Assembly (NCBI GenBank): GCA_050949315.1
Contig: JBMNFL010000001.1
Span: 32,001-96,000, forward strand
DNA: 64,000 nt
Direction of reading: 5' to 3'
Source of the DNA: Bacilli bacterium
Lineage (GTDB): Bacteria; Bacillota_I; Bacilli_A; RFN20; UBA1709
Both the position numbers and the translations under genes were made by a program. The notes beneath the pieces are model-generated. The model had not been told where the DNA came from. It made no database searches and saw only the letters and a list, made by a program, of their open reading frames with translations. Below, in pieces: positions 1 through 64,000 of this stretch (within the stretch, counting starts at the first letter, position 1; the number at the start of each line of letters is the position of its first letter).

Positions 1-507
1 ATGGCTAAGTTTAATCTAATCAAAAAGATTGAAAATGGTCTATATTATTTTCCTTCTGAAGATCAACGGTTTAAAGAATTGATGCCATCATTAGAAAGTA
101 TTGTTAAAAAGAAATATTTGGACAATTATAACGGTATAAGGACAGGCGCTTTTTTAGCATACAAATATAAACTTACAACTCAAGTTTCGGGCTACTATGA
201 AATCGTTACCAATAATGTACATAAGCGAACAAGAGCAAAAAAAGAATATAATGGTAATGTCATTGTATGGGCTTCTAAATTTGAAATTAATAGAACGAAT
301 TATTTATATGCTGAATTTTTAGAATTGGTAAATAATATTAGATATAGCGATTACAATTATGAAGAAACTAAAATAATTCTTATTGATACTTTTAATAAAA
401 TGAAATTAAATAAAGAAACCCTAAAAGAGTTATCGGAATATTATAGAGGCACTGCCTATTCTTCATTAAGAAAAATAACAGAGGAGATTTTATATGAGAT
501 TGCATGA
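1..507 (+). CDS. DUF6088/AbiEi-like antitoxin of a type IV toxin-antitoxin pair (may be 5'-truncated by the window edge)
   Basis: GLYY and TG..AY..KLTTQVS..YEIVTN motifs typical of DUF6088 proteins; overlaps the downstream AbiEii-like gene; AT-rich. Confidence 0.7.
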   Translation: MAKFNLIKKIENGLYYFPSEDQRFKELMPSLESIVKKKYLDNYNGIRTGAFLAYKYKLTTQVSGYYEIVTNNVHKRTRAKKEYNGNVIVWASKFEINRTNYLYAEFLELVNNIRYSDYNYEETKIILIDTFNKMKLNKETLKELSEYYRGTAYSSLRKITEEILYEIA

Positions 508-1423
508 AAACGAAAAACTATTTAAAAACATCGTAGAATTAACAGCATTAAAAGAAAATATTTCTTCTGAGATTATTGAAAAGGATTATTATGTTATTTT
601 GGCCTTAAAGAAGCTTTATGAATATGATAGCAATATTGTATTTGTTGGTGGTACAGCTCTTGCAAAATGTTTCAATATAATTAAGAGATTTTCTGAAGAT
701 ATTGATTTATCTGTTAAACACGACAGTAAAAAAGGGGCTCAAAAACAAACGCATAAAATTATTGAAAATATTAAAACTAACTGGGCATGGAACATAGAAG
801 ATGAGAACAAGATTTTTCAAGATTTTAAAGTGATTTTTTTAAATTACAGCATGGACAATACTAAAAATGATTTTAAAGTAGAAAAGAGAATTAGATTAGA
901 ATTATTAACTTTTTTAAATCCTTTTCCAATTGTAGAAAAAAAGATATCACCATACGTAATGAAATACCTAACTGATGCAGAATTAGAAGAATATGATATT
1001 AAAGAAATCATCGTAAAAACTCAAGAACCATATAGGACACTATTTGAAAAGATATTACTTCAAAAAGAACTATATCAAGGCTTTCTTGATAATAATGAAG
1101 AAAGAGATGATCAAATAAGAAGAGCTAGAGATTTTTATGACATTCATAAAATATGGGAATACTATAACAAACGATTTCCTTTTACAAAAGAACAAATGTT
1201 AGAGATGTTAGAATCAAGAAATTTAAACAGAAAAAACAGATTAAAAATTGATTTGAACAATTTATCCAAAAATAAATTATATGACATGTATATAAAAAGG
1301 AATATCAAAAAACAGTTAGAAGTAAATGATAAAACCAAATTAACTATAAGAGATTTAGATTGTGATTCAATAGAAAAGTCGTTAAAAGAAATTGATATTG
1401 TTTTATCCCAATACAACAAGTAA
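494..1423 (+). CDS. AbiEii/AbiGii-family nucleotidyltransferase toxin
   Basis: IIEKDYY, VFVGGTALAKCF..IKRFSEDIDL and RDFYDI motifs. Confidence 0.85.
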   Translation: MRLHENEKLFKNIVELTALKENISSEIIEKDYYVILALKKLYEYDSNIVFVGGTALAKCFNIIKRFSEDIDLSVKHDSKKGAQKQTHKIIENIKTNWAWNIEDENKIFQDFKVIFLNYSMDNTKNDFKVEKRIRLELLTFLNPFPIVEKKISPYVMKYLTDAELEEYDIKEIIVKTQEPYRTLFEKILLQKELYQGFLDNNEERDDQIRRARDFYDIHKIWEYYNKRFPFTKEQMLEMLESRNLNRKNRLKIDLNNLSKNKLYDMYIKRNIKKQLEVNDKTKLTIRDLDCDSIEKSLKEIDIVLSQYNK

Positions 1424-1686
1424 TAGAATAAGTATCTGCTTTGGTAAACGTTGAACCACTCAACACGGGTTATAACTTTAAAAGTGAACGAGCGACTTAG
1501 AAACATCTAATTTGTAGTGTAATGTCAATAACATTTTTAATCGACAAAACTATACTAAAAACAATTTCGACTTTTATTATTTGTTGCATTCAGTTTGTAA
1601 AATAACAAATTTTCTTTTTTTCTTATTTCTGGTTGTTTTTAAAAGTGAGAAAACCTATAATTAGAAAGAATGATAGGAGGATAGCA

Positions 1687-2121
1687 ATGAAAATAGTTTT
1701 AGGTTCAGATCACGCTGGTTTTGCACGCAAAGAAGAAATTAAGGCTTATTTAGAAAGCCAAGGACTAATGGTTATTGATGTTGGCTGCTTCAGTGCCGAG
1801 CGTGTGGACTATCCAGATTTTGGTTATGCGGCAGCTAAAAAAGTTGCCAGCAAGGAAGCCGATTATGGCATTGTTGTCTGTTTTACCGGTATTGGAATTG
1901 GCATGGCGGCCAATAAGGTTAAGGGTGTTCGTTGTGCGACAGTTGCTAGTCTTGATCAAGTCGATTTAACCCGCCGTCACAACGATGCCAATATGTTAGC
2001 TTTTGGGGCAAAATATGTTGACAAAGACTTAGCCTTCAAGTTAATTGATAAATTTTTAGAAACGCCTTTTGATGGCGGTAGACATCAGGCGCGGGTTGAT
2101 AAATTAGATAAAGGTTGTTAA
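1687..2121 (+). CDS. rpiB: ribose-5-phosphate isomerase B
   Basis: [33 protein letters not shown]; ATG at 1687 after AGGAGG. Confidence 0.93.
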
Positions 2122-2123
2122 AT

Positions 2124-3350
2124 ATGAAAGATGTAGAAATCCAGGAATTAATTGAAAAAGAAAAACAAAGACAACTCAGACATATTGAGTTGATTGCTAG
2201 TGAAAATTTCGCTTCGCAGGCGGTTTTAGAAGCCTGTGGTAGTGTTTTATCCAATAAATATGCCGAGGGTTATCCCGGGCGTCGTTACTATGGTGGTTGT
2301 GAATATGTTGATGCCATTGAAACCTTAGCAATTGAGCGAGCTAAGGTGCTTTTTAATGCGGAACACGCCAATGTTCAACCCCATTCTGGCACTCAGGCCA
2401 ATATGGCGGTTTATCTAGCAATTTTAAAGCCGGGTGATAAGGTTTTAAGTATGGGCTTGGATGCTGGTGGCCATTTAAGCCATGGTCACCATTTAAGTTT
2501 TTCAGGTGCAATTTATTCGTTTTATCACTATGGAGTAGATGAGAAAAATGAACTAATTGATTATGAAGAAGTTAAAAGAAAAGCCTTAGAAATCAAACCT
2601 AAATTAATTGTTTGTGGGGCCAGTGCTTATTCTCGAACTTTTGATTTTAAGAAATTCCGAGAAATCGCCGATGCCGTCGGTGCATATTTAATGGTTGATA
2701 TCGCCCATTACGCTGGTTTAGTCGCGGCTAAATTATTCCCTTCACCAGTTCCTTATGCCGATTTTGTAACCAGTACGACTCAAAAGACTTTACGGGGGCC
2801 ACGTGGCGGACTTATCCTTTGTAAAGAAAAATATAAAAAGATTATAGATATGGCGGTTTTCCCTGGAATTCAAGGGGGACCTTTAGAAAACAATATTGCT
2901 GGCAAAGCCCTTTGTTTTAAAGAGGCGATGAGCCCTTCTTTTGTCCGCTATCAAAAGCAAGTTTTACTCAATTGTCAAGCCTTTATGAAAGCTTTTGAAG
3001 AAGAGGGCATTAGAATTGTCAGTTCCGGTAGTGACTCCCATCTTTTTATGATTGATTTGCGTTCTTTTACCGATTTAAATGGTAAAGAAGCCGAAGAAAT
3101 ATTGGGGCAAATTAAGATTACCACTAATAAGAATTCTTTGCCTTTTGATCCTAAGCCCCCAGTTTATACTTCAGGTTTGCGTTTTGGAACGTCGGCGATG
3201 ACCAGTCGGGGTTTCAAAGAAGAAGACTTCTATCAAGTTGGCAAGATTATTATTCAAGCCCTTAAAAATTATCAAGATACTAACAAGTTAGCTATATTAA
3301 CAGATAAAGTTGTAAAGATGGTAGAAAAACTACCACTAAGGGAGGAATAA
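2124..3350 (+). CDS. glyA: serine hydroxymethyltransferase
   Basis: [34 protein letters not shown]; start uncertain (2115 or 2124). Confidence 0.96.
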
Positions 3351-3353
3351 AAA

Positions 3354-3974
3354 ATGCTACACGTTATCGATCACCCACTTATTCGGCACAAGATGACCAC
3401 GATGCGCCGAAAGACAACAGGAACCAAGGACTTCAGAGAAAACCTTGATGAAATCGCGGGCTTAATGGCCTATGAGGTAACTCGTGATTTGCCACTTAAG
3501 AGTTTGGAAATTGAAACGCCTATCGCTAAAGCTCGTGGCTACCAATTAAAAAAAGGTGTGGTTTTGGTTCCCATCCTAAGGGCGGGGTTAGGGATGGTAG
3601 ACGGGATTAAGAAAGTGATTCCCAATGCTAAAATTGGGCACATCGGTCTTTACCGGGATGAGAGTACTTTAGAACCTCAAGAGTATTACATAAAATTACC
3701 TAAGACGGTTACAGAATCAACAGTGTTTATCCTAGACCCCATGCTTGCTACAGGCGGTAGTGCCGTTGCCGCCATTAGAATGGTTAAGGAAAGCGGAGCC
3801 CAAGATATTAAACTCATCTGTTTGGTAGGAGTTCAAGTGGGGGTTGATAATGTTGTAAAGCATCATCCAGATGTTGAAATTTATCTCGCTGCCCTTGATG
3901 ATCATCTCAATGAAAATGGTTACATCGTCCCAGGTTTAGGGGATGCTGGCGATCGTTTATTTGGAACTAAATAA
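3354..3974 (+). CDS. upp: uracil phosphoribosyltransferase
   Basis: [31 protein letters not shown]. Confidence 0.97.
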
Positions 3975-3981
3975 AAAAAAC

Positions 3982-4002
3982 AGTGTCCTTCGGGGCACTT
4001 TT
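3982..4002 (+). terminator. intrinsic terminator after upp
   Basis: AGTGTCC-TTCG-GGGCACT hairpin followed by Ts. Confidence 0.75.
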
Positions 4003-4169
4003 AATTTATATTTTCAATATAAATGAAAAAAGTTAAGAAAATTCTTGGGAAAATTCTTGTTTAATCACTGAGTAAATACTTTGAGTTTAACTGATGTTTT
4101 CGGCTTTTTTAAGAATGGAGGTTCATAAAAAGACCAGATATCAAGTAACTTTTTTTGTTTCCATATAAT

Positions 4170-4190
4170 ATAGATTATGTTATAATCTAT
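4170..4190 (+). promoter_or_regulatory. V-ATPase operon extended -10 inside a palindrome (putative operator)
   Basis: ATAGATTAT-GTT-ATAATCTAT inverted repeat containing TG-T-TATAAT (4178-4186). Confidence 0.55.
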
Positions 4191-4209
4191 CGCGAAAGGT
4201 GGTGATTGA

Positions 4210-4518
4210 ATGTCAATTTTAGATTCTATTCAAGCTGCTGAAGCTAAGGCTGAACAAGCAAAAGTTGATGCGGTCAAAGAAGTCGAAGCTCTACTAGAGA
4301 AGACCAAGAAGGCCGCAGAAGCAGCAGGAGAAGCCCTGCTACAAAAAGCCGCAGATGAGGAAAAGAAACTAGCCAAAGAAACAACTAAGAAATTAGCTGA
4401 TGAAGAGGCTAAGTTACTAGCTCATTACGAAAAAGAAGATAAAAAGATAGCTTCACTGGCGGATAGTAGAATTGATATCGCAATTAGTTACATTATGAAG
4501 AAGGTTGTCTCATCATGA
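4210..4518 (+). CDS. V-type ATPase peripheral stalk subunit (G/H, NtpF-like)
   Basis: Ala/Glu/Lys-rich coiled coil of 102 aa, first gene of the ntp operon. Confidence 0.75.
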   Translation: MSILDSIQAAEAKAEQAKVDAVKEVEALLEKTKKAAEAAGEALLQKAADEEKKLAKETTKKLADEEAKLLAHYEKEDKKIASLADSRIDIAISYIMKKVVSS

Positions 4519-6458
4519 TAGTCCCGATGAAAAAAGCCAGAATTGTCATTTTGAAAGAAGACAAAGAGGACGTCCTCAAAGCTTTACAGCGCGCTGGCGA
4601 ACTAATGGTAATTCATACCGAGGATAGTCAAGAGACACTCGATTCTAGTCGTGCGGAGAACCTTGTCCAAAGGTCTCAAAGATCCTTGCAAACATTGAAA
4701 CCCTACACTGAAAAGAAGGGAATGTTTGATCAATCGAAGTTCTTTAATGTTGATTACGAAGATTTTGTTAATCCAAATCTTGAGAATGTTGAAACATTGG
4801 AACAGATTGAAAAGGCAGACGGAGCGATTTCAAGACTTAAAACGGAAAATGATGCCTGTCGCGAGTTTATCAAAACTCTCGAACCTTGGTCGGGTTTAGG
4901 TGGTAAATTGTCAACAATTTATGATTCTAAATACACCAAGATTCATCCTGGTTTTGTAGCCACAAAATTATTGGATGCTTTTATGGAGAATTTCCAAGAT
5001 CTTGAAAGCGAGGTTACGCTTTTTGGTCAAAGCGAAGATAGCCAAGCCGTACTGATTGTCAACTGGCATGAGGATGATGAAGCCGTAATGGAACAAATTA
5101 AAAGTTCAGGCTTCATGGAGACGCAGTTGCCAAACGAGGACAAGACAATTCACGATTTAGTGGTCGAGAAGCAGAAGGTAATCGAAGCTAATGAAGCTAA
5201 GATTGCTGAAATTGAAGACCAATTGAAGAAATTGGCGACCAAAGAAAGAGAGATTCAGATCTTTCAAGATCAAATGGCCACAGAGCTTGCTTACAAGCAA
5301 ACTCCGCTACAAACCACGGCGCAAACAGCACTAATTGTTGGATGGTGCAAAGCGAAGAAAACGGAGGTCATTAAAGAGGCCGTTGCTACAGCAACTCCAT
5401 ATTTCGATGTTGAATTTGTGGAGCCTGCTGATGATGACGATGTGCCGGTTGCTTTAGAAAACAACAAATTTGTTTCAAACTTTGAAACCCTAACTGATCA
5501 ATACTCTCATCCTAGCAGAAGTGATTTAGATCCTAATCCGGTTATGTCGGTTTGGTATTGGATGATTTTTGGTATGATGATGGGCGATGCCGGATACGGC
5601 CTTTTATTATTGCTTGCAACGCTTTTCATCAAGAAGTTTATGAAGCCAAAAGGTGGTTTTGCTAAACTAATCAATATCTTCTTCTTTGGAAGTATTACAA
5701 CCATGCTTTGGGGTATTTTATGGGGTAGCTATTTCGGTATTTCAGAAATAGGCGGAACCTCTTTAATTTTGTGGTTTAATCCCCAAAATGAACCTCTGGT
5801 TATGTTGGTTCTAACAATGATTATTGGAGTCGTCCACTTAAGTTTTGGCTTGGTGATGAAATGTATACTCTGTTTCCGTGAAGGTCAGTATTTTGCGGGC
5901 ATTTTCGATAATATTTCCTGGCTCGTCATAATGATTGGCTTATGCCTAGCTTTAGCTGACTTTGTGGGAGGTTTGATGCCCCATAGTTTCTTCTCGGCTG
6001 ATCCAGTGAAGATACCACCCGTTGTGGCAACTATAGGTTATGTTGTTTTAGCAATTGGTGCTGCTATGGTTCTATTTACGGCTGGTCGCGATAAGAAGGG
6101 TATTGGTAAGGTCACAGGTGGTTTAACCAGTTTATATGGTGTCACTTCCTATATTAGTGACATTCTTTCCTACTCACGGATTTTAGCACTAGCTATGTCA
6201 GGGGCGATTATCGCCTATGTCATGAACTTTTTAGCTGGCATGGTACAAAGTGGTGTCATTGGTTGGGTTCTCTCAATTGTCGTTTATCTCGTTGGTCATG
6301 TCTTCAACATTGCGATGAGTTTGTTATCTGCCTACGTCCATGACAGTAGATTACAGTATATCGAATTCTACGGAAAATTCTATGAAGGTGGCGGTCGTGA
6401 TTTCAAACCGTTATCGCTTCAGTACAAATACATTTATGAAATCAACGAAAAAAAATAA
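4515..6458 (+). CDS. ntpI: V-type ATPase subunit I (a)
   Basis: FGMMMGDAGYG, SDILSYSRILAL, VHDSRLQYIEFYGKFY. Confidence 0.95.
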   Translation: MIVPMKKARIVILKEDKEDVLKALQRAGELMVIHTEDSQETLDSSRAENLVQRSQRSLQTLKPYTEKKGMFDQSKFFNVDYEDFVNPNLENVETLEQIEKADGAISRLKTENDACREFIKTLEPWSGLGGKLSTIYDSKYTKIHPGFVATKLLDAFMENFQDLESEVTLFGQSEDSQAVLIVNWHEDDEAVMEQIKSSGFMETQLPNEDKTIHDLVVEKQKVIEANEAKIAEIEDQLKKLATKEREIQIFQDQMATELAYKQTPLQTTAQTALIVGWCKAKKTEVIKEAVATATPYFDVEFVEPADDDDVPVALENNKFVSNFETLTDQYSHPSRSDLDPNPVMSVWYWMIFGMMMGDAGYGLLLLLATLFIKKFMKPKGGFAKLINIFFFGSITTMLWGILWGSYFGISEIGGTSLILWFNPQNEPLVMLVLTMIIGVVHLSFGLVMKCILCFREGQYFAGIFDNISWLVIMIGLCLALADFVGGLMPHSFFSADPVKIPPVVATIGYVVLAIGAAMVLFTAGRDKKGIGKVTGGLTSLYGVTSYISDILSYSRILALAMSGAIIAYVMNFLAGMVQSGVIGWVLSIVVYLVGHVFNIAMSLLSAYVHDSRLQYIEFYGKFYEGGGRDFKPLSLQYKYIYEINEKK

Positions 6459-6496
6459 TCAAATAAGATTATTATTAAGAAAAGGAGAAAATTAAA

Positions 6497-7006
6497 ATGT
6501 TATTTTTAGCCGACATTCCAGGATTATTTTCTAACGTTTCTGGATTCGCAATCGCTGTTTTTGGAGCCGCTATCGCTGCTGGCTTAGCCTGCTGTGGTTC
6601 CGCTATTGGCGTCGGTATTGCTGGTAAATCAGCAGCTGGCGTTATGTCTGAAAAACCCGAATTATTCGGTAAATTATTGGTCTTACAAGCCTTACCTGGA
6701 ACCCAAGGTATCTATGGCTTCTTAGTTGCTATTCTTATCATGGTAAACATTGGTGCTTTAGGTGGAGATAATGCTGCTTTTGATGTTGCCACTGGTTGGG
6801 CCTTCGTTGGTGCTGGTCTTCCCATTGGTTTAGGTGGTCTAGTTTCTGCTATCTACCAAGGTAAAGCCGCTGCTGCCTCAATTCAAATGACTGGCAAAGA
6901 TCCCGAACAATTCGCTAAGGGCATTACGATGACGGCCTTAGTCGAAACGTATGCCATTTTGTCATTACTAGTTTCCATCCTGTTAGTCTTCGGTATCAAA
7001 GTTTAG
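6497..7006 (+). CDS. ntpK: V-type ATPase rotor subunit K (c), Na+-type signature
   Basis: Four-TM proteolipid with LQALPGTQGIYG, AIYQG and VETYA. Confidence 0.93.
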   Translation: MLFLADIPGLFSNVSGFAIAVFGAAIAAGLACCGSAIGVGIAGKSAAGVMSEKPELFGKLLVLQALPGTQGIYGFLVAILIMVNIGALGGDNAAFDVATGWAFVGAGLPIGLGGLVSAIYQGKAAAASIQMTGKDPEQFAKGITMTALVETYAILSLLVSILLVFGIKV

Positions 7007-7030
7007 TCAAATTTAATTATCAGAAATTAG

Positions 7031-7660
7031 GTGATTAAATTGGCAAACATCTACGATAAAATTGAAGAAAAAGGAAAACTAGAGGCTAAAGAAATTATTA
7101 AAGCCGGCCAACAAAAAGCGGCCGCGCTCAAGAAAAGCATTGATGAAGGTTTCGAAAAAGAATATAAGAGAATTATTGATGACGCAACCCGTTCTAATGC
7201 TGATTATCTAAAAACTAGACTTACTCAAGTCGATCAATCTGCCAAACAAAAATCCTTGTATGCAAAAAAGGCAGTGATTAACACGGTCATTGAAAGAGTT
7301 CATGCAAAAATGCTCAAACTCAGCGATAAAGAATTAACCGATTTAGTGGTTAAAGTTATTGCGTCCGATGTTATCCAAGGCGATGAAGTCGTCAAAGTTT
7401 CCAAAGAAGATTACAAAAAATATCGCAAACTCTTTGCTAGTAAGCAAGAGGGGGAGCCAGTTGAACTCGATCTTCTCAATAAGAAATTGGGGAAAGGTTA
7501 CAAGTTAACCTTATCGAAAGAAGCTGCAGATATTGATGGCGGCTTTGTTCTCATTGGTAAACGCTATGATGTCAATCATTCATACAAGGTATTGCTTGAT
7601 AATATCCGGGAAGAACATGAGTCAGAAGTGGCCAAACTTCTTTTCGGTGATGGAGAATAA
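7031..7660 (+). CDS. ntpE: V-type ATPase subunit E
   Basis: Operon position, coiled N-terminus, IDGGFVL motif. Confidence 0.85.
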   Translation: MIKLANIYDKIEEKGKLEAKEIIKAGQQKAAALKKSIDEGFEKEYKRIIDDATRSNADYLKTRLTQVDQSAKQKSLYAKKAVINTVIERVHAKMLKLSDKELTDLVVKVIASDVIQGDEVVKVSKEDYKKYRKLFASKQEGEPVELDLLNKKLGKGYKLTLSKEAADIDGGFVLIGKRYDVNHSYKVLLDNIREEHESEVAKLLFGDGE

Positions 7661-7662
7661 AG

Positions 7663-8607
7663 ATGGATTATGGTTATGCAATTGGTGCTATTAAAGCCAG
7701 AGAAACAAGTCTTCTAGATAAAACAAAGTTATCGAAACTTTTTCGCTGTAGCGATGAAGAGTTCCGTACTTCTTTAGTTGACATGGGCTATGGTAGCAGC
7801 AGTAATACTTTAGAAGGAATTATCACCAGTGAAATGCTCAAAACCAAGAAATTCTTGGAAACAATTACACCAGAGAGTGATGTTATGGAGCTTTTCTACT
7901 TACAAAATGATGCGCAAAACACCAAGGTTATTTATAAGGCCAAGACCTTTGGCTTACATAATGAAAATTATTTAAACACGGGTGTTATAGATACAGCCTT
8001 ATTAGCTGAAGCGATAAATAGTGGTAATTATGATCGTATTTCTGATGAATACGCACCCCTTCTTAAGAAGATTGCTGTTAAAACCGCTGGTATCAAAAAT
8101 GCCCGGGTTCTTAGTGCAACTATTGATAATTGTTTCTTTGAATACATCTTTGATAAGTTAGAAGTGGTTAAAGAAGAGGCGTTAGCTGTATACTTTGGCA
8201 CCTTCGTTAACTTAGCAAACATTCTCACACTCATTCGCTGTCAAACTCTCAATTGGGGCTTTGATAAATTCAGTGAGATGTACCTTGATTATGGTAGCAT
8301 CAAAAAAGACGATTTTCTATCCGCATACTCTTTGGCAGGTGAAGGCTTAGCAAAGCATTTCATTAAAAAAGATTACGGTGAAAAGATTTCCAAGTGTTTA
8401 AAAGATTATGTTGATAATCTAGATTTAAGCAAACTTGAGAAGTCCTTTGATGAATTGAAACTCAAAATCATGAAAGATTATAGTTTACAATTCAGTTCAG
8501 TTGGACCATTGGTCTACTATTATTTAGAAAAAGAAGCAGAAGCAAAGAATATCCGTTTGATTTATTCAAATCATGAGACAGATGTTGCTGATCTTCTGAG
8601 TTATTAG
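7663..8607 (+). CDS. ntpC: V-type ATPase subunit C
   Basis: YAIGAIKARE N-terminus, KEAEAKNIRLI C-terminus, operon position. Confidence 0.85.
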   Translation: MDYGYAIGAIKARETSLLDKTKLSKLFRCSDEEFRTSLVDMGYGSSSNTLEGIITSEMLKTKKFLETITPESDVMELFYLQNDAQNTKVIYKAKTFGLHNENYLNTGVIDTALLAEAINSGNYDRISDEYAPLLKKIAVKTAGIKNARVLSATIDNCFFEYIFDKLEVVKEEALAVYFGTFVNLANILTLIRCQTLNWGFDKFSEMYLDYGSIKKDDFLSAYSLAGEGLAKHFIKKDYGEKISKCLKDYVDNLDLSKLEKSFDELKLKIMKDYSLQFSSVGPLVYYYLEKEAEAKNIRLIYSNHETDVADLLSY

Positions 8608-8618
8608 GAGGTAAGGCA

Positions 8619-8933
8619 ATGGAAAAAGTTCATATGGCAGCCGTCGGTTGCACAGAAGAAATCTACTTGTTCAATGCCGTAGGCATTGCAACAATACTTG
8701 CTAAGACTCCCGTAGATGCTGATCAAAAGATTTTTGAATTAGTTCAAGCTGGTTGCAAAATTATCTATTTAACGGAAGAGTTATACACCCAGATGAAGGG
8801 GACACTAGAAAAATATGCTAAGAGTGCTTTTCCCATCATCATCCCCATTCCTTCCCTAGCTGGAAGCATGGGTGTTGGTGTAAAGAAGGTCAGAAGTAAT
8901 GTCGAAAAAGCCATAGGCATGGATATTTTATAG
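8619..8933 (+). CDS. ntpG: V-type ATPase subunit F (NtpG)
   Basis: 104 aa, PIIIPIP...VEKAIGMDI. Confidence 0.88.
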   Translation: MEKVHMAAVGCTEEIYLFNAVGIATILAKTPVDADQKIFELVQAGCKIIYLTEELYTQMKGTLEKYAKSAFPIIIPIPSLAGSMGVGVKKVRSNVEKAIGMDIL

Positions 8934-8948
8934 AAAGGGTGACAATTA

Positions 8949-10730
8949 ATGAATGATAAAAAAGTAGGAATCATCTCTAAAGTTGCCGGACCACTAGTTC
9001 TTGCTAAAGGCATGGGAGATGTCAAATTATATGACGTCGTTCGTGTCAGTGAAAAAAGACTAATTGGTGAAGTTATCGAGTTAAGAGGCGACGTGGCCTC
9101 CATTCAGGTTTATGAAGAGACTGCTGGTTTGGGACCAGGCGAACCCGTCTATCCCACCAATGAAGCCCTCTCAGTTGAATTAGGCCCAGGTCTAATTGAA
9201 GGAATCTATGATGGTATTCAACGTCCTCTCGATATCGTTTACGAACGGGCTGGAGATAAGATTCCATTAGGTATTGAAGTGCCAAAGATTTCGCGCGAAA
9301 GAGTTTGGGAATTTACACCTGTTGCCAAGGTTGGCGATTATGTTGAAGGTGGAGACGTCCTAGGAACAGTAGTTGAAACCAAGGCGGTTTTACACAAGAT
9401 TATGGTTCCACCATACTTAAAAGGTAAACTCACTTGGGTTCACGCTGGTGGCAAGGCCAAAGTAGAAGATGTTGTCGCGAAAGTTAAAGACGAAAAGGGT
9501 AAGGTCCATGAATTGAACATGATTCAAGAATGGCCTGTTCGGGTAGCTAGACCCTACAAGAATAAATTAGCTCCCAATCAACCAATGACCACAGGACAAA
9601 GAGTTATTGATACGCTCTTCCCCATTGCTATCGGTGGTGTCGCTTGTATTCCTGGACCCTTCGGTTCTGGTAAGACCGTTGTTCAACACCAATTAGCTAA
9701 ATGGGCGGATGCTGAAATCGTTATCTTCGTCGGTTGTGGTGAACGTGGTAATGAAATGACTGACGTTTTGATGGAATTCCCCGAACTTTTCGATGAGAAG
9801 ACCGGCGATACCATTATGAAGCGGACAGTTTTAATTGCTAATACTTCCAATATGCCAGTTGCGGCGCGGGAAGCCTCAATTTACACCGGTATCACCATTG
9901 CTGAATATTTCCGGGATATGGGTTACAAAGTCGCTATCATGGCTGACTCTACCAGCCGTTGGGCTGAGGCGCTACGGGAAATGTCTTCACGGTTAGAAGA
10001 AATGCCGGGTGAAGAAGGCTATCCTGCCTATCTTGCCTCACGTCTAGCTGGCTTCTATGAGCGGGCTGGTTATGTTAGATGTTTAGGTCAAGAAGAGCGG
10101 ACCGGGGCGGTCTCAGCTATTGGTGCTGTTTCCCCAGCCGGTGGCGATACCTCTGAGCCAGTTTCCCAAGCTACGCTGAGAATTGTTAAAGTTTTCTGGG
10201 GCTTGAGTGCTAACCTTGCTCGTGCTCGTCACTTCCCAGCTATTGACTGGTTAAAATCTTACTCACTATATGAACCAACCTTGCAACCTTACTATGATGA
10301 GTTCATTAAGAAAGGTTGGTCCAAACAAGTTAGTGAAGCAAGAAGTTTATTACAAGAAGAAGCCAAATTAAACGAAATCGTGCGTTTAGTTGGTGCTGAC
10401 TCCCTTGAATTCCAAGATCGTTTAACCCTAGAAGTTGCTAGATCCATTCGTGAAGACTTCTTACACCAAATTGCCTTCCACGAAGTCGATACTTACACTT
10501 CTTTAGATAAACAATATGGAATGCTGAATATCATCTTAGATTGGTATCATCAAGGTCAAGAGGCTTTGAAAAACAATGTTTCTTACAACGATATTGCTAA
10601 GATGCCAATTAGAGAAGACATAGGTCGGGCTAAATATACCAAGGAAGAAGATTTCGCCGCTCGTTTCAAAGAAATCAAAACCAATTTAGATAAAGCCTAT
10701 GCCGAATTAAGAAAAGGAGGACAACAATAA
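8949..10730 (+). CDS. ntpA: V-type ATPase subunit A
   Basis: P-loop [29 protein letters not shown]. Confidence 0.97.
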
Positions 10731-12109
10731 TGCCAAAAGAATATAAAACCATAAGAGAAGTTGTTGGTCCACTGATGGTCGTTGATGGCGTTGAAGGCGC
10801 CAAATATGATGAGTTGGTGCGGATTAGACAAGCCTCTGGTGAAGAAAGACTTGGTAAGGTCCTCGAAGTCAACGAAGATAAAGCTATTGTCCAATTGTTT
10901 ACCAGTTCCCAAGGTTTAAAGATTGATGATGCGAAAGCCATCTTCTTAGGTCATGGTACGGAAATCAAACTTGCGCCCGATATTCTCGGTCGGGTCTTTG
11001 ATGGTTTAGGTCGTCCAATTGATGGGGGTGGCGAATTAATCCCTGTCAAGACTGAAGATATTAATGGTGCACCATTAAATCCCGTTGCCAGAGACTATCC
11101 GGCGGAATTTATTCAAACAGGGGTAAGCGCGATTGATGGTTTAAATACCCTAGTCAGAGGACAGAAACTCCCGATTTTCTCGGCTTCAGGTTTACCACAC
11201 GCTAACTTGGCCGCTCAAGTTGCTAGACAAGCTAGGGTTTTAGGCGATAACGAACAATTCGCCGTTGTTTTCGCTGCTGTCGGTATTACCTTCGAAGAAG
11301 CTAACTTCTTTATTGAAGACTTCAAGAAATCTGGGGCCATTGAAAGATCGGTTCTTTTCATGAACCTTGCCAATGACCCAGCTATCGAAAGAATTTCTAC
11401 TCCTCGTATGGCTATTACCTGTGCCGAATACTTAGCTTATGAGCTTGGTATGCAAGTGTTGGTTATCATCACCGATATTACTAACTATGCTGAAGCTCTA
11501 CGTGAAGTTTCCGCGGCTCGTAAAGAGGTTCCTGGCCGTAGAGGATATCCTGGTTACATGTATACCGACTTAGCCTCCATTTATGAAAGAGCTGGTCGTA
11601 TTAAAGGAAAACAAGGTTCCGTTACCCAAATTCCAATTTTAACTATGCCAGAAGAAGATATTACACACCCAATTCCTGACTTAACTGGTTATATCACTGA
11701 GGGGCAAATTATCTTATCCCGTCAGCTTTATAACAAGGGCATCGTCCCACCCATTGATGTTTTACCATCATTGAGTCGTTTAAAAGATAAGGGTATTGGT
11801 GCTGGCAAGACTAGAGAAGATCACTCCGCGACGATGAACCAATTATTCGCGGCCTATGCTCGTGGTAAAGAAGCCAAAGAATTGGCCGCCATTCTTGGTG
11901 ATTCAGCCTTATCGGATGTTGATAAACTCTATAGTCAATTTGCTGGAGAATTTGAGGAAAAATATGTTTCCCAAGGTTATCATACTAACCGGCCAATCTT
12001 AGAAACTTTAACAATTGGGTGGGAATTATTAACAATTTTACCCAAAACTGAATTAAAGAGAATTGATCTAGATTTAATTGAGAAATATTATCCAAAAGTT
12101 GGTGAGTAA
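10730..12109 (+). CDS. ntpB: V-type ATPase subunit B
   Basis: [42 protein letters not shown]. Confidence 0.97.
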
Positions 12110-12111
12110 AC

Positions 12112-12795
12112 ATGGCATTGATGAATGTTAATCCTACCAGAATGGTTTTACGCAATCTCAAGTTAGCCTTAGCTGCCGCTAAGAGAGGGCACAAGTTATT
12201 GAAAGATAAGCAGGATGAAATGATTCGTCAGTTTATGTTGATTATCCGTCATAACCTTGCGTTAAGAAAAGAGATTGAAAGTGAACTTGAGCGGATTATG
12301 AAAAAATTCGCTTCCGCTCAATTGACCATGAGCTATGCTGGTTTAATGGAAGCTTTGATGGTTCCTTCTAAGAGTGCAGAACTCAATGTTAGTTTGAAAT
12401 CAGTCATGGCTATTAAAACACCAGCGGTAGAGATTGCTGCCGATGATGGCAATATCGATTTAACCTACGGTTTTGCCTTCACACCAAGTGAGTTAGATGG
12501 TGCGATACTCTCTCTTTCCCGTTTGCTTCCAAAATTGATTGAGTTAGCTCAGGTTGAGAAAACCTGTGATATGCTAGCCGATGAAATTGAAAAGACGAGA
12601 AGAAGAGTTAACGCCATTGAGTATGTTATGATTCCTGATCACGAAGAAACCATTCACTTTGTTACAATGAAATTAGATGACACTGAGCGAAGTGATAGGA
12701 TTCGTTTGATGAAAGCCAAGGATATGATCCTAGCGAAAGAGGAACTAGAACAAGCTAAAGCTAAAGCACTAAAAAAAGCAGCAGCTGCCGCTTAA
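12112..12795 (+). CDS. ntpD: V-type ATPase subunit D
   Basis: NPTRM, GHKLLKDK, TRRRVNAIEY. Confidence 0.95.
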   Translation: MALMNVNPTRMVLRNLKLALAAAKRGHKLLKDKQDEMIRQFMLIIRHNLALRKEIESELERIMKKFASAQLTMSYAGLMEALMVPSKSAELNVSLKSVMAIKTPAVEIAADDGNIDLTYGFAFTPSELDGAILSLSRLLPKLIELAQVEKTCDMLADEIEKTRRRVNAIEYVMIPDHEETIHFVTMKLDDTERSDRIRLMKAKDMILAKEELEQAKAKALKKAAAAA

Positions 12796-12824
12796 TTAGC
12801 AAAAAATAACTCAATTAAAATGTT

Positions 12825-12854
12825 AAAGCCGAGGATTTAATCCCCGGCTTTTTT
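12825..12854. terminator. bidirectional intrinsic terminator between ntpD and the cyclophilin gene
   Basis: AAAGCCGAGGAT-TTA-ATCCCCGGCTTTTTT between convergent genes. Confidence 0.8.
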
Positions 12855-12856
12855 CA

Positions 12857-13360
12857 TTACTTATATTTGATGGGTGTTACAATTTGTTCCCCAAGAACGG
12901 ATACTTTTTTGATTTTTTGTTCTTTTATGGGGCGATCTTCAAGATTGGTTTTACAAGTAGCAATTTCTTCTACTACCTCCATACCCTCAAGTACGCGCCC
13001 AAAGGCGGCGTATTGACCATCAAGATGGGGACAGGCTTTATGCATAATAAAGAATTGACTACCTGCACTATTGGGCTGTTTAGAACGAGCCATAGAGATA
13101 ACACCAGCTTCATGCTTTAATTTGTTTTTAATGCCATTAGCAGAGAATTCTCCTCTAATAGTGTAGCCAGGGCCCCCAGTGCCGGTTCCAGTAGGATCGC
13201 CACCTTGAATCATAAAGTCTTTAATTACCCTATGAAAGATTAAGCCATCATAAAAACCTTGGTTAGCCAAGTAAACAAAGTTACGAGCAGTGTTGGGGGC
13301 GTTTTCATAATCCATCTGTAAGCGGATTTTTTTGCCGTTTGTCATTTCAATTACAATCAT
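12857..13360 (-). CDS. ppiB: cyclophilin-type peptidyl-prolyl cis-trans isomerase
   Basis: FHRVIKDFMIQGGDP, SMAR, SAGSQFFI, HLDGQY. Confidence 0.93.
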   Translation of the reverse strand: MIVIEMTNGKKIRLQMDYENAPNTARNFVYLANQGFYDGLIFHRVIKDFMIQGGDPTGTGTGGPGYTIRGEFSANGIKNKLKHEAGVISMARSKQPNSAGSQFFIMHKACPHLDGQYAAFGRVLEGMEVVEEIATCKTNLEDRPIKEQKIKKVSVLGEQIVTPIKYK

Positions 13361-13432
13361 TTAACAAGTTCTCCTTTTTAGATATTATAGACCATTTTTA
13401 GAAAAAGTGATAACATAAAAATAGGTGATGAA

Positions 13433-13885
13433 ATGTTTAATCTTCTTAAAAAAGTTTTTGCTTCTGAACTTGTGCGTTTTTTGATTGGCGGAGCTATCAA
13501 CACCCTGATGGGAGGTATTTTATTACCTTATCTTTACGAGCAGATTTTTGGTTTGCAAATTCTCTTTGTTTTTTTGGGAACAAAGACCTATGTCAGTTTA
13601 CTAGTTGGCTATCTAATTTGGTTTAGCTTTGCCTATTTAATCCAAATAAAATTTGTCTTTCGCAGTCGTTTTGTCCTTAAGCGTTTCATCGCTTACCCCT
13701 TTACTCAAATACCTAATTTTCTAATTAATAATCTTTTCCTGCACTTTTTTAGAAACATTCTTGTCTGGCCAAGTTTAATAAGTTTTTGTTTAGCTGCGAT
13801 ATTAACGGTGCCAATTATGTTTGTTCTTGTTCGCTTTGTTGTAAAGGCTAAAGAGGTGGGCAAGAAAGAAAAAATTAAAGATTAA
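13433..13885 (+). CDS. GtrA-family membrane protein
   Basis: 150 aa, about four TM segments, ELVRFLIGGAINT N-terminus and KFVF motif. Confidence 0.75.
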   Translation: MFNLLKKVFASELVRFLIGGAINTLMGGILLPYLYEQIFGLQILFVFLGTKTYVSLLVGYLIWFSFAYLIQIKFVFRSRFVLKRFIAYPFTQIPNFLINNLFLHFFRNILVWPSLISFCLAAILTVPIMFVLVRFVVKAKEVGKKEKIKD

Positions 13886-14384
13886 AAACTTGAAAGATAC
13901 CAAAGTTTATAACGAGAATGATTAGACAAATAATTAAATCATATGCGAACACTGTTTTAGTGTTTTCTCTTTTTAAAGCCCCTAAATATTGGATGATTAG
14001 AAGCAAGATTATTTCTAAAATGAAGCCGATAAAATCATAAGGACGAGGAAGAAGAGTACTATAGTCAATATTGATTTCTTTGGCGTAGAAGAAAAGAAAC
14101 ATCTGTAGTAGAAGGGCGATGTAGATTGATAAGTAATAAGCTTTAAAATTGCGACTAGAAAGGAAAATGATAAAAAGCCCTAACGCGATACTGATATAGG
14201 CGAAAATATTATTAATAAAGATATTGTTATAGATATACCACCAAGGGCTGTCTTCTTCAATCATTGGCAACAAACAATTACAAGCGGTTAAACGAAAAAA
14301 GCAACAAGCAATAACGGCTAGTTCAAAAGTGAAGATAGCGATTCGAAAATATTTAAGGTGATTTTTAATAAGAGAATTCAACAT
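13875..14384 (-). CDS. hypothetical membrane protein
   Basis: Several hydrophobic segments; ATG at 14384 preceded by AAGGAG. Confidence 0.55.
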   Translation of the reverse strand: MLNSLIKNHLKYFRIAIFTFELAVIACCFFRLTACNCLLPMIEEDSPWWYIYNNIFINNIFAYISIALGLFIIFLSSRNFKAYYLSIYIALLLQMFLFFYAKEINIDYSTLLPRPYDFIGFILEIILLLIIQYLGALKRENTKTVFAYDLIICLIILVINFGIFQVFNL

Positions 14385-14560
14385 TTTTAGTCTCCTTGTG
14401 CTAACAAAACAAATTATAACATTTATTTTTAAAATTAAAATCTTTGCCAATTAAATAAAAGCCATTCTTTGTCAAAAGAGCAAATGATGTTGAAAAAAAG
14501 TCATCTAGAAAATATAATTGTAATGATGTGGTATAAAATATATGAGAGCGGAGAAGAAGA

Positions 14561-15829
14561 TTGAATAACGAAGAGAAGAAGCAGAAACATAAAAAGAAGT
14601 TAAAAAACATTTTGAATATCGGTCTGATATTCCTTTTTTCCTTTGGAGTTATCTTTTTAATTATTAAAGACGATTTTGTGGCCATTGTTGAAACTGTGCG
14701 TTCGGCCAAATGGGCTTTTATTATAATGGGCGTGGCTTTTCAGGCTTTACAGCAATTAGACGAAGGTGTAATTATTATGGTTCTTAGCCGCCATTATCGG
14801 AAAGATTATACCTTTAAAGAGGGCTTCGTTAATAATTTAGTCGGTTTGTTTTTTAGTTTTATAACCCCTTCAGCTACTGGAGGACAATTTGCCCAAGCTT
14901 ATGTTTTTACTAAGCAAGATATTAAAGTTGAACAGTCGGCATCTCTGATGATTATTAACTTTATTGCCTATGAAATGGTGCTTGTCTTGTATTGTATTTT
15001 AACTATCTCATTAAATTTTAACTTTTTAACTAACACGATTGGCAGTGTTAATCTTTGGGGATGGAACGCCAATTTTCTTATTATCGCAGGGTTAGGTTTT
15101 GTAGTTAACTTAGCTAGCATTGCCGGCATTTTATTCTTATCTTATTCCAAGGTTGCCGGGTCGGTTATCCGTTTTTTCGTTAAAATTCTAGCTAAAATTA
15201 AAATTGTTAAAAATTTAGAATATCGTAATAAAGTAATTAATCAAAAAATTGTTTCATTTAGACGAAATCTTTCGGATATTCGTCGTTATTGGCGGCGCTT
15301 TTTATTCGTTTTACTCTTGACTTTTATTAAAATGACCATTTACTTTATTGCTCCCTTCTTTGTGGCTTTAGCCTTAGGAGTTAATATTAAGTTTACTGAT
15401 ATCTTTACTATTATAACTTTAGCCTCCATTGTTACTTTGGTGGCAACTTTTGTACCTATTCCTGGAGCCAGTGGTGGTGCTGAGTTTTTCTTCTATCTGA
15501 TGTTTGCCCCGATTTTTATAGAAACCAAAATTTTATCAGCGGCGATGATTCTGTGGCGTACAATAACCTTCTATATTCCACTTGTTTACACAAGCTTAGC
15601 CACCATTGTCTTTAACCGTGATCGTAAAATCAATATGTTGGACACCATTCCCTCAGAATACCAATGGTTCTTTAGTCGCCATATGACCGACAGAATCATG
15701 GAAGCGGAAAGATATGTTGGGACTATTAGTGAAAAAGGTAGTAGGCGAGTGAGTGAATTGGCTGATGATATGCCTCGTTCTATCAAAAAGCAAGGAGAGA
15801 GCAATGAAAATCCAGAAAATCCAACTTAA
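14561..15829 (+). CDS. lysylphosphatidylglycerol-synthase TM-region (UPF0104) flippase-like protein
   Basis: FFSFITPSATGGQ, PIPGASGGAE, LWRTITFY. Confidence 0.85.
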   Translation: MNNEEKKQKHKKKLKNILNIGLIFLFSFGVIFLIIKDDFVAIVETVRSAKWAFIIMGVAFQALQQLDEGVIIMVLSRHYRKDYTFKEGFVNNLVGLFFSFITPSATGGQFAQAYVFTKQDIKVEQSASLMIINFIAYEMVLVLYCILTISLNFNFLTNTIGSVNLWGWNANFLIIAGLGFVVNLASIAGILFLSYSKVAGSVIRFFVKILAKIKIVKNLEYRNKVINQKIVSFRRNLSDIRRYWRRFLFVLLLTFIKMTIYFIAPFFVALALGVNIKFTDIFTIITLASIVTLVATFVPIPGASGGAEFFFYLMFAPIFIETKILSAAMILWRTITFYIPLVYTSLATIVFNRDRKINMLDTIPSEYQWFFSRHMTDRIMEAERYVGTISEKGSRRVSELADDMPRSIKKQGESNENPENPT

Positions 15830-16394
15830 TAAAAAGGCAAGAGTTATCATTGATGGACGAGAATACAATTTTCAGGTTGAAAATTTTAAGGCTTTTAATT
15901 GGCAAGAAGGGCAAGATTTAGAAAAGGAAGAACTAGATGCTTGTCTTAAAAAGGAAGAAATATTTTTAATTCGTTTGCACTTAATCAAAGCCTTAAAGAG
16001 AAGGGATTTGAGTTCCTTTGAAGCTTACGATCTTTTGAAAGCGCGCTTTGGCGAGGAAGAGTTAATAAACTTAGTTATTGAAGAGTTTCAAAAGAAAAAT
16101 TTGATTAATGACCAAAACTATCTTGAAGAATATCTATTTAAGGGCTTAACTAAGTTTAGGGGTTTAAAGCGTTTAAGATATGAACTAGAAAATAAGGGTT
16201 TTTCCATGGAAACAATAGAGACTTTAATTGATCAAGATCATAAAATATATGAGCATGAGCAAGCTTTAAAGTTTACTCATAAACTTCTTGCTCAAGGGTT
16301 CAATCATCAAAAAATATTAAATAGACTTAGCTATGCCGGTTATGATGAAGATTTAATTGAGGAAATATTAAGTAAAGTTGCAATTCTTTATTAA
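15804..16394 (+). CDS. recX: RecX-family regulator
   Basis: LINDQNY..EY, GLKRLRYELENKG, RLSYAGY repeats; start MKIQKI after GGAG. Confidence 0.75.
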   Translation: MKIQKIQLNKKARVIIDGREYNFQVENFKAFNWQEGQDLEKEELDACLKKEEIFLIRLHLIKALKRRDLSSFEAYDLLKARFGEEELINLVIEEFQKKNLINDQNYLEEYLFKGLTKFRGLKRLRYELENKGFSMETIETLIDQDHKIYEHEQALKFTHKLLAQGFNHQKILNRLSYAGYDEDLIEEILSKVAILY

Positions 16395-16447
16395 GAATAT
16401 GCAGATATGTTATAATAAAATGACAAATGACAAGGAGGAACGATGAG

Positions 16448-17392
16448 ATGATTAAAGATTTTAAAGAGAATACTGAAATAGTTGAGAATCTTTTTATTAC
16501 CAATGTTGTCCGCGGTGTGACCAATAAAAATGTTCCTTATTTAAATATCACTTTTCAAGATTCTAGTGGTCAAATAGAGGGACGTAAATGGACAGTTGTT
16601 GATGAAGATGCCGATATCTTTGTTAAAAGGACGATTGTTCAAGTGACAGGACAAGTCATTAAATATAGTAATTCTTTACAAATTAAAGTAATGTCTGGTA
16701 AGAAATTAGACTTATCAGAAGAAGAAATTTATAATTTTGCCCCCGCTTCCCCCGTTGAACGGCGTTTGCTACAAAAAGAATTATTACGTTTTCTTGCGGA
16801 GATTGATAATGAGGATGTCAAAAAAGTAGTGGAATATGCCATTTCCAAAAATGAACCTTATTTTTGGACTTTCCCAGCCGCCACTAAAAACCATCACGAA
16901 TATATTTCGGGACTTTTAGAGCATACAATTGGCATGCTAAAGTGTGCTGAAGGCATTATCAAGGTTTATCCTAAACTTAATAAGAGTTTATTATATGGTG
17001 GCATTATTCTTCATGATATGGGGAAAATCCCTGAGCTAGGTGATGCTTTAGCGCCCTATTATACTGTCGCTGGTCACTTAATTGGGCATATATCCATCAT
17101 GCAGGCCGAAATCGCGGAAATCTGTCGTTTCTTAAAGGTTGATGAGGAGGTTTCTCTTTTGTTACAGCATCTGGTTTTATCTCATCACGGCTTAAAAGAA
17201 TATGGTTCCCCAGTTGTCCCCTTAACTAGAGAAGCTGAAGTTTTGGCAGCCCTTGATAATCTTGATGCCAAAATGAATATGATAGACAAGGCTTTAAATG
17301 ATGTGCCGCCAGGTGAATTTAGCGGTCGTAGTCCTGGTTTAGATAATCGACTTTTCTATCAACCGAAATTAAGTAAAAAAGAGTTAGACTAA
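16448..17392 (+). CDS. yhaM: 3'-5' exoribonuclease YhaM (OB + HD domains)
   Basis: PAATKNHHEY.SGLLEH, LHDMGK, LSHHG..EYGSP, DNLDAK. Confidence 0.9.
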   Translation: MIKDFKENTEIVENLFITNVVRGVTNKNVPYLNITFQDSSGQIEGRKWTVVDEDADIFVKRTIVQVTGQVIKYSNSLQIKVMSGKKLDLSEEEIYNFAPASPVERRLLQKELLRFLAEIDNEDVKKVVEYAISKNEPYFWTFPAATKNHHEYISGLLEHTIGMLKCAEGIIKVYPKLNKSLLYGGIILHDMGKIPELGDALAPYYTVAGHLIGHISIMQAEIAEICRFLKVDEEVSLLLQHLVLSHHGLKEYGSPVVPLTREAEVLAALDNLDAKMNMIDKALNDVPPGEFSGRSPGLDNRLFYQPKLSKKELD

Positions 17393-17797
17393 ACTCTTTT
17401 TTATTTCACTAGCTAATTCCAAAAATTCTTCTGGACTTAATGAATGTTTTTGAAAATCGAATTTTAAGTCATCGTTAGTAAAGCGAGGGATGACATGCAG
17501 ATGAAAATGCATAATGGCTTGTCCCGCCACTTTTTGACAGTTGTTGAGAATATTTATCCCTTTAACACCTTTTCTTTGCATTTGGGCTTGAGCAATCTTT
17601 TGCGCAACTTTCATAAGGTGAGCAAGCAGGGGTGCGGGAATTTCTAAAAGACTAGGGTAATGCTCTTTACATACAACTAAAGTATGGCCTAGTGTTGCTT
17701 GGGAAATGTCTAGAAAAGCTAAACACTGATCATCTTCATAGACCGAGTAACAAGGAATTTCCTTGTTGACAATCGTACAAAATAAACAGTCACGCAT
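17384..17797 (-). CDS. hit: HIT-family nucleotide hydrolase
   Basis: CLFC N-terminus, GHTLV, HFHLHVIPR histidine triad. Confidence 0.92.
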   Translation of the reverse strand: MRDCLFCTIVNKEIPCYSVYEDDQCLAFLDISQATLGHTLVVCKEHYPSLLEIPAPLLAHLMKVAQKIAQAQMQRKGVKGINILNNCQKVAGQAIMHFHLHVIPRFTNDDLKFDFQKHSLSPEEFLELASEIKKSLV

Positions 17798-17849
17798 CTT
17801 TTTAAATCCTCCTTAAAATTTTTAAAAAAGGAAGCATTAAGCTCCCCTT

Positions 17850-19289
17850 TTAATTGTTTTCTCCATAGCCATAGGTTTTATTCAAATAATTGTAAACATC
17901 TTCATTATTTACCTCAAATTGACCGCTTTCGCTTAAACTTGTCAAGTAGAAGTAAACACAGTTTTTGACATTTGAACTTGCCTTAGCTAATTCTTTAACG
18001 GCAATTTTCTTTTCAGCAGCGTCACTATCATCATCGATTTTTTCAACCGTGATAACATAGTTATTGCTTTCGGATTTTAAAATCATAGTCCCGGATTCAG
18101 TAATATCAATATAGTTGGTATTTTTGTATAGGGGACTGACATCAATAATGGCATCGTTAATAGTTGAGCTGATGATGGTAGAACTGTCAGAAGAACCAAT
18201 AGTCTTTTTAAATAATTTATTGTTGATAATTTCTAATTGTTTTTGATAATAACCTTCATAGATGCTATGGGCACCACTATTGGAATAACTGAGCATTTTA
18301 TTCTTAACTTCTTCTTTTTGACTCTCGTTATAGGTATTGGGTGCGTAGACATTGCGGAAACCTTTAGTTTCGTGAGCAGCTACTTCAGCTGATTTTTCAT
18401 AGGCGATAATGGTGGCACTATAAGCTGCCGGTAAGGGATATTCAGCATTTTCATTAACGGCCTTAGCGCCGGTTCCAAAAAAGTCAGCGGCATAAGCATT
18501 AATCATGGCAAAATCTTCGGCGAGATCTTTAAGCTGTTTGGTTTTCCATTGTTCTTCTAAGCCTCCGGCACCAGTTGCTAAACTTTCAAAGTCTTTTTCA
18601 GCGACAATGCCAGCATCAATATAGTTTTGGAAAATGTCGGCATATCTAATTCTTTCACTAGAGTTGGTTGGTGTCCAAGAAAAGTATTGAACTTTCCGGA
18701 TATTTCTGTTAGTGAAATAGAAACTTGAATTTGCCGCCCGTTGCGTGAGAATATACTCTTCATTTAATAATTCAATGTAATAATCTTTTGTCAATTTTTC
18801 TTCAAATTTACTGTAATCATAAGTCAATTTTTCTTTTAGATGATTATAACCAACATAATTATCAATGGTTTCGACAAAGGGTTCGGCTTCTTTTTTGCTA
18901 ATTACATAACCGGATTTAGTAAGGGAGTTAATTAGTTTTTCTTCACGGAATAAACCGTTCTCTCGATATTCGTTACTGTAGTAGGTATCGAAGTGATCAA
19001 CGATTCGCTCATTAATACTCTGAGTGATTTCTTCACTGGTCCAATTAGTTGAAGTGCTTAACACTTGTTTGGCAATCCGATAGAGTAATTCATCAACGGC
19101 AACTTTGACACCTTCTTTTTTGTAAAGTTTATCAAAGATTTGTTGATAAGTATCAGGAGTAGCATCTTTTTTGGCGGTAATAAAGGTTTTATCCTTATCT
19201 TTTAATTGTGGACTGTTTTTTCCACAGGCTACTAAACTACAGAGGCTTAGAGCAATTGCTAAGATTTTTAATGGAGTTTTCTTTTTCAT
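17850..19289 (-). CDS. lipoprotein of unknown function (possible divergent partner of the PrsA-like protein)
   Basis: Signal peptide with lipobox LVAC; directly downstream of the PrsA-like gene. Confidence 0.65.
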   Translation of the reverse strand: MKKKTPLKILAIALSLCSLVACGKNSPQLKDKDKTFITAKKDATPDTYQQIFDKLYKKEGVKVAVDELLYRIAKQVLSTSTNWTSEEITQSINERIVDHFDTYYSNEYRENGLFREEKLINSLTKSGYVISKKEAEPFVETIDNYVGYNHLKEKLTYDYSKFEEKLTKDYYIELLNEEYILTQRAANSSFYFTNRNIRKVQYFSWTPTNSSERIRYADIFQNYIDAGIVAEKDFESLATGAGGLEEQWKTKQLKDLAEDFAMINAYAADFFGTGAKAVNENAEYPLPAAYSATIIAYEKSAEVAAHETKGFRNVYAPNTYNESQKEEVKNKMLSYSNSGAHSIYEGYYQKQLEIINNKLFKKTIGSSDSSTIISSTINDAIIDVSPLYKNTNYIDITESGTMILKSESNNYVITVEKIDDDSDAAEKKIAVKELAKASSNVKNCVYFYLTSLSESGQFEVNNEDVYNYLNKTYGYGENN

Positions 19290-19305
19290 GTTTAAAGCCC
19301 CCTTT

Positions 19306-21108
19306 CTAATACAACAAGTCTCTCAACTCTTGATTGGCTTCAATACTCTTGATATAAGAGGACCAAGTATTGTTCAAGGAAGAGTCAATTTGACTAGTTT
19401 GATAAACGGTTTTGGTAGAGATAAAGTCATTAATGGCGTTTTCAATTCGCGTATTAGTAATGGTTAAATCACCAGCGGCTTTGGCTCGTTCATAATAGAA
19501 AGTGTAGATTTCATATTTATAGAGTTCCTCAACAGGACTCAGTGAGCCGTAACCTCCTTTAAGATAGTTAGTTACCCGGCCCTTAACTTCGTTTTTACGA
19601 GTGTTTTGGGCAACGGTAGTGTTACTATAGCCAAAATTAAAGGCGGATTCTTTGATATAAGTTGTTGTTTCAATGGCGCTAGCATTGCTACCATACATAA
19701 AGTACTTAACAGCATCCGCCGCTTTTCCTGCAGCAGGAGCGGCTTGATCTAAAGCACTCCAGGTTACTGATATCCAGTGCAGACCATGAGTACTTTTAAC
19801 TAAGATAATTGGCGTATCATTATCATCAATGATTAACTTGTCATCATTTAATTTGTTATGTTCGGACTGTAAACCAACATAGAACTCGTGAGCTTTAATG
19901 GCACTAACTTTGGTGGCCACTTCAGCCGCATCATCGGCTATTGTTGGGTACATCTCCTTAACTAAGTCGGTTAATTCGGTATCAATATTGGCGAAATCCA
20001 ATTTTAGATATTGAATAGTTGGCATATTAAAGTATTTGTTATAAAGAACATTGCGCGGATAGAGTTGAGCATCATAGTCTTCCTCTTTTTCGTGTCCAGC
20101 CGCGGCTTGGGCGGCTAAGTTTAAATCCTTTTCCGCATAGGATAAAGCGCTGACTACAGCCGCAACATTCATAACTGGAGCGGTATAGTTAGCGTAAACA
20201 CCGTTAGCCCCAAAGAGATCTTCCGTGTGGGGACGGGCGGCTAAGGTGTCATCAGCATCATATGTTTCTCCCTTCCAAGCAGTTTGGTTCTGAATGATTT
20301 CGGAAACGTAGAGTCCTAACTTAAACTCAGGTACGAAAGGAGTATAACTATCCATGATGCCTAAGTTACCACCATGAGTTTTACTACCATCTTCTGATTC
20401 TTCATAAGCGATATTTTTAAAGGAATTACTACTGCTACCAGATAAAGCTAGGCGCTTCATAACGGTACTTAGTCTATCAACTTCAGCTTCACTGATTGTC
20501 GCCTTAGTTGCTAGGGTATCCGTACTGGAGATTTTAGTTAAGATTTGCTTGATAATCATGGGCGAAGTATTGGTAACATAGCGTTCCAAACTAGTTGTGC
20601 CCGTAGCCGCATCAATGTTGGGCTCAGTATTGGTGTTGGCATACATGTTAGCCAACTCTTCTTTTTGTTCGTCTAGTAGATAAGACGCCTCTAATTCTTT
20701 TTCATCATTAAAACCTTTTTGTTCAAGTAGGGTTTTGGTGGCGTTACGAACGGTGACACCATTGGTATTAGCATATCTTGCTACTTCATCAGCCCAATCA
20801 TCCATTTTTTCTTTAACAGCGCCTTCAATCGCGCTACTAACAGGAACGTTTTGTTGGGCTAGAACCTTATAGACAGCCTCATAGACTGCCTTTGTACCAT
20901 CAGGGGTATTTAATAGGTCATAGGCACAAGCACTTGTTTCCGTGCCTTCATCAAAGCCCAGAATATCACTAACAGTGACTTGGGTTGAACCGACCTTGAA
21001 TATAACCTCTTCGCCATCAAGTTTAACCGGCTTAATTTTTCCACAGCCGACTATACTACCAGTTAAAAGAGCAAGCAGCAATGATAGCGATAGTGCAGTT
21101 TTCTTCAT
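19306..21108 (-). CDS. large PrsA/SurA-like foldase lipoprotein with a parvulin domain
   Basis: Lipobox IVGC; FKNIAYEESEDGSKTHGGNLG...FVPEFK and late HGLHWI match parvulin motifs; yhaM-hit neighbourhood as for Bacillus prsA. Confidence 0.65.
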   Translation of the reverse strand: MKKTALSLSLLLALLTGSIVGCGKIKPVKLDGEEVIFKVGSTQVTVSDILGFDEGTETSACAYDLLNTPDGTKAVYEAVYKVLAQQNVPVSSAIEGAVKEKMDDWADEVARYANTNGVTVRNATKTLLEQKGFNDEKELEASYLLDEQKEELANMYANTNTEPNIDAATGTTSLERYVTNTSPMIIKQILTKISSTDTLATKATISEAEVDRLSTVMKRLALSGSSSNSFKNIAYEESEDGSKTHGGNLGIMDSYTPFVPEFKLGLYVSEIIQNQTAWKGETYDADDTLAARPHTEDLFGANGVYANYTAPVMNVAAVVSALSYAEKDLNLAAQAAAGHEKEEDYDAQLYPRNVLYNKYFNMPTIQYLKLDFANIDTELTDLVKEMYPTIADDAAEVATKVSAIKAHEFYVGLQSEHNKLNDDKLIIDDNDTPIILVKSTHGLHWISVTWSALDQAAPAAGKAADAVKYFMYGSNASAIETTTYIKESAFNFGYSNTTVAQNTRKNEVKGRVTNYLKGGYGSLSPVEELYKYEIYTFYYERAKAAGDLTITNTRIENAINDFISTKTVYQTSQIDSSLNNTWSSYIKSIEANQELRDLLY

Positions 21109-21292
21109 AGTGATCCTCCTTAATATAAATCAATGCTTACTTATTTTATCTTATTTCCCCCTTCATTTCAATAAATATTTAAATATTTATCGTTAAAGGT
21201 GTCAAAGTAAAAGGCATGGATTAAAAAAAATATCATATCGTTTGTGTTTTTGATAACCAATGGGCTACAATAGGTCAGTGGGAAGTGAAAGT

Positions 21293-22111
21293 ATGACAGA
21301 ACTTATTATTCAAAACCTTCATGTTGAAGTTGAAGGGAAAGAAATTTTAAAAGGGATTGACCTTACAATTAAAACAGGCGAAATTCATGCCTTGCTAGGA
21401 CCAAATGGTCACGGAAAGTCAACCTTGTTGAATGTTTTAATGGGGCATCCTAAATATAAAGTTACGGCAGGGACAATTAAATTAGATGACGAAGATCTTT
21501 TAACGATGACTACTGATGAACGGGCTAAAAAAGGACTATTTTTAGCTTTTCAATATCCACCAGAAATAAGCGGGGTTTCTATCTCGGATTTTATAAAGAC
21601 AGCAATCAATAGTGGGAAAAGCGAACCTATCTCATTGTATAAGTACATTAGAGAACTTGAAAGTGCGACAAAAAGTGTCGGCTTTGATTTAGAGATGATT
21701 CATCGTTCTTTAAATGCGGGGTTTTCAGGTGGCGAAAAGAAAAGAAGCGAGATTATCCAGATGCAGATGCTTAAGCCCAAAATCGTGCTTTTGGATGAAA
21801 TTGATTCAGGTTTAGATGTTGATGCTATTAAGATGGTGGGGGACGTCTTAAATAAGATGAACGATCAAGAACGCTCCTTTTTAATCGTTAGTCACTATGC
21901 CCGTATGTACGAGCTTGTTAAACCAACTTTTGCTCATGTCATAATAAATGGTCAAATTGTCATGAGTGGTGGCTTGGATATCATCCATCGCATTGATAGT
22001 AGTGGCTATGATTGGATTAAAAAAGAACTCGATATTGAAATAAAAAACGAACAAGAAACACCGACAATTATTCTTGAAAGTTGCGCCAGAGTTAAGAAGG
22101 ATAATAAGTAA
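21293..22111 (+). CDS. sufC: Fe-S assembly ATPase SufC
   Basis: GPNGHGKST, FLAFQYP, GFSGGEKKR, DEIDSGLD. Confidence 0.95.
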   Translation: MTELIIQNLHVEVEGKEILKGIDLTIKTGEIHALLGPNGHGKSTLLNVLMGHPKYKVTAGTIKLDDEDLLTMTTDERAKKGLFLAFQYPPEISGVSISDFIKTAINSGKSEPISLYKYIRELESATKSVGFDLEMIHRSLNAGFSGGEKKRSEIIQMQMLKPKIVLLDEIDSGLDVDAIKMVGDVLNKMNDQERSFLIVSHYARMYELVKPTFAHVIINGQIVMSGGLDIIHRIDSSGYDWIKKELDIEIKNEQETPTIILESCARVKKDNK

Positions 22112-22944
22112 TGTTAGAGATAGATTTAAAAAAGGTTAACAAAAAAGATTTTTTAACTTACGAAGAGGGCAAGTTAACTTTTTTAAGTTCGCCTCAGGAG
22201 CCTATCTTACTTAAGTCAATGTCACAATTAGAAGTTTATGTTCCAACTGATGTCAAGGTTGAACTTATTGAATTATTGACCGATTTAAATGATTATCAAA
22301 TCTCTATAACAGTTCAAGGTGAGTTAAAACATCAAAAGATTTATCTTGATAATTGTGAAGAAATTAAAATTCAAAATACAGTCAAAAACGAAGGTGGAAC
22401 TTATATGTTAACCATCATTGATTTAAGTAGATGTAATCTAAAAAGTACTGTAAATATAGGTACATTTATTAAAAACAGTTTCAGTGATATTTACTGTGCT
22501 TCACTCTGTGGAGTAGGGAGCAAAAAGTTCCATAATCAAATAGTGAATTATGCTCCTAATACCCAAGCCTATATGGAAAATTATGGAATTGCTTATAAAA
22601 ATGGTGATCTAGAAATTGTGGGGATTGGAGAAATTAAGCATGGGGCTTATGCTTCAACAAATCGCCAAAAATCAAATTTAATTGTCATTGATTCTTCGGC
22701 AAAGGCTAGTTCAAAACCCTATCTTTATATTGATGAAAATGATGTCGAAGCCAGCCACGCATCCGCAGTTGGGGATATTTCCGAGGAACAATTGTTTTAT
22801 TTAATGTCTCGTGGTTTTGATAAAGATTTAGCAAAACGTATGATTATTTTAGGTTATTTCCGACCAGTTTTAGATCGCTTGAGTGATTCAAAAATTAAAG
22901 AGCAAATTGTTAACCAGATTAAGGGGGTAATTGATAATGTTTGA
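22111..22944 (+). CDS. sufD: Fe-S assembly protein SufD (short)
   Basis: [27 protein letters not shown]. Confidence 0.88.
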   Translation: MLEIDLKKVNKKDFLTYEEGKLTFLSSPQEPILLKSMSQLEVYVPTDVKVELIELLTDLNDYQISITVQGELKHQKIYLDNCEEIKIQNTVKNEGGTYMLTIIDLSRCNLKSTVNIGTFIKNSFSDIYCASLCGVGSKKFHNQIVNYAPNTQAYMENYGIAYKNGDLEIVGIGEIKHGAYASTNRQKSNLIVIDSSAKASSKPYLYIDENDVEASHASAVGDISEEQLFYLMSRGFDKDLAKRMIILGYFRPVLDRLSDSKIKEQIVNQIKGVIDNV

Positions 22945-24154
22945 TGTTCAAAAAATTCGTCGTGATTTCCCAATGTTAAATAGAGAAAATCCAACTATTT
23001 TTCTCGATAATGCGAGTACGACTTTCAAACCACAATGTGTTATTCAAGCAGTAACCGATTATTATTCAAATTATTGCTCGAATATTCACGAGGGTGATTA
23101 TGATATAAGTTATCAAGCCCAGAAAGAATTTGATCATGCTCGGGAAAAAATCGCGAAATTTATCAATGCCGATAGCCGAGAAATCTGTTTTACTGCGGGT
23201 GATACCGCTTCAATGAATATATTGGCTTTTGCTATTTCGGACACTTTAGAGCCAGGTGATGAAGTCCTTTTGACAGTAGCTGAACATGCTTCTAATATTT
23301 TACCTTGGTTTAGAAAGCAGGAGGAAAAGCACATTGTTATCAACTATATACCTTTAACCGCTAATGGTCGCTTGACTGTAGAAAACGTTGCCAAAACTAT
23401 AAGCCCGAAAACCCGTGTGATTTCCATTGCCAATATTACAAATGTTTTGGGTTACACCGTTGATGTTAAGGCTATTTGTGAATTGGCCCATAAACACAAT
23501 ATTTTAGTTGTTATTGATGGAGCTCAGGGCGTTCCGCGTACCAAGACAGATGTCAAGGAGTGGGATTGTGATTTTTTAGCTTTCTCATCTCACAAGATGT
23601 GTGGTCCAACAGGTGTTGGGGTTTTATATGGTAAATATGAGCATTTACTCAAACTTACTCCACCTTTTATGGGGGGTGGGATGAATAGTCGTTTTGATAC
23701 TTGTGGTAATTATTCATTGATGTTGCCGCCTTTAAAATTTGAGTTTGGCACTCAACATATAGCAGGAGTTATTGGCTTTGGAGCGGCTATTGATTACATT
23801 GAAAGTATTGGTATTGAAAAAATTAGTGAATATGAACGAAAGCTTAAAGCATACGCAGTCAAACGTCTTCAAGCAGAAGTGCCCAATATTAAAATTTATA
23901 ATGCTGATAATGACAGCGGTATTATTACCTTTAATATAGAAGGGATTTTTGCCCAAGATTTGGCTACCCATTTCAATGCTCATAATATCTGTGTTCGCTC
24001 AGGACAACACTGTGCCAAGATTCTTTTAGACTACTTAGGAACAGCAGCAACTGTGCGTGCTAGTGTTTATTTTTATAACACTAAAGAGGAAATAGATGCC
24101 TTTGTCGAAGCTGCTAAGAAGGGAGAAGATTACCTTGATGCCTTTTTCGAATGA
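22937..24154 (+). CDS. sufS: cysteine desulfurase SufS
   Basis: LDNASTT, FSSHKMCGPTG, VRSGQHCA. Confidence 0.95.
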   Translation: MFDVQKIRRDFPMLNRENPTIFLDNASTTFKPQCVIQAVTDYYSNYCSNIHEGDYDISYQAQKEFDHAREKIAKFINADSREICFTAGDTASMNILAFAISDTLEPGDEVLLTVAEHASNILPWFRKQEEKHIVINYIPLTANGRLTVENVAKTISPKTRVISIANITNVLGYTVDVKAICELAHKHNILVVIDGAQGVPRTKTDVKEWDCDFLAFSSHKMCGPTGVGVLYGKYEHLLKLTPPFMGGGMNSRFDTCGNYSLMLPPLKFEFGTQHIAGVIGFGAAIDYIESIGIEKISEYERKLKAYAVKRLQAEVPNIKIYNADNDSGIITFNIEGIFAQDLATHFNAHNICVRSGQHCAKILLDYLGTAATVRASVYFYNTKEEIDAFVEAAKKGEDYLDAFFE

Positions 24155-24587
24155 TCCCACGTTCATGCGGGAAATCATCCTTGATCATTACAAATATCCG
24201 CGCAATAAACATCAACCAAACGATGCGAGTTATAAGAGCATCCACATGGATTCTGTCTCTTGCATTGATGATTTTTATATTTATCTCAAGGTAGAAAAAG
24301 ATGTAGTAAAAGATGTTTGCTTTGAAGGAGTAGGCTGTGCAATCTCTACAGCTACCACTTCAGTTATGACCGAGTTAGTAAAAGGCAAGAGTGTTGAAGA
24401 AGCTAAAAAAATAGTTAAAAACTACCTAACAATGGTCCAAAACACTGGAGAATATGATGAAGACCTGTTAGAGGAAGCCAATGCTTTTAGTCAAACTTAT
24501 AAGCAAGCTAATCGCATTAAATGTGCTAGTCTTACTTGGCTTGGTTTAGCACAATTACTAGAGAATGGTGAGACAAAAAATGAATAA
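24138..24587 (+). CDS. sufU: SufU sulfur-transfer/scaffold protein
   Basis: [24 protein letters not shown]. Confidence 0.9.
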
Positions 24588-25959
24588 AGAATACAAATAT
24601 GGTTTTAAAGATAAAGATGTTTCAATCTTAAAAACTGCCAAAGGACTAAACGAGGAAATTGTTAGAGAAATATCCCGTCTTAAAGAAGAACCAAAATGGA
24701 TGGAGGAATTTCGTCTTAAGAGTTATCGTCACTTTAAAAAGGAGCCACTACCAAGTTTTGGTCCTGATTTAAGTTTTTTAGATTTTGATGAATATACTTA
24801 TTTTATCCGCCCAGCCGATAAGGTTAGTAATGATTGGGCCGATGTACCTGAGGAAATCAAAAACACTTTCAATCGTTTGGGCATCCCCAAAGCTGAACAG
24901 TTGTTTTTAGCTGGTGTTTCAACGCAGTATGAATCGGAAGTTGTTTATCATAATATGCTCCAAGAGGTTAAAGAAAAAGGCGTTATATTTTTGGATACTG
25001 ATACGGCTCTAAAAAAATATCCTGAATTGTTTAAAGAATATTTTAATACTGTTGTTCCTTATTACGACAATAAATTTTCCGCTTTAAATGCTGCTGTTTG
25101 GTCGGGAGGCTCTTTTATTTATGTTCCTAAGGGCGTTAAACTAGAAAAACCACTTCAATCTTATTTTCGCATCAATAGTGAACGCATGGGGCAATTTGAA
25201 AGAACTTTAATCATTGTCGATGAGGGTGCGGATCTTCATTATGTTGAGGGTTGTACGGCCCCTATTTATTCTAAAGAATCACTGCATGCGGCAGTGGTTG
25301 AAATAATTGTTAAAAAAGGTGCCAAATGTCGTTATTCCACGATTCAAAATTGGTCAACTAATATTGTTAATCTAGTAACTAAACGGGCCTATGTTTACGA
25401 GGGTGGAATGATGGATTGGATTGATGGTAATATCGGTTCGCAGACTAATATGAAATATCCTGCCTGTATACTTGCAGGTAAAGGAGCGAAAGGTAGTTGC
25501 ATTTCCGTAGCAGTGGCTGGTGTCAATCAATATCAAGATGCGGGCGCCAAAATGATTCATCTAGCGCCCGAGACTAGTAGTATCATTGTTTCTAAGTCTG
25601 TTGTCAGTGGTGGTGGAGTTGTCAATTATCGTGGAAAGGTTTTTATGTCAAAGGAAGCAATCAAGGCCAAGGCTCATGTTGAATGTGACACCTTGCTGCT
25701 TGATGCGAAATCTAAAACAGATACGATACCCGATAATATTTCACATTGTAATCAGGCAATTATTGAGCATGAAGCTACCGTGAGTAAAGTCAGTGAAAAG
25801 CAGTTGTTTTATTTAATGTCGCGCGGTTTGAGCGAAGAAGAGGCCACCCAAATGATTATTATGGGTTTTATTGAGCCTTTTAGTAAGGAACTTCCAATGG
25901 AATATGCGGTTGAGTTAAATCGTTTGTTAAAAATGAGCATGGAGGGTAGTGTTGGTTAA
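24580..25959 (+). CDS. sufB: Fe-S assembly protein SufB
   Basis: [40 protein letters not shown]. Confidence 0.96.
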
Positions 25960-25963
25960 ATAA

Positions 25964-25989
25964 AAAAAGTCTAGTTCTACTAGGCTTTT
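25964..25989. terminator. bidirectional terminator between sufB and tRNA-Ser
   Basis: AAAAGTCTAG-TTCTA-CTAGGCTTTT. Confidence 0.6.
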
Positions 25990-25994
25990 GTAAG

Positions 25995-26085
25995 TGGCGG
26001 AGGAATGGGGATTTGAACCCCAGCGCCCTTTGACAGGCCTATCAGCTTTCCAAGCCGACCCCTTCAGCCACTTGGGTATTCCTCC
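25995..26085 (-). tRNA. tRNA-Ser (anticodon GGA)
   Basis: Minus strand GGAGGAATACCCAAGTGGCTGAAGGGG-TCGGC-TTGGAAA-GCTGA, long variable arm, GGTTCAAATCC T-arm, encoded CCA. Confidence 0.96.
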
Positions 26086-26148
26086 GATTGCGAGGTTATT
26101 ATACACGATTGATAAGTCAATGTCATTAAAATTTTAAAGGAGAAAGAA

Positions 26149-27105
26149 ATGGAAAAACATGTAGTTACCGCTCAAGAAGCTCAACAAAGAATTGACAAGT
26201 TTGTCCGCAAATATTTGAACAACACTCCTTTAAGTATGATTTATAAATTATTTCGGAAAAAAGAAATTAGAGTCAATGACAAGCCAGTGGCTGAAGATTA
26301 TATTTTAAAAGAGAATGATGAAATCAAAATCTACCTACCTTTAGCCAAAGAAAAATTTATTGTTGAACAAGAATATCGTCCAATTAAACCCAACTTTAAA
26401 ATTGTCTATGAAGATGACAATGTTTTAGTTGTCAATAAAGAAAAAGGTGTGATCGTTCACAACGCTGAAAACAAAAGTTATGGCACCTTGACCGATCAAG
26501 TTATTACATATCTGGTCCAAAAAGGTCTTTATGATCCCAAAAAGAAAACTTTTGTGCCTGCACCTGCGCATCGTCTTGATCGTAACACCTCGGGATTAGT
26601 CATCTATGGGAAAAATATGGCTGCTCTTCAAGAATTAAATTCCGCCTTTAAAAAACAAGAGGGTTTACAGAAAATTTATCAGGTGTTAATTGTTGGGCGT
26701 GTTTTAGAAACTGGCAAAATTGAACTTCGTTTGCAAAAAGATGCAAAAGAAAAAAAAGTAAGGGTTGTAAATAGGCAGGGTTTAGAGGCTTTAACATTCT
26801 ATCGCCCCTTAAAAATAAGCGAAAAATTCAGTTTAGTTGAAGCGACTATTAAAACGGGAAGAACTCATCAAATTAGAGCACATTTTGCTGCAATTAACCA
26901 TCCGGTTGTTGGCGATAAAAAGTATGGAAATTTTCAGTTAAATTCAGATTTTAAACGCCAATTTAATTGGGAAAATCAATTTTTACATGCTCACAAGTTG
27001 ATTTTTAATAATTTTAATGACACATTAAAATATTTAAATGGCAAAATCTTCCAAGCTGAGCTACCAAATGACAAAAAAACGATAATTAGGAAAATTTTTG
27101 CATAG
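26149..27105 (+). CDS. RluA-family pseudouridine synthase with S4 domain
   Basis: QRIDKF, HRLDRNTSG, TGRTHQIR, FLHA. Confidence 0.93.
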   Translation: MEKHVVTAQEAQQRIDKFVRKYLNNTPLSMIYKLFRKKEIRVNDKPVAEDYILKENDEIKIYLPLAKEKFIVEQEYRPIKPNFKIVYEDDNVLVVNKEKGVIVHNAENKSYGTLTDQVITYLVQKGLYDPKKKTFVPAPAHRLDRNTSGLVIYGKNMAALQELNSAFKKQEGLQKIYQVLIVGRVLETGKIELRLQKDAKEKKVRVVNRQGLEALTFYRPLKISEKFSLVEATIKTGRTHQIRAHFAAINHPVVGDKKYGNFQLNSDFKRQFNWENQFLHAHKLIFNNFNDTLKYLNGKIFQAELPNDKKTIIRKIFA

Positions 27106-27171
27106 AAATTTCGATTTCCTATTTCATTTATTTAAAAACTCATGCTATAATAAAAACATGGTGGTGGTAGA

Positions 27172-27756
27172 ATGAGCGATTTCTTTCAATATGTACGCTT
27201 TGATGTCGTTTTAGTTGTTGTTGCGCTTGTGACCGTTTTACTTTCAGCTTTTCGTAATCAACGCAATGTTGGTCGTAACATGGTGGCACTGATAGTGGCA
27301 CTGGTAGTTGTTGGCTTGCCTGTAGTTTACGACTACGCAGGTCTTTTTACTAAGTTAATCGAAAATCTGAATGCTCATGTTTTTCCAACCATTGATAAAT
27401 ATGTAAGCACCAGCAATACCACTGGCTTTCATCAGTTATTGGTGCTTTTAGTGGTGATTATCGCGGTAGCAATTCTCTATGGAATTATAGTAGGGGTTGC
27501 GCGCTTGATTGGGGGCTCGGATCGTTATAAATATCGGAAATACCCTGATTATGCCACAAGACACATGTTTATAGCGGGAGCGATTTTTGGTTTGGTTAAA
27601 GCGCTGGTCTTTGTTTATCTTCTTTGTATAGTTTATGCTTTCGTAGTCGATTACAGCGCTATTGATAGCTCAAAAGAAATTATTTACGACTTCTTTAAAT
27701 CTTTTGATCCTGTGGTTAAAAAGATAAAGACAGTCATTGAAACGGTAGGTGTTTAA
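27172..27756 (+). CDS. membrane protein, weakly CvpA-like
   Basis: About four TM segments, GAIFGLVKAL motif. Confidence 0.5.
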   Translation: MSDFFQYVRFDVVLVVVALVTVLLSAFRNQRNVGRNMVALIVALVVVGLPVVYDYAGLFTKLIENLNAHVFPTIDKYVSTSNTTGFHQLLVLLVVIIAVAILYGIIVGVARLIGGSDRYKYRKYPDYATRHMFIAGAIFGLVKALVFVYLLCIVYAFVVDYSAIDSSKEIIYDFFKSFDPVVKKIKTVIETVGV

Positions 27757-27759
27757 TCA

Positions 27760-28815
27760 ATGAAACAATTTGATAAAACTGCGCTATTGTTTGAGATGCT
27801 TCTTGGGACGGATATGCAAAATGTCAATCGCAAGATTGAGGCTATCCGTGTCAGTCCAGAGTATGTCAGGGTGGCTAATTTTATTCCTTCAGCCTCCTCA
27901 ACTCAATCTCTAGCCGATGTTAGGGAACGGTTTGATGCCATTGATATCTATGGCATTCTTTCGGTCAACAAAGCGCTGGTGATTGAACAAGAGATTAAAG
28001 AACTTGATCGCCGGCTTAGCGCCTTTCCTTCTTTAAACCCCTATCTAGCTGATGGCAGTGAAAAGAAATATAAATTACGCCGAGTCGGACAAATTGCCGT
28101 CGAGATTAACTCGGAAGGCATGATTGTTGATGATTTTGTAACCAATAAGGGAGTTACTACTTCTAATCGTAGAAAAGTCATAAAATCCAAACTTTTCAAT
28201 TGGTATAAAGAAGCCAAAAAAGGTTTCTTGGATCATATTGAAAATTCTAAGTTAATGCTTTCTAAAATTCGTAATTCCAAAATTGGCTTTGGTAGCATCA
28301 ATTTCCAGTATTATCTTTTAGCACTTTCAACTATTGTATTTCTAGGGTGTTTGCTTTTCTTACCTAGTTTAAGTTCCTATCGGGATGGAACAATGGACAG
28401 CAACTTAGCCGTTTTGCACACTCTGGCCTTCTATGTCTGTTTGATTTGTGCAGCTGTCTCAGCCGTTATCAAAGCGGCTTATAAAACTTATCCTTTTAGG
28501 ATGGCTAGTAAAATGCGCAAACAAGTGGTCAAACAAAGAAAATTGGTTGATGAGCTAGCAAGTAAGAGTTATTACTTTGAAAAAAGTATTGTGGATGCCG
28601 CTAAAGCTCCCAATAGTATTCAAGTTCTAATCAACAGGATTGCCATTATGAAACATTATCAAGATGTTAAAACAAGTGAAATTTTCGATTATGTTTATTG
28701 TGAAAAAGAATTCTACTATATGCGTTTTAAGTGGAGCCTAGTTTTACACTGTATAGTCTTTGCAGTTGGCTTTATTTTGGCTGTTGTAGGAAGTCTTTAC
28801 ACATTGGTCTTTTAG
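27760..28815 (+). CDS. hypothetical membrane protein
   Basis: 351-aa ORF, about three TM segments, tightly coupled to neighbours. Confidence 0.6.
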   Translation: MKQFDKTALLFEMLLGTDMQNVNRKIEAIRVSPEYVRVANFIPSASSTQSLADVRERFDAIDIYGILSVNKALVIEQEIKELDRRLSAFPSLNPYLADGSEKKYKLRRVGQIAVEINSEGMIVDDFVTNKGVTTSNRRKVIKSKLFNWYKEAKKGFLDHIENSKLMLSKIRNSKIGFGSINFQYYLLALSTIVFLGCLLFLPSLSSYRDGTMDSNLAVLHTLAFYVCLICAAVSAVIKAAYKTYPFRMASKMRKQVVKQRKLVDELASKSYYFEKSIVDAAKAPNSIQVLINRIAIMKHYQDVKTSEIFDYVYCEKEFYYMRFKWSLVLHCIVFAVGFILAVVGSLYTLVF

Positions 28816-28829
28816 GAGGTGCGGGGAAA

Positions 28830-29735
28830 ATGAAAAAACTACATGATGTTTTACAACAATTAAAAGAAACCGGACATTACCTAATTGATACGGAAAACAA
28901 ACAGGTTTTGACCAGAGAACAGATTGGTGAAATGATTTCTAACGATTATATTGAGGCGGTTGAGTGTCTAGAAGACAATTCATTTATGGAAACTTTCCAG
29001 GTAGCTGATCAGCCGATGGCAGATCTTCTTCAAACTTTAGAGAGCAAATATGAAAAGCCCGAACAAATTCTATTTTATCTTCAATATGAATTAAGCCCCA
29101 ATTTGCCTTTTAGTTATCGTGAAATCGTTTATCGTGATGTTCAATCAATGGGCAACGCTATTTTAACTGATAAAGCGGAGAAGGAAACAATTTTAGAGGC
29201 GATGAAATTAAAGATGTTCTCCTTTTATGCTCGTTACAAAGAGTTAGATGCTGCCAAAGAAAAGATTGTGGAGCAGATTGATTTTGCCGAGAATTATATT
29301 ATTAAGCATCAAGATATAGCTTACTATCTTTTAGGTTACATCCTAGCGGATCGTAACTATTACAAATATGGGCGTCGAAAGTTTAAGTCCCTAGTGGTTT
29401 TCTATTCCTATTTGGTTGAAAAGAAAAAGTTATTATCTTTCTCGAAACGCATTGATGACGATTTGCTTTTCATGGCTTGGCTTTACTATCTAGGTCATGC
29501 TGAAATTATTGAAAAGTGGAAAGAAGAAGTTAATCGAGTTACAGAATTAGAATTTAGTGTTCTACACAAGTATGATGATGTCGGAGCTTTAAAACCCGAT
29601 CCTCTTAAATTAGAAAAAGATCGTGCCAAAGCTCAAAAGCTTAAAGAAAAAGAAGCTAGGAAGCAACAAGAAGCTGAAGAGGAAAAAGCCGTTCAACGTG
29701 TCACGGTTGAAAGAGTTAAGGAAAAAAAGAAATAG
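28830..29735 (+). CDS. hypothetical protein with charged C-terminal tail
   Basis: ATG at 28830 after AGGAGG; K/E-rich C-terminus. Confidence 0.6.
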   Translation: MKKLHDVLQQLKETGHYLIDTENKQVLTREQIGEMISNDYIEAVECLEDNSFMETFQVADQPMADLLQTLESKYEKPEQILFYLQYELSPNLPFSYREIVYRDVQSMGNAILTDKAEKETILEAMKLKMFSFYARYKELDAAKEKIVEQIDFAENYIIKHQDIAYYLLGYILADRNYYKYGRRKFKSLVVFYSYLVEKKKLLSFSKRIDDDLLFMAWLYYLGHAEIIEKWKEEVNRVTELEFSVLHKYDDVGALKPDPLKLEKDRAKAQKLKEKEARKQQEAEEEKAVQRVTVERVKEKKK

Positions 29736-29757
29736 AAGCAGGTGCCCCTGCTTCTTT
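29734..29757. terminator. bidirectional terminator between the hypothetical operon and trpS
   Basis: AGAAGCAGG-TGCC-CCTGCTTCT. Confidence 0.75.
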
Positions 29758-30748
29758 ATTTTCGATTTAGACCAAGTCTTTTGTAGACGCGGCTTAAAGT
29801 TTTGCGGGCTACAGATTGCGCCCTAGTAGCTCCTTCATCAAGCACTTGATCAAGGATTTTGCTTTCCATAATTTGCTGATAATTAGCTTGCAAGTTTTTT
29901 AGAAAAACTTCAACCGCATCGGCTACAGCTTTTTTAAATTCGCCATAGTTAGCACTTGCAAATTGTTTTTCCAAATCTGGGATGCTCTTATTTTCTAAAC
30001 AAGACATAATAGTTAGAAGATTAGAAATTCCCGGTTTATTGAGCGGATCATAATGAATGCTTGTTTCTGAATCGGTAACTGCACTCATGATTTTTTTGCG
30101 AGCGACTTTAGGCTCATCTAATAAATAGATACAGCCTTTATCGTCATCTTCTTCAGATTTTGACATTTTTTTGTCAGGATTTGATAAGGACATAATCCTT
30201 GCTCCAAATTCGGCAATTAAGGGTTTAGGAACGGTAAAGGTTGCACCAAAACGATTGTTAAAGCGCTGTGCAATATCCCTTGTTAGTTCAACGTGTTGTT
30301 TTTGATCTTCACCAACGGGAACATAATCGCTATCGTAAAGAAGGATATCCGCGGCCATTAAAGTAGGGTAGGTAAATAAACCAACATTATGATTTCCTTT
30401 TTTTTCTTTTTGCATTTTATCTTTATATTGGGTCATTCGGGCTAATTCACCCATGTAAGTATGGCAGTTTAAAATGAAGGCAAGATTGGCATGTTCTAAA
30501 ACGTCTGTTTGCATAAAAAGAGTGACTCTTTTGGGATCAAGACCGCTGGCGAGAAATAAAGCTGCGACGTCTCGACTGTTTTTTCTTAATTCTTGGCGCT
30601 CATTAGGAACGGTCACAGCATGCATGTTCGCCACAAAAATATAGAGCTCATACTCATCTTGATATTCAAGAAAATGCTTAATTGCTCCTAGATAATTGCC
30701 AATAGTTAGTTGACCGGTTGGTTTAATACCACTTAACATTCTTTTCAT
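29756..30748 (-). CDS. trpS: tryptophanyl-tRNA synthetase
   Basis: SGIKPTG.LTIGNY, YPTLMAADIL, VPVGEDQ, KMSKS. Confidence 0.97.
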   Translation of the reverse strand: MKRMLSGIKPTGQLTIGNYLGAIKHFLEYQDEYELYIFVANMHAVTVPNERQELRKNSRDVAALFLASGLDPKRVTLFMQTDVLEHANLAFILNCHTYMGELARMTQYKDKMQKEKKGNHNVGLFTYPTLMAADILLYDSDYVPVGEDQKQHVELTRDIAQRFNNRFGATFTVPKPLIAEFGARIMSLSNPDKKMSKSEEDDDKGCIYLLDEPKVARKKIMSAVTDSETSIHYDPLNKPGISNLLTIMSCLENKSIPDLEKQFASANYGEFKKAVADAVEVFLKNLQANYQQIMESKILDQVLDEGATRAQSVARKTLSRVYKRLGLNRK

Positions 30749-30764
30749 TTTAAAGCCTCCTTTA

Positions 30765-30957
30765 AATAAAAAAACACCATAATTAGGGACGAATTTCTCG
30801 TGGTGCCACCCTTTTTCACTCTTACGAGCCTCTTTTTTTCGATAACGGGAAAAGCGACATTAATCTCTGATAGCCCAACTTCACAAATTTGTCTAGTAAT
30901 TTCCAGCAGCCATTACCTTCCTAAAAGACGAGAACTTGCTAAAATCTATCTAATGTA
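30765..30957 (-). promoter_or_regulatory. Trp T-box riboswitch leader of trpS
   Basis: Minus strand AAGGGTGGCACCACG (30799-30813) with downstream TCGTCCCT; GCTG motif; specifier GAAGT-TGG-GCTA (Trp codon at 30875-30877). Confidence 0.85.
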
Positions 30958-30963
30958 TTTCTA

Positions 30964-30992
30964 ATTTTAATATCAAAAGAAGCTAAAGTCAA
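30964..30992 (-). promoter_or_regulatory. sigmaA promoter of trpS
   Basis: Minus strand TTGACT-17 nt-TAAAAT. Confidence 0.75.
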
Positions 30993-30998
30993 ATGTCA

Positions 30999-31020
30999 GT
31001 TGACTAGTTTTTACTATAAT
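30999..31020 (+). repeat. 22-bp target-site duplication, copy 1 (GTTGACTAGTTTTTACTATAAT)
   Basis: Identical to 32145-32166 and 33215-33236. Confidence 0.95.
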
Positions 31021-32144
31021 TGTGTTAGGTTGCAAATGATGTGAGACGTTTCTTACATCTTATCTCACCAGTAGTTTGAACCAATTCAATTAACTTTTCA
31101 AGTTCCACTTCATTAGGTGTTTTAAATTTAAGAACAAGCTTAGGTAAATTGTTGTATCTTTTGTTCCATAATTTACCTTGATATCTAAGATCATCGAGGG
31201 AATAAAATTTTAAATGTTTATAGAATTTATCTTGATCAATTCGATGACTTCTTTCTACCTTACCATTATGTTGGGGGGTTCTAGGCCTTATCAAGTGATG
31301 ATTTATATGGTTTGTTCTACAAAATCTTTCTAAATAGTTTTCATATTTTCTAACATTCACGCCCTTATTTTTGCGGCGAACTTTATCAGTGAATTCCACA
31401 CCATTGTCTGTTTGAATTTCCTTTGGAAAACAACCTATTTTCTTATAAGCGAAGATCAAAGCCTGAACACTTTCATACATTGAATGTTCGGCCGTGAAAT
31501 AAAGAACTCTTTTTCGTGAACATTCATCTAAGATAGTGTATTGATAAAATCGACCTTCCAAACTATCAATTTTGCATTCTTTGGGAACATATTTAACATC
31601 CATTTGCCATTTTTCATGAACCATTTTGGGCGTATGGTATTGTTTGTCATGCTTTTTAGGATTTGGTTTGTAGGGAACAAATTCTTCATTTCTTTTAAAG
31701 GTTCTTAGAACACTAGATGGCGAGATATCTATACCATCATGTTTTAATCTAACCCATATTTCAACAAATGATTGATCAGGATTTCTTCTGTGGAGATCTA
31801 GTATTCTCTTAACAATATTCGCTTTTAATTTATTAGGATGATCCGATAAAGGCCTATGTGATCGATTTAATAACGATTCTTTACTTCCATCAAATCGCTT
31901 TAACCAACGATATAACGAACTCCTTTTAACGTGATAAAAAGATAGAATTTTTCTTATTGGCCAGGACGAAACCGTCCTCCTTAAGCAGGCGTGTAATTTT
32001 GTTTCAATATCTACTGGTATATAATTTCTTTCTTGTGTTAAAATATCCATGGGCATCTCCTTCTATATTGGTTCAACTTCATTATAGATAAGATGCCTAC
32101 TTTTTTTTATTAATTTTGTCTCACATCATTTGATATTAAACACA
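31021..32144 (-). mobile_element. IS481-like insertion sequence A (1124 bp)
   Basis: TGT...ACA ends; 27-bp TIRs TGTGTTAGGTTGCAAATGATGTGAGAC and TGTGTTTAATATCAAATGATGTGAGAC; single DDE transposase whose stop codon lies in the TIR. Confidence 0.9.
31025..32056 (-). CDS. IS481-like DDE transposase (HTH + rve integrase core)
   Basis: SLYRWLKRF HTH; WQMDVK, QTDNG.EF and PQHNGKVERSH catalytic motifs. Confidence 0.92.
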   Translation of the reverse strand: MPMDILTQERNYIPVDIETKLHACLRRTVSSWPIRKILSFYHVKRSSLYRWLKRFDGSKESLLNRSHRPLSDHPNKLKANIVKRILDLHRRNPDQSFVEIWVRLKHDGIDISPSSVLRTFKRNEEFVPYKPNPKKHDKQYHTPKMVHEKWQMDVKYVPKECKIDSLEGRFYQYTILDECSRKRVLYFTAEHSMYESVQALIFAYKKIGCFPKEIQTDNGVEFTDKVRRKNKGVNVRKYENYLERFCRTNHINHHLIRPRTPQHNGKVERSHRIDQDKFYKHLKFYSLDDLRYQGKLWNKRYNNLPKLVLKFKTPNEVELEKLIELVQTTGEIRCKKRLTSFAT

Positions 32145-32166
32145 GTTGACTAGTTTTTACTATAAT
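32145..32166 (+). repeat. 22-bp target-site duplication, copy 2
   Basis: Exactly fills the gap between the ACA end of IS-A and the TGT end of IS-B. Confidence 0.95.
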
Positions 32167-33214
32167 TGTCTTAATTGTCAAGACATATGTTACACTTTGA
32201 GAAATATTCTGTTACAACTTGATTAGGGCTTTTAAAGTTAAGACATGTTTTAGCTGTATTGTTATATCGCTGCTCGTGTTTAGCTACTTGTTGTCTAAGT
32301 TCTTTCTCGCTAATAAAGATTTTTCGCCCATACAGAATTTTTCCATCTTCTCTATGACTTCTTTCAACTTTTCCGTTCTGCCACGGTGAATAAGGTCTCG
32401 TCCTTTTTAATTTTATTCCTAACTTATTGGCCGTCAGTTCAAATATACTCGTTTTATTAGTACGATCATCATCATTTACAAATTCGGCTCCGTTGTCCAC
32501 TTGTATCATATTAATTGGAAATCCCATGGCTTTTTCTAGGCTTTTAAGATATTTTGTCGTTTCGTACGTACTCTTCTCTTTGACTATACAGAGAATTCTT
32601 TTGCGACTAAACTCATCAATTCCAGTGATTTGATAATATCTGTCTCCATATGTTGGGAATTTTATGCATTCAAGGGGAACATACTTTATATCTATCTGCA
32701 CCTTGTCTCCAGGATATTTTCCGTCCAATCTTTCGTATTTTGTATAACTCTTACGATGAATTTCCGGGGTTTTATAACCCTTTTTTCGTATTTGTCGACA
32801 CATACTCCCAAAACTTCTTTTATACCCTTTTTGACAACATCGAACATATACTTCTGCCAATCCATAAACACCATTTCTTCTTAACATTCGCTTAATTAGC
32901 GACAGCTCATCATCTGTATGAGCATTTGGACTAGTTAGGGGTCTTCTTGAGCGCAAGGCAAGACTTCTGATGTCCCCATCATATTTGTTTAATTGCCTAT
33001 AAACAAACTGACGGTTGGTGTGATAACGCCTTGCGGCTCTTGTTACACCATTTTTGAGCGCATATTCACACATTTTCTGGCGAAAGCGCATTTCTTCGGT
33101 TATACTAGTCATGAGAGAGCTCCTTTCGGTACCTTTTTTTGGATAAACTTATTGTACCAGAGTCTCTCTCTTTTTTTATTTATTTCTGTAACATATGTTT
33201 TATCACACTACACA
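32167..33214 (-). mobile_element. IS481-like insertion sequence B (1048 bp)
   Basis: TGT...ACA ends; imperfect 28-bp TIRs TGTCTTAATTGTCAAGACATATGTTACA and TGTGTAGTGTGATAAAACATATGTTACA (20/28 by manual count). Confidence 0.88.
32171..33112 (-). CDS. IS481-like DDE transposase
   Basis: N-terminal HTH (AARRYHTNRQFVYR); VQIDIK, QVDNG.EF and PWQNGKVERSH. Confidence 0.92.
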   Translation of the reverse strand: MTSITEEMRFRQKMCEYALKNGVTRAARRYHTNRQFVYRQLNKYDGDIRSLALRSRRPLTSPNAHTDDELSLIKRMLRRNGVYGLAEVYVRCCQKGYKRSFGSMCRQIRKKGYKTPEIHRKSYTKYERLDGKYPGDKVQIDIKYVPLECIKFPTYGDRYYQITGIDEFSRKRILCIVKEKSTYETTKYLKSLEKAMGFPINMIQVDNGAEFVNDDDRTNKTSIFELTANKLGIKLKRTRPYSPWQNGKVERSHREDGKILYGRKIFISEKELRQQVAKHEQRYNNTAKTCLNFKSPNQVVTEYFSKCNICLDN

Positions 33215-33236
33215 GTTGACTAGTTTTTACTATAAT
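33215..33236 (+). repeat. 22-bp target-site duplication, copy 3
   Basis: Identical to copies 1 and 2. Confidence 0.95.
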
Positions 33237-33245
33237 TGTTAAAAT
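33216..33245 (+). promoter_or_regulatory. putative sigmaA promoter of spxA (its -35 lies in repeat copy 3)
   Basis: TTGACT (33216-33221)-18 nt-TAAAAT (33240-33245) with extended TG, 20 nt before the TTG start. Confidence 0.6.
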
Positions 33246-33265
33246 AACAACAGAAGGTGATTTAA

Positions 33266-33691
33266 TTGATTAGAATCTATACGTCTCCAAGTTGTGCTTC
33301 CTGTCGTAAGGCCATCGCCTTTTTAAAGGAGCACAAAATCCCTTTCAAGGAAAAGAATATTTTGACGGCGCTTTTGTCGGAGGCGGAAATTAGAGACATT
33401 TTGGTAAAAAGCGAAAACGGGACTGATGATATTATCTCTAAGCGCTCCAAAATTATTAAGGAGGGTAATGTTGATATTGATAGTATGAAAGTCAGTGAAT
33501 TAATCGCTTTTATTCGTGAAAATCCAACGGTTTTAAAGCGACCTATCATCGTTAATGATCGCTTGATGCAAGTTGGTTATAATAAAGAAGAGATTAGGAC
33601 CTTTATCCCGCGAGAACTACGTCGTCTCATGTATGAGAGTAATTGTGGTCCGGATTGTCCTAATTGTAAGGATGATTGTTATAAAAAATAA
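33266..33691 (+). CDS. spxA: Spx-family transcriptional regulator
   Basis: TSPSCASCRKA CXXC, ENGTDDIIS, LKRPII, QVGYN, FIPR; trpS-spxA-CYTH-nadK neighbourhood as in Bacilli. Confidence 0.92.
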   Translation: MIRIYTSPSCASCRKAIAFLKEHKIPFKEKNILTALLSEAEIRDILVKSENGTDDIISKRSKIIKEGNVDIDSMKVSELIAFIRENPTVLKRPIIVNDRLMQVGYNKEEIRTFIPRELRRLMYESNCGPDCPNCKDDCYKK

Positions 33692-33716
33692 AACATGGTT
33701 TCAAGCCATGTTTTTT
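33690..33716. terminator. bidirectional terminator between spxA and nadK
   Basis: AAAACATGGT-TTCAA-GCCATGTTTTTT. Confidence 0.75.
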
Positions 33717-34503
33717 AATCAAGAAATTTTTCTTTGATTTTCTTCAAGAAACTATTTTCTCGGAAGTGAATTAAGTTCACACATTTTGGACTAAGCTGGA
33801 CTTCAATTTTCCCGGCTTTCGGTTTTTTTATGGAGTAGTAATCAATGCCGATGTAGGCGGATTCAAAATATTGAGATTCTAGGCTTATTTTGTGTGTTTC
33901 ATCTAAAATTAAGGGATTTAATAAAGTGCGAATATTCCGAGTATTGATTGGGGCGATTTCGCTAATAGTTATAGCCTTAATTGTGCGCTCAACTAAGGGA
34001 CCGCCTAAGGAACGGTTGTAAGCAGTTGAACCTAAAGGACTGCAAATACAAAGACCATTACCAAAGGTTTTTTCAAAGTCTTGATTATCAATTGCAACAT
34101 TAATTTCTAAAGTGCGAAAACGGTGTTCTACACGCAGTTCATTAACACAGAAATGTTGCTCCTTTTTATCATCATAAAAATAATTTACTTCCAGTAAATG
34201 ACATTTTTCTTCTTGGTAGTCTTTAGTTAAAAGATCATCAATTAAAAGATTGACATCTTTAGAATTATAGTCGGTTAAAAAACCAAGTGTCCCCGTGTTC
34301 AAAGCGACAAATTTAGTTTTATCGAGTTGGTTCAAGTAACGATGAATGGCCCGCAAAACCTTGCCGTCGCCGCCAATAACAATAACAAATTCAGGATTAA
34401 CATCATCATTAATCCAAGCATTAGCTTCCAATTCTTCCCTAATTCTTTGGGCAGCATTAATGGAGAAATTATCGGTGCGACTATAGATGGTAAACTTTTT
34501 CAT
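33715..34503 (-). CDS. nadK: NAD kinase
   Basis: IGGDG, GTLGFL, NE, GSTAYNRSLGGP. Confidence 0.93.
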   Translation of the reverse strand: MKKFTIYSRTDNFSINAAQRIREELEANAWINDDVNPEFVIVIGGDGKVLRAIHRYLNQLDKTKFVALNTGTLGFLTDYNSKDVNLLIDDLLTKDYQEEKCHLLEVNYFYDDKKEQHFCVNELRVEHRFRTLEINVAIDNQDFEKTFGNGLCICSPLGSTAYNRSLGGPLVERTIKAITISEIAPINTRNIRTLLNPLILDETHKISLESQYFESAYIGIDYYSIKKPKAGKIEVQLSPKCVNLIHFRENSFLKKIKEKFLD

Positions 34504-34568
34504 CCATTTAACCTCTTTCTAATTCTCTTTTATTATTGTATCATAAACTTGAAAAAGGAGGTATAATA

Positions 34569-35111
34569 ATGAGCAAATTTATCGAAATTGAGGCCAAGTA
34601 TTTATTAAACAAGGAAGATTTTATTAAATTGCACCAATATTTAAAATTAGACGATCAAAAAAGTTTTGTTCAAAATAATGAATATCTTGATACGTTGGAC
34701 CAGCATTTACGTGAAAAGGCTTGGATGTTACGCATAAGAACTATTGGGACCCAAAAAGAATTGACCTTAAAAAAGCCACTTAAAGAGGGTATGGAAGAAA
34801 CAAATATTCCAATTAGTGCCGAAGAATATCAAAAGATTATCAAAACGGGTCGAGTTCCCCTTACTGGCTTAGAAAAACTAAAATTTGTGGTCATTGGGCG
34901 CCTACTTACTAAACGAATTTCTTGCCCTTATGAAGGGGGCGAACTTTTTCTAGACGAAAATTATTATCGTAGTCTTTACGATTACGAAGTTGAATATGAA
35001 GTAAAGGATTCTCTTGAGCGTGCTAAAAAAACGCTGGAAGAACTTTTTGATAAGTTGGAGATTAGTTCTTATAGACCTTCACGTTCAAAAAATTATCGTT
35101 GCTGTTATTAA
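34569..35111 (+). CDS. CYTH-domain protein (YjbK-like)
   Basis: EIEAK, LRIR, ELTLK, DYEVEYE, SK..R. Confidence 0.88.
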   Translation: MSKFIEIEAKYLLNKEDFIKLHQYLKLDDQKSFVQNNEYLDTLDQHLREKAWMLRIRTIGTQKELTLKKPLKEGMEETNIPISAEEYQKIIKTGRVPLTGLEKLKFVVIGRLLTKRISCPYEGGELFLDENYYRSLYDYEVEYEVKDSLERAKKTLEELFDKLEISSYRPSRSKNYRCCY

Positions 35112-35139
35112 AAAATGTTAGACAAGAGCTAACATTTTT
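35111..35139. terminator. bidirectional terminator between the CYTH gene and maf
   Basis: AAAAATGTTAG-ACAAGAG-CTAACATTTTT. Confidence 0.7.
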
Positions 35140-35142
35140 CTT

Positions 35143-35694
35143 TTATAGGTGTTTCAATTCTTGAATAATTTTAGCGATTGGTAGTCCCATTACGGTATAA
35201 AAATCGCCGTTAATGGCTTTTATATATTTAGCACCCAGTCCTTGAATAGCATAAGCACCTGCTTTATCTAAAGGCTCTTTGGTGGCGACATAATCGGCAA
35301 TTTCTTTTGCACTCATGGGATAGAATTCCACCTCAGTGATTGAAGTAAAAGAGCGGATTTTAGTGCCTTTTTGTAGGCAAACACCGGTGGAAACCAAATG
35401 CTTTTCACCGGCTAGTTTGCTTAACATTTCTTGAGCCTCCAACGAATTTTTGGGTTTGCCAAGAATTTCATTATCAATAATGACAATAGTATCGGCAGCA
35501 AGAACGATATCATCAGGGTGTTTTTTGGAAACATTCTGCGCTTTTGCTTGGGCTAATTTTTCGGGCAAGTAGATTTTTTCGCCTGTATATTTTAAATTTT
35601 CTTCAGTAAAATCTGAAGGTATGACTTGGAATTTTAAGCCCACTAGTTTGAGGATTTCCTTCCGCCTAGGGGAAGCGCTAGCTAAGATTAACAT
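35143..35694 (-). CDS. maf: Maf-family nucleoside triphosphate pyrophosphatase
   Basis: LILASASPRR, ADTIV, ILGKP, DKAGAYAIQG. Confidence 0.94.
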   Translation of the reverse strand: MLILASASPRRKEILKLVGLKFQVIPSDFTEENLKYTGEKIYLPEKLAQAKAQNVSKKHPDDIVLAADTIVIIDNEILGKPKNSLEAQEMLSKLAGEKHLVSTGVCLQKGTKIRSFTSITEVEFYPMSAKEIADYVATKEPLDKAGAYAIQGLGAKYIKAINGDFYTVMGLPIAKIIQELKHL

Positions 35695-35699
35695 CTCAA

Positions 35700-37466
35700 T
35701 TATTTCTCTGATAATTTACTTTCCACTTTAGCCATGGTTTTTCTTCTTTTGCGCACATCTTTAATGACATGATTCAACACTTCATCTTCTTCAGTTAATT
35801 TATTCATTATGACGGGAACAATCATGGGATTACGATTGGTTTTTTCATAGATAAAAGAGGCCAAAGAGTTGCGAATGGTATTCTTAATATTGGCAAATGT
35901 CACGCGGCCAGCAAAGAGTTCTTGTAATGAATCTTCAACATGTTGACTGGCGCTTTTTACTAATTCACCTGTTTCATCAATTTTAATAAAGCCCCGAGAG
36001 ACAATCTTTGGGGGAATAATCAATTGATTGGTGCGTGAGTCCATAGTAATTAAGCAGATTAGCACACCATCGCTTGATAAGATTTTGCGATCGCGGATAA
36101 TGGCGGTAGAAAGCCCCGAGCTATCTTTGCCGTCAACATAGATATCTTCAGCAGCTACTCTTTGACCTAGTCGCACTTCGCCCCTGCGAATGATAATAGT
36201 GTCGCCATTTGCTAAAACAAAGATATTTTCTTTAGGTATTCCTAAGGATTGAGCGATTTCGGCATGAATTTTTAACATGCGGTATTCACCGTGGATAGGC
36301 ATAAAGTATTTAGGCTCTAATAGGGCCAGCATACACTTTAATTCTTCTTGGTTAGCGTGACCTGAGGCATGAATGTTATTCAAAATTGAATTGGTTAGAA
36401 CATTAGCTCCCTGTCGGTAAAGTTTATTGACAACACGATTAATACTTAAAGCATTACCAGGGATGGGACTAGAAGAAAAAACCACGGTGTCGCCAGGCAT
36501 AATTTTCAAATATTTATGAGTACCATTGGAAATACGCGACAAGGCGGCTAAGGGTTCACCTTGACTACCTGTACAAAGGATTAATAGCTGCTCTGGTCGA
36601 TACAAATTAACATTATTCATGGCAATAATTTGGGAATCTGGACAGCGAATGTAACCATATTTTCTACCAATAGAGACGGTTTTATCCATTGAGCGCCCAA
36701 CGATGGCGATTTTTCGCTTGAAACGAACAGCGGCCTCAACAATTTGTTGAATACGATGGATATTAGAGGCGAAAGTGGCCACTAGTAAACGACCACGGGT
36801 ATTTTTAAAAACATCATTAATCTGTTCGACAACTTTACTTTCACTTAAGGATAAACCCGGAACTTCAGCGTTAGTTGAGTCACTTAAAAGTAGAGTAACA
36901 CCAGCTTTACCAATAGCGGCAATCTTATGAAGATCCATGTGTTGGCCGATAGGAGTTAAATCAATTTTAAAATCACCAGTATGGACAATTCGACCATTAG
37001 GTGTATTAATAGCTAGTCCTAAAGAATCGGGAATTGAGTGCGTGACACTAAAGAAATCAATACGCATATCATCAATGGTTAGAGAAGAATCTCCATCAAT
37101 TTCCTCAATGTTTACTTTTTGACGAATATGAAATTCTTCTAATTTATTTTTGATTAAAGCAGCCGCTAAACGCGGAGCATAGATAATGGGAATATTAACT
37201 TTTTGAAGCAGAAAAGGAATCGAACCGATGTGATCCTCGTGTCCATGCGTAATAAGTAAAGCCTTGATTTTATATTGATTAGAAACCAAATAACTAAAAT
37301 CAGGGATTACATAGTCAATACCGGGCAAATTTTCTTCTGGGAACATTACGCCCGAGTCGATTATTATGATAGTTGTATCATCTTCAACACAGTAAAGATT
37401 TTTACCTACTTCACCAAGACCGCCCAAAGCAAACACTGCAGTTTCACTTCGGCTAAAATTGTGCAT
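35700..37466 (-). CDS. rnj: ribonuclease J
   Basis: LGGLGEVGKN, THGHEDHIG, HTGDFK, HASGHA, PIHGE. Confidence 0.96.
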   Translation of the reverse strand: MHNFSRSETAVFALGGLGEVGKNLYCVEDDTTIIIIDSGVMFPEENLPGIDYVIPDFSYLVSNQYKIKALLITHGHEDHIGSIPFLLQKVNIPIIYAPRLAAALIKNKLEEFHIRQKVNIEEIDGDSSLTIDDMRIDFFSVTHSIPDSLGLAINTPNGRIVHTGDFKIDLTPIGQHMDLHKIAAIGKAGVTLLLSDSTNAEVPGLSLSESKVVEQINDVFKNTRGRLLVATFASNIHRIQQIVEAAVRFKRKIAIVGRSMDKTVSIGRKYGYIRCPDSQIIAMNNVNLYRPEQLLILCTGSQGEPLAALSRISNGTHKYLKIMPGDTVVFSSSPIPGNALSINRVVNKLYRQGANVLTNSILNNIHASGHANQEELKCMLALLEPKYFMPIHGEYRMLKIHAEIAQSLGIPKENIFVLANGDTIIIRRGEVRLGQRVAAEDIYVDGKDSSGLSTAIIRDRKILSSDGVLICLITMDSRTNQLIIPPKIVSRGFIKIDETGELVKSASQHVEDSLQELFAGRVTFANIKNTIRNSLASFIYEKTNRNPMIVPVIMNKLTEEDEVLNHVIKDVRKRRKTMAKVESKLSEK

Positions 37467-37576
37467 AAATTGTCGTCCTCCTATTATCTAAGTAAACCAG
37501 TTGGTGCTATTCTAACATACAAAAATCTTTTTGACTAGTGTTTTCAATAAAAAAGTGCAAAGTATCGAAAAAACAA

Positions 37577-38908
37577 TTAAAAATCAGCTTTAATCAAACG
37601 TTTAAAGGCTAAAATATTTGCTCCTTGATTGAGATCGTATTTATTGCCAAAAGTTTTGGCAGTTTCAAAAATGTCTTCAAAGATTCTTAACATATTCTCT
37701 TTAAGCTTTTGATCAACTTCTTGGAATGACCATTGCTCGTTTTTAGCATTTTGAAGCATTTCAAAATAAGAAACAATCACTCCACCAGCATTAGCGGCTT
37801 TACTTGGACCAAAGATGATTCTATTATCAACAAGAAAATCCACGGCTTCTTTGGTGCAGGGTTTATTGGCCCCTTCACAAACAGCTAAGCAAGCATTGTT
37901 TTTTAATTTTTTAGCGGCCGGAAGATCTAATTCATTTTGCGTGGCGCAGGGTAAGGCAATGTCACAAGGAAAATCCCAAATAGCCTGAGGATCATCAGAG
38001 TAAAGACTATTAGGACATGTTTTAAGATATTCCTTAATTCTTCCGCGTTTTTCTTTAATTTTTTGAATGGAAGTTATATTTAAACCTTTTGGGTCGTAGA
38101 CAAGACTAGAGGAATCCGACATGGCTACAATAATGGCTCCTAGTTCTTGAACTTTTAAAGCAGTATGAATTGCCACATTTCCTGAGCCGGAGATGATAAT
38201 CTTTTTCTTTTTAAAATCACTATTTAAAAATCTTTTAAGAGCGGCTTCAGTAAAATAGCAAAGACCATAACCAGTTGCTTCTTTTCTTAGGTATGAGCCC
38301 CCGTCTTTTAAATCTTTGCCAGTAAAACTGCCTTTTTCGGCTTGGGGATTTAAGCGACAAAACTCGTGATAAAGATAGGAGATTTCTTGACTGCCAACAC
38401 CAATATCGCCGGCAGGAATATCAATGTCTGCTCCAATATGCGGTGCCAGTTTAGTTATAAAAGTTTCACAGAAGCGTTTGATTTCAGAAGCGCTTTTACC
38501 TTTGGTATCAAAATTTGCCCCACCTTTTGCGCCACCTAAATTAAAACCGGTTAAAGCATTTTTGAAACTTTGTTCTAGGGCTAGAAATTTAAAAACAGAT
38601 TCGTTTACTGATGGATGAAAACGCAGCCCACCTTTATAAGGACCCAGCGTAGAATTAAATTGGATACGATAGCCCTTATTGCTTAAAAGTTGACCTTGAT
38701 CATCTTGCCAATTGACATTAAAAGTTACAACTTTTTCGGGAATAAATAAAGAAGTTAAACTTTCTTCATCTAGTTGCGAAGAATGAAGAGTCAAGTAGGC
38801 TTCCAAACTTTCCAAAATACTCTCGACCGTTTCTAGATATTCTTTTTGTTTAGGAGCCAAGTTCAAAATTCTTTGATAAACTTTTTTTGATAGTTCTAAT
38901 TTGAGCAT
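37577..38908 (-). CDS. gdhA: glutamate dehydrogenase
   Basis: GPYKGGLRFH, GGAKGG, DIPAGDIG, EATGYG, GSGNVA, EGAN, ANAGGV. Confidence 0.93.
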   Translation of the reverse strand: MLKLELSKKVYQRILNLAPKQKEYLETVESILESLEAYLTLHSSQLDEESLTSLFIPEKVVTFNVNWQDDQGQLLSNKGYRIQFNSTLGPYKGGLRFHPSVNESVFKFLALEQSFKNALTGFNLGGAKGGANFDTKGKSASEIKRFCETFITKLAPHIGADIDIPAGDIGVGSQEISYLYHEFCRLNPQAEKGSFTGKDLKDGGSYLRKEATGYGLCYFTEAALKRFLNSDFKKKKIIISGSGNVAIHTALKVQELGAIIVAMSDSSSLVYDPKGLNITSIQKIKEKRGRIKEYLKTCPNSLYSDDPQAIWDFPCDIALPCATQNELDLPAAKKLKNNACLAVCEGANKPCTKEAVDFLVDNRIIFGPSKAANAGGVIVSYFEMLQNAKNEQWSFQEVDQKLKENMLRIFEDIFETAKTFGNKYDLNQGANILAFKRLIKADF

Positions 38909-39013
38909 GTTTTTACCTCTTCTTATATAGATAATTATGGACTTTTTAAAGAAAAATGGGAACCTGTGTTGTGAAACTATATAAAATTAAAAGCCGTAAG
39001 GAAAAATTTAAAA

Positions 39014-40348
39014 TTATTTCAAAACTTCCCAATAACCATATTGATTATTTCCTATCCTTTGCAAATAGCCCTTTTTAATTAAAGCATTAGTATATCTTTG
39101 TACAGTTTTTTCGGTTTTTCCTATTGCTTTAGCTAAATCCATTTTAATAATTTTGGAATTCTCTTTAATTAAATTTAATATCGTTTTTTCGTTTTCGTTT
39201 AAGTCATCAGCATAGACATTTGGTTGGACATTTGGGTGGACATTTTTTCTGTGAAAAGTAAAATAAAAACCATAAGCGGTATTTTCAAAAGACCATTTTA
39301 TATCTGCTTCTAAACAAAGCTTATTCATTCTTTTATATCCTGTACCGGACTTTTCAACATCTTTACATCTAAATAATGTTTCTAATATCAAAGGATTTCT
39401 TTTTATTGATGAAATATCTTTTTCTATAAAATCATGTGGAGTAAGCTCATCAGGAAAAGATCCTGGATTAAAGATGGTTATTTTATTTGGATGAATATTT
39501 ATTTCTATTTCTGGACTGTTTTTGTAGTTAGCATGTGCAAAGGCATTAATTACCATTTCTCTTAATGCAGCTATAGGAATTTCTGGTATTTCATCTCTTT
39601 GTGTTCCCTTGATATCTATTCTCCAATTAATACGATTTCTTAAATAAACCATGGCCTCATTAATCAAATTATAAATATTATCTTTAAATAATTTTAAATC
39701 ATTAAATGTTATTTTCTCATTTGTAGCAAAACTAGCCACTTTTAAACTAACAGGAGCATTTTTCCCAAATAAATAAAAGGCGGCATTAGTTAACATCCCA
39801 TTTGATAAAAGACCAAGAATAGTAAGAAGGCTTTTTTTATTATATTCTTTCATTTGAAGTCTTCCACAATTTATGGATTCTTTATAAAAAAGCCCGAGAG
39901 TTTTATCATCTATTTCATCTAAGTCATGAGATGAAGGTTCTTTTTCCCATTGCAAAGAATAATTGCTTTCTTTAATAAGCCTAATCAATTCATCACGGCT
40001 CATTTTTCTATTTTGAGTACCAACACGAATTAAAAATTTACCATAGGCAGAATAAGGTTGTTGTGTTCCTGAAAAAGACACCTTAATAATACTTTTCCCA
40101 TCAATAACAAGACTCTCTATTGTTGGAGTAATTTTTGGTTCTATATCTCTTGTAATTGATTCAGCCAAATCTTTTAAAGTAGAGTCACTAACTATTTGCC
40201 CCCGAATATTACCATTATCGTATACTCCGAAGTATAATACGCCACAACCATGTTTGTTAATAATAGCTGCAATGGATTCCAAAGCTTCATGTCTTTCGCT
40301 TGTTGATTCTTTAAATTCTAATATTTCAGACTCATGACCCAAGTTCAT
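39014..40348 (-). CDS. Schlafen/AlbA_2 domain + GHKL-like (HATPase_c_4) domain + C-terminal winged HTH protein
   Basis: ESEILEFKES and IN..G.G.LYFGV.D.G (AlbA_2); ALREMVINAFAH, NPG, RNPLI, EKSGTG; C-terminal LAKAIGKTEKTVQRY...G.W; ATG at 40348 after GAGGTG; AT-rich. Confidence 0.85.
   Translation of the reverse strand: MNLGHESEILEFKESTSERHEALESIAAIINKHGCGVLYFGVYDNGNIRGQIVSDSTLKDLAESITRDIEPKITPTIESLVIDGKSIIKVSFSGTQQPYSAYGKFLIRVGTQNRKMSRDELIRLIKESNYSLQWEKEPSSHDLDEIDDKTLGLFYKESINCGRLQMKEYNKKSLLTILGLLSNGMLTNAAFYLFGKNAPVSLKVASFATNEKITFNDLKLFKDNIYNLINEAMVYLRNRINWRIDIKGTQRDEIPEIPIAALREMVINAFAHANYKNSPEIEINIHPNKITIFNPGSFPDELTPHDFIEKDISSIKRNPLILETLFRCKDVEKSGTGYKRMNKLCLEADIKWSFENTAYGFYFTFHRKNVHPNVQPNVYADDLNENEKTILNLIKENSKIIKMDLAKAIGKTEKTVQRYTNALIKKGYLQRIGNNQYGYWEVLK
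39215..39245 (-). repeat. intragenic 12-bp tandem repeat encoding NVHP-NVQP-NV; inverted copy of the promoter repeat
   Basis: Minus strand AAATGTCCACCCAAATGTCCAACCAAATGTC, 30/31 identical to plus strand 40379-40409. Confidence 0.92.
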
Positions 40349-40371
40349 ACAAACACCTCTCTTTTTACTCA

Positions 40372-40400
40372 TCATAGCAAATGTCCACCCAAATGTCCAC
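40372..40400 (-). promoter_or_regulatory. sigmaA-type promoter of the Schlafen/AlbA_2 gene, embedded in the tandem repeat
   Basis: Minus strand TGGACA-17 nt-TATGAT with extended TG. Confidence 0.65.
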
Positions 40401-40417
40401 CCAAATGTCCACCCAAA
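40378..40417 (+). repeat. three perfect 12-bp tandem repeats CAAATGTCCACC plus a partial unit
   Basis: Read directly from the sequence. Confidence 0.95.
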
Positions 40418-40596
40418 ACTTTATTGTTTTAAGAAAGACTATTAAAACAGAGAAAACCAATTGTTCAGATTAAAATAAAAAAAGAATCACGTAATAATAG
40501 ATAATAACTTTTAATGTAATGAGTATTCAAACTTGTCCTGGTTGACTTTTATGCTTTTTATGGACATAATAAGATTATTCTAAGGGGGAGAAGAGA

Positions 40597-41160
40597 ATGA
40601 AGCGAGGACTATTGATTATCCTGAGTGGTCCAAGTGGTGTTGGCAAGGGGACAATTCGCGCCCGCCTTTTCGCTGATCCTAAGCTTAATCTTGTTTATTC
40701 AGTCTCGATGACAACACGCCCTATTAGACCTGGAGAGAAAGAAGGAATTGATTATTACTTTGTTTCCAAAAATCGTTTTTTAGATGCGATTGAAAATGGT
40801 GAGCTTTTAGAACACGCGGTCTTTGTTGGTAATTATTATGGAACCCCTAAAAAATACGTGGATGATTTACGCGATAAGGGTTTAAATGTGGTCTTAGAAA
40901 TTGAAACTGAAGGTGCTAAACAGGTTATCGATAAATGCCCAGATGCCATCTCTATTTTCATTATCCCGCCATCTTTTGATGAACTAGTCAGGCGCATTCG
41001 CAGTCGGCGTACCGAAGCAGAGGAGATTATTCAAAAACGTTTAAATAAGGCCAGTTATGAAATGCAGTTGCTAGATATTTATTCTCATGTGGTTGTCAAT
41101 GATAATGTTGATAAAGCTGCTGAGAAGATTAAGGAAATTCTTAGGGGCTATTTAAAGTAA
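40597..41160 (+). CDS. gmk: guanylate kinase
   Basis: GPSGVGKGT, TTRPIRPGEKEGIDYYF, YYGT. Confidence 0.96.
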   Translation: MKRGLLIILSGPSGVGKGTIRARLFADPKLNLVYSVSMTTRPIRPGEKEGIDYYFVSKNRFLDAIENGELLEHAVFVGNYYGTPKKYVDDLRDKGLNVVLEIETEGAKQVIDKCPDAISIFIIPPSFDELVRRIRSRRTEAEEIIQKRLNKASYEMQLLDIYSHVVVNDNVDKAAEKIKEILRGYLK

Positions 41161-41166
41161 AAGAAT

Positions 41167-41188
41167 AAAGCGGTTATCCGCTTTTTTT
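41167..41188 (+). terminator. intrinsic terminator after gmk
   Basis: AAAGCGG-TTAT-CCGCTTTTTTT. Confidence 0.75.
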
Positions 41189-41262
41189 AATAGTTTCTGC
41201 CTTCATTTTTCTATGTTTTTGTTAGAACTATATGTTAAAATCTAAAAAAGGAGTTGATTTAG

Positions 41263-43455
41263 ATGCGCATTGCCAAAGTTTATATTGAACATCCAATAGC
41301 TAGTCTAGATTTTCCTTTGGATTATTTTGTAAGTCCCCAAACCGAAATTACAGCAGGTGTTCGAGTGGAAGTGGAACTGCAAAATCGCTTTGTTGTCGGT
41401 TATGTGGAAGAGATTGTCAATACAGAACTCACCATTGAAGAATATCAAGAAAAGAGTGGTTTTACTATTAAACCGATAATAAAGGTTTTAGATCAAGAAG
41501 CCCTGTTAAATCCGGAGTTGCAGGCTCTGGCGCATTTTCTAGCTTCGTCAACTTTATCTCCAGTCATTTCCGCTTATCAGACGATTTTGCCGCCAGCTTT
41601 ACGTCCAACATCTGGGCCTAAAGTGGGGATCAAGAAATTAAAGACAATAAAAGTTTTAGATGACGATACTGAGGGTTTAACAGTGGGGCAGGCGAACTTA
41701 TTAAAAAGAATAAAAAGTGATGAAATCTATCTTAAAGATGTTTCTAGCAAGAGTATGCTCAAAAAATTAGAAGCCTTAGAAAAAATTGTTATCTATGATA
41801 AAGAAATATATCGTTCACCTTATGATTTTTCTGATATTAAGAAAAAGAAGGGGCCTATCTTAAACGCTGAACAGGAAAAAGCTATTAATGAAGTTTTGAA
41901 TAATGATGCCAAGGTTTATTTACTTGAAGGTGTGACCGGAAGTGGCAAAACCGAAGTTTATATTAACCTAGCCATTGCGACCTTAAAAGAAGGGAAAAAC
42001 GTCTTAATTTTGGTTCCCGAGATTTCTCTAACCCCCGCTATGGTCAAACGCTTTGCTGAACGCATAGAGGAGAAAATCGCTGTTCTTCATGGTTCTCTAA
42101 GCATGGGGGAACGCTATGATGAATATCGAAGAATTGCTTCGGGAGAAGCGAAAATTGTGATAGGGGCCCGTAGTGCGGTCTTTGCTCCGCTAGCCAAAAT
42201 TGGTTTAATCGTTGTCGATGAAGAACATAGTGAATCTTATAAACAGGACAATGTGCCTAGTTACCATGTTTTAGATGTTGTTATGGAACGACAGAGAAAT
42301 TCCAATTGCAAAGTTGTTTTAGGTAGTGCTACCCCCAGTCTGGAATCTAAAGCCCGGGCTGTTAAAGGTCTTTATCAACAGCTTTATTTAACTAAAAGGA
42401 TTAATAATCGTCCTTTACCCAAGGTGGAACTTGTGGATATGCTAAAAGAGGCCAAAAGTGGGAATATTGGTTTCTTGTCAAAGTCCTTAAAATCGGCTCT
42501 CCAGCAATGTCTTGACCGCAATGAACAAGCCATTATTTTATTGAATCGGCGAGGTTATGCTATAAGTATGTTTTGTCGAACTTGTGGCCATGTTTTTAAA
42601 TGTCCAAATTGTGGTGTGGCTTTGCATTATCACCATAGCGATAAAGTCTTAAAATGTCATTATTGTGGCTATGAAATAGGGCGACCAAGTACTTGTCCAA
42701 AATGCAAAGGGACTCACTTACAAACAGCAGGAATAGGTACCCAAAAAGTCGAAGAAATTTTAAATAAGAGATTTAATAATGCGCGTGTGATTAGAATGGA
42801 TATTGACAGCGTTAAAAATCGTGGTGGTCACCAAAAAATTTTGGAGGCTTTTGAAAGTGGAAAATATAATATTTTATTAGGAACGCAGATGATTGCTAAG
42901 GGTCTAGATTTTCCAAATGTAACACTAGTTGGGGTCTTGAATGCTGACACTGCTTTATACTGTGGAGATTTTCGCTCCAACGAGCGCACTTTCCAACTAT
43001 TGACCCAAGTGGTGGGCCGTAGTGGAAGAGGAGCGATGATTGGGCGGGCGATTATTCAAACTTACAACATCGATGCCTATGCTATTAATTTGGCAGCTAA
43101 GCAGGATTACAGTGCCTTTTTCAAACGCGAAATGCAATACCGTCATGAGTGTATGTATCCGCCATATAGTTTTCTAGTGAAAATAATGTTTATGGGAACT
43201 AATAAGGATCGTGTTTTAGCCTTCGCAGAAAGCATTAGGCGCCACATTTTAAACGAAAGTCAGGGCATGTGGTTAGAAATATTAGGCCCAGTTGAGCCCT
43301 ACATACCCAAGAGATTTAATAAATATCGTTACCGAATTATGTTAAAATATAAAGATAAGGTGGCTATGCAAGAATTATTGCAGAATTTACGTGAACTTAC
43401 CCGAAATGAGCCGATTGATGTTCATTTTGATACAAGCCCCTATAATGAGATTTAA
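41263..43455 (+). CDS. priA: primosomal protein N' (PriA helicase)
   Basis: GVTGSGKTEVY, DEEH, SATPS, four CxxC pairs, QVVGRSGR. Confidence 0.96.
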   Translation: MRIAKVYIEHPIASLDFPLDYFVSPQTEITAGVRVEVELQNRFVVGYVEEIVNTELTIEEYQEKSGFTIKPIIKVLDQEALLNPELQALAHFLASSTLSPVISAYQTILPPALRPTSGPKVGIKKLKTIKVLDDDTEGLTVGQANLLKRIKSDEIYLKDVSSKSMLKKLEALEKIVIYDKEIYRSPYDFSDIKKKKGPILNAEQEKAINEVLNNDAKVYLLEGVTGSGKTEVYINLAIATLKEGKNVLILVPEISLTPAMVKRFAERIEEKIAVLHGSLSMGERYDEYRRIASGEAKIVIGARSAVFAPLAKIGLIVVDEEHSESYKQDNVPSYHVLDVVMERQRNSNCKVVLGSATPSLESKARAVKGLYQQLYLTKRINNRPLPKVELVDMLKEAKSGNIGFLSKSLKSALQQCLDRNEQAIILLNRRGYAISMFCRTCGHVFKCPNCGVALHYHHSDKVLKCHYCGYEIGRPSTCPKCKGTHLQTAGIGTQKVEEILNKRFNNARVIRMDIDSVKNRGGHQKILEAFESGKYNILLGTQMIAKGLDFPNVTLVGVLNADTALYCGDFRSNERTFQLLTQVVGRSGRGAMIGRAIIQTYNIDAYAINLAAKQDYSAFFKREMQYRHECMYPPYSFLVKIMFMGTNKDRVLAFAESIRRHILNESQGMWLEILGPVEPYIPKRFNKYRYRIMLKYKDKVAMQELLQNLRELTRNEPIDVHFDTSPYNEI

Positions 43456-43463
43456 GGAGAACA

Positions 43464-44738
43464 ATGAAAGTTAGAGAATTAGCCTTTGAAATTATAAGCA
43501 CCTTCTATAAAAAGAAAACTTTTATCAATATTGCTTTATCCCAAGCGATTAGGAGGCATAATTTAACGGCAGTTGACCGCGCTTTTTTAACGCGCTTAGT
43601 TTATGGAACTTTACAAAATCATCGTTTACTAGATTATGAAATAAAAAAGGTCACTACTAATAAAAAAATCCGTCCGGATATGCGCAGTTTACTAAAGTGT
43701 GCGCTTTATCAAATGCGTTTTATGGATAAAGTTCCAGCTTATGCCATAATCAATGAGAGTGTTGAGATTGCAAAAAAGAATTTTGGTTTACAAGCCACCT
43801 CCTTTTGTAATGCAGTCCTTAGACAATTACAAAAAGAAAAATTCGAACCAAAAAGAGAAGAATTTATTGATGAATTAGCCTATTTATCTTTGGTTTATTC
43901 CCATCCTGAGTGGCTGCTTAGAATGGTCGCCAAACATCACGGACAAGATTCGGCTATCTGTTGGTTAAAAAACAATCATAAAGAGGCACCGCTTACTGTT
44001 CGTGTTAATACTTTAAAGGCCAAAAAGGAAGAGTTATTAAAACTTGGCTTTTTTAGAGAAAATTTAGCCAGCTCTGAAGCATTAGACTATATAGATAAGG
44101 GGAATCCTGCTGATTTACCAGAGTTCTTAGCTGGTAAATTCGTAATTCAAGATCTTTCTAGTCAACTGGTGGCGAGTTTGTTGAATCCTAAAGTTGGCGA
44201 TACGGTTTTAGATATGTGTGCCGCCCCGGGTTCTAAGACTTATCATTTAGCCGCCTTGATGAAAAATCAAGGAAAAATAGTGGCGCTTGATATCCATGAA
44301 CATCGTTTAAAGTTACTGGTGGGTAATTTACCAAGATTGGGTATCTCTATTGTGGAAACAAAACAATGTGATGCGACCAAACTCGATCAATTCTTCCCAG
44401 CCGAAAGTTTCGATGCCGTTTTACTAGATGCTCCTTGTTCGGGTCTAGGGGTTATTCGCCGCAAGCCTGATATTTTAATTAATTTGAAACAAGAGGCTTT
44501 GGACTCTTTAATTGATACTCAACGTCTTTTGATTGATCAAGCGGTTAAAGTAGTTAAAAAAGGCGGGACTTTAGTTTATTCCACCTGCACAATTAATAAA
44601 AAAGAAAACGAAGGACAGATAGAATATCTTTTAAAGCGCTATCCAAATTTTAAGTTGGAGAGTCAAACGCTTATTTTAGATAATGAAAACTTAAACGATG
44701 ATTTCTTTATGGCAAAATTGAGAAGGAGTGATGGTTAA
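43464..44738 (+). CDS. rsmB: 16S rRNA m5C967 methyltransferase
   Basis: NusB-like N-terminus, DMCAAPGSK, DAPCSGLG, YSTCT. Confidence 0.93.
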   Translation: MKVRELAFEIISTFYKKKTFINIALSQAIRRHNLTAVDRAFLTRLVYGTLQNHRLLDYEIKKVTTNKKIRPDMRSLLKCALYQMRFMDKVPAYAIINESVEIAKKNFGLQATSFCNAVLRQLQKEKFEPKREEFIDELAYLSLVYSHPEWLLRMVAKHHGQDSAICWLKNNHKEAPLTVRVNTLKAKKEELLKLGFFRENLASSEALDYIDKGNPADLPEFLAGKFVIQDLSSQLVASLLNPKVGDTVLDMCAAPGSKTYHLAALMKNQGKIVALDIHEHRLKLLVGNLPRLGISIVETKQCDATKLDQFFPAESFDAVLLDAPCSGLGVIRRKPDILINLKQEALDSLIDTQRLLIDQAVKVVKKGGTLVYSTCTINKKENEGQIEYLLKRYPNFKLESQTLILDNENLNDDFFMAKLRRSDG

Positions 44739-44739
44739 T

Positions 44740-45768
44740 ATGCGAAATATTTACGGAATCACTCGTCAAGACCTTGAAAAAGAAATGCTGGCTTTGGGAC
44801 AGAAAACTTATCGAGCAAAACAACTATTTACCTGGCTTTATCAAAAAAACGCTCAGGATTTTGGAGAGATGAGCGATGTTGCTAAAGCCTTTAGAGTGAC
44901 GCTAAAAACTTTATATTATCTTCATAAACCTACGATATTCACCAAGCAACAGGCTAGTGATGGGACGATTAAACTATTGCTTGAAATGGAAGATGGTGCC
45001 AAAGTTGAGACTGTTTTGATGCGTTATGAATATGGAAATTCTCTTTGTGTTTCTTGTCAAGTTGGTTGTAGTATGTCCTGTACTTTTTGCGCTAGTGGGC
45101 TTTTAAAAAAGCAACGCAATTTAACGGCAGCAGAAATGTTAGGACAAGTTATGGTGATGAACGATTTGTTAAGAGAAGAGCAAACAAGTGTTAGTCATAT
45201 TGTCGTTATGGGCACGGGTGAACCTTTTGATAATTATACTGAAGTTTTAAATTTTATTCGTATTTGTAATGATCCTCATGCTTTGAATATTGGGGCTAGG
45301 CATATTACGGTTTCTACTTGCGGTATTCCCGATAAAATTCGACAGTATGCTAATGAAGGACTTCAAGTAAATTTGGCTATTTCTTTACATGCCAGTAACA
45401 ATTATCTTCGTTCTCAGATAATGCCTATTAATCGCGTTTATCCTTTGGAAGAACTAATGGAAGCGATTCGCTATTATGAAAAAACCAGTTCCCGACGGGT
45501 AACTTTTGAATATATTATGCTTAAAGATTTTAATGATAGGGTAGAGCAAGCTAAGGAATTAGCAAAACTTTTAAAAGGTTTGAATGCTTATGTGAATTTA
45601 ATACCGTATAATGAAGTTGAAGGCTTGTCCTTCTTCCGCTCACTGCGAGAAAATGTTAATCTATTTATGGACACCTTAAAAAATAGTGGTGTCAATGTGA
45701 CGGTTCGCAAAGAATTTGGTCATGATATTGATGCGGCCTGTGGGCAGCTACGAGCGAAAAGGAGTTAG
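44740..45768 (+). CDS. rlmN: 23S rRNA/tRNA m2A methyltransferase (radical SAM)
   Basis: CSMSCTFC, MGTGEP, DIDAACGQL. Confidence 0.95.
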   Translation: MRNIYGITRQDLEKEMLALGQKTYRAKQLFTWLYQKNAQDFGEMSDVAKAFRVTLKTLYYLHKPTIFTKQQASDGTIKLLLEMEDGAKVETVLMRYEYGNSLCVSCQVGCSMSCTFCASGLLKKQRNLTAAEMLGQVMVMNDLLREEQTSVSHIVVMGTGEPFDNYTEVLNFIRICNDPHALNIGARHITVSTCGIPDKIRQYANEGLQVNLAISLHASNNYLRSQIMPINRVYPLEELMEAIRYYEKTSSRRVTFEYIMLKDFNDRVEQAKELAKLLKGLNAYVNLIPYNEVEGLSFFRSLRENVNLFMDTLKNSGVNVTVRKEFGHDIDAACGQLRAKRS

Positions 45769-45771
45769 TGG

Positions 45772-46632
45772 ATGGCGAAAGGATTCATAACAAAAGTTAA
45801 TGCGGGTCAGTATACAGTTTTTGCTAAGGGCAAAAGCTATGTTTGCCGTGCGCGTGGTAAATTCAGGATTGGCGAATATAGTCCTATGGTTGGCGACATG
45901 GTAGACTTTGATCCTAAAAACGCCTATCTTCTAAAAATCCATAAGCGTAAAAACCAATTAGTTAGGCCACCACTAGCTAATGTAGAAAATATAGCAATTA
46001 TCGCTTCTGTGACTAATCCTGTCATTCCCCTATCCTTAGTTAAACGCTTTATTGTGGTTGGCGAAGTAATAGGAATTAAACCTTTGATTGTTTTTACTAA
46101 AATTGATCTAGCGAGTGATGATGATTACTTAAAAGAACAAGAACTATTAAATAGTCTTGGTTATGAATGTTATGCTTATTCTTCTAAAACACAAGAAGGC
46201 TTAGAAAAATTGAAAGAAGTTTTTTCAGCAAAGAAAACGGTTTTCGTAGGACAAAGTGGGGTAGGCAAATCAACCTTGATTAACTTTTTGATTCCCGGTA
46301 CGCGTCAGAAAACTGGAGATATTTCTAAGGCTTTAGGCCGAGGACGACATGTTACGCGTGTTGTTGAGTATTTGGCTTATGAGAATGGCTGGATTGCGGA
46401 CACTCCTGGCTTTTCAAGCCTTGATTTTGACTTAGAACCCGTTGACTTAGCCGCCTATTATCCGGGCTTTGAAAAATATTATCCTCAATGTAAATTCCGG
46501 AACTGTGTTCATGATAGCGAAAAGGATTGCGCTGTTAAAAAAGCGGTCTTAGCAGGAGAAATAAGTTCTAAATATTATGAAGAGTATTTAGCCCTTTTAA
46601 AAGAAATTCGCTTGGGAAAGGAGCGTAGTTAA
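45772..46632 (+). CDS. rsgA: ribosome small subunit-dependent GTPase A
   Basis: TKID, GQSGVGKS, GRHVT, DTPG, CKFRNCVH..E.DC. Confidence 0.94.
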   Translation: MAKGFITKVNAGQYTVFAKGKSYVCRARGKFRIGEYSPMVGDMVDFDPKNAYLLKIHKRKNQLVRPPLANVENIAIIASVTNPVIPLSLVKRFIVVGEVIGIKPLIVFTKIDLASDDDYLKEQELLNSLGYECYAYSSKTQEGLEKLKEVFSAKKTVFVGQSGVGKSTLINFLIPGTRQKTGDISKALGRGRHVTRVVEYLAYENGWIADTPGFSSLDFDLEPVDLAAYYPGFEKYYPQCKFRNCVHDSEKDCAVKKAVLAGEISSKYYEEYLALLKEIRLGKERS

Positions 46633-46633
46633 A

Positions 46634-47293
46634 ATGGCAGAATTGATTGTGGCCCCGTCCTTGTTGTCGGCCGATTTTTCTAATCTTGAAAGAGAAATAG
46701 AACTAGTTAAAAAAAGCAAGGCAAAATGGATACATTTTGATGTTATGGATGGTCATTTTGTCCCCAACATTTCCTTTGGAAGTAAGGTGTTGGCAGATGT
46801 TAGCAAGTTGAGTGATTTGTTTTTAGATGTCCACTTAATGATTACGGATCCCGATAAATATGCCGAAACTTTTGTTCGCGCTGGAGCCGACCTTATTACT
46901 TTTCATTACGAGGTTTTTGATGATTATGATGTCTGTTTAGAACTGATTCAAAAAATTAAAGCCTTGGGTGCTCAGGTTGGTATTTCTGTTAAACCCAAGA
47001 CAGTAACAAATGCGGTTTTACCTCTGCTTCGTCATCTTAATTTGATTTTAGTTATGAGTGTTGAACCGGGCTTTGGTGGTCAAAAATTTCAAGAACAGGC
47101 CCTATCAAAAATCCGTGATTTAAGAAAGTATATTGATAGAAATCATCTAAAATGTTTAATTGAAGTTGATGGTGGTATTGATGAGTTTACTGGTCCTCGT
47201 TGTCGTGAGGCTGGTGTTGATGTTTTGGTGGCGGGGAGTTATCTTTTTGGGCATGCGGATCTTCCCGAGCGTGTTGAACGCCTATTTGAATAG
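46634..47293 (+). CDS. rpe: ribulose-phosphate 3-epimerase
   Basis: APSLLSADF, HFDVMDGHFVPN, MSVEPGFGGQ, VDGG. Confidence 0.96.
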   Translation: MAELIVAPSLLSADFSNLEREIELVKKSKAKWIHFDVMDGHFVPNISFGSKVLADVSKLSDLFLDVHLMITDPDKYAETFVRAGADLITFHYEVFDDYDVCLELIQKIKALGAQVGISVKPKTVTNAVLPLLRHLNLILVMSVEPGFGGQKFQEQALSKIRDLRKYIDRNHLKCLIEVDGGIDEFTGPRCREAGVDVLVAGSYLFGHADLPERVERLFE

Positions 47294-47317
47294 AAATGGA
47301 ACACCGTTCCATTTTTT
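47294..47317 (+). terminator. intrinsic terminator after rpe
   Basis: AAATGGAAC-ACC-GTTCCATTTTTT. Confidence 0.75.
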
Positions 47318-47359
47318 ATTGAACGTGGTATAATTACGCCATAGAAAGAGGAAGAAAAA

Positions 47360-48595
47360 ATGTATCGAATTGGCATAATTGGAGCGGGAGCCTGTGGCTT
47401 AATGTGCGCCAATTATTTATTAAAAAAAGCGAATGGTGCGCTAACAATTGACTTAATTGAGAAGGCACCTAAAGTAGGACAAAAAATCTTGGTAACAGGG
47501 AACGGACGCTGTAATTTTAGCAATGTTAATATCAATCCCTTGGCTTATAATGATCCGGCTTTTGTAAAAAAAGTGCTTGGCTCTGATTCTGTTTCAAGAC
47601 TCTTGAGTGTTTTTGAAGAACTTGGACTTCTTGCTTATAAAGATGAAGAGGGTAGAATCTATCCTGTTAGTGATAATGCCACCACGGTTTTAAGTGTTCT
47701 TATCACACCTTTAATTTCAGATAAAACAAAAAATGTTCGGTTACTAACCGAAGAAGAAATAATTGATATTAGTCGAAATAAAGACACTTATTTTGTTAAA
47801 ACGCAAGATAAATTACTAGAGTATGATGCTTTGGTTTTAGCTACAGGCAATTGTTTATTTGCTAAAGATAAGTCTTTCATGAACATTTTAAACAAACTAG
47901 ATTTAGAGTTTACCCGATTTGAGCCAGCTTTAACACCACTAGTGACACTTGATAATCTAAAAACATTATCGGGAATAAGAGTCAAAGGAAAAATTGATTT
48001 ATATCTGAATGATGAACTGTATAGTGCTAAAGGTGAAATACTTTTTAAAGCCAATGCTCTTTCAGGAATTGCCGCTTTTGAATTATCTTCTTATTTAGCT
48101 CGCGCTAAAGTTCGTGAAGAAAACATTATGAAAAGTTTAGTTAAAATAAATCTTTTGCCAGATTATTCAGATGTTTTTTCTATTCTACAAAAAAGAAGAG
48201 AAACACTTTCTAAACAAGAGAGCACATATTTTTTACAGGGTTTATTCAATAAAATGATCAACCAAAGAATTTTTAAACAAGCCCAGATAAATTTTGCTTC
48301 ACGTAGTTGTGCCGAAATAAGCGACGATGAACTGAGGTGTTTAGTTTCGGCTATTGAGGGCTTGACTTTTACCTTGGCGCCTATGACTAATATTAAACCA
48401 GTTCAAGTTTTAGCTGGGGGTCTTAAATTAGAACAAGTAAAAGCCGAAACTTTAGAATGTAAAAAGCACCCCAATTTGTATATTGGTGGTGAACTTTTAA
48501 ATATTGATGGACTTTGTGGAGGGTATAATTTGCATTTTGCCTTTATTTCGGCTTTAAAAATTGCCGAGGCAATACTTGCTAAAGTAGAGCAGTAA
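47360..48595 (+). CDS. HI0933/BaiN-family flavoprotein
   Basis: GAGACG, KILVTGNGRCN, GRIYP, GELLNIDGLCGGYNL. Confidence 0.9.
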   Translation: MYRIGIIGAGACGLMCANYLLKKANGALTIDLIEKAPKVGQKILVTGNGRCNFSNVNINPLAYNDPAFVKKVLGSDSVSRLLSVFEELGLLAYKDEEGRIYPVSDNATTVLSVLITPLISDKTKNVRLLTEEEIIDISRNKDTYFVKTQDKLLEYDALVLATGNCLFAKDKSFMNILNKLDLEFTRFEPALTPLVTLDNLKTLSGIRVKGKIDLYLNDELYSAKGEILFKANALSGIAAFELSSYLARAKVREENIMKSLVKINLLPDYSDVFSILQKRRETLSKQESTYFLQGLFNKMINQRIFKQAQINFASRSCAEISDDELRCLVSAIEGLTFTLAPMTNIKPVQVLAGGLKLEQVKAETLECKKHPNLYIGGELLNIDGLCGGYNLHFAFISALKIAEAILAKVEQ

Positions 48596-48640
48596 CTGTT
48601 TTACTTGTTTTTTAGAAAAGATAAGTAATAAAAAAAGCGA

Positions 48641-48677
48641 CAATCTTTTTGCAAAAAGATTGCTACTGTGATAAAAT
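48641..48677 (+). promoter_or_regulatory. sigmaA promoter overlapped by a perfect 22-bp palindrome
   Basis: CAATCTTTTTGCAAAAAGATTG (48641-48662); TTGCAA (48649-48654)-17 nt-TAAAAT (48672-48677) with extended TG. Confidence 0.65.
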
Positions 48678-48704
48678 ACTGAAGTCAAAGCAGGAGGTGA
48701 TTAG

Positions 48705-49763
48705 ATGAAGAAAATAATGTTCTTGATTACACTATTTTTAGTTAGTCTAAGCACCGCTTGTACTAGTGGAAATTATCCAACACTTTCGGAAGAGGAAAAG
48801 ATTATTCTTGAAGGTGAATTGGACATTAAACAGGCCCGAAATCTTCGTTATGATATTACGGAAAATGGTGAAAAAGTTGTCCTTGATGAGTTAGGAGAGA
48901 AAGTTGCCATTAAAGAGGGCGAGGCCGGTGATGATTTTGTTCTTTTTATTTATCTAGGTCATTCAGATGATGAATATCTAAGTCCTAGTGATGAGAGTTC
49001 TGTTGATTGTCCTGGCTGTCAGGCTTTTTATCAAGACGTCTTACAGCCTTATATTGAAAAGCATCAAGTTAAGATTTACAGTTGTTATTATCAATACGCT
49101 TATCAATACACCAAAGAAAGTTATAAAAAACCCCATGACAATGCGCCCAAGTTAATCGTTTTTAAGCAAGGAAAAATGGTGGCGCAGGAGAGTCGGGGAA
49201 ATAATGCCAAAGTCTTTGCTTCCGAAGAGGGCTTAGATGAGTATCTAAAGCGGTATGCCTTTTTGCCAACGATGCTTAAAATCAATGATGCTCAATTAGA
49301 TAATCTATTAGCAAGTGAGACCAACAAAATCATCTATTATGGCTGGGCACTATGTGGTGATTGCCATTATTTAGAAAAACATTACTTGCCTGTTTTTTTG
49401 AAAAAACATCCCAATCAAGCTTATTGGTATTACTTTGATACCGATTTCTATCGTTCAAAGAAAATGAGCGAACCTGAGGTTTGGGAGAATTTTGTCCAAA
49501 AGACGGGAATAAATTTAAAAGAAAATGGTGGCAAAGTTCCAACTATCGCTTATTATGAAGGAGGGGAGCTTAAAGCAGCAGCTGTTTATTTCAATGATAA
49601 ATTAGAAAAATTAGAAAGTGGTGCTTATAAAGTTGTCGCTTCTTATTACAGCGATGCCCCATTCATCAATCAAGTTTACGAAACTTATACAGCCTATCAG
49701 GAGGCCACGGCGAACTTTCATAACCAAAAGTTTGCCGAATTTATGGAAGAACATCTTTTATAG
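48705..49763 (+). CDS. lipoprotein with two thioredoxin-like CXXC domains
   Basis: Lipobox STAC; CPGC with later APKLIVF; CGDC with later VPTIAYY (cis-Pro motifs). Confidence 0.7.
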   Translation: MKKIMFLITLFLVSLSTACTSGNYPTLSEEEKIILEGELDIKQARNLRYDITENGEKVVLDELGEKVAIKEGEAGDDFVLFIYLGHSDDEYLSPSDESSVDCPGCQAFYQDVLQPYIEKHQVKIYSCYYQYAYQYTKESYKKPHDNAPKLIVFKQGKMVAQESRGNNAKVFASEEGLDEYLKRYAFLPTMLKINDAQLDNLLASETNKIIYYGWALCGDCHYLEKHYLPVFLKKHPNQAYWYYFDTDFYRSKKMSEPEVWENFVQKTGINLKENGGKVPTIAYYEGGELKAAAVYFNDKLEKLESGAYKVVASYYSDAPFINQVYETYTAYQEATANFHNQKFAEFMEEHLL

Positions 49764-49787
49764 AAAGGTATAGAAAGGGAAAAGGAT

Positions 49788-50540
49788 ATGAATTTATTAG
49801 TTATTGTAGAAATTGCCGGCTTCGGCTTTGGCATCGTCGATTTTGTCTTTATCGGTATTGTTGTGCTTTCAATAGCGATTGGACTTAAAGCTGGCTTCGT
49901 CAACATGATTTTAAAGAATTTTCGCGGTCTTATTTCTTTGGTCGTGGCTTTTTTGCTCTGTAAACCACTGGGCGCATTATTAAAAACAGCAACGGGGACC
50001 CTTGTTTACGACAGAGTTTTAAATTGGATTAATGGTATTGATCCCTTGTTTACTCAAAATTTGCCAGGTGGCGCGGCTAATGAAGCGGCCATTAAAGAGG
50101 GTTTAGACCATCTAAGTTTACCCTCATTTATTGATAACATCATTATTAACACAACTAAGGATACGACAGCGGCCACTTTGGGTGAAGCGATTTCCGATTA
50201 CCTTTCTTATTTAATTTTGATTGTTGTCTCCTTTATTATTATTTTGATTGTGGTAAGAATAGTATTATTCTTATTGCGCAGGACCTTTAGACGTTTGACC
50301 CAAAAACATTTTGTTGGTCGGCTTGATCATTTTTTAGGAGGCGTGCTCGGTGTTGTTTTAGGTGCCGCCTTCATCTGTTTAGTTACATTGGCAATTTCTT
50401 ATGTAACCGCTGCTAACTGGATTGAGGGATTAAGTAGCTTCTTTATTAATGATTTAGGATTAAATGATGCTTCTTATCAATCGGTCAGCAAAATGATTTA
50501 TAACGACAATCCCTTAATTATGTTTTTAAACATGATTTAA
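49788..50540 (+). CDS. CvpA-family membrane protein
   Basis: VDFVFIG...GLKAGF N-terminus and LDHFLGGVLG. Confidence 0.75.
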   Translation: MNLLVIVEIAGFGFGIVDFVFIGIVVLSIAIGLKAGFVNMILKNFRGLISLVVAFLLCKPLGALLKTATGTLVYDRVLNWINGIDPLFTQNLPGGAANEAAIKEGLDHLSLPSFIDNIIINTTKDTTAATLGEAISDYLSYLILIVVSFIIILIVVRIVLFLLRRTFRRLTQKHFVGRLDHFLGGVLGVVLGAAFICLVTLAISYVTAANWIEGLSSFFINDLGLNDASYQSVSKMIYNDNPLIMFLNMI

Positions 50541-52055
<1,515 letters not shown>

Positions 52056-52065
52056 GGGGGATTTT

Positions 52066-53508
52066 ATGTTTGATATCCTAATTATTGGGGCCGGGGTTGT
52101 TGGCTCAGCTATCGCTAGAGAACTTGCGAGGTATCAAGTTAAAGTAGCGGTGTTAGAAAAAGAAAATGATGTCTGTGAAGAGAGTTCAAAAGCCAATAGT
52201 GCCATCGTGCATTCCGGCTACGACCCACTCCCAGGCACTTTAAAAGCTAAACTCAATGTTGAGGGAAATAAATTGTTTGATCAATTGAGTCAAGAACTTG
52301 ATTTTGAATTTGAAAGAATTGGTTCTTTGACAGTAGCGAAAAACAAGGAAGAGTTAGCCGTGCTTGAAGAATTAGTAAAACGCGGTCAAGAAAATGGCGT
52401 TTTTACTCGCATTGTTAAAGATGAAGAATTGCAAGAAATGGAACCATTTTTAGTTGATGAGGCCATCGCTGCCTTATATGCCCCAACAGCCGGTATTGTC
52501 AATCCTTTTGAATATAATGTCGCCTTGATGGAAAATGCCATGGATAATGGTGTCCAACTCTTTTTGAATAATAAAGTTATCTCGATTAATAAAAAGAAAA
52601 ACTATTACGAAGTACTAACTAATAAGGCTATTTATAAGGCCAAAGTAGTTGTTAATGCGGCGGGTCTTTATAGTGGCGAAATCGCTAAGATGATCGGTAA
52701 TGATAGTATAAAAATCACGCCCTTCAAGGGAGAATATTATGTTTTAGACCATTTTGAGCGACCCTTTGTCAAGCACACAATTTTCCCACCACCTTCACAG
52801 GTTGGAAAAGGAATTTTAGTTTCGCCAACGACTCATGGTAATTATCTTCTTGGTCCTAATAGTGTAGAAACAGTGCCAGAAGATAAATCAACCACGGCTG
52901 CTGGTTTAGCCTCCATCAGAGAAGGAGCCCAAAGTTTAGTACAAAAAATTCCTTTCCAAGAAGTTATTCGCTCTTTTGCGGGTCTTAGAGCTAAGGATAT
53001 TTCAGATGATTTTGTTATTGAGGAAGATAAGAAAAATCGAAACTTTTTTCATGTGGCTGGCATTCAGTCTCCAGGTTTGGTTTCTTCACCTGCGATTGCT
53101 AAACTAGTCGTCAGCTTAATTGGAAAGAATATTAAATTAGAATCCAATCCTAATTTTAATCCTTATCGTCGCCCTTTGATTCGTCTAAAGAAAATGCCTT
53201 TAGAAGAAGTTGAAAAACTGATTGCTAAAGATCCGCGTTTCGGTCGTATTATTTGCCGTTGTGAGAAGATTTCTGAAGGAGAAATCGTCGATGTCATTCA
53301 TCGTAACTGCGGCGCGAGAACGGTTAAAGGAATTAAAAAACGTATTCGTCCAGGCTTTGGCAAATGTCAAGGTGGTTTCTGTGAACCTCTATGTGTCAAA
53401 ATTCTTGCCCGTGAGCTCGGCTTAAATGCTTTAGATATTCGTTATGGAACAAAGGATTCATATATTTTAGTCCGTCCAAGTAAGGAGGAAGAACATGAAA
53501 AAGGTTGA
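52066..53508 (+). CDS. FAD-dependent glycerol-3-phosphate dehydrogenase-like protein with C-terminal BFD-like [2Fe-2S] domain
   Basis: GAGVVG, SKANSAIVHSG, ICRCE...GKCQGGFC; follows glpK. Confidence 0.8.
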   Translation: MFDILIIGAGVVGSAIARELARYQVKVAVLEKENDVCEESSKANSAIVHSGYDPLPGTLKAKLNVEGNKLFDQLSQELDFEFERIGSLTVAKNKEELAVLEELVKRGQENGVFTRIVKDEELQEMEPFLVDEAIAALYAPTAGIVNPFEYNVALMENAMDNGVQLFLNNKVISINKKKNYYEVLTNKAIYKAKVVVNAAGLYSGEIAKMIGNDSIKITPFKGEYYVLDHFERPFVKHTIFPPPSQVGKGILVSPTTHGNYLLGPNSVETVPEDKSTTAAGLASIREGAQSLVQKIPFQEVIRSFAGLRAKDISDDFVIEEDKKNRNFFHVAGIQSPGLVSSPAIAKLVVSLIGKNIKLESNPNFNPYRRPLIRLKKMPLEEVEKLIAKDPRFGRIICRCEKISEGEIVDVIHRNCGARTVKGIKKRIRPGFGKCQGGFCEPLCVKILARELGLNALDIRYGTKDSYILVRPSKEEEHEKG

Positions 53509-54745
53509 TTTAGCGATCATTGGTGGTGGCAGTGCTGGGTTAGCGGCCGCGATTAGTGCTTACGATCAGGGTATTAAATCTCTAGTGATATTTGAAAAAG
53601 ATGATCACCTTGGAGGAATCCTTTTTCAATGTATTCATAGTGGTTTTGGTCTACAAGAATTTAAAGAGCAATTAAGCGGCCCTGAATATGCCGAAAGATT
53701 TATTAAACAAGTGGAAGAGCGGAAGATTAAGTATTATCTTGATACTACCGTTTTAGAAATTACTAAGGACAAAGTTTTAACATATTCTAATGCCCTTGAA
53801 GGGATTCAACAAATTCAGGCTAAAGCGATTATCTTAGCCAGTGGTTGCCGTGAAAGAACCAGAGGTTCTATTGATATCCCCGGTGATCGCCCCGCTGGTG
53901 TTATGACAGCTGGTGTGGCGCAACGTTATCTTAATATTGATGGTTATCTACCGGGTGAGCGTATTTTTATTCTCGGTAGTGGGGATGTTGGCTTAATAAC
54001 TGCTCGCCGTCTAGCCTTAGAAGGGGCGAAAGTCTTGGGTGTTGCCGAGTTAATGCCCTATTCCAGTGGTTTAGATCGCAACATCGTTCAATGTCTTGAG
54101 GACTTTTCCATTCCTTTATATTTAAGTCACACCGTGGTTAATGTTGTTGGAAAGGAAAGAGTAGAGAAGGTTGTTATCGCCCAAGTGGACGAACAATTCA
54201 AGCCCATTCCAGGTACGGAAAAAGAGTTTGCGGTTGATACTTTACTTTTATCAGTAGGTTTGATTCCCGATACGGAATTATTAACCCATATTCAAATCCC
54301 CTTGAATAGTAAGACGAGAGGGGCCTTGGTTAATGAATCCTTAGAAACAACAGTGCCTGGCATCTTTACCTGTGGTAATGCCTTGCATGTGCATGATTTA
54401 GTAGACTTTGTCAGTGCGGAAGGTCGAGAAGCTGGTCAAATGGCGGCTTTATATATCCAAGATAATCTAAAAGATGAGGGACCAAAATTAGTGACAAAAG
54501 CCTTAAATGGTGTTAATTATATCATTCCCGCCAGTATTAATCTGAATAGACTATCTAAAGGCGTCAATTTAAAGTTTAGGGTTACAAAACCCTATAAGAA
54601 AGTCAAACTACTAATCAAAGTTAATGGACAAGAAATTAAAAGGGTGTTTAAGCCCGCTATCTTGCCATCAGAAATGGAAAATCTCTTTATTCCTAAAGAA
54701 ATCTTGCCAGCAGAAGGCGAACTGACAGTTGAGGTAGAGACTTAA
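53495..54745 (+). CDS. NAD(P)/FAD-dependent oxidoreductase (partner subunit)
   Basis: GGGSAG, GGIL.QCIH.GFG, GSGDVG, CGNALHVHDLVD. Confidence 0.82.
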   Translation: MKKVDLAIIGGGSAGLAAAISAYDQGIKSLVIFEKDDHLGGILFQCIHSGFGLQEFKEQLSGPEYAERFIKQVEERKIKYYLDTTVLEITKDKVLTYSNALEGIQQIQAKAIILASGCRERTRGSIDIPGDRPAGVMTAGVAQRYLNIDGYLPGERIFILGSGDVGLITARRLALEGAKVLGVAELMPYSSGLDRNIVQCLEDFSIPLYLSHTVVNVVGKERVEKVVIAQVDEQFKPIPGTEKEFAVDTLLLSVGLIPDTELLTHIQIPLNSKTRGALVNESLETTVPGIFTCGNALHVHDLVDFVSAEGREAGQMAALYIQDNLKDEGPKLVTKALNGVNYIIPASINLNRLSKGVNLKFRVTKPYKKVKLLIKVNGQEIKRVFKPAILPSEMENLFIPKEILPAEGELTVEVET

Positions 54746-55755
54746 TGAAAACTTATGCCATTGTTTTAGCAGCCGGTAAAGGGACGCGGATGGAAAGTGT
54801 ATTACCAAAATGCGCCGTCCCCCTTTTTAGTAAGCCGATGATTGAGTACTTAATTGATAGTTTAGAACAAAGTTCAGTAGACAAAATAATCGTGGTAGTT
54901 GGGTACAAAAAAGAAGTCATTGAAAAGCTTTTAAAGCAAAGAGTGCAGTATGTTTTGCAAGAAGAACAATTAGGGACGGGGCATGCCGTTTTATGTGCTA
55001 AAGAGGCCGTTGGCGAAGAAGGCCGCTCCATCATTATCCCTGGCGACACGCCTTTAATTGATTTAGAAATCATCAACAATTTAATAAAAACCCATGAAGA
55101 TGCCCAAAATGCTTTGACTTTAGGCACTATATTTTTAGATCAACCAGGAGCTTATGGAAGGATAGTTCGTTCAGAAACCGGACGTTTTTTAAGGATTGTT
55201 GAAGCTAAAGATGCTGAGCCCGAGATTTTAAAGATTAAAGAAATAAATAGTGGTTTATACTGTGTTGATAATAAGTTTTTGTTTAGTTTTTTAAATCAAG
55301 TAAAAAATAATAATGCTAGTGGTGAATATTATCTAACGGATATCGTTGAAATGATTGCTAATTCGGCTCAAGTTGGTACTTTCACCATCAAGGAAGCCTA
55401 TCGTTTAAAGGGCATTAATGATAAAGAAACACTGCTAGAGGTTGAAAAAGCTATGCAAGAGAAGATTAATTTTGACCTAATGCATAGAGGTATTAAAATT
55501 ATTGACCCAACAAGTGTGAAAATTGGTCCTGATGTCAAGGTAGGAAAAGGGGTCACTATTCATCCTAATTGCAAAATCACCGGCAGGACTTCAATTGGCG
55601 AAGGAGCCACTGTTGGACCAGATAGCGAGTTGCATAATGTTGAATTGGGTGCTAATGTTATCTGCGCTCACGCCACCCTTTGGAATTGTAAGGTTAAAGA
55701 AAATGAAATTGTCCTGCCTTATAGCTGTCAAAAACTAGAGGAGAGCGAAGTCTAA
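54745..55755 (+). CDS. glmU: short GlmU-like N-acetylglucosamine-1-phosphate uridyltransferase
   Basis: LAAGKGTRM, QLGTGHAV, GDTP, EINSG, EYYLTD; only a few hexapeptide repeats, 336 aa. Confidence 0.75.
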   Translation: MKTYAIVLAAGKGTRMESVLPKCAVPLFSKPMIEYLIDSLEQSSVDKIIVVVGYKKEVIEKLLKQRVQYVLQEEQLGTGHAVLCAKEAVGEEGRSIIIPGDTPLIDLEIINNLIKTHEDAQNALTLGTIFLDQPGAYGRIVRSETGRFLRIVEAKDAEPEILKIKEINSGLYCVDNKFLFSFLNQVKNNNASGEYYLTDIVEMIANSAQVGTFTIKEAYRLKGINDKETLLEVEKAMQEKINFDLMHRGIKIIDPTSVKIGPDVKVGKGVTIHPNCKITGRTSIGEGATVGPDSELHNVELGANVICAHATLWNCKVKENEIVLPYSCQKLEESEV

Positions 55756-55756
55756 G

Positions 55757-56284
55757 ATGTATTATGTTGTTCAAGTAAGCACTGGTCAAGAAGCCGAAAC
55801 CATGGAGTTAATCAAAAAGAAAATCAGTCCGGAATTAGTCTTGGATGTCTTTTCTCCGACCCTTAAGTATCGACGCAAATTTAAAACAGGCTGGCGCGAG
55901 GTTACCAAACGCTGTTTTCCTGGTTATATTTTTATTGAAAGTCCCTCTCCACAAGCCCTTTTTTTAGAGCTTTATAAGATTCCTATGTTTACGCGTTTAC
56001 TAGGCAAGGATCGTTCTAGTGATGGCTTTGTACCTTTGACCAAAGAAGAAAGTGACTTAATTGATACTTTAGCTGATAAGAATAATGATCGAACGGTTGA
56101 TATCTCCAATGTTAAAATTAGTGAAGGTCAAATTGTTCATGTTTTAGATGGTCCTTTAAGAGGGCGCTTAGCTAAGGTAGTTAAAGTCAATCTTCATAAG
56201 CGTTTGGTTACCGTTTCTTTTGATATGATGGGGCGAGAAATGACGGTAGATTTAGGAATTAATATTGTTGTCGAAAAAGAATAA
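55757..56284 (+). CDS. loaP: LoaP/UpxY-like NusG-paralog antiterminator
   Basis: YYVVQVSTGQE, FPGYIF NGN domain; KOW motif VLDGPLRG...KVNLHKR; not in the secE-nusG-rplK context. Confidence 0.75.
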   Translation: MYYVVQVSTGQEAETMELIKKKISPELVLDVFSPTLKYRRKFKTGWREVTKRCFPGYIFIESPSPQALFLELYKIPMFTRLLGKDRSSDGFVPLTKEESDLIDTLADKNNDRTVDISNVKISEGQIVHVLDGPLRGRLAKVVKVNLHKRLVTVSFDMMGREMTVDLGINIVVEKE

Positions 56285-56305
56285 AGGTTACTTTGTAACC
56301 TTTTT
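56283..56305 (+). terminator. intrinsic terminator after the loaP-like gene
   Basis: AAAGGTTAC-TTT-GTAACCTTTTT. Confidence 0.7.
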
Positions 56306-56409
56306 AATTATCACTGATTAGTTTTTTAGTAGTTTTTTAGTTTATCTCTTTTAATTTATAAAAAGACTTGTTATAATTACAAGTAATTACGGTACTAAAA
56401 AGGTTAAGG

Positions 56410-58194
56410 ATGGTGTCGAAAGTAATGTCCAAAACTAATTTTGCCCAGCGTTTTACAGATTATGAATATTCTTCTAAGCGGGAAATCGCGGAGATTTTAG
56501 GTCCATCATATGTGGAAAGTGTTTGGCGTTTAACCTGTGACTATCGGGAAAAATATCGTTTTCCGCTGGCTTTGAAACGCTTTGATAACTTTCCTTTTAC
56601 GGTGGTTTTAACTCCGGCGATTATGGCCCATGCCAATACGGCTGAACGTAAAATGTTTGAGTATAGTATCCTTTATGAAAATTATCGTAACCGTGAAAGT
56701 ATTTCTGAAGATAAGGTTCTTCAAGCGTATAAAGAAGAAATCGTTAAAGCCGATCTTTTAGCCTTGGCGCACAATGCTGATTTAGAAGTAGGCGAGCGTG
56801 ATATTGATTTAATGTTAGAGCCAACTTCTTTGCATCTTAAAGAAAGTCAGATTTACGGCTACTATAAGGCCTTACAGTATTTAACAACTGAGGCAACTTC
56901 TTATACCTTTAGTCGTAATGTTTTACGCGATACCTATAACAAAATTGTCCATAGTAGTGACAAAATGTTGCGTTATCGTGAGAAAGAAGCTTTCATTGAA
57001 GATGTAGCTGATCTCAATCCCAAAGATATCAAAGGAGCGCCCAGCAATCGGATTATTGAATTTATGGATCAGCTCTTTAACTTTTATGAGTCTGATTTTG
57101 AACTTTCGCCTTTTATTATTGGCTCGATTATGTATGCCTATATCCTCTATATTTTGCCCTTTGAAAAATATTCTAGTTATGTGGCCTGTTTAGTTTTACA
57201 AAAGATTTTAGCCGAAAAGGGCTATGGGGAGGCTTGTTTCTATTTGTCTTTGCCCCAGTCCTTAGTTAAGAAAAGTGCTAAATTAAAAGAGGCTTATGAA
57301 AATAGTCGTTTAAGTGGCGATCTTACTTACATCATCATCTTTCTCTGTAATTTGATGCGGGATGCTTTAAATTGGAAAATAACGAATATCCAAACTTTAG
57401 AATTACCTCAGCCTATTCGTGATGAAGTTAAAGTAGTGGAAAAAGTAGTGGAAGTTCCAGTAGAAAGAACGATTGAAGTTATTCGCGAAGTCATTAAAGA
57501 GGTCAAGGTTCCGGTTGAAAAAATTGTCTATGTTGAGCGGCCAGCTAGTTCTAATGTGACAGCCGCTGGTACTACTAATCCTTCTTTAGCAAAAGAAAAA
57601 GACCCCTATGCTAATGTCGACACCTTAAAACTCGGTGAAAAGATTGAGATTGAGAAGGTGGAAGAAGAGCAGAAGATTCGTGAATATCCACGTCCGCCTG
57701 AGCATAAGGCTACCCAATTTGATTTCATGGAAGATCCTTTTGCCAGCAAATTACCAGTTTATGAAACTCCCAAAGCGAGTAAAGAAGTTCTAAAGCCGAA
57801 TGTTCCTACTGAAACGATCCGTCAGGAAGAACCTAGTTATACTCCCGAAGAGCCTTCTGAGAGTCCAGATACTGAAGTTAAGAAAGCGGAAATTTTACAT
57901 GATGATATGCGCGAGGCGGTTGCCAAACTTATCGATTTACCACCTGAGCAGATGGCTAAAGGCCTAATTGAAATCAATCCTTTGATTCGCTATCACCAGG
58001 CCTCCTTTTATGCCCATCATCATGATTTTGGTCGTTATTATACCATTAGTCAGTTCAAAAAGTTTGCCAATTGCGCTTATGAAACGGCCAGAACTTCCAT
58101 GGAATGTTTAGTTTCTTTATGTCTCTACCGTAAAGAACAGTTAAAGAATAAATTTGTTTATACTCCGACCGCTATTAAAGAACAAGACAAATAA
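56410..58194 (+). CDS. degenerate Fic-like protein with a VEK/VPV repeat linker and C-terminal HTH
   Basis: Fic-like helical core with ILPFEKYSSY at the catalytic-loop position; VEKVVEVPVE-type repeats; YTISQF...YETARTSM HTH-like end. Confidence 0.55.
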   Translation: MVSKVMSKTNFAQRFTDYEYSSKREIAEILGPSYVESVWRLTCDYREKYRFPLALKRFDNFPFTVVLTPAIMAHANTAERKMFEYSILYENYRNRESISEDKVLQAYKEEIVKADLLALAHNADLEVGERDIDLMLEPTSLHLKESQIYGYYKALQYLTTEATSYTFSRNVLRDTYNKIVHSSDKMLRYREKEAFIEDVADLNPKDIKGAPSNRIIEFMDQLFNFYESDFELSPFIIGSIMYAYILYILPFEKYSSYVACLVLQKILAEKGYGEACFYLSLPQSLVKKSAKLKEAYENSRLSGDLTYIIIFLCNLMRDALNWKITNIQTLELPQPIRDEVKVVEKVVEVPVERTIEVIREVIKEVKVPVEKIVYVERPASSNVTAAGTTNPSLAKEKDPYANVDTLKLGEKIEIEKVEEEQKIREYPRPPEHKATQFDFMEDPFASKLPVYETPKASKEVLKPNVPTETIRQEEPSYTPEEPSESPDTEVKKAEILHDDMREAVAKLIDLPPEQMAKGLIEINPLIRYHQASFYAHHHDFGRYYTISQFKKFANCAYETARTSMECLVSLCLYRKEQLKNKFVYTPTAIKEQDK

Positions 58195-58235
58195 GTTTTT
58201 GATATGCGGAAAGTTATGATTGAGGAAGTGGCACA

Positions 58236-59324
58236 ATGAATAAGGCAATAGCCCTTTATGTTCATGTGCCTTTTTGTCGTAATATTTGTTTTTATTGCGA
58301 TTTTTGCAAGGTTTTTTATCAAGAAGAAGCGGCAAATCGCTATCTTGATACTTTAGAAAGAGAACTAGAAGGCAAGAACTATTGGTTTAAGAGTATTTAT
58401 CTTGGTGGTGGCTCGCCTTCTTCTTTAAAGGCTTATCAGTTGGAGCGTTTGTTAAGGATGCTTAGTAAGTATAAGAGCGAAAGCAGCTCTTTTTGTATTG
58501 AACTAAATCCTGAGGATATGGATGATGAAAAACTAAGCCTTCTTAAACAATATGGCATTAATCGTGTGAGTATCGGGATCCAAACCTTTGATGATAAGCT
58601 CTTAGAAAAACTAAATCGCCAGCACAATAAACAAATGGTTTTTAAATTAATAGAAGACTTGCGTAATTTAGAGATTTTTGATATCAATGGTGATTTAATG
58701 TATGCTCTACCGAATCAAAAAAGAACGCAACTTCTAGCCGATTTAAAAATTATGGTTGAGGATTTAAAATTACCTCATATTTCAACCTATGCTCTAAGCA
58801 TTGAGAAAAACACTTATTTTGCCGTTAAAAAAGTTTCAGCCCTCAGCGATGATGAAGCAGCGGAGCAATATGCTTTAATAGGCGAATATTTAAGAAAAGC
58901 TAATTACGAACACTATGAGGTTAGCAATTTTGCTAGGAAGGGCTATGAATCAAAACATAACCTTGTTTACTGGCATGCTGAAGAATATATTGGCCTTGGT
59001 CCAGGCGCTAGTGGTTATGAAAAAGGAGTTCGTTATCAAGTTTCCTCTAGTGTCAGTGCCTATTGTGCCGGGAAGATTACCAAAAGCCACGAAGAAATAG
59101 GCCTTGATGAGCAGGCTTATGAACGGATTATTCTTAGTTTACGTTTAAAAGAAGGTTTAGATATTGAAAAGTATAATCAAGATTTTCAACGGGATTTTCT
59201 TAAAGATTATGAAAAAGTAATAGCCAAACTTTTAAAAGATCAGCTGGTTGTAATTAAAAGAAAGCATTTAATTGTTAAAGAGGATAAACTTTTTATTCTT
59301 AATCGTATTCTCTGTGAATTTTAA
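58236..59324 (+). CDS. hemW: radical SAM heme chaperone HemW (HemN-like)
   Basis: YVHVPFC..IC.YCDF, GGGSPS, YEVSNF, HNLVYW. Confidence 0.9.
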   Translation: MNKAIALYVHVPFCRNICFYCDFCKVFYQEEAANRYLDTLERELEGKNYWFKSIYLGGGSPSSLKAYQLERLLRMLSKYKSESSSFCIELNPEDMDDEKLSLLKQYGINRVSIGIQTFDDKLLEKLNRQHNKQMVFKLIEDLRNLEIFDINGDLMYALPNQKRTQLLADLKIMVEDLKLPHISTYALSIEKNTYFAVKKVSALSDDEAAEQYALIGEYLRKANYEHYEVSNFARKGYESKHNLVYWHAEEYIGLGPGASGYEKGVRYQVSSSVSAYCAGKITKSHEEIGLDEQAYERIILSLRLKEGLDIEKYNQDFQRDFLKDYEKVIAKLLKDQLVVIKRKHLIVKEDKLFILNRILCEF

Positions 59325-60496
59325 TATTCTCCTTGATCGTAAAGAGAAAAGAGCAATTGTTGCATTGGCGAATAAGTCACGACATAAACTGGACTACCAT
59401 CAGGATAATAAGTTCCCGATTCTTGTGCATCTTCTTGATCAATATAACTATCAACACCAGTACTAATACCCTGACTTTTAAGATATAAGTCATTCAGCCA
59501 ATCTTGGAATTCGCTGAAAAATTTGTGCTCCTCCCAGTATTCATCATAATTAGCGTACTCATTTAAAACTAGTGAACTTAGGCTTGCCTGCACCTCTTCA
59601 AAATCTTCTTTAGAACAGGAGTAGTATACCGCACTTAATAAGCGGGGGCAGGCCCGGAAATAGGCGCTGTATTTAATAAAGGAATTGTCGCTATTTAAAC
59701 AAACAAGTAAAGCGCACAAATTGGCATCATCTTCGCGCATAACACCTTTGGAATGTGCTAGTTCATGGGCTAATGTAAAAGGTATTTCTACGGGTGGCAT
59801 TAATTTATTGACATGGTTTTCGCCAGTTAAACTAAAACTAATACCCGTTGTTTGCATCTCACTTAAAAACCAACTATTTAATAGATATTTGGTTTTGGGA
59901 CTATAACTAGAAAAATAATCATCATTTAATTTTTGATACTCTTCGCTAATTAAGTTATGAAGCTCATCAAGGCTTAAACGGAGTTTAGCAGAGCCCGCAC
60001 TATCGCGTTCTAAATCATTAGCGACCGTGTTGAAATTATCAATATAGGCAAGGGCAATTGTCTTGACTTTATCGCTACTTATTTCCTCTGAATAGTTAGG
60101 AAAATTTAAGGGCGCTCTTTTATAACTTGGTCCGGTTACAAAGGCATAGATAGCTATGATTAAGGCGTAGACAAGAACGATATCTACCAAAGAATTCAAG
60201 GCTTTAATAAAGCGTCCTTTAAAGAGTTTTTTAAAGAAAAGGACTAGCCAAATTAGTGTAAATAGAAGAGCAACTAAAACTAGTATTTCAAATAGGCTAA
60301 AGGGTAGGATACTGCTAATGTGGCCAAAAGCATAGACCCAGTAACGCTGGATGTGGCGGGCCCAAAACTCAGCACTACTTTCATTCAAACCCAAAAAATA
60401 GGCGGCTAGCAAAAGTAAGCCACTTATAATCATGATGATAAATCTTCTTAGCCAAGGATGTTTAATTCCTGGGTTGTTTTTAAATAAAGATCTCAT
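59321..60496 (-). CDS. DUF3810-like membrane protein with HEXXH motif
   Basis: PFSLFE, FSLTGENHVN, PFTLAHELAH.KG..REDDAN, KYSAY. Confidence 0.75.
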   Translation of the reverse strand: MRSLFKNNPGIKHPWLRRFIIMIISGLLLLAAYFLGLNESSAEFWARHIQRYWVYAFGHISSILPFSLFEILVLVALLFTLIWLVLFFKKLFKGRFIKALNSLVDIVLVYALIIAIYAFVTGPSYKRAPLNFPNYSEEISSDKVKTIALAYIDNFNTVANDLERDSAGSAKLRLSLDELHNLISEEYQKLNDDYFSSYSPKTKYLLNSWFLSEMQTTGISFSLTGENHVNKLMPPVEIPFTLAHELAHSKGVMREDDANLCALLVCLNSDNSFIKYSAYFRACPRLLSAVYYSCSKEDFEEVQASLSSLVLNEYANYDEYWEEHKFFSEFQDWLNDLYLKSQGISTGVDSYIDQEDAQESGTYYPDGSPVYVVTYSPMQQLLFSLYDQGEY

Positions 60497-60556
60497 GCTT
60501 AAATTATAACGTAAAAGTTTTGTCTTGTTAATAAGTAACACTTTTAAATTAAAGAC

Positions 60557-60585
60557 TTGCAATAACAGCCTTGATAGTTTAAAAT
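60557..60585 (+). promoter_or_regulatory. sigmaA promoter of the metNIQ leader
   Basis: TTGCAA-17 nt-TAAAAT. Confidence 0.7.
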
Positions 60586-60591
60586 TAGGCC

Positions 60592-60836
60592 ATAAAACGA
60601 AGAAGAGAAGAGTAACTAGCGTCATTACCTTTTAGAGAGCTTCGCTTGGTGAAAAGAAGTAGGGAAAGGCTTAGTGAAGATGGTCTTGGAGTTGTGGTAT
60701 CGAAGTAATTTAGGTATCATCGGGTCCGCCCGTTATCGCGCAAGAGTATGATGGTACTCTGTAAGGTGTTTATCGTGAGGTAAGCATAAATTAAGGTGGT
60801 AACACGAGTAATTCGTCCTTAAAGGGACGTTTTTTG
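60592..60836 (+). promoter_or_regulatory. Met T-box riboswitch
   Basis: AGAGA and GGTGAAA stem I motifs, specifier GAAG-ATG (60680-60682), T-box AAGGTGGTAACACG (60793-60806), terminator CGTCCTT-AA-AGGGACG-TTTTTT. Confidence 0.9.
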
Positions 60837-60856
60837 TTTTTTAAGGGGGTTAAGTC

Positions 60857-61849
60857 ATGATTGAATTGAAGCATGTTTCAAAAAGTTTTCCAACTAAAAG
60901 TGGGACTGTAGTAGCCTTAAATGATATCAATTTATGCATTGAAGATGGTGACATTTACGGCATAATTGGTCTTTCTGGGGCCGGTAAAAGCACTTTGGTT
61001 CGCTGCATCAATCTTTTGGAAAAGCCCAGTGCGGGAGAAATTTATATTGATGGTGAAAATATTCTTGAATTTGATGCTAAACGCTTATCGGCTCTTAGAC
61101 GTAATATTGGAATGATTTTTCAAAGTTTTAATCTACTAGAACAACGAACGGTTGCCGCTAATATCGCCTTCCCCTTAGAAATTGCTAAATACAGCAAAGA
61201 AGAGCGGGAGAAAAGAGTTAAAGAATTATTAAAACTGGTTGGCCTTGTAGATAAAGAAAAGGCCTATCCCTCACAATTAAGCGGCGGTCAAAAACAAAGA
61301 GTGGCGATTGCTCGAGCCTTGGCCACAAGACCAAAGTATTTGCTTTGCGACGAAGCAACTAGTTCTCTTGATCCCAACACAACCTCTTCAATTCTGAATC
61401 TATTAAAAAGTATCAATCAGGAATTGGGTGTAACTATTATTGTAATAACCCATGAAATGCGGGTAATTGAAAGCATTTGTAACAAGGTGGCTGTCATTGA
61501 CCATAGTCAAATTGTGGAGTCAGGCTTAGTCAGTCAAGTTTTTGCCGATCCCAAGTCGCAAATAGCTCGCGAATTAATCCTGCCAGATCTGCTCAAACTT
61601 CCGGCCAAAGACACCACCCAAGTGCGTTTTCGCTTGATTTTTAAAGGTGAGGTTATCAATCAACCCATTATTTCGGATTTAGCGATTAAATGTCAGGTGC
61701 CAATTAATATTCTCTATGCAGATGCCAAGAGTATTGAGAATAAAACTTATGGCCAGATGGTTATAACAATTCCTAATGAAGAGGAAGTTGTCAGTAAAAT
61801 TACGGCCTATCTTGATCAAGTTAAAGTTACCTATGTTAAGGAGGTGTAG
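60857..61849 (+). CDS. metN: methionine ABC transporter ATPase
   Basis: GLSGAGKS, YPSQLSGGQKQR, CDEATSSLDP, C-terminal NIL domain. Confidence 0.94.
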   Translation: MIELKHVSKSFPTKSGTVVALNDINLCIEDGDIYGIIGLSGAGKSTLVRCINLLEKPSAGEIYIDGENILEFDAKRLSALRRNIGMIFQSFNLLEQRTVAANIAFPLEIAKYSKEEREKRVKELLKLVGLVDKEKAYPSQLSGGQKQRVAIARALATRPKYLLCDEATSSLDPNTTSSILNLLKSINQELGVTIIVITHEMRVIESICNKVAVIDHSQIVESGLVSQVFADPKSQIARELILPDLLKLPAKDTTQVRFRLIFKGEVINQPIISDLAIKCQVPINILYADAKSIENKTYGQMVITIPNEEEVVSKITAYLDQVKVTYVKEV

Positions 61850-61851
61850 AG

Positions 61852-62544
61852 ATGAGTGATCTTTTAAAACAACTGTTTAGTGATGGTATGATTTCCTTAG
61901 GTGTTTGGGAGACCATTTACATGACGCTTATTTCGACTTTAGTGGCCTATATCTTAGGCTTACCTTTGGGAATTATTGTTTCGGTTAGTGACAAGGATGG
62001 TCTTAGACCCGTAGCCTGGCTAAACAAAATTCTCAGTTTCTTAATCAATATTTTTCGCAGCATCCCCTTTATTATCTTAATGGTGGCCATGCTTCCTGTT
62101 GCTAAAGTTATTGTCGGTACCAGTCTTGGCAACAAAGCGATGATTGTGATGCTCATCATTGCCGCCGCACCTTATATTGCTAGGATGGTGGAATCTTCAC
62201 TTAAAGAGGTTGATAAGGGGGTTATTGAAGCGGCAAAATCCATGGGTGCCAGTAATTGGAAGATTATTTGTAAGGTTCTTTTGCCTGAAGCAAAACCAGC
62301 CCTAATTATGGGCGCGGTTATTTCAACGATTACAGTTTTAGGTTATACGGCCATGGCTGGTACGATTGGAGGTACGGGGCTAGGCGCTTTAGCCATTACC
62401 TATGGTTATGAGCGTTTCAAAGATGATGTTATTTGGGTCTGTGTTCTTTTGATGGTAATTATTGTTCAAATTATTCAAGAAATCGGAATGTTTATCGTTA
62501 GGAAAAGCGATAAACGCCAACATACTACAGCGATAGAAAACTAG
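61852..62544 (+). CDS. metI: methionine ABC transporter permease
   Basis: RSIPFIIL, EAAKSMGA, AMAGTIGG.GLG. Confidence 0.93.
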   Translation: MSDLLKQLFSDGMISLGVWETIYMTLISTLVAYILGLPLGIIVSVSDKDGLRPVAWLNKILSFLINIFRSIPFIILMVAMLPVAKVIVGTSLGNKAMIVMLIIAAAPYIARMVESSLKEVDKGVIEAAKSMGASNWKIICKVLLPEAKPALIMGAVISTITVLGYTAMAGTIGGTGLGALAITYGYERFKDDVIWVCVLLMVIIVQIIQEIGMFIVRKSDKRQHTTAIEN

Positions 62545-62556
62545 GAGGAAAAGAAA

Positions 62557-63390
62557 ATGAAAAAGCAAATTATTACGGGTTTATTCGCTACATTATTAGT
62601 ACTGAGCTTATCAGCTTGTGCCAAGGAAGATGACAGCAAAATTGTGGTTGGTGCCAGTTCAACTCCGCATGCGGAAATCCTTGAGCAGGTTAAAGAGAGT
62701 TTAAAAGAAGAGGGTTATAAATTGGAGATTAAGGTGTTAGATGATTATGTTACACCTAATACCTTTTTAGAAGAAGGCACTATTGATGCTAATTATTTCC
62801 AACATACACCTTATCTAGAAAACTTTAACAAAGAAAAAGGGACGCATTTAGTGGCGGTCGCTAAGATTCACTATGAGCCTTTAGCGATTTATGGCAAGAA
62901 TGTCAGTGCAACGGATTATCAGACAAATAAGAGTGGGCGCACCATCATTATCCCTTCTGATGGTTCGAATTGCACCCGAGCACTCTTTGTCTTGCAAGAT
63001 GAGGGTTATATCAGTTTAAAGGCCGGGGTTAAGGCTAGCGATAATCTTTCGGTCTTAGATATTGCTGATGCTAAAAACAACACGGTGACGCCGGTTGAAG
63101 CTAAGCAAATACCGGCTCAACTTGCCAACGCTCAAGAAGGAACCATCGCTTGCATCAATGGTAACTACGCTTTAGCAGCCGGCTTAAACTTCAGCGATTC
63201 CTTAGCAAGTGAGGTGGCAACTGGCGAAGCGGCTTTGCTTTACGCCAATATCATTGCCGTTAAAAAGGGAAAGGAAGATAGTCCGAAAATAAAGGCCTTG
63301 GTTAAGGCGCTACAAAGCGAAAAGGTTTATAATTATATTAATAACACCTATGCGGGCGCGGTTAAGCCTTCATTTAGTTTGGATAAATAG
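62557..63390 (+). CDS. metQ: methionine-binding lipoprotein (MetQ/NlpA)
   Basis: Lipobox LSAC, PHAEIL, DYVTPN, DANYFQH, INGNYA. Confidence 0.93.
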   Translation: MKKQIITGLFATLLVLSLSACAKEDDSKIVVGASSTPHAEILEQVKESLKEEGYKLEIKVLDDYVTPNTFLEEGTIDANYFQHTPYLENFNKEKGTHLVAVAKIHYEPLAIYGKNVSATDYQTNKSGRTIIIPSDGSNCTRALFVLQDEGYISLKAGVKASDNLSVLDIADAKNNTVTPVEAKQIPAQLANAQEGTIACINGNYALAAGLNFSDSLASEVATGEAALLYANIIAVKKGKEDSPKIKALVKALQSEKVYNYINNTYAGAVKPSFSLDK

Positions 63391-63441
63391 TTTTAAAAAT
63401 CCAAGTGGGCTTACGCCCAAAATTTCAAGAATTTCAAAATT

Positions 63442-63468
63442 TTAGCACTTTTCACTTGACAGTGCTAA
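63442..63468 (+). promoter_or_regulatory. CIRCE element 1, overlapping the -35 of the hrcA promoter
   Basis: TTAGCACTT-N9-CAGTGCTAA; TTGACA (63456-63461)-16 nt-TATAAT (63478-63483). Confidence 0.88.
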
Positions 63469-63488
63469 TTTTTTGTCTATAATAGAGA

Positions 63489-63515
63489 TTGGCAGTCTAA
63501 ACCAAAGAGTGCTAA
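63489..63515 (+). promoter_or_regulatory. CIRCE element 2
   Basis: TTGGCAGTC-N9-GAGTGCTAA immediately before the AGGAGG RBS. Confidence 0.85.
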
Positions 63516-63528
63516 AGGAGGCGAGTTT

Positions 63529-64000
63529 ATGCGTCCGTTAAATCGGAAAGAGCGGATTTTAAAACTGATAGTTGAACAGTTCGTTCAAACGGCAGAGCCA
63601 GTTGGCAGTAATGCGCTGATTCATGAAGAGGGTTTGCATTGTTCAAGTGCCACCATTCGCAATGAAATGGCCGAACTGGAAAATATGGGTTATTTAGAAA
63701 AGACTCATACTTCTTCAGGACGAGTACCTAGTGCCAAAGGCTATCGTTATTATATCGATCACCTGCGGGATGAAATAGAAGACGTCAATATTCGTTATCA
63801 AATTCAAAGTCTCTTTGAAGTCCGCAAGAATTTGCAAATTGAAGAAGCTATTAAACACGGTTGCGAGATTATCGCGCAGATGACAAACTTGACTTCCGTT
63901 GTTCTTGGTCCAGACGCCCAATTTGAATGTATTAAAAAGATTCAGCTGGTACCCCTTGATGAAAGGACAGCGGTTGGTGTCTTTATTACCGATCGGGGCC
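63529..64000 (+). CDS. hrcA: heat-inducible transcription repressor HrcA (3'-truncated by the window; absent from the ORF track)
   Basis: Manual translation MRPLNRKERILKLIVEQFVQTAEPVGS...SSATIRNEMAELE..GYLEKTHTSSGRVPS.KGYRYY. Confidence 0.95.
   Translation, partial: MRPLNRKERILKLIVEQFVQTAEPVGSNALIHEEGLHCSSATIRNEMAELENMGYLEKTHTSSGRVPSAKGYRYYIDHLRDEIEDVNIRYQIQSLFEVRKNLQIEEAIKHGCEIIAQMTNLTSVVLGPDAQFECIKKIQLVPLDERTAVGVFITDRG

Follow-up and report, generated by a model that had tools for sequence, protein, structure and literature searches.

Two IS481-like elements stacked between identical 26-bp target-site duplications upstream of a predicted trpS promoter in a Bacilli genome

In the window (the whole 64-kb stretch of DNA from a Bacilli bacterium that was analysed), the reverse strand encodes a tryptophan-tRNA ligase, trpS (29756..30748; TIGR00233, 367 bits; Pfam tRNA-synt_1b), which is preceded on the same strand by a T-box leader (30782..30962). 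The leader matched the whole Rfam model RF00230 at 68.6 bits, short of the gathering score of 93, with an E-value of 4.8e-15. Rfam at the gathering threshold found nothing between 29500 and 34000, and the T-box surfaced with an E-value threshold only. The leader begins 2 nt past the -10 box of a predicted trpS promoter (30964..30992, reverse strand; 10/12 matches in the promoter scan), made up of a -35 box TTGACT (30992-30987), a 17-bp spacer and a -10 box TAAAAT (30969-30964). All promoters mentioned here are sequence predictions, and only that of trpS has independent support, which comes from its position with respect to the T-box; it also shows the same register as the promoters at other insertion sites. 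The nearest genomes belong to other genera, with at most 76% identity within trpS.

A gap of 4 bp (30993..30996), equal to the peak of the register scan described below, separates the -35 box from the first of three exact copies of a 26-bp sequence (30997..31022, 32143..32168 and 33213..33238, forward strand), the first of which covers roughly positions -65 to -40 with respect to the trpS promoter. The three copies bracket two intact IS481-like elements, both on the reverse strand: IS-A (31023..32142), which is 1,120 bp long with tips TGT...ACA and inverted repeats of about 25 bp, and IS-B (32169..33212), which is 1,044 bp long with tips TCT...ACA. Each inter-repeat interval contains one intact rve-type transposase gene on the minus strand, encoding 343 aa in IS-A (31025-32056; D153, D217, E268; stop codon 2 nt from the tip) and 313 aa in IS-B (32171-33112). 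The likely spx promoter (33216..33245, forward strand; TTGACT, 18-bp spacer, TAAAAT with TG extension; 10/12 in the scan, with TG) has its -35 box within the third copy and stays whole despite the duplication. The spx gene itself, coding for a Spx/ArsC-family regulator, lies at 33266..33691 on the forward strand (NF002459, 167 bits).

A 22-mer internal to the repeat was found in the window in exactly three exact copies (starts 30999, 32145 and 33215; 0 mismatches), and none of 100 shuffles used as control gave a match. The initial annotation had taken this 22-mer as the duplicated unit. However, because the other genomic copies of both elements place their ends 2 bp further inward than first drawn, the duplicated unit at the array is 26 bp and not 22 bp. 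The 27th identical base is a T that belongs to the tip of each element and that the native flank happens to provide as well. For the same reason, the CA and TGT bases that the target and the element ends appeared to share are a product of ends placed 2 bp too far out. The observation that two divergent elements (38% identity between the transposases) used the same cuts in the same orientation was instead borne out.

The reality of the array was checked independently on Logan contigs from runs X2, X3 and X6, which come from three studies and of which none is flagged as possible source. Separate contigs cover all three junctions in each run: the outer ones by a contig going from the flank through the repeat into IS-A and by another going from IS-B through the repeat into the spx flank, and the central one by an 85-86-bp unitig (32113-32198) that leads from the end of IS-A through the second repeat to the start of IS-B, at about single-copy depth. 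In run X4, the two outer junctions were present among the matches listed. No joint skipping IS-A or IS-B was seen among the matches listed for the four runs, in contigs that can miss rare forms. Since contigs from three studies bridge the junctions, an assembly artefact is ruled out as the source of the array, and the repeat-IS-A-repeat-IS-B-repeat layout is real.

IS-A is present in the genome as seven identical copies and IS-B as four full copies, 99.6-100% identical to each other, the array copy having 2 private substitutions. Flush direct repeats were found around six of the seven IS-A copies (25 bp in five cases, 26 bp in the array) and three of the four IS-B copies (26 bp, 25 bp, and 25 bp with one mismatch). 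The duplicated sequences all differ, and inspection by eye of the three IS-B duplications (n = 3) revealed no convincing common motif. Because the other copies of IS-A and IS-B duplicate unrelated 25-bp sequences, the array repeat is a target-site duplication; it does not belong to the elements, and it is not a specific target either. This tabulation of the other copies, which had been proposed as a check, therefore contradicts the idea that the repeat is the sequence recognised by the elements, and deprives its weak palindrome and any likeness to a Xer site of relevance.

Across the clade, whose members in Bacillota carry duplications of 24-27 bp, 134 loci or pseudo-loci with both flanks included 37 unique flush-repeat insertions, after removal of two duplicate rows; L153 and one further IS-B copy were added to this set later. 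The duplication length was 25 bp in 18 insertions, 26 bp in 17, and 24 bp and 27 bp in one each. The staggered cut is thus unusually long, as initially supposed, but it measures 25-26 bp rather than 22 bp. In 65 loci the inverted repeats were present and the direct repeat was absent, which may be due to copies recombining with one another and to chimeras in the short-read assemblies.

As far as the family is concerned, Pfam domains rve, rve_3 and HTH_32/23/28 were detected in IS-A, and rve and rve_3 in IS-B. Residues D153, D217 and E268 are invariant in the transposase alignment. The best-scoring family model for both elements was the NCBIfam IS481 model NF033577 (176 and 157 bits, below its 224-bit cut-off), in agreement with their first description as IS481-like. 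Matches in a plasmid collection reached only 23-32% identity, and every annotated match listed was of IS481 type, ISKpn27 being one such plasmid element. Elements of the IS481 family are about 1-1.3 kb long, with inverted repeats starting with TGT. IS-A (1,120 bp, TGT...ACA) and IS-B (1,044 bp, TCT...ACA) resemble them in size, in the single open reading frame, in the helix-turn-helix and rve domains, and in the TGT tips. The difference resides in the target duplications, for which the available text of PMC10045372 gives an ISfinder range of 2-15 bp, as compared to 25-26 bp in this genome and 24-27 bp in the 37 insertions of the clade.

The IS1202 family is described as having transposases of 400-500 aa and elements of 1,320-1,990 bp (bioRxiv 10.1101/2022.12.17.520857, available text), sizes not matched by those found here (343 and 313 aa; 1,120 and 1,044 bp; relatives 1,050-1,284 bp). 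According to the same text, this family has Q, not K/R, seven residues past the catalytic E. This position is Q275 in IS-A and its close relatives and G in IS-B, where a K follows one residue later. In a further stretch considered for this family, D177 alone is nearly invariant in our alignment. The IS1202 subgroup, with direct repeats of 27-28 bp and no target rule reported in that text (bioRxiv 10.1101/2022.12.17.520857), shares with our elements the very long duplications, the TGT-starting tips, the rve-type DDE transposase and, for IS-A, the Q at E+7. In contrast, the elements studied here are smaller (about 1.05-1.3 kb vs. 1.32-1.99 kb), their transposases fall short by about 100 aa, a G replaces the Q in IS-B, and the repeats are mostly 25 or 26 bp, a 27-bp repeat being found in one of 37 insertions.

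The feature common to the insertion sites lies outside the duplication. It is a predicted, outward-pointing promoter of sigma-70 type, the -35 box of which begins after a gap of 4 bp. With the -35 start set at 4 nt from the duplication, 22 of the 37 sites scored at least 9/12, as compared to 0-4 sites at the other registers between 0 and 30. Random positions at the same loci gave a mean of 0.20 and a maximum of 2 out of 36, against 21 observed out of 36. In 57 repeat-less relatives, the register peaked at 28-30 nt from the element tip (7, 14 and 15 sites, respectively), with 0-2 sites elsewhere. An unselected scan was carried out on all 190 flanks of 95 loci, looking for -35-like and -10-like hexamers. 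The former peaked at tip+29 and tip+30 (16 and 24 flanks; elsewhere mostly 0-2, at most 6) and the latter at +52 and +53 (29 and 31; elsewhere mostly 1-5, at most 7). A TG extension, which does not enter the promoter scores, was present on 15 (+52) and 21 (+53) of the -10 boxes in the peaks. Among the 95 loci whose inverted repeats are clear, 37 have neither on one side nor on the other a promoter of 9/12 or better at the expected register. The IS-A copy at 200715, which sits in apparently coding DNA, has a -35-like TTGATT at the register and no convincing -10 box (8/12). The promoter is on the transposase-distal side in six of the seven IS-A copies and in the IS-B copies at 1006019 and 159742; IS-A and IS-B share their orientation in the array because the promoter sits on this same side of both.

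Stacking is a recurrent event, seen in the window array, in a locus of another organism (L063) and in an IS-B/IS-B joint in run X3. L063 consists of repeat, A-like element, repeat, B-like element and repeat, followed by 4 nt, TTGAAA, 17 nt and TATAAT. The promoter-proximal element is therefore the B-like one in L063, while it is IS-A in the window. When 171 loci and own-genome pseudo-loci were scanned for triplicated 20-mers, only L063 and the window array were retrieved. In X3, the end of IS-B is joined to the start of IS-B across 27 letters, with a depth of 20.1 as compared to 21.9 in the flanks; the corresponding site in this genome is 4 nt from TTGAAA-17-TATCAT, which precedes a ribosome-binding site and an ATG. 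The L063 stack and the X3 joint bear out the view that each insertion regenerates the site and that arrays can grow.

These observations establish the duplications and their length, the register to the promoter and the repeated occurrence of stacks. We consider it quite probable that two elements of one clade landed successively upstream of the trpS promoter, at a fixed register and with a 25-26-bp stagger. Two successive, ordinary DDE transpositions would have hit the same position, cutting 4 bp upstream of the -35 box on the near side and about 25 bp beyond that on the far side, and so duplicating the stretch from about -65 to -40. The anchor would lie outside the duplication, and gap repair would restore the duplicated stretch beside the promoter. 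For these two reasons the site would remain a full target, on which the next arrival could stack, so as to leave n elements between n+1 identical repeats. The promoter-proximal element would be the youngest, with IS-B arriving first and IS-A second. This order is consistent with the identity of all seven IS-A copies and the 2 private substitutions of the array IS-B; we infer it indirectly, since neither an empty site nor a single-element intermediate was seen.

The register probably reflects targeting and not survival alone, although the pattern certainly owes something to selection for harmless sites. As for what is recognised, we favour the RNA polymerase holoenzyme-promoter complex, or the DNA shape imposed by the holoenzyme, to which, within this explanation, we assign about an even chance. 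In this form, that of a promoter bound by RNA polymerase, the early suggestion of a protein-bound or structured target may still hold. The same rule could also be obeyed if the anchor were DNA sequence alone, with the DNA-binding domain of the transposase reading the -35-like hexamer directly and the near cut falling 4 bp away; -10 boxes would then appear merely since surviving insertions adjoin real promoters. We regard this as possible, if clearly less probable. In fact, the element ends across the family carry TTGACA or TTTACA followed by 8 nt to the tip, and a transposase that binds this hexamer may bind -35 boxes as well, with no role for RNA polymerase. Moreover, TTGA or TTGC is found at the register, or at most 1 nt from it, in all seven IS-A flanks, and the -35-like peaks at tip+29 and tip+30 are sharp. 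However, the -10 signal equals or exceeds the -35 signal in strength and is no less sharply positioned (60 flanks vs. 40). Dependence on the -35 sequence is weak, too: the -35 consensus is matched at three or fewer of its six positions in 20 of 60 docked promoters, and in those with a TG extension the mean match (4.0) is only a little above that of 50 control promoter-like sites (3.5). In addition, the target hexamer is on the opposite side of the cut with respect to its place in the element end.

Insertion sequences drawn to related ends are known in other families, and both assembled stacks join the same two subfamilies, which have similar ends. The second element might accordingly have been attracted by the related end of the resident element, or by the junction between end and repeat, independently of the promoter. 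This is improbable, considering that single insertions with no resident element keep the same promoter register, which by itself predicts identical cuts, that the promoter-proximal element is IS-A in the window and the B-like one in L063, and that triplicated 20-mers are confined to these two of the 171 loci and pseudo-loci. Very unlikely, too, is that the 22-27-bp sequence itself, an imperfect palindrome perhaps bound by a protein or Xer-like, is the specific target of both elements. Exactly that sequence was indeed used by two different elements, but eight further duplications by the same elements in this genome and 31 by relatives have no sequence in common with it or among themselves, and a genome-wide search for the 27-mer gave no further copy, even when 5 mismatches were allowed. 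We give just as little credit to random insertion followed by selection, with survivors only where the intergenic DNA of a 1-Mb genome can be hit without harm. The genome is compact, and the long duplication leaves the trpS and spx promoters whole; nevertheless, survival cannot produce a register of one to two bases with respect to -35 and -10 boxes, nor the same base pair hit twice.

Docking at the holoenzyme might extend well beyond this locus. We advance tentatively, as somewhat short of an even chance, that a widespread Bacillota clade of small rve transposases docks on the promoter-bound holoenzyme, instead of reading DNA sequence, and cuts at about -40 and -65, leaving the host promoter with its upstream region intact and a site that is reusable indefinitely; the 5-, 15- and 25-bp duplication classes of the IS481/IS1202 group would then correspond to a far cut one, two or three helical turns from a common anchor.

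Stacks with n+1 repeats are already known for ISAba32-type elements at Xer sites. These form a subgroup of the IS1202 family, in which the same direct repeat recurs between stacked elements, be they identical or different, as in the case of four ISKpn21 copies or of ISAba54 with ISAju2, and the anchor-proximal element was inferred by the authors to be the last arrival (bioRxiv 10.1101/2022.12.17.520857, Siguier et al., available text). Our stacks are alike in having an anchor outside the duplication, a fixed insertion distance, and n elements with n+1 identical repeats, as found in the window array, L063 and the X3 joint. They differ in the anchor (a promoter vs. a XerC/D site), in the repeats (25-26 bp vs. 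5-6 bp), in the transposases (313-343 aa vs. 400-500 aa), and in their orientation toward the anchor, which varies within our clade. A XerC/D site was considered as anchor also here and rejected, given that neither the duplicated sequences nor their flanks are related from one site to another, the -35/-10 promoter being what the sites have in common. IS481EU elements of parabasalids (Kojima, PMC10045372) are IS481-type elements with discrete duplications near 4, 15 and 25 bp, which suggest cuts one helical turn apart, and include a class of about 25 bp like ours; these elements, however, are eukaryotic, their 24-25-bp class is rare, and the available text describes no promoter rule. Our literature search retrieved no report of 25-26-bp duplications by such small elements, nor of promoter docking in the IS481- and IS1202-type families.

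If the rule holds, it would amount to a safe landing, in which no gene is broken, the 25-26 bp upstream of a promoter are copied and both sides stay whole, and this may account for the persistence of the elements in a 1-Mb genome. It would also explain the odd discrete duplication lengths of the IS481/IS1202 group, and give a concrete, testable example of transcription initiation, through its machinery or its DNA signature, steering a bacterial transposase. Ty3 and Ty1 have rve-type integrases that the transcription machinery guides to RNA polymerase III promoters. The docking proposed here, with RNA polymerase binding still putative, would work in a like manner, and would be a bacterial counterpart if holoenzyme docking is true. 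On the practical side, insertion sites could mark promoters in uncultured Bacillota, and the enzymes might serve as a tool for promoter-proximal insertion.

In CRISPR adaptation, an anchor outside the array directs two staggered attacks of Cas1-Cas2, spaced by the length of a repeat; this repeat is duplicated, and the latest unit lies by the anchor. The analogy drawn in the initial annotation is apt for this geometry (outside anchor, long stagger, newest unit by the anchor) and does not extend to relationship: there is no Cas1 homology, guide, spacer or immunity function. The inter-repeat units are whole insertion sequences with DDE transposases, and a CRISPR array was rejected on this ground. 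Repeat-unit-repeat arrays can thus come from plain transposition, a background to be considered for CRISPR-like layouts in metagenomes.

The 22-bp sequence on which the initial annotation was built occurs exactly three times in the window, starting at 30999, 32145 and 33215, and shuffled sequences gave no match. The arrangement of three identical repeats around two insertion sequences is confirmed. Two intact transposase genes lie between the copies on the minus strand, one in IS-A (31025-32056, 343 aa) and one in IS-B (32171-33112, 313 aa). The left neighbour of the array is trpS (minus strand) and the right neighbour is spx (plus strand); the array lies in a single contig of 1,011,443 bp with 37.7% G+C, of which the window represents positions 32001-96000. 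Both transposases, which are 38% identical, contain the Pfam domains rve and rve_3 (a DDE core of the retroviral-integrase type), with additional helix-turn-helix domains in IS-A; among NCBIfam models, IS481 scored highest for each of them, with 176 (IS-A) and 157 bits (IS-B) against a cut-off of 224. The repeat unit and the element ends had to be corrected, because the alignable part of the other genomic copies runs from base 3 to two bases short of the ends first assigned. Accordingly, IS-A spans 31023-32142 (1,120 bp, TGT...ACA tips), IS-B spans 32169-33212 (1,044 bp, TCT...ACA tips), and the duplicated unit measures 26 bp (30997-31022, 32143-32168 and 33213-33238). The transposase frame enters the inverted repeat (31023-31047, and in the aligned relatives), with the stop codon 2 nt from the tip, and therefore the conserved repeat core encodes a conserved C-terminal peptide, K-R-L-T-S.

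Twenty public sequencing runs, belonging to 13 studies of bioreactor, anaerobic digester and landfill metagenomes, contained 95% or more of the words sampled from 30500-33700. The contigs of four of these runs (X2, X3, X4 and X6), a choice that excluded the possible source of the assembly, were compared. In X2, X3 and X6 all three junctions were covered by separate contigs, and the passage from the IS-A end through the repeat into IS-B was contained in one unitig of 85-86 bp at about single-copy depth; for X4, the two outer junctions were among the rows listed. No contig skipping either element appeared among the matches listed for the four runs. The array is thus not an assembly artefact, a possibility that had been raised at the outset. 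Depth ratios suggest about 7 copies of IS-A. For IS-B, the depth with respect to single-copy flanks was lowest in X2 and X6 (about 5-6 fold), higher in X4 (about 6-9 fold) and highest in X3 (about 11-13 fold). Since this depth varies among samples and several IS-B flanks of these runs are missing from our genome, IS-B seems to be moving in these populations.

The genome contains seven full copies of IS-A, all identical, and four of IS-B, which are 99.6-100% identical, the array copy carrying two private substitutions; several more fragments are present. Outside the array, five IS-A copies are bounded by perfect 25-bp direct repeats and one by none (244376-245495 of the genome contig). Of the three other IS-B copies, two are bounded by 25-bp repeats, which in one case differ by a single mismatch, and the last lacks repeats (959946-960989). 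Both elements make very long target duplications, of 25-26 bp in this genome; the initial annotation had given about 22 bp for the array. No two sites share a duplicated sequence; therefore, the 26-mer neither moves with the elements nor represents a common recognition sequence, which contradicts the earlier view of it as the specific target of both elements.

At the array, the promoter scan predicted a trpS promoter on the minus strand (TTGACT at 30992-30987, 17 nt, TAAAAT at 30969-30964), followed by a trpS T-box leader from 30962 to 30782, a full-length match (E 4.8e-15, below the Rfam gathering score) that sits directly upstream of trpS. Four nucleotides (30993-30996) separate the -35 box from the first repeat copy, which begins at 30997, so that the duplicated stretch covers roughly positions -65 to -40 of the predicted promoter. 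The predicted spx promoter (33216-33245), with a TG extension, has its -35 box inside the third repeat copy, and the long duplication therefore keeps both divergent promoters intact.

A similar geometry was found elsewhere. Read outward from the duplication, six of the seven IS-A sites show, on the transposase-distal side, a gap of 4-5 nt and then -35-like and -10-like hexamers about 17 nt apart; downstream come features such as a ribosome-binding site with a start codon, or an RNA leader. Two IS-B copies show the same promoter arrangement, and a third lies upstream of a tRNA gene. At the IS-A copy without repeats, the distal side has a promoter-like site at roughly the expected distance, pointing to a subsequent rearrangement on the opposite side.

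A protein search returned 3,002 relatives, nearly all unnamed metagenome proteins. IS-A and IS-B were aligned with eight relatives, and the alignment served to obtain 80 loci from species genomes and 80 from metagenomes, covering a broad spread of Bacillota, chiefly from gut and digester samples. Flush direct repeats beside T-N-T...CA tips with matching inverted repeats were sought in the 134 loci and own-genome pseudo-loci for which both flanks were available. They were present in 39 rows; two of these duplicated own-genome rows, and their removal left 37 insertions, with duplications of 24 (one), 25 (18), 26 (17) and 27 bp (one). A second pass over the 95 remaining rows found clear inverted repeats and no direct repeat in 65, decayed repeats in two, good repeats missed earlier in two (locus L153 and an own IS-B copy), no recognisable inverted-repeat pair in 22 and too-short flanks in four. 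Repeat-less copies are far commoner among the relatives (65, from loci L013-L172) than among the 11 full copies of the finished genome (two). Many of these relatives keep the promoter distance on one side. Their lack of repeats probably reflects recombination between copies, or chimeric assembly where short reads cross a multi-copy element. The elements belong to a widespread, apparently undescribed branch of IS481-like elements making 25-26-bp duplications.

The relatives show the same promoter pattern on one side or the other. Sites were scored at every register against TTGACA, a spacer of 16-18 nt and TATAAT, with A2 and T6 of the -10 box required. At the register that places the start of the -35 box 4 nt outside the duplication, 22 of the 37 insertions scored at least 9/12 and 29 at least 8/12, and each remaining register from 0 to 30 gave 0-4 sites. 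Random positions in the same loci averaged 0.20 and never exceeded 2 of 36, as compared to 21 of 36 observed. In an independent set of 57 repeat-less relatives with good inverted repeats, the peak fell 28-30 nt from the tip (7, 14 and 15 sites, with 0-2 elsewhere). When all 190 flanks of 95 loci were scanned without choosing a side, -35-like hexamers (at least 5/6 consensus matches) were concentrated at 29 (16) and 30 nt (24) from the tip (elsewhere mostly 0-2, maximum 6), and -10-like hexamers at 52 (29) and 53 nt (31; elsewhere mostly 1-5, maximum 7). A TG extension, typical of Bacillota promoters and ignored by the promoter scores, precedes 15 and 21 of these -10 boxes, respectively. A predicted promoter at this register was present on at least one side of 58 of the 95 loci (27 of 37 with repeats, 31 of 58 without) and on neither side of the other 37. 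In 34 loci it lies only at the transposase-proximal end, in 19 only at the distal end and in five at both ends; the side tends to track the subtype of the element end.

Stacking recurs. In another organism (locus L063), a 25-bp repeat is present three times, starting at 2329, 3600 and 4813; an A-like element lies between the first two copies and a B-like element of like orientation between the second and third. The last repeat is followed by 4 nt, TTGAAA, 17 nt and TATAAT (4842-4870). Here the B-like element is promoter-proximal, so both stacking orders occur. Both transposase genes of L063 (2354-4812) have in-frame stops, such as a TGA in the first. In run X3, one contig joins an IS-B end to an IS-B start through 27 letters, at a depth of 20.1 as compared to 21.9 for the chromosome flanks. 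The same 27 bp adjoin, in our genome (374899-374993), an IS-B remnant of 68 bp from the transposase-distal end, and lie 4 nt from a promoter-like site (TTGAAA, 17 nt, TATCAT) that precedes a ribosome-binding site and ATG. The X3 joint is most simply read as a chromosomal tandem, and a circular form is an alternative with which the contigs are compatible. IS-A-like and IS-B-like fragments at 433964-435608, 198741-198939, 842770-842836 and 989496-989553 of the genome contig (80-100% identical over 43-251 bp), some adjoining one another, may be decayed older insertions or stacks.

Promoter-anchored transposition is the most likely mechanism. The near cut would be positioned by the promoter and the far cut made 25-26 bp away, so that any two elements of the clade choosing the trpS promoter would make identical cuts, each event leaving an intact target copy beside the promoter. 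The shared orientation of IS-A and IS-B follows from the fact that both point their transposase-distal end at the promoter in this genome. The youngest element would be the promoter-proximal one; the identical IS-A copies, as compared to the two private substitutions in the array IS-B, fit this order and do not prove it. As a rough estimate, a double hit among 11 insertions would not be unlikely with a few hundred promoters as sites, but very unlikely if insertions fell at random over 1 Mb. Of the initial reading, the arrays, the long stagger and the reuse of a regenerated site are retained, the promoter most probably taking the place of the repeated sequence as target.

The IS1202 preprint delimits that family by transposase length (400-500 aa), element size (1.32-1.99 kb), additional conserved D residues and a Q at E+7, and reports three subgroups with repeats of 5-6, 15-17 and 27-28 bp, Xer sites being targeted by the 5-6-bp subgroup only (bioRxiv 10.1101/2022.12.17.520857). 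It also reports stacks at Xer sites, either four ISKpn21 copies or two different elements with the same 5-bp repeat between them, and infers that the site-proximal copy arrived last (bioRxiv 10.1101/2022.12.17.520857); the array principle was therefore already known. According to Kojima, ISfinder IS481 duplications measure 2-15 bp, and discrete duplication classes near 5, 15 and 25 bp are seen across IS481, IS1202 and IS481EU (PMC10045372). Our elements are too small for IS1202 and are nearest in sequence to IS481, whose listed range their duplications exceed. Literature searches on these families found no report of promoter docking by IS481/IS1202-type elements.

As to how the promoter is sensed, the transposase itself may bind -35 boxes, given that a TTGACA-like hexamer is present in the element ends, 8 nt from the tip. 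However, the -10 box is placed at least as sharply as the -35 box, 20 of 60 docked promoters have three or fewer -35 consensus matches, and the -35 boxes of docked promoters with a TG extension (n = 36) match the consensus at 4.0 positions on average, only slightly more than the 3.5 of control promoter-like sites (n = 50). For these reasons we lean towards recognition of the polymerase-bound promoter or of its bent upstream DNA. Polymerase docking, if true, would be considerably more novel than promoter-anchored insertion alone. The family end consensus (loci L016, L030 and others) has TTGACA 8 nt from the distal tip, reading outward, and TACAAT 8 nt from the proximal tip, reading inward. If abutted about 1 bp apart, for example in a hypothetical circle with such a spacer, the ends would form a strong -35/-10 pair resembling the junction promoters of copy-out-paste-in elements.
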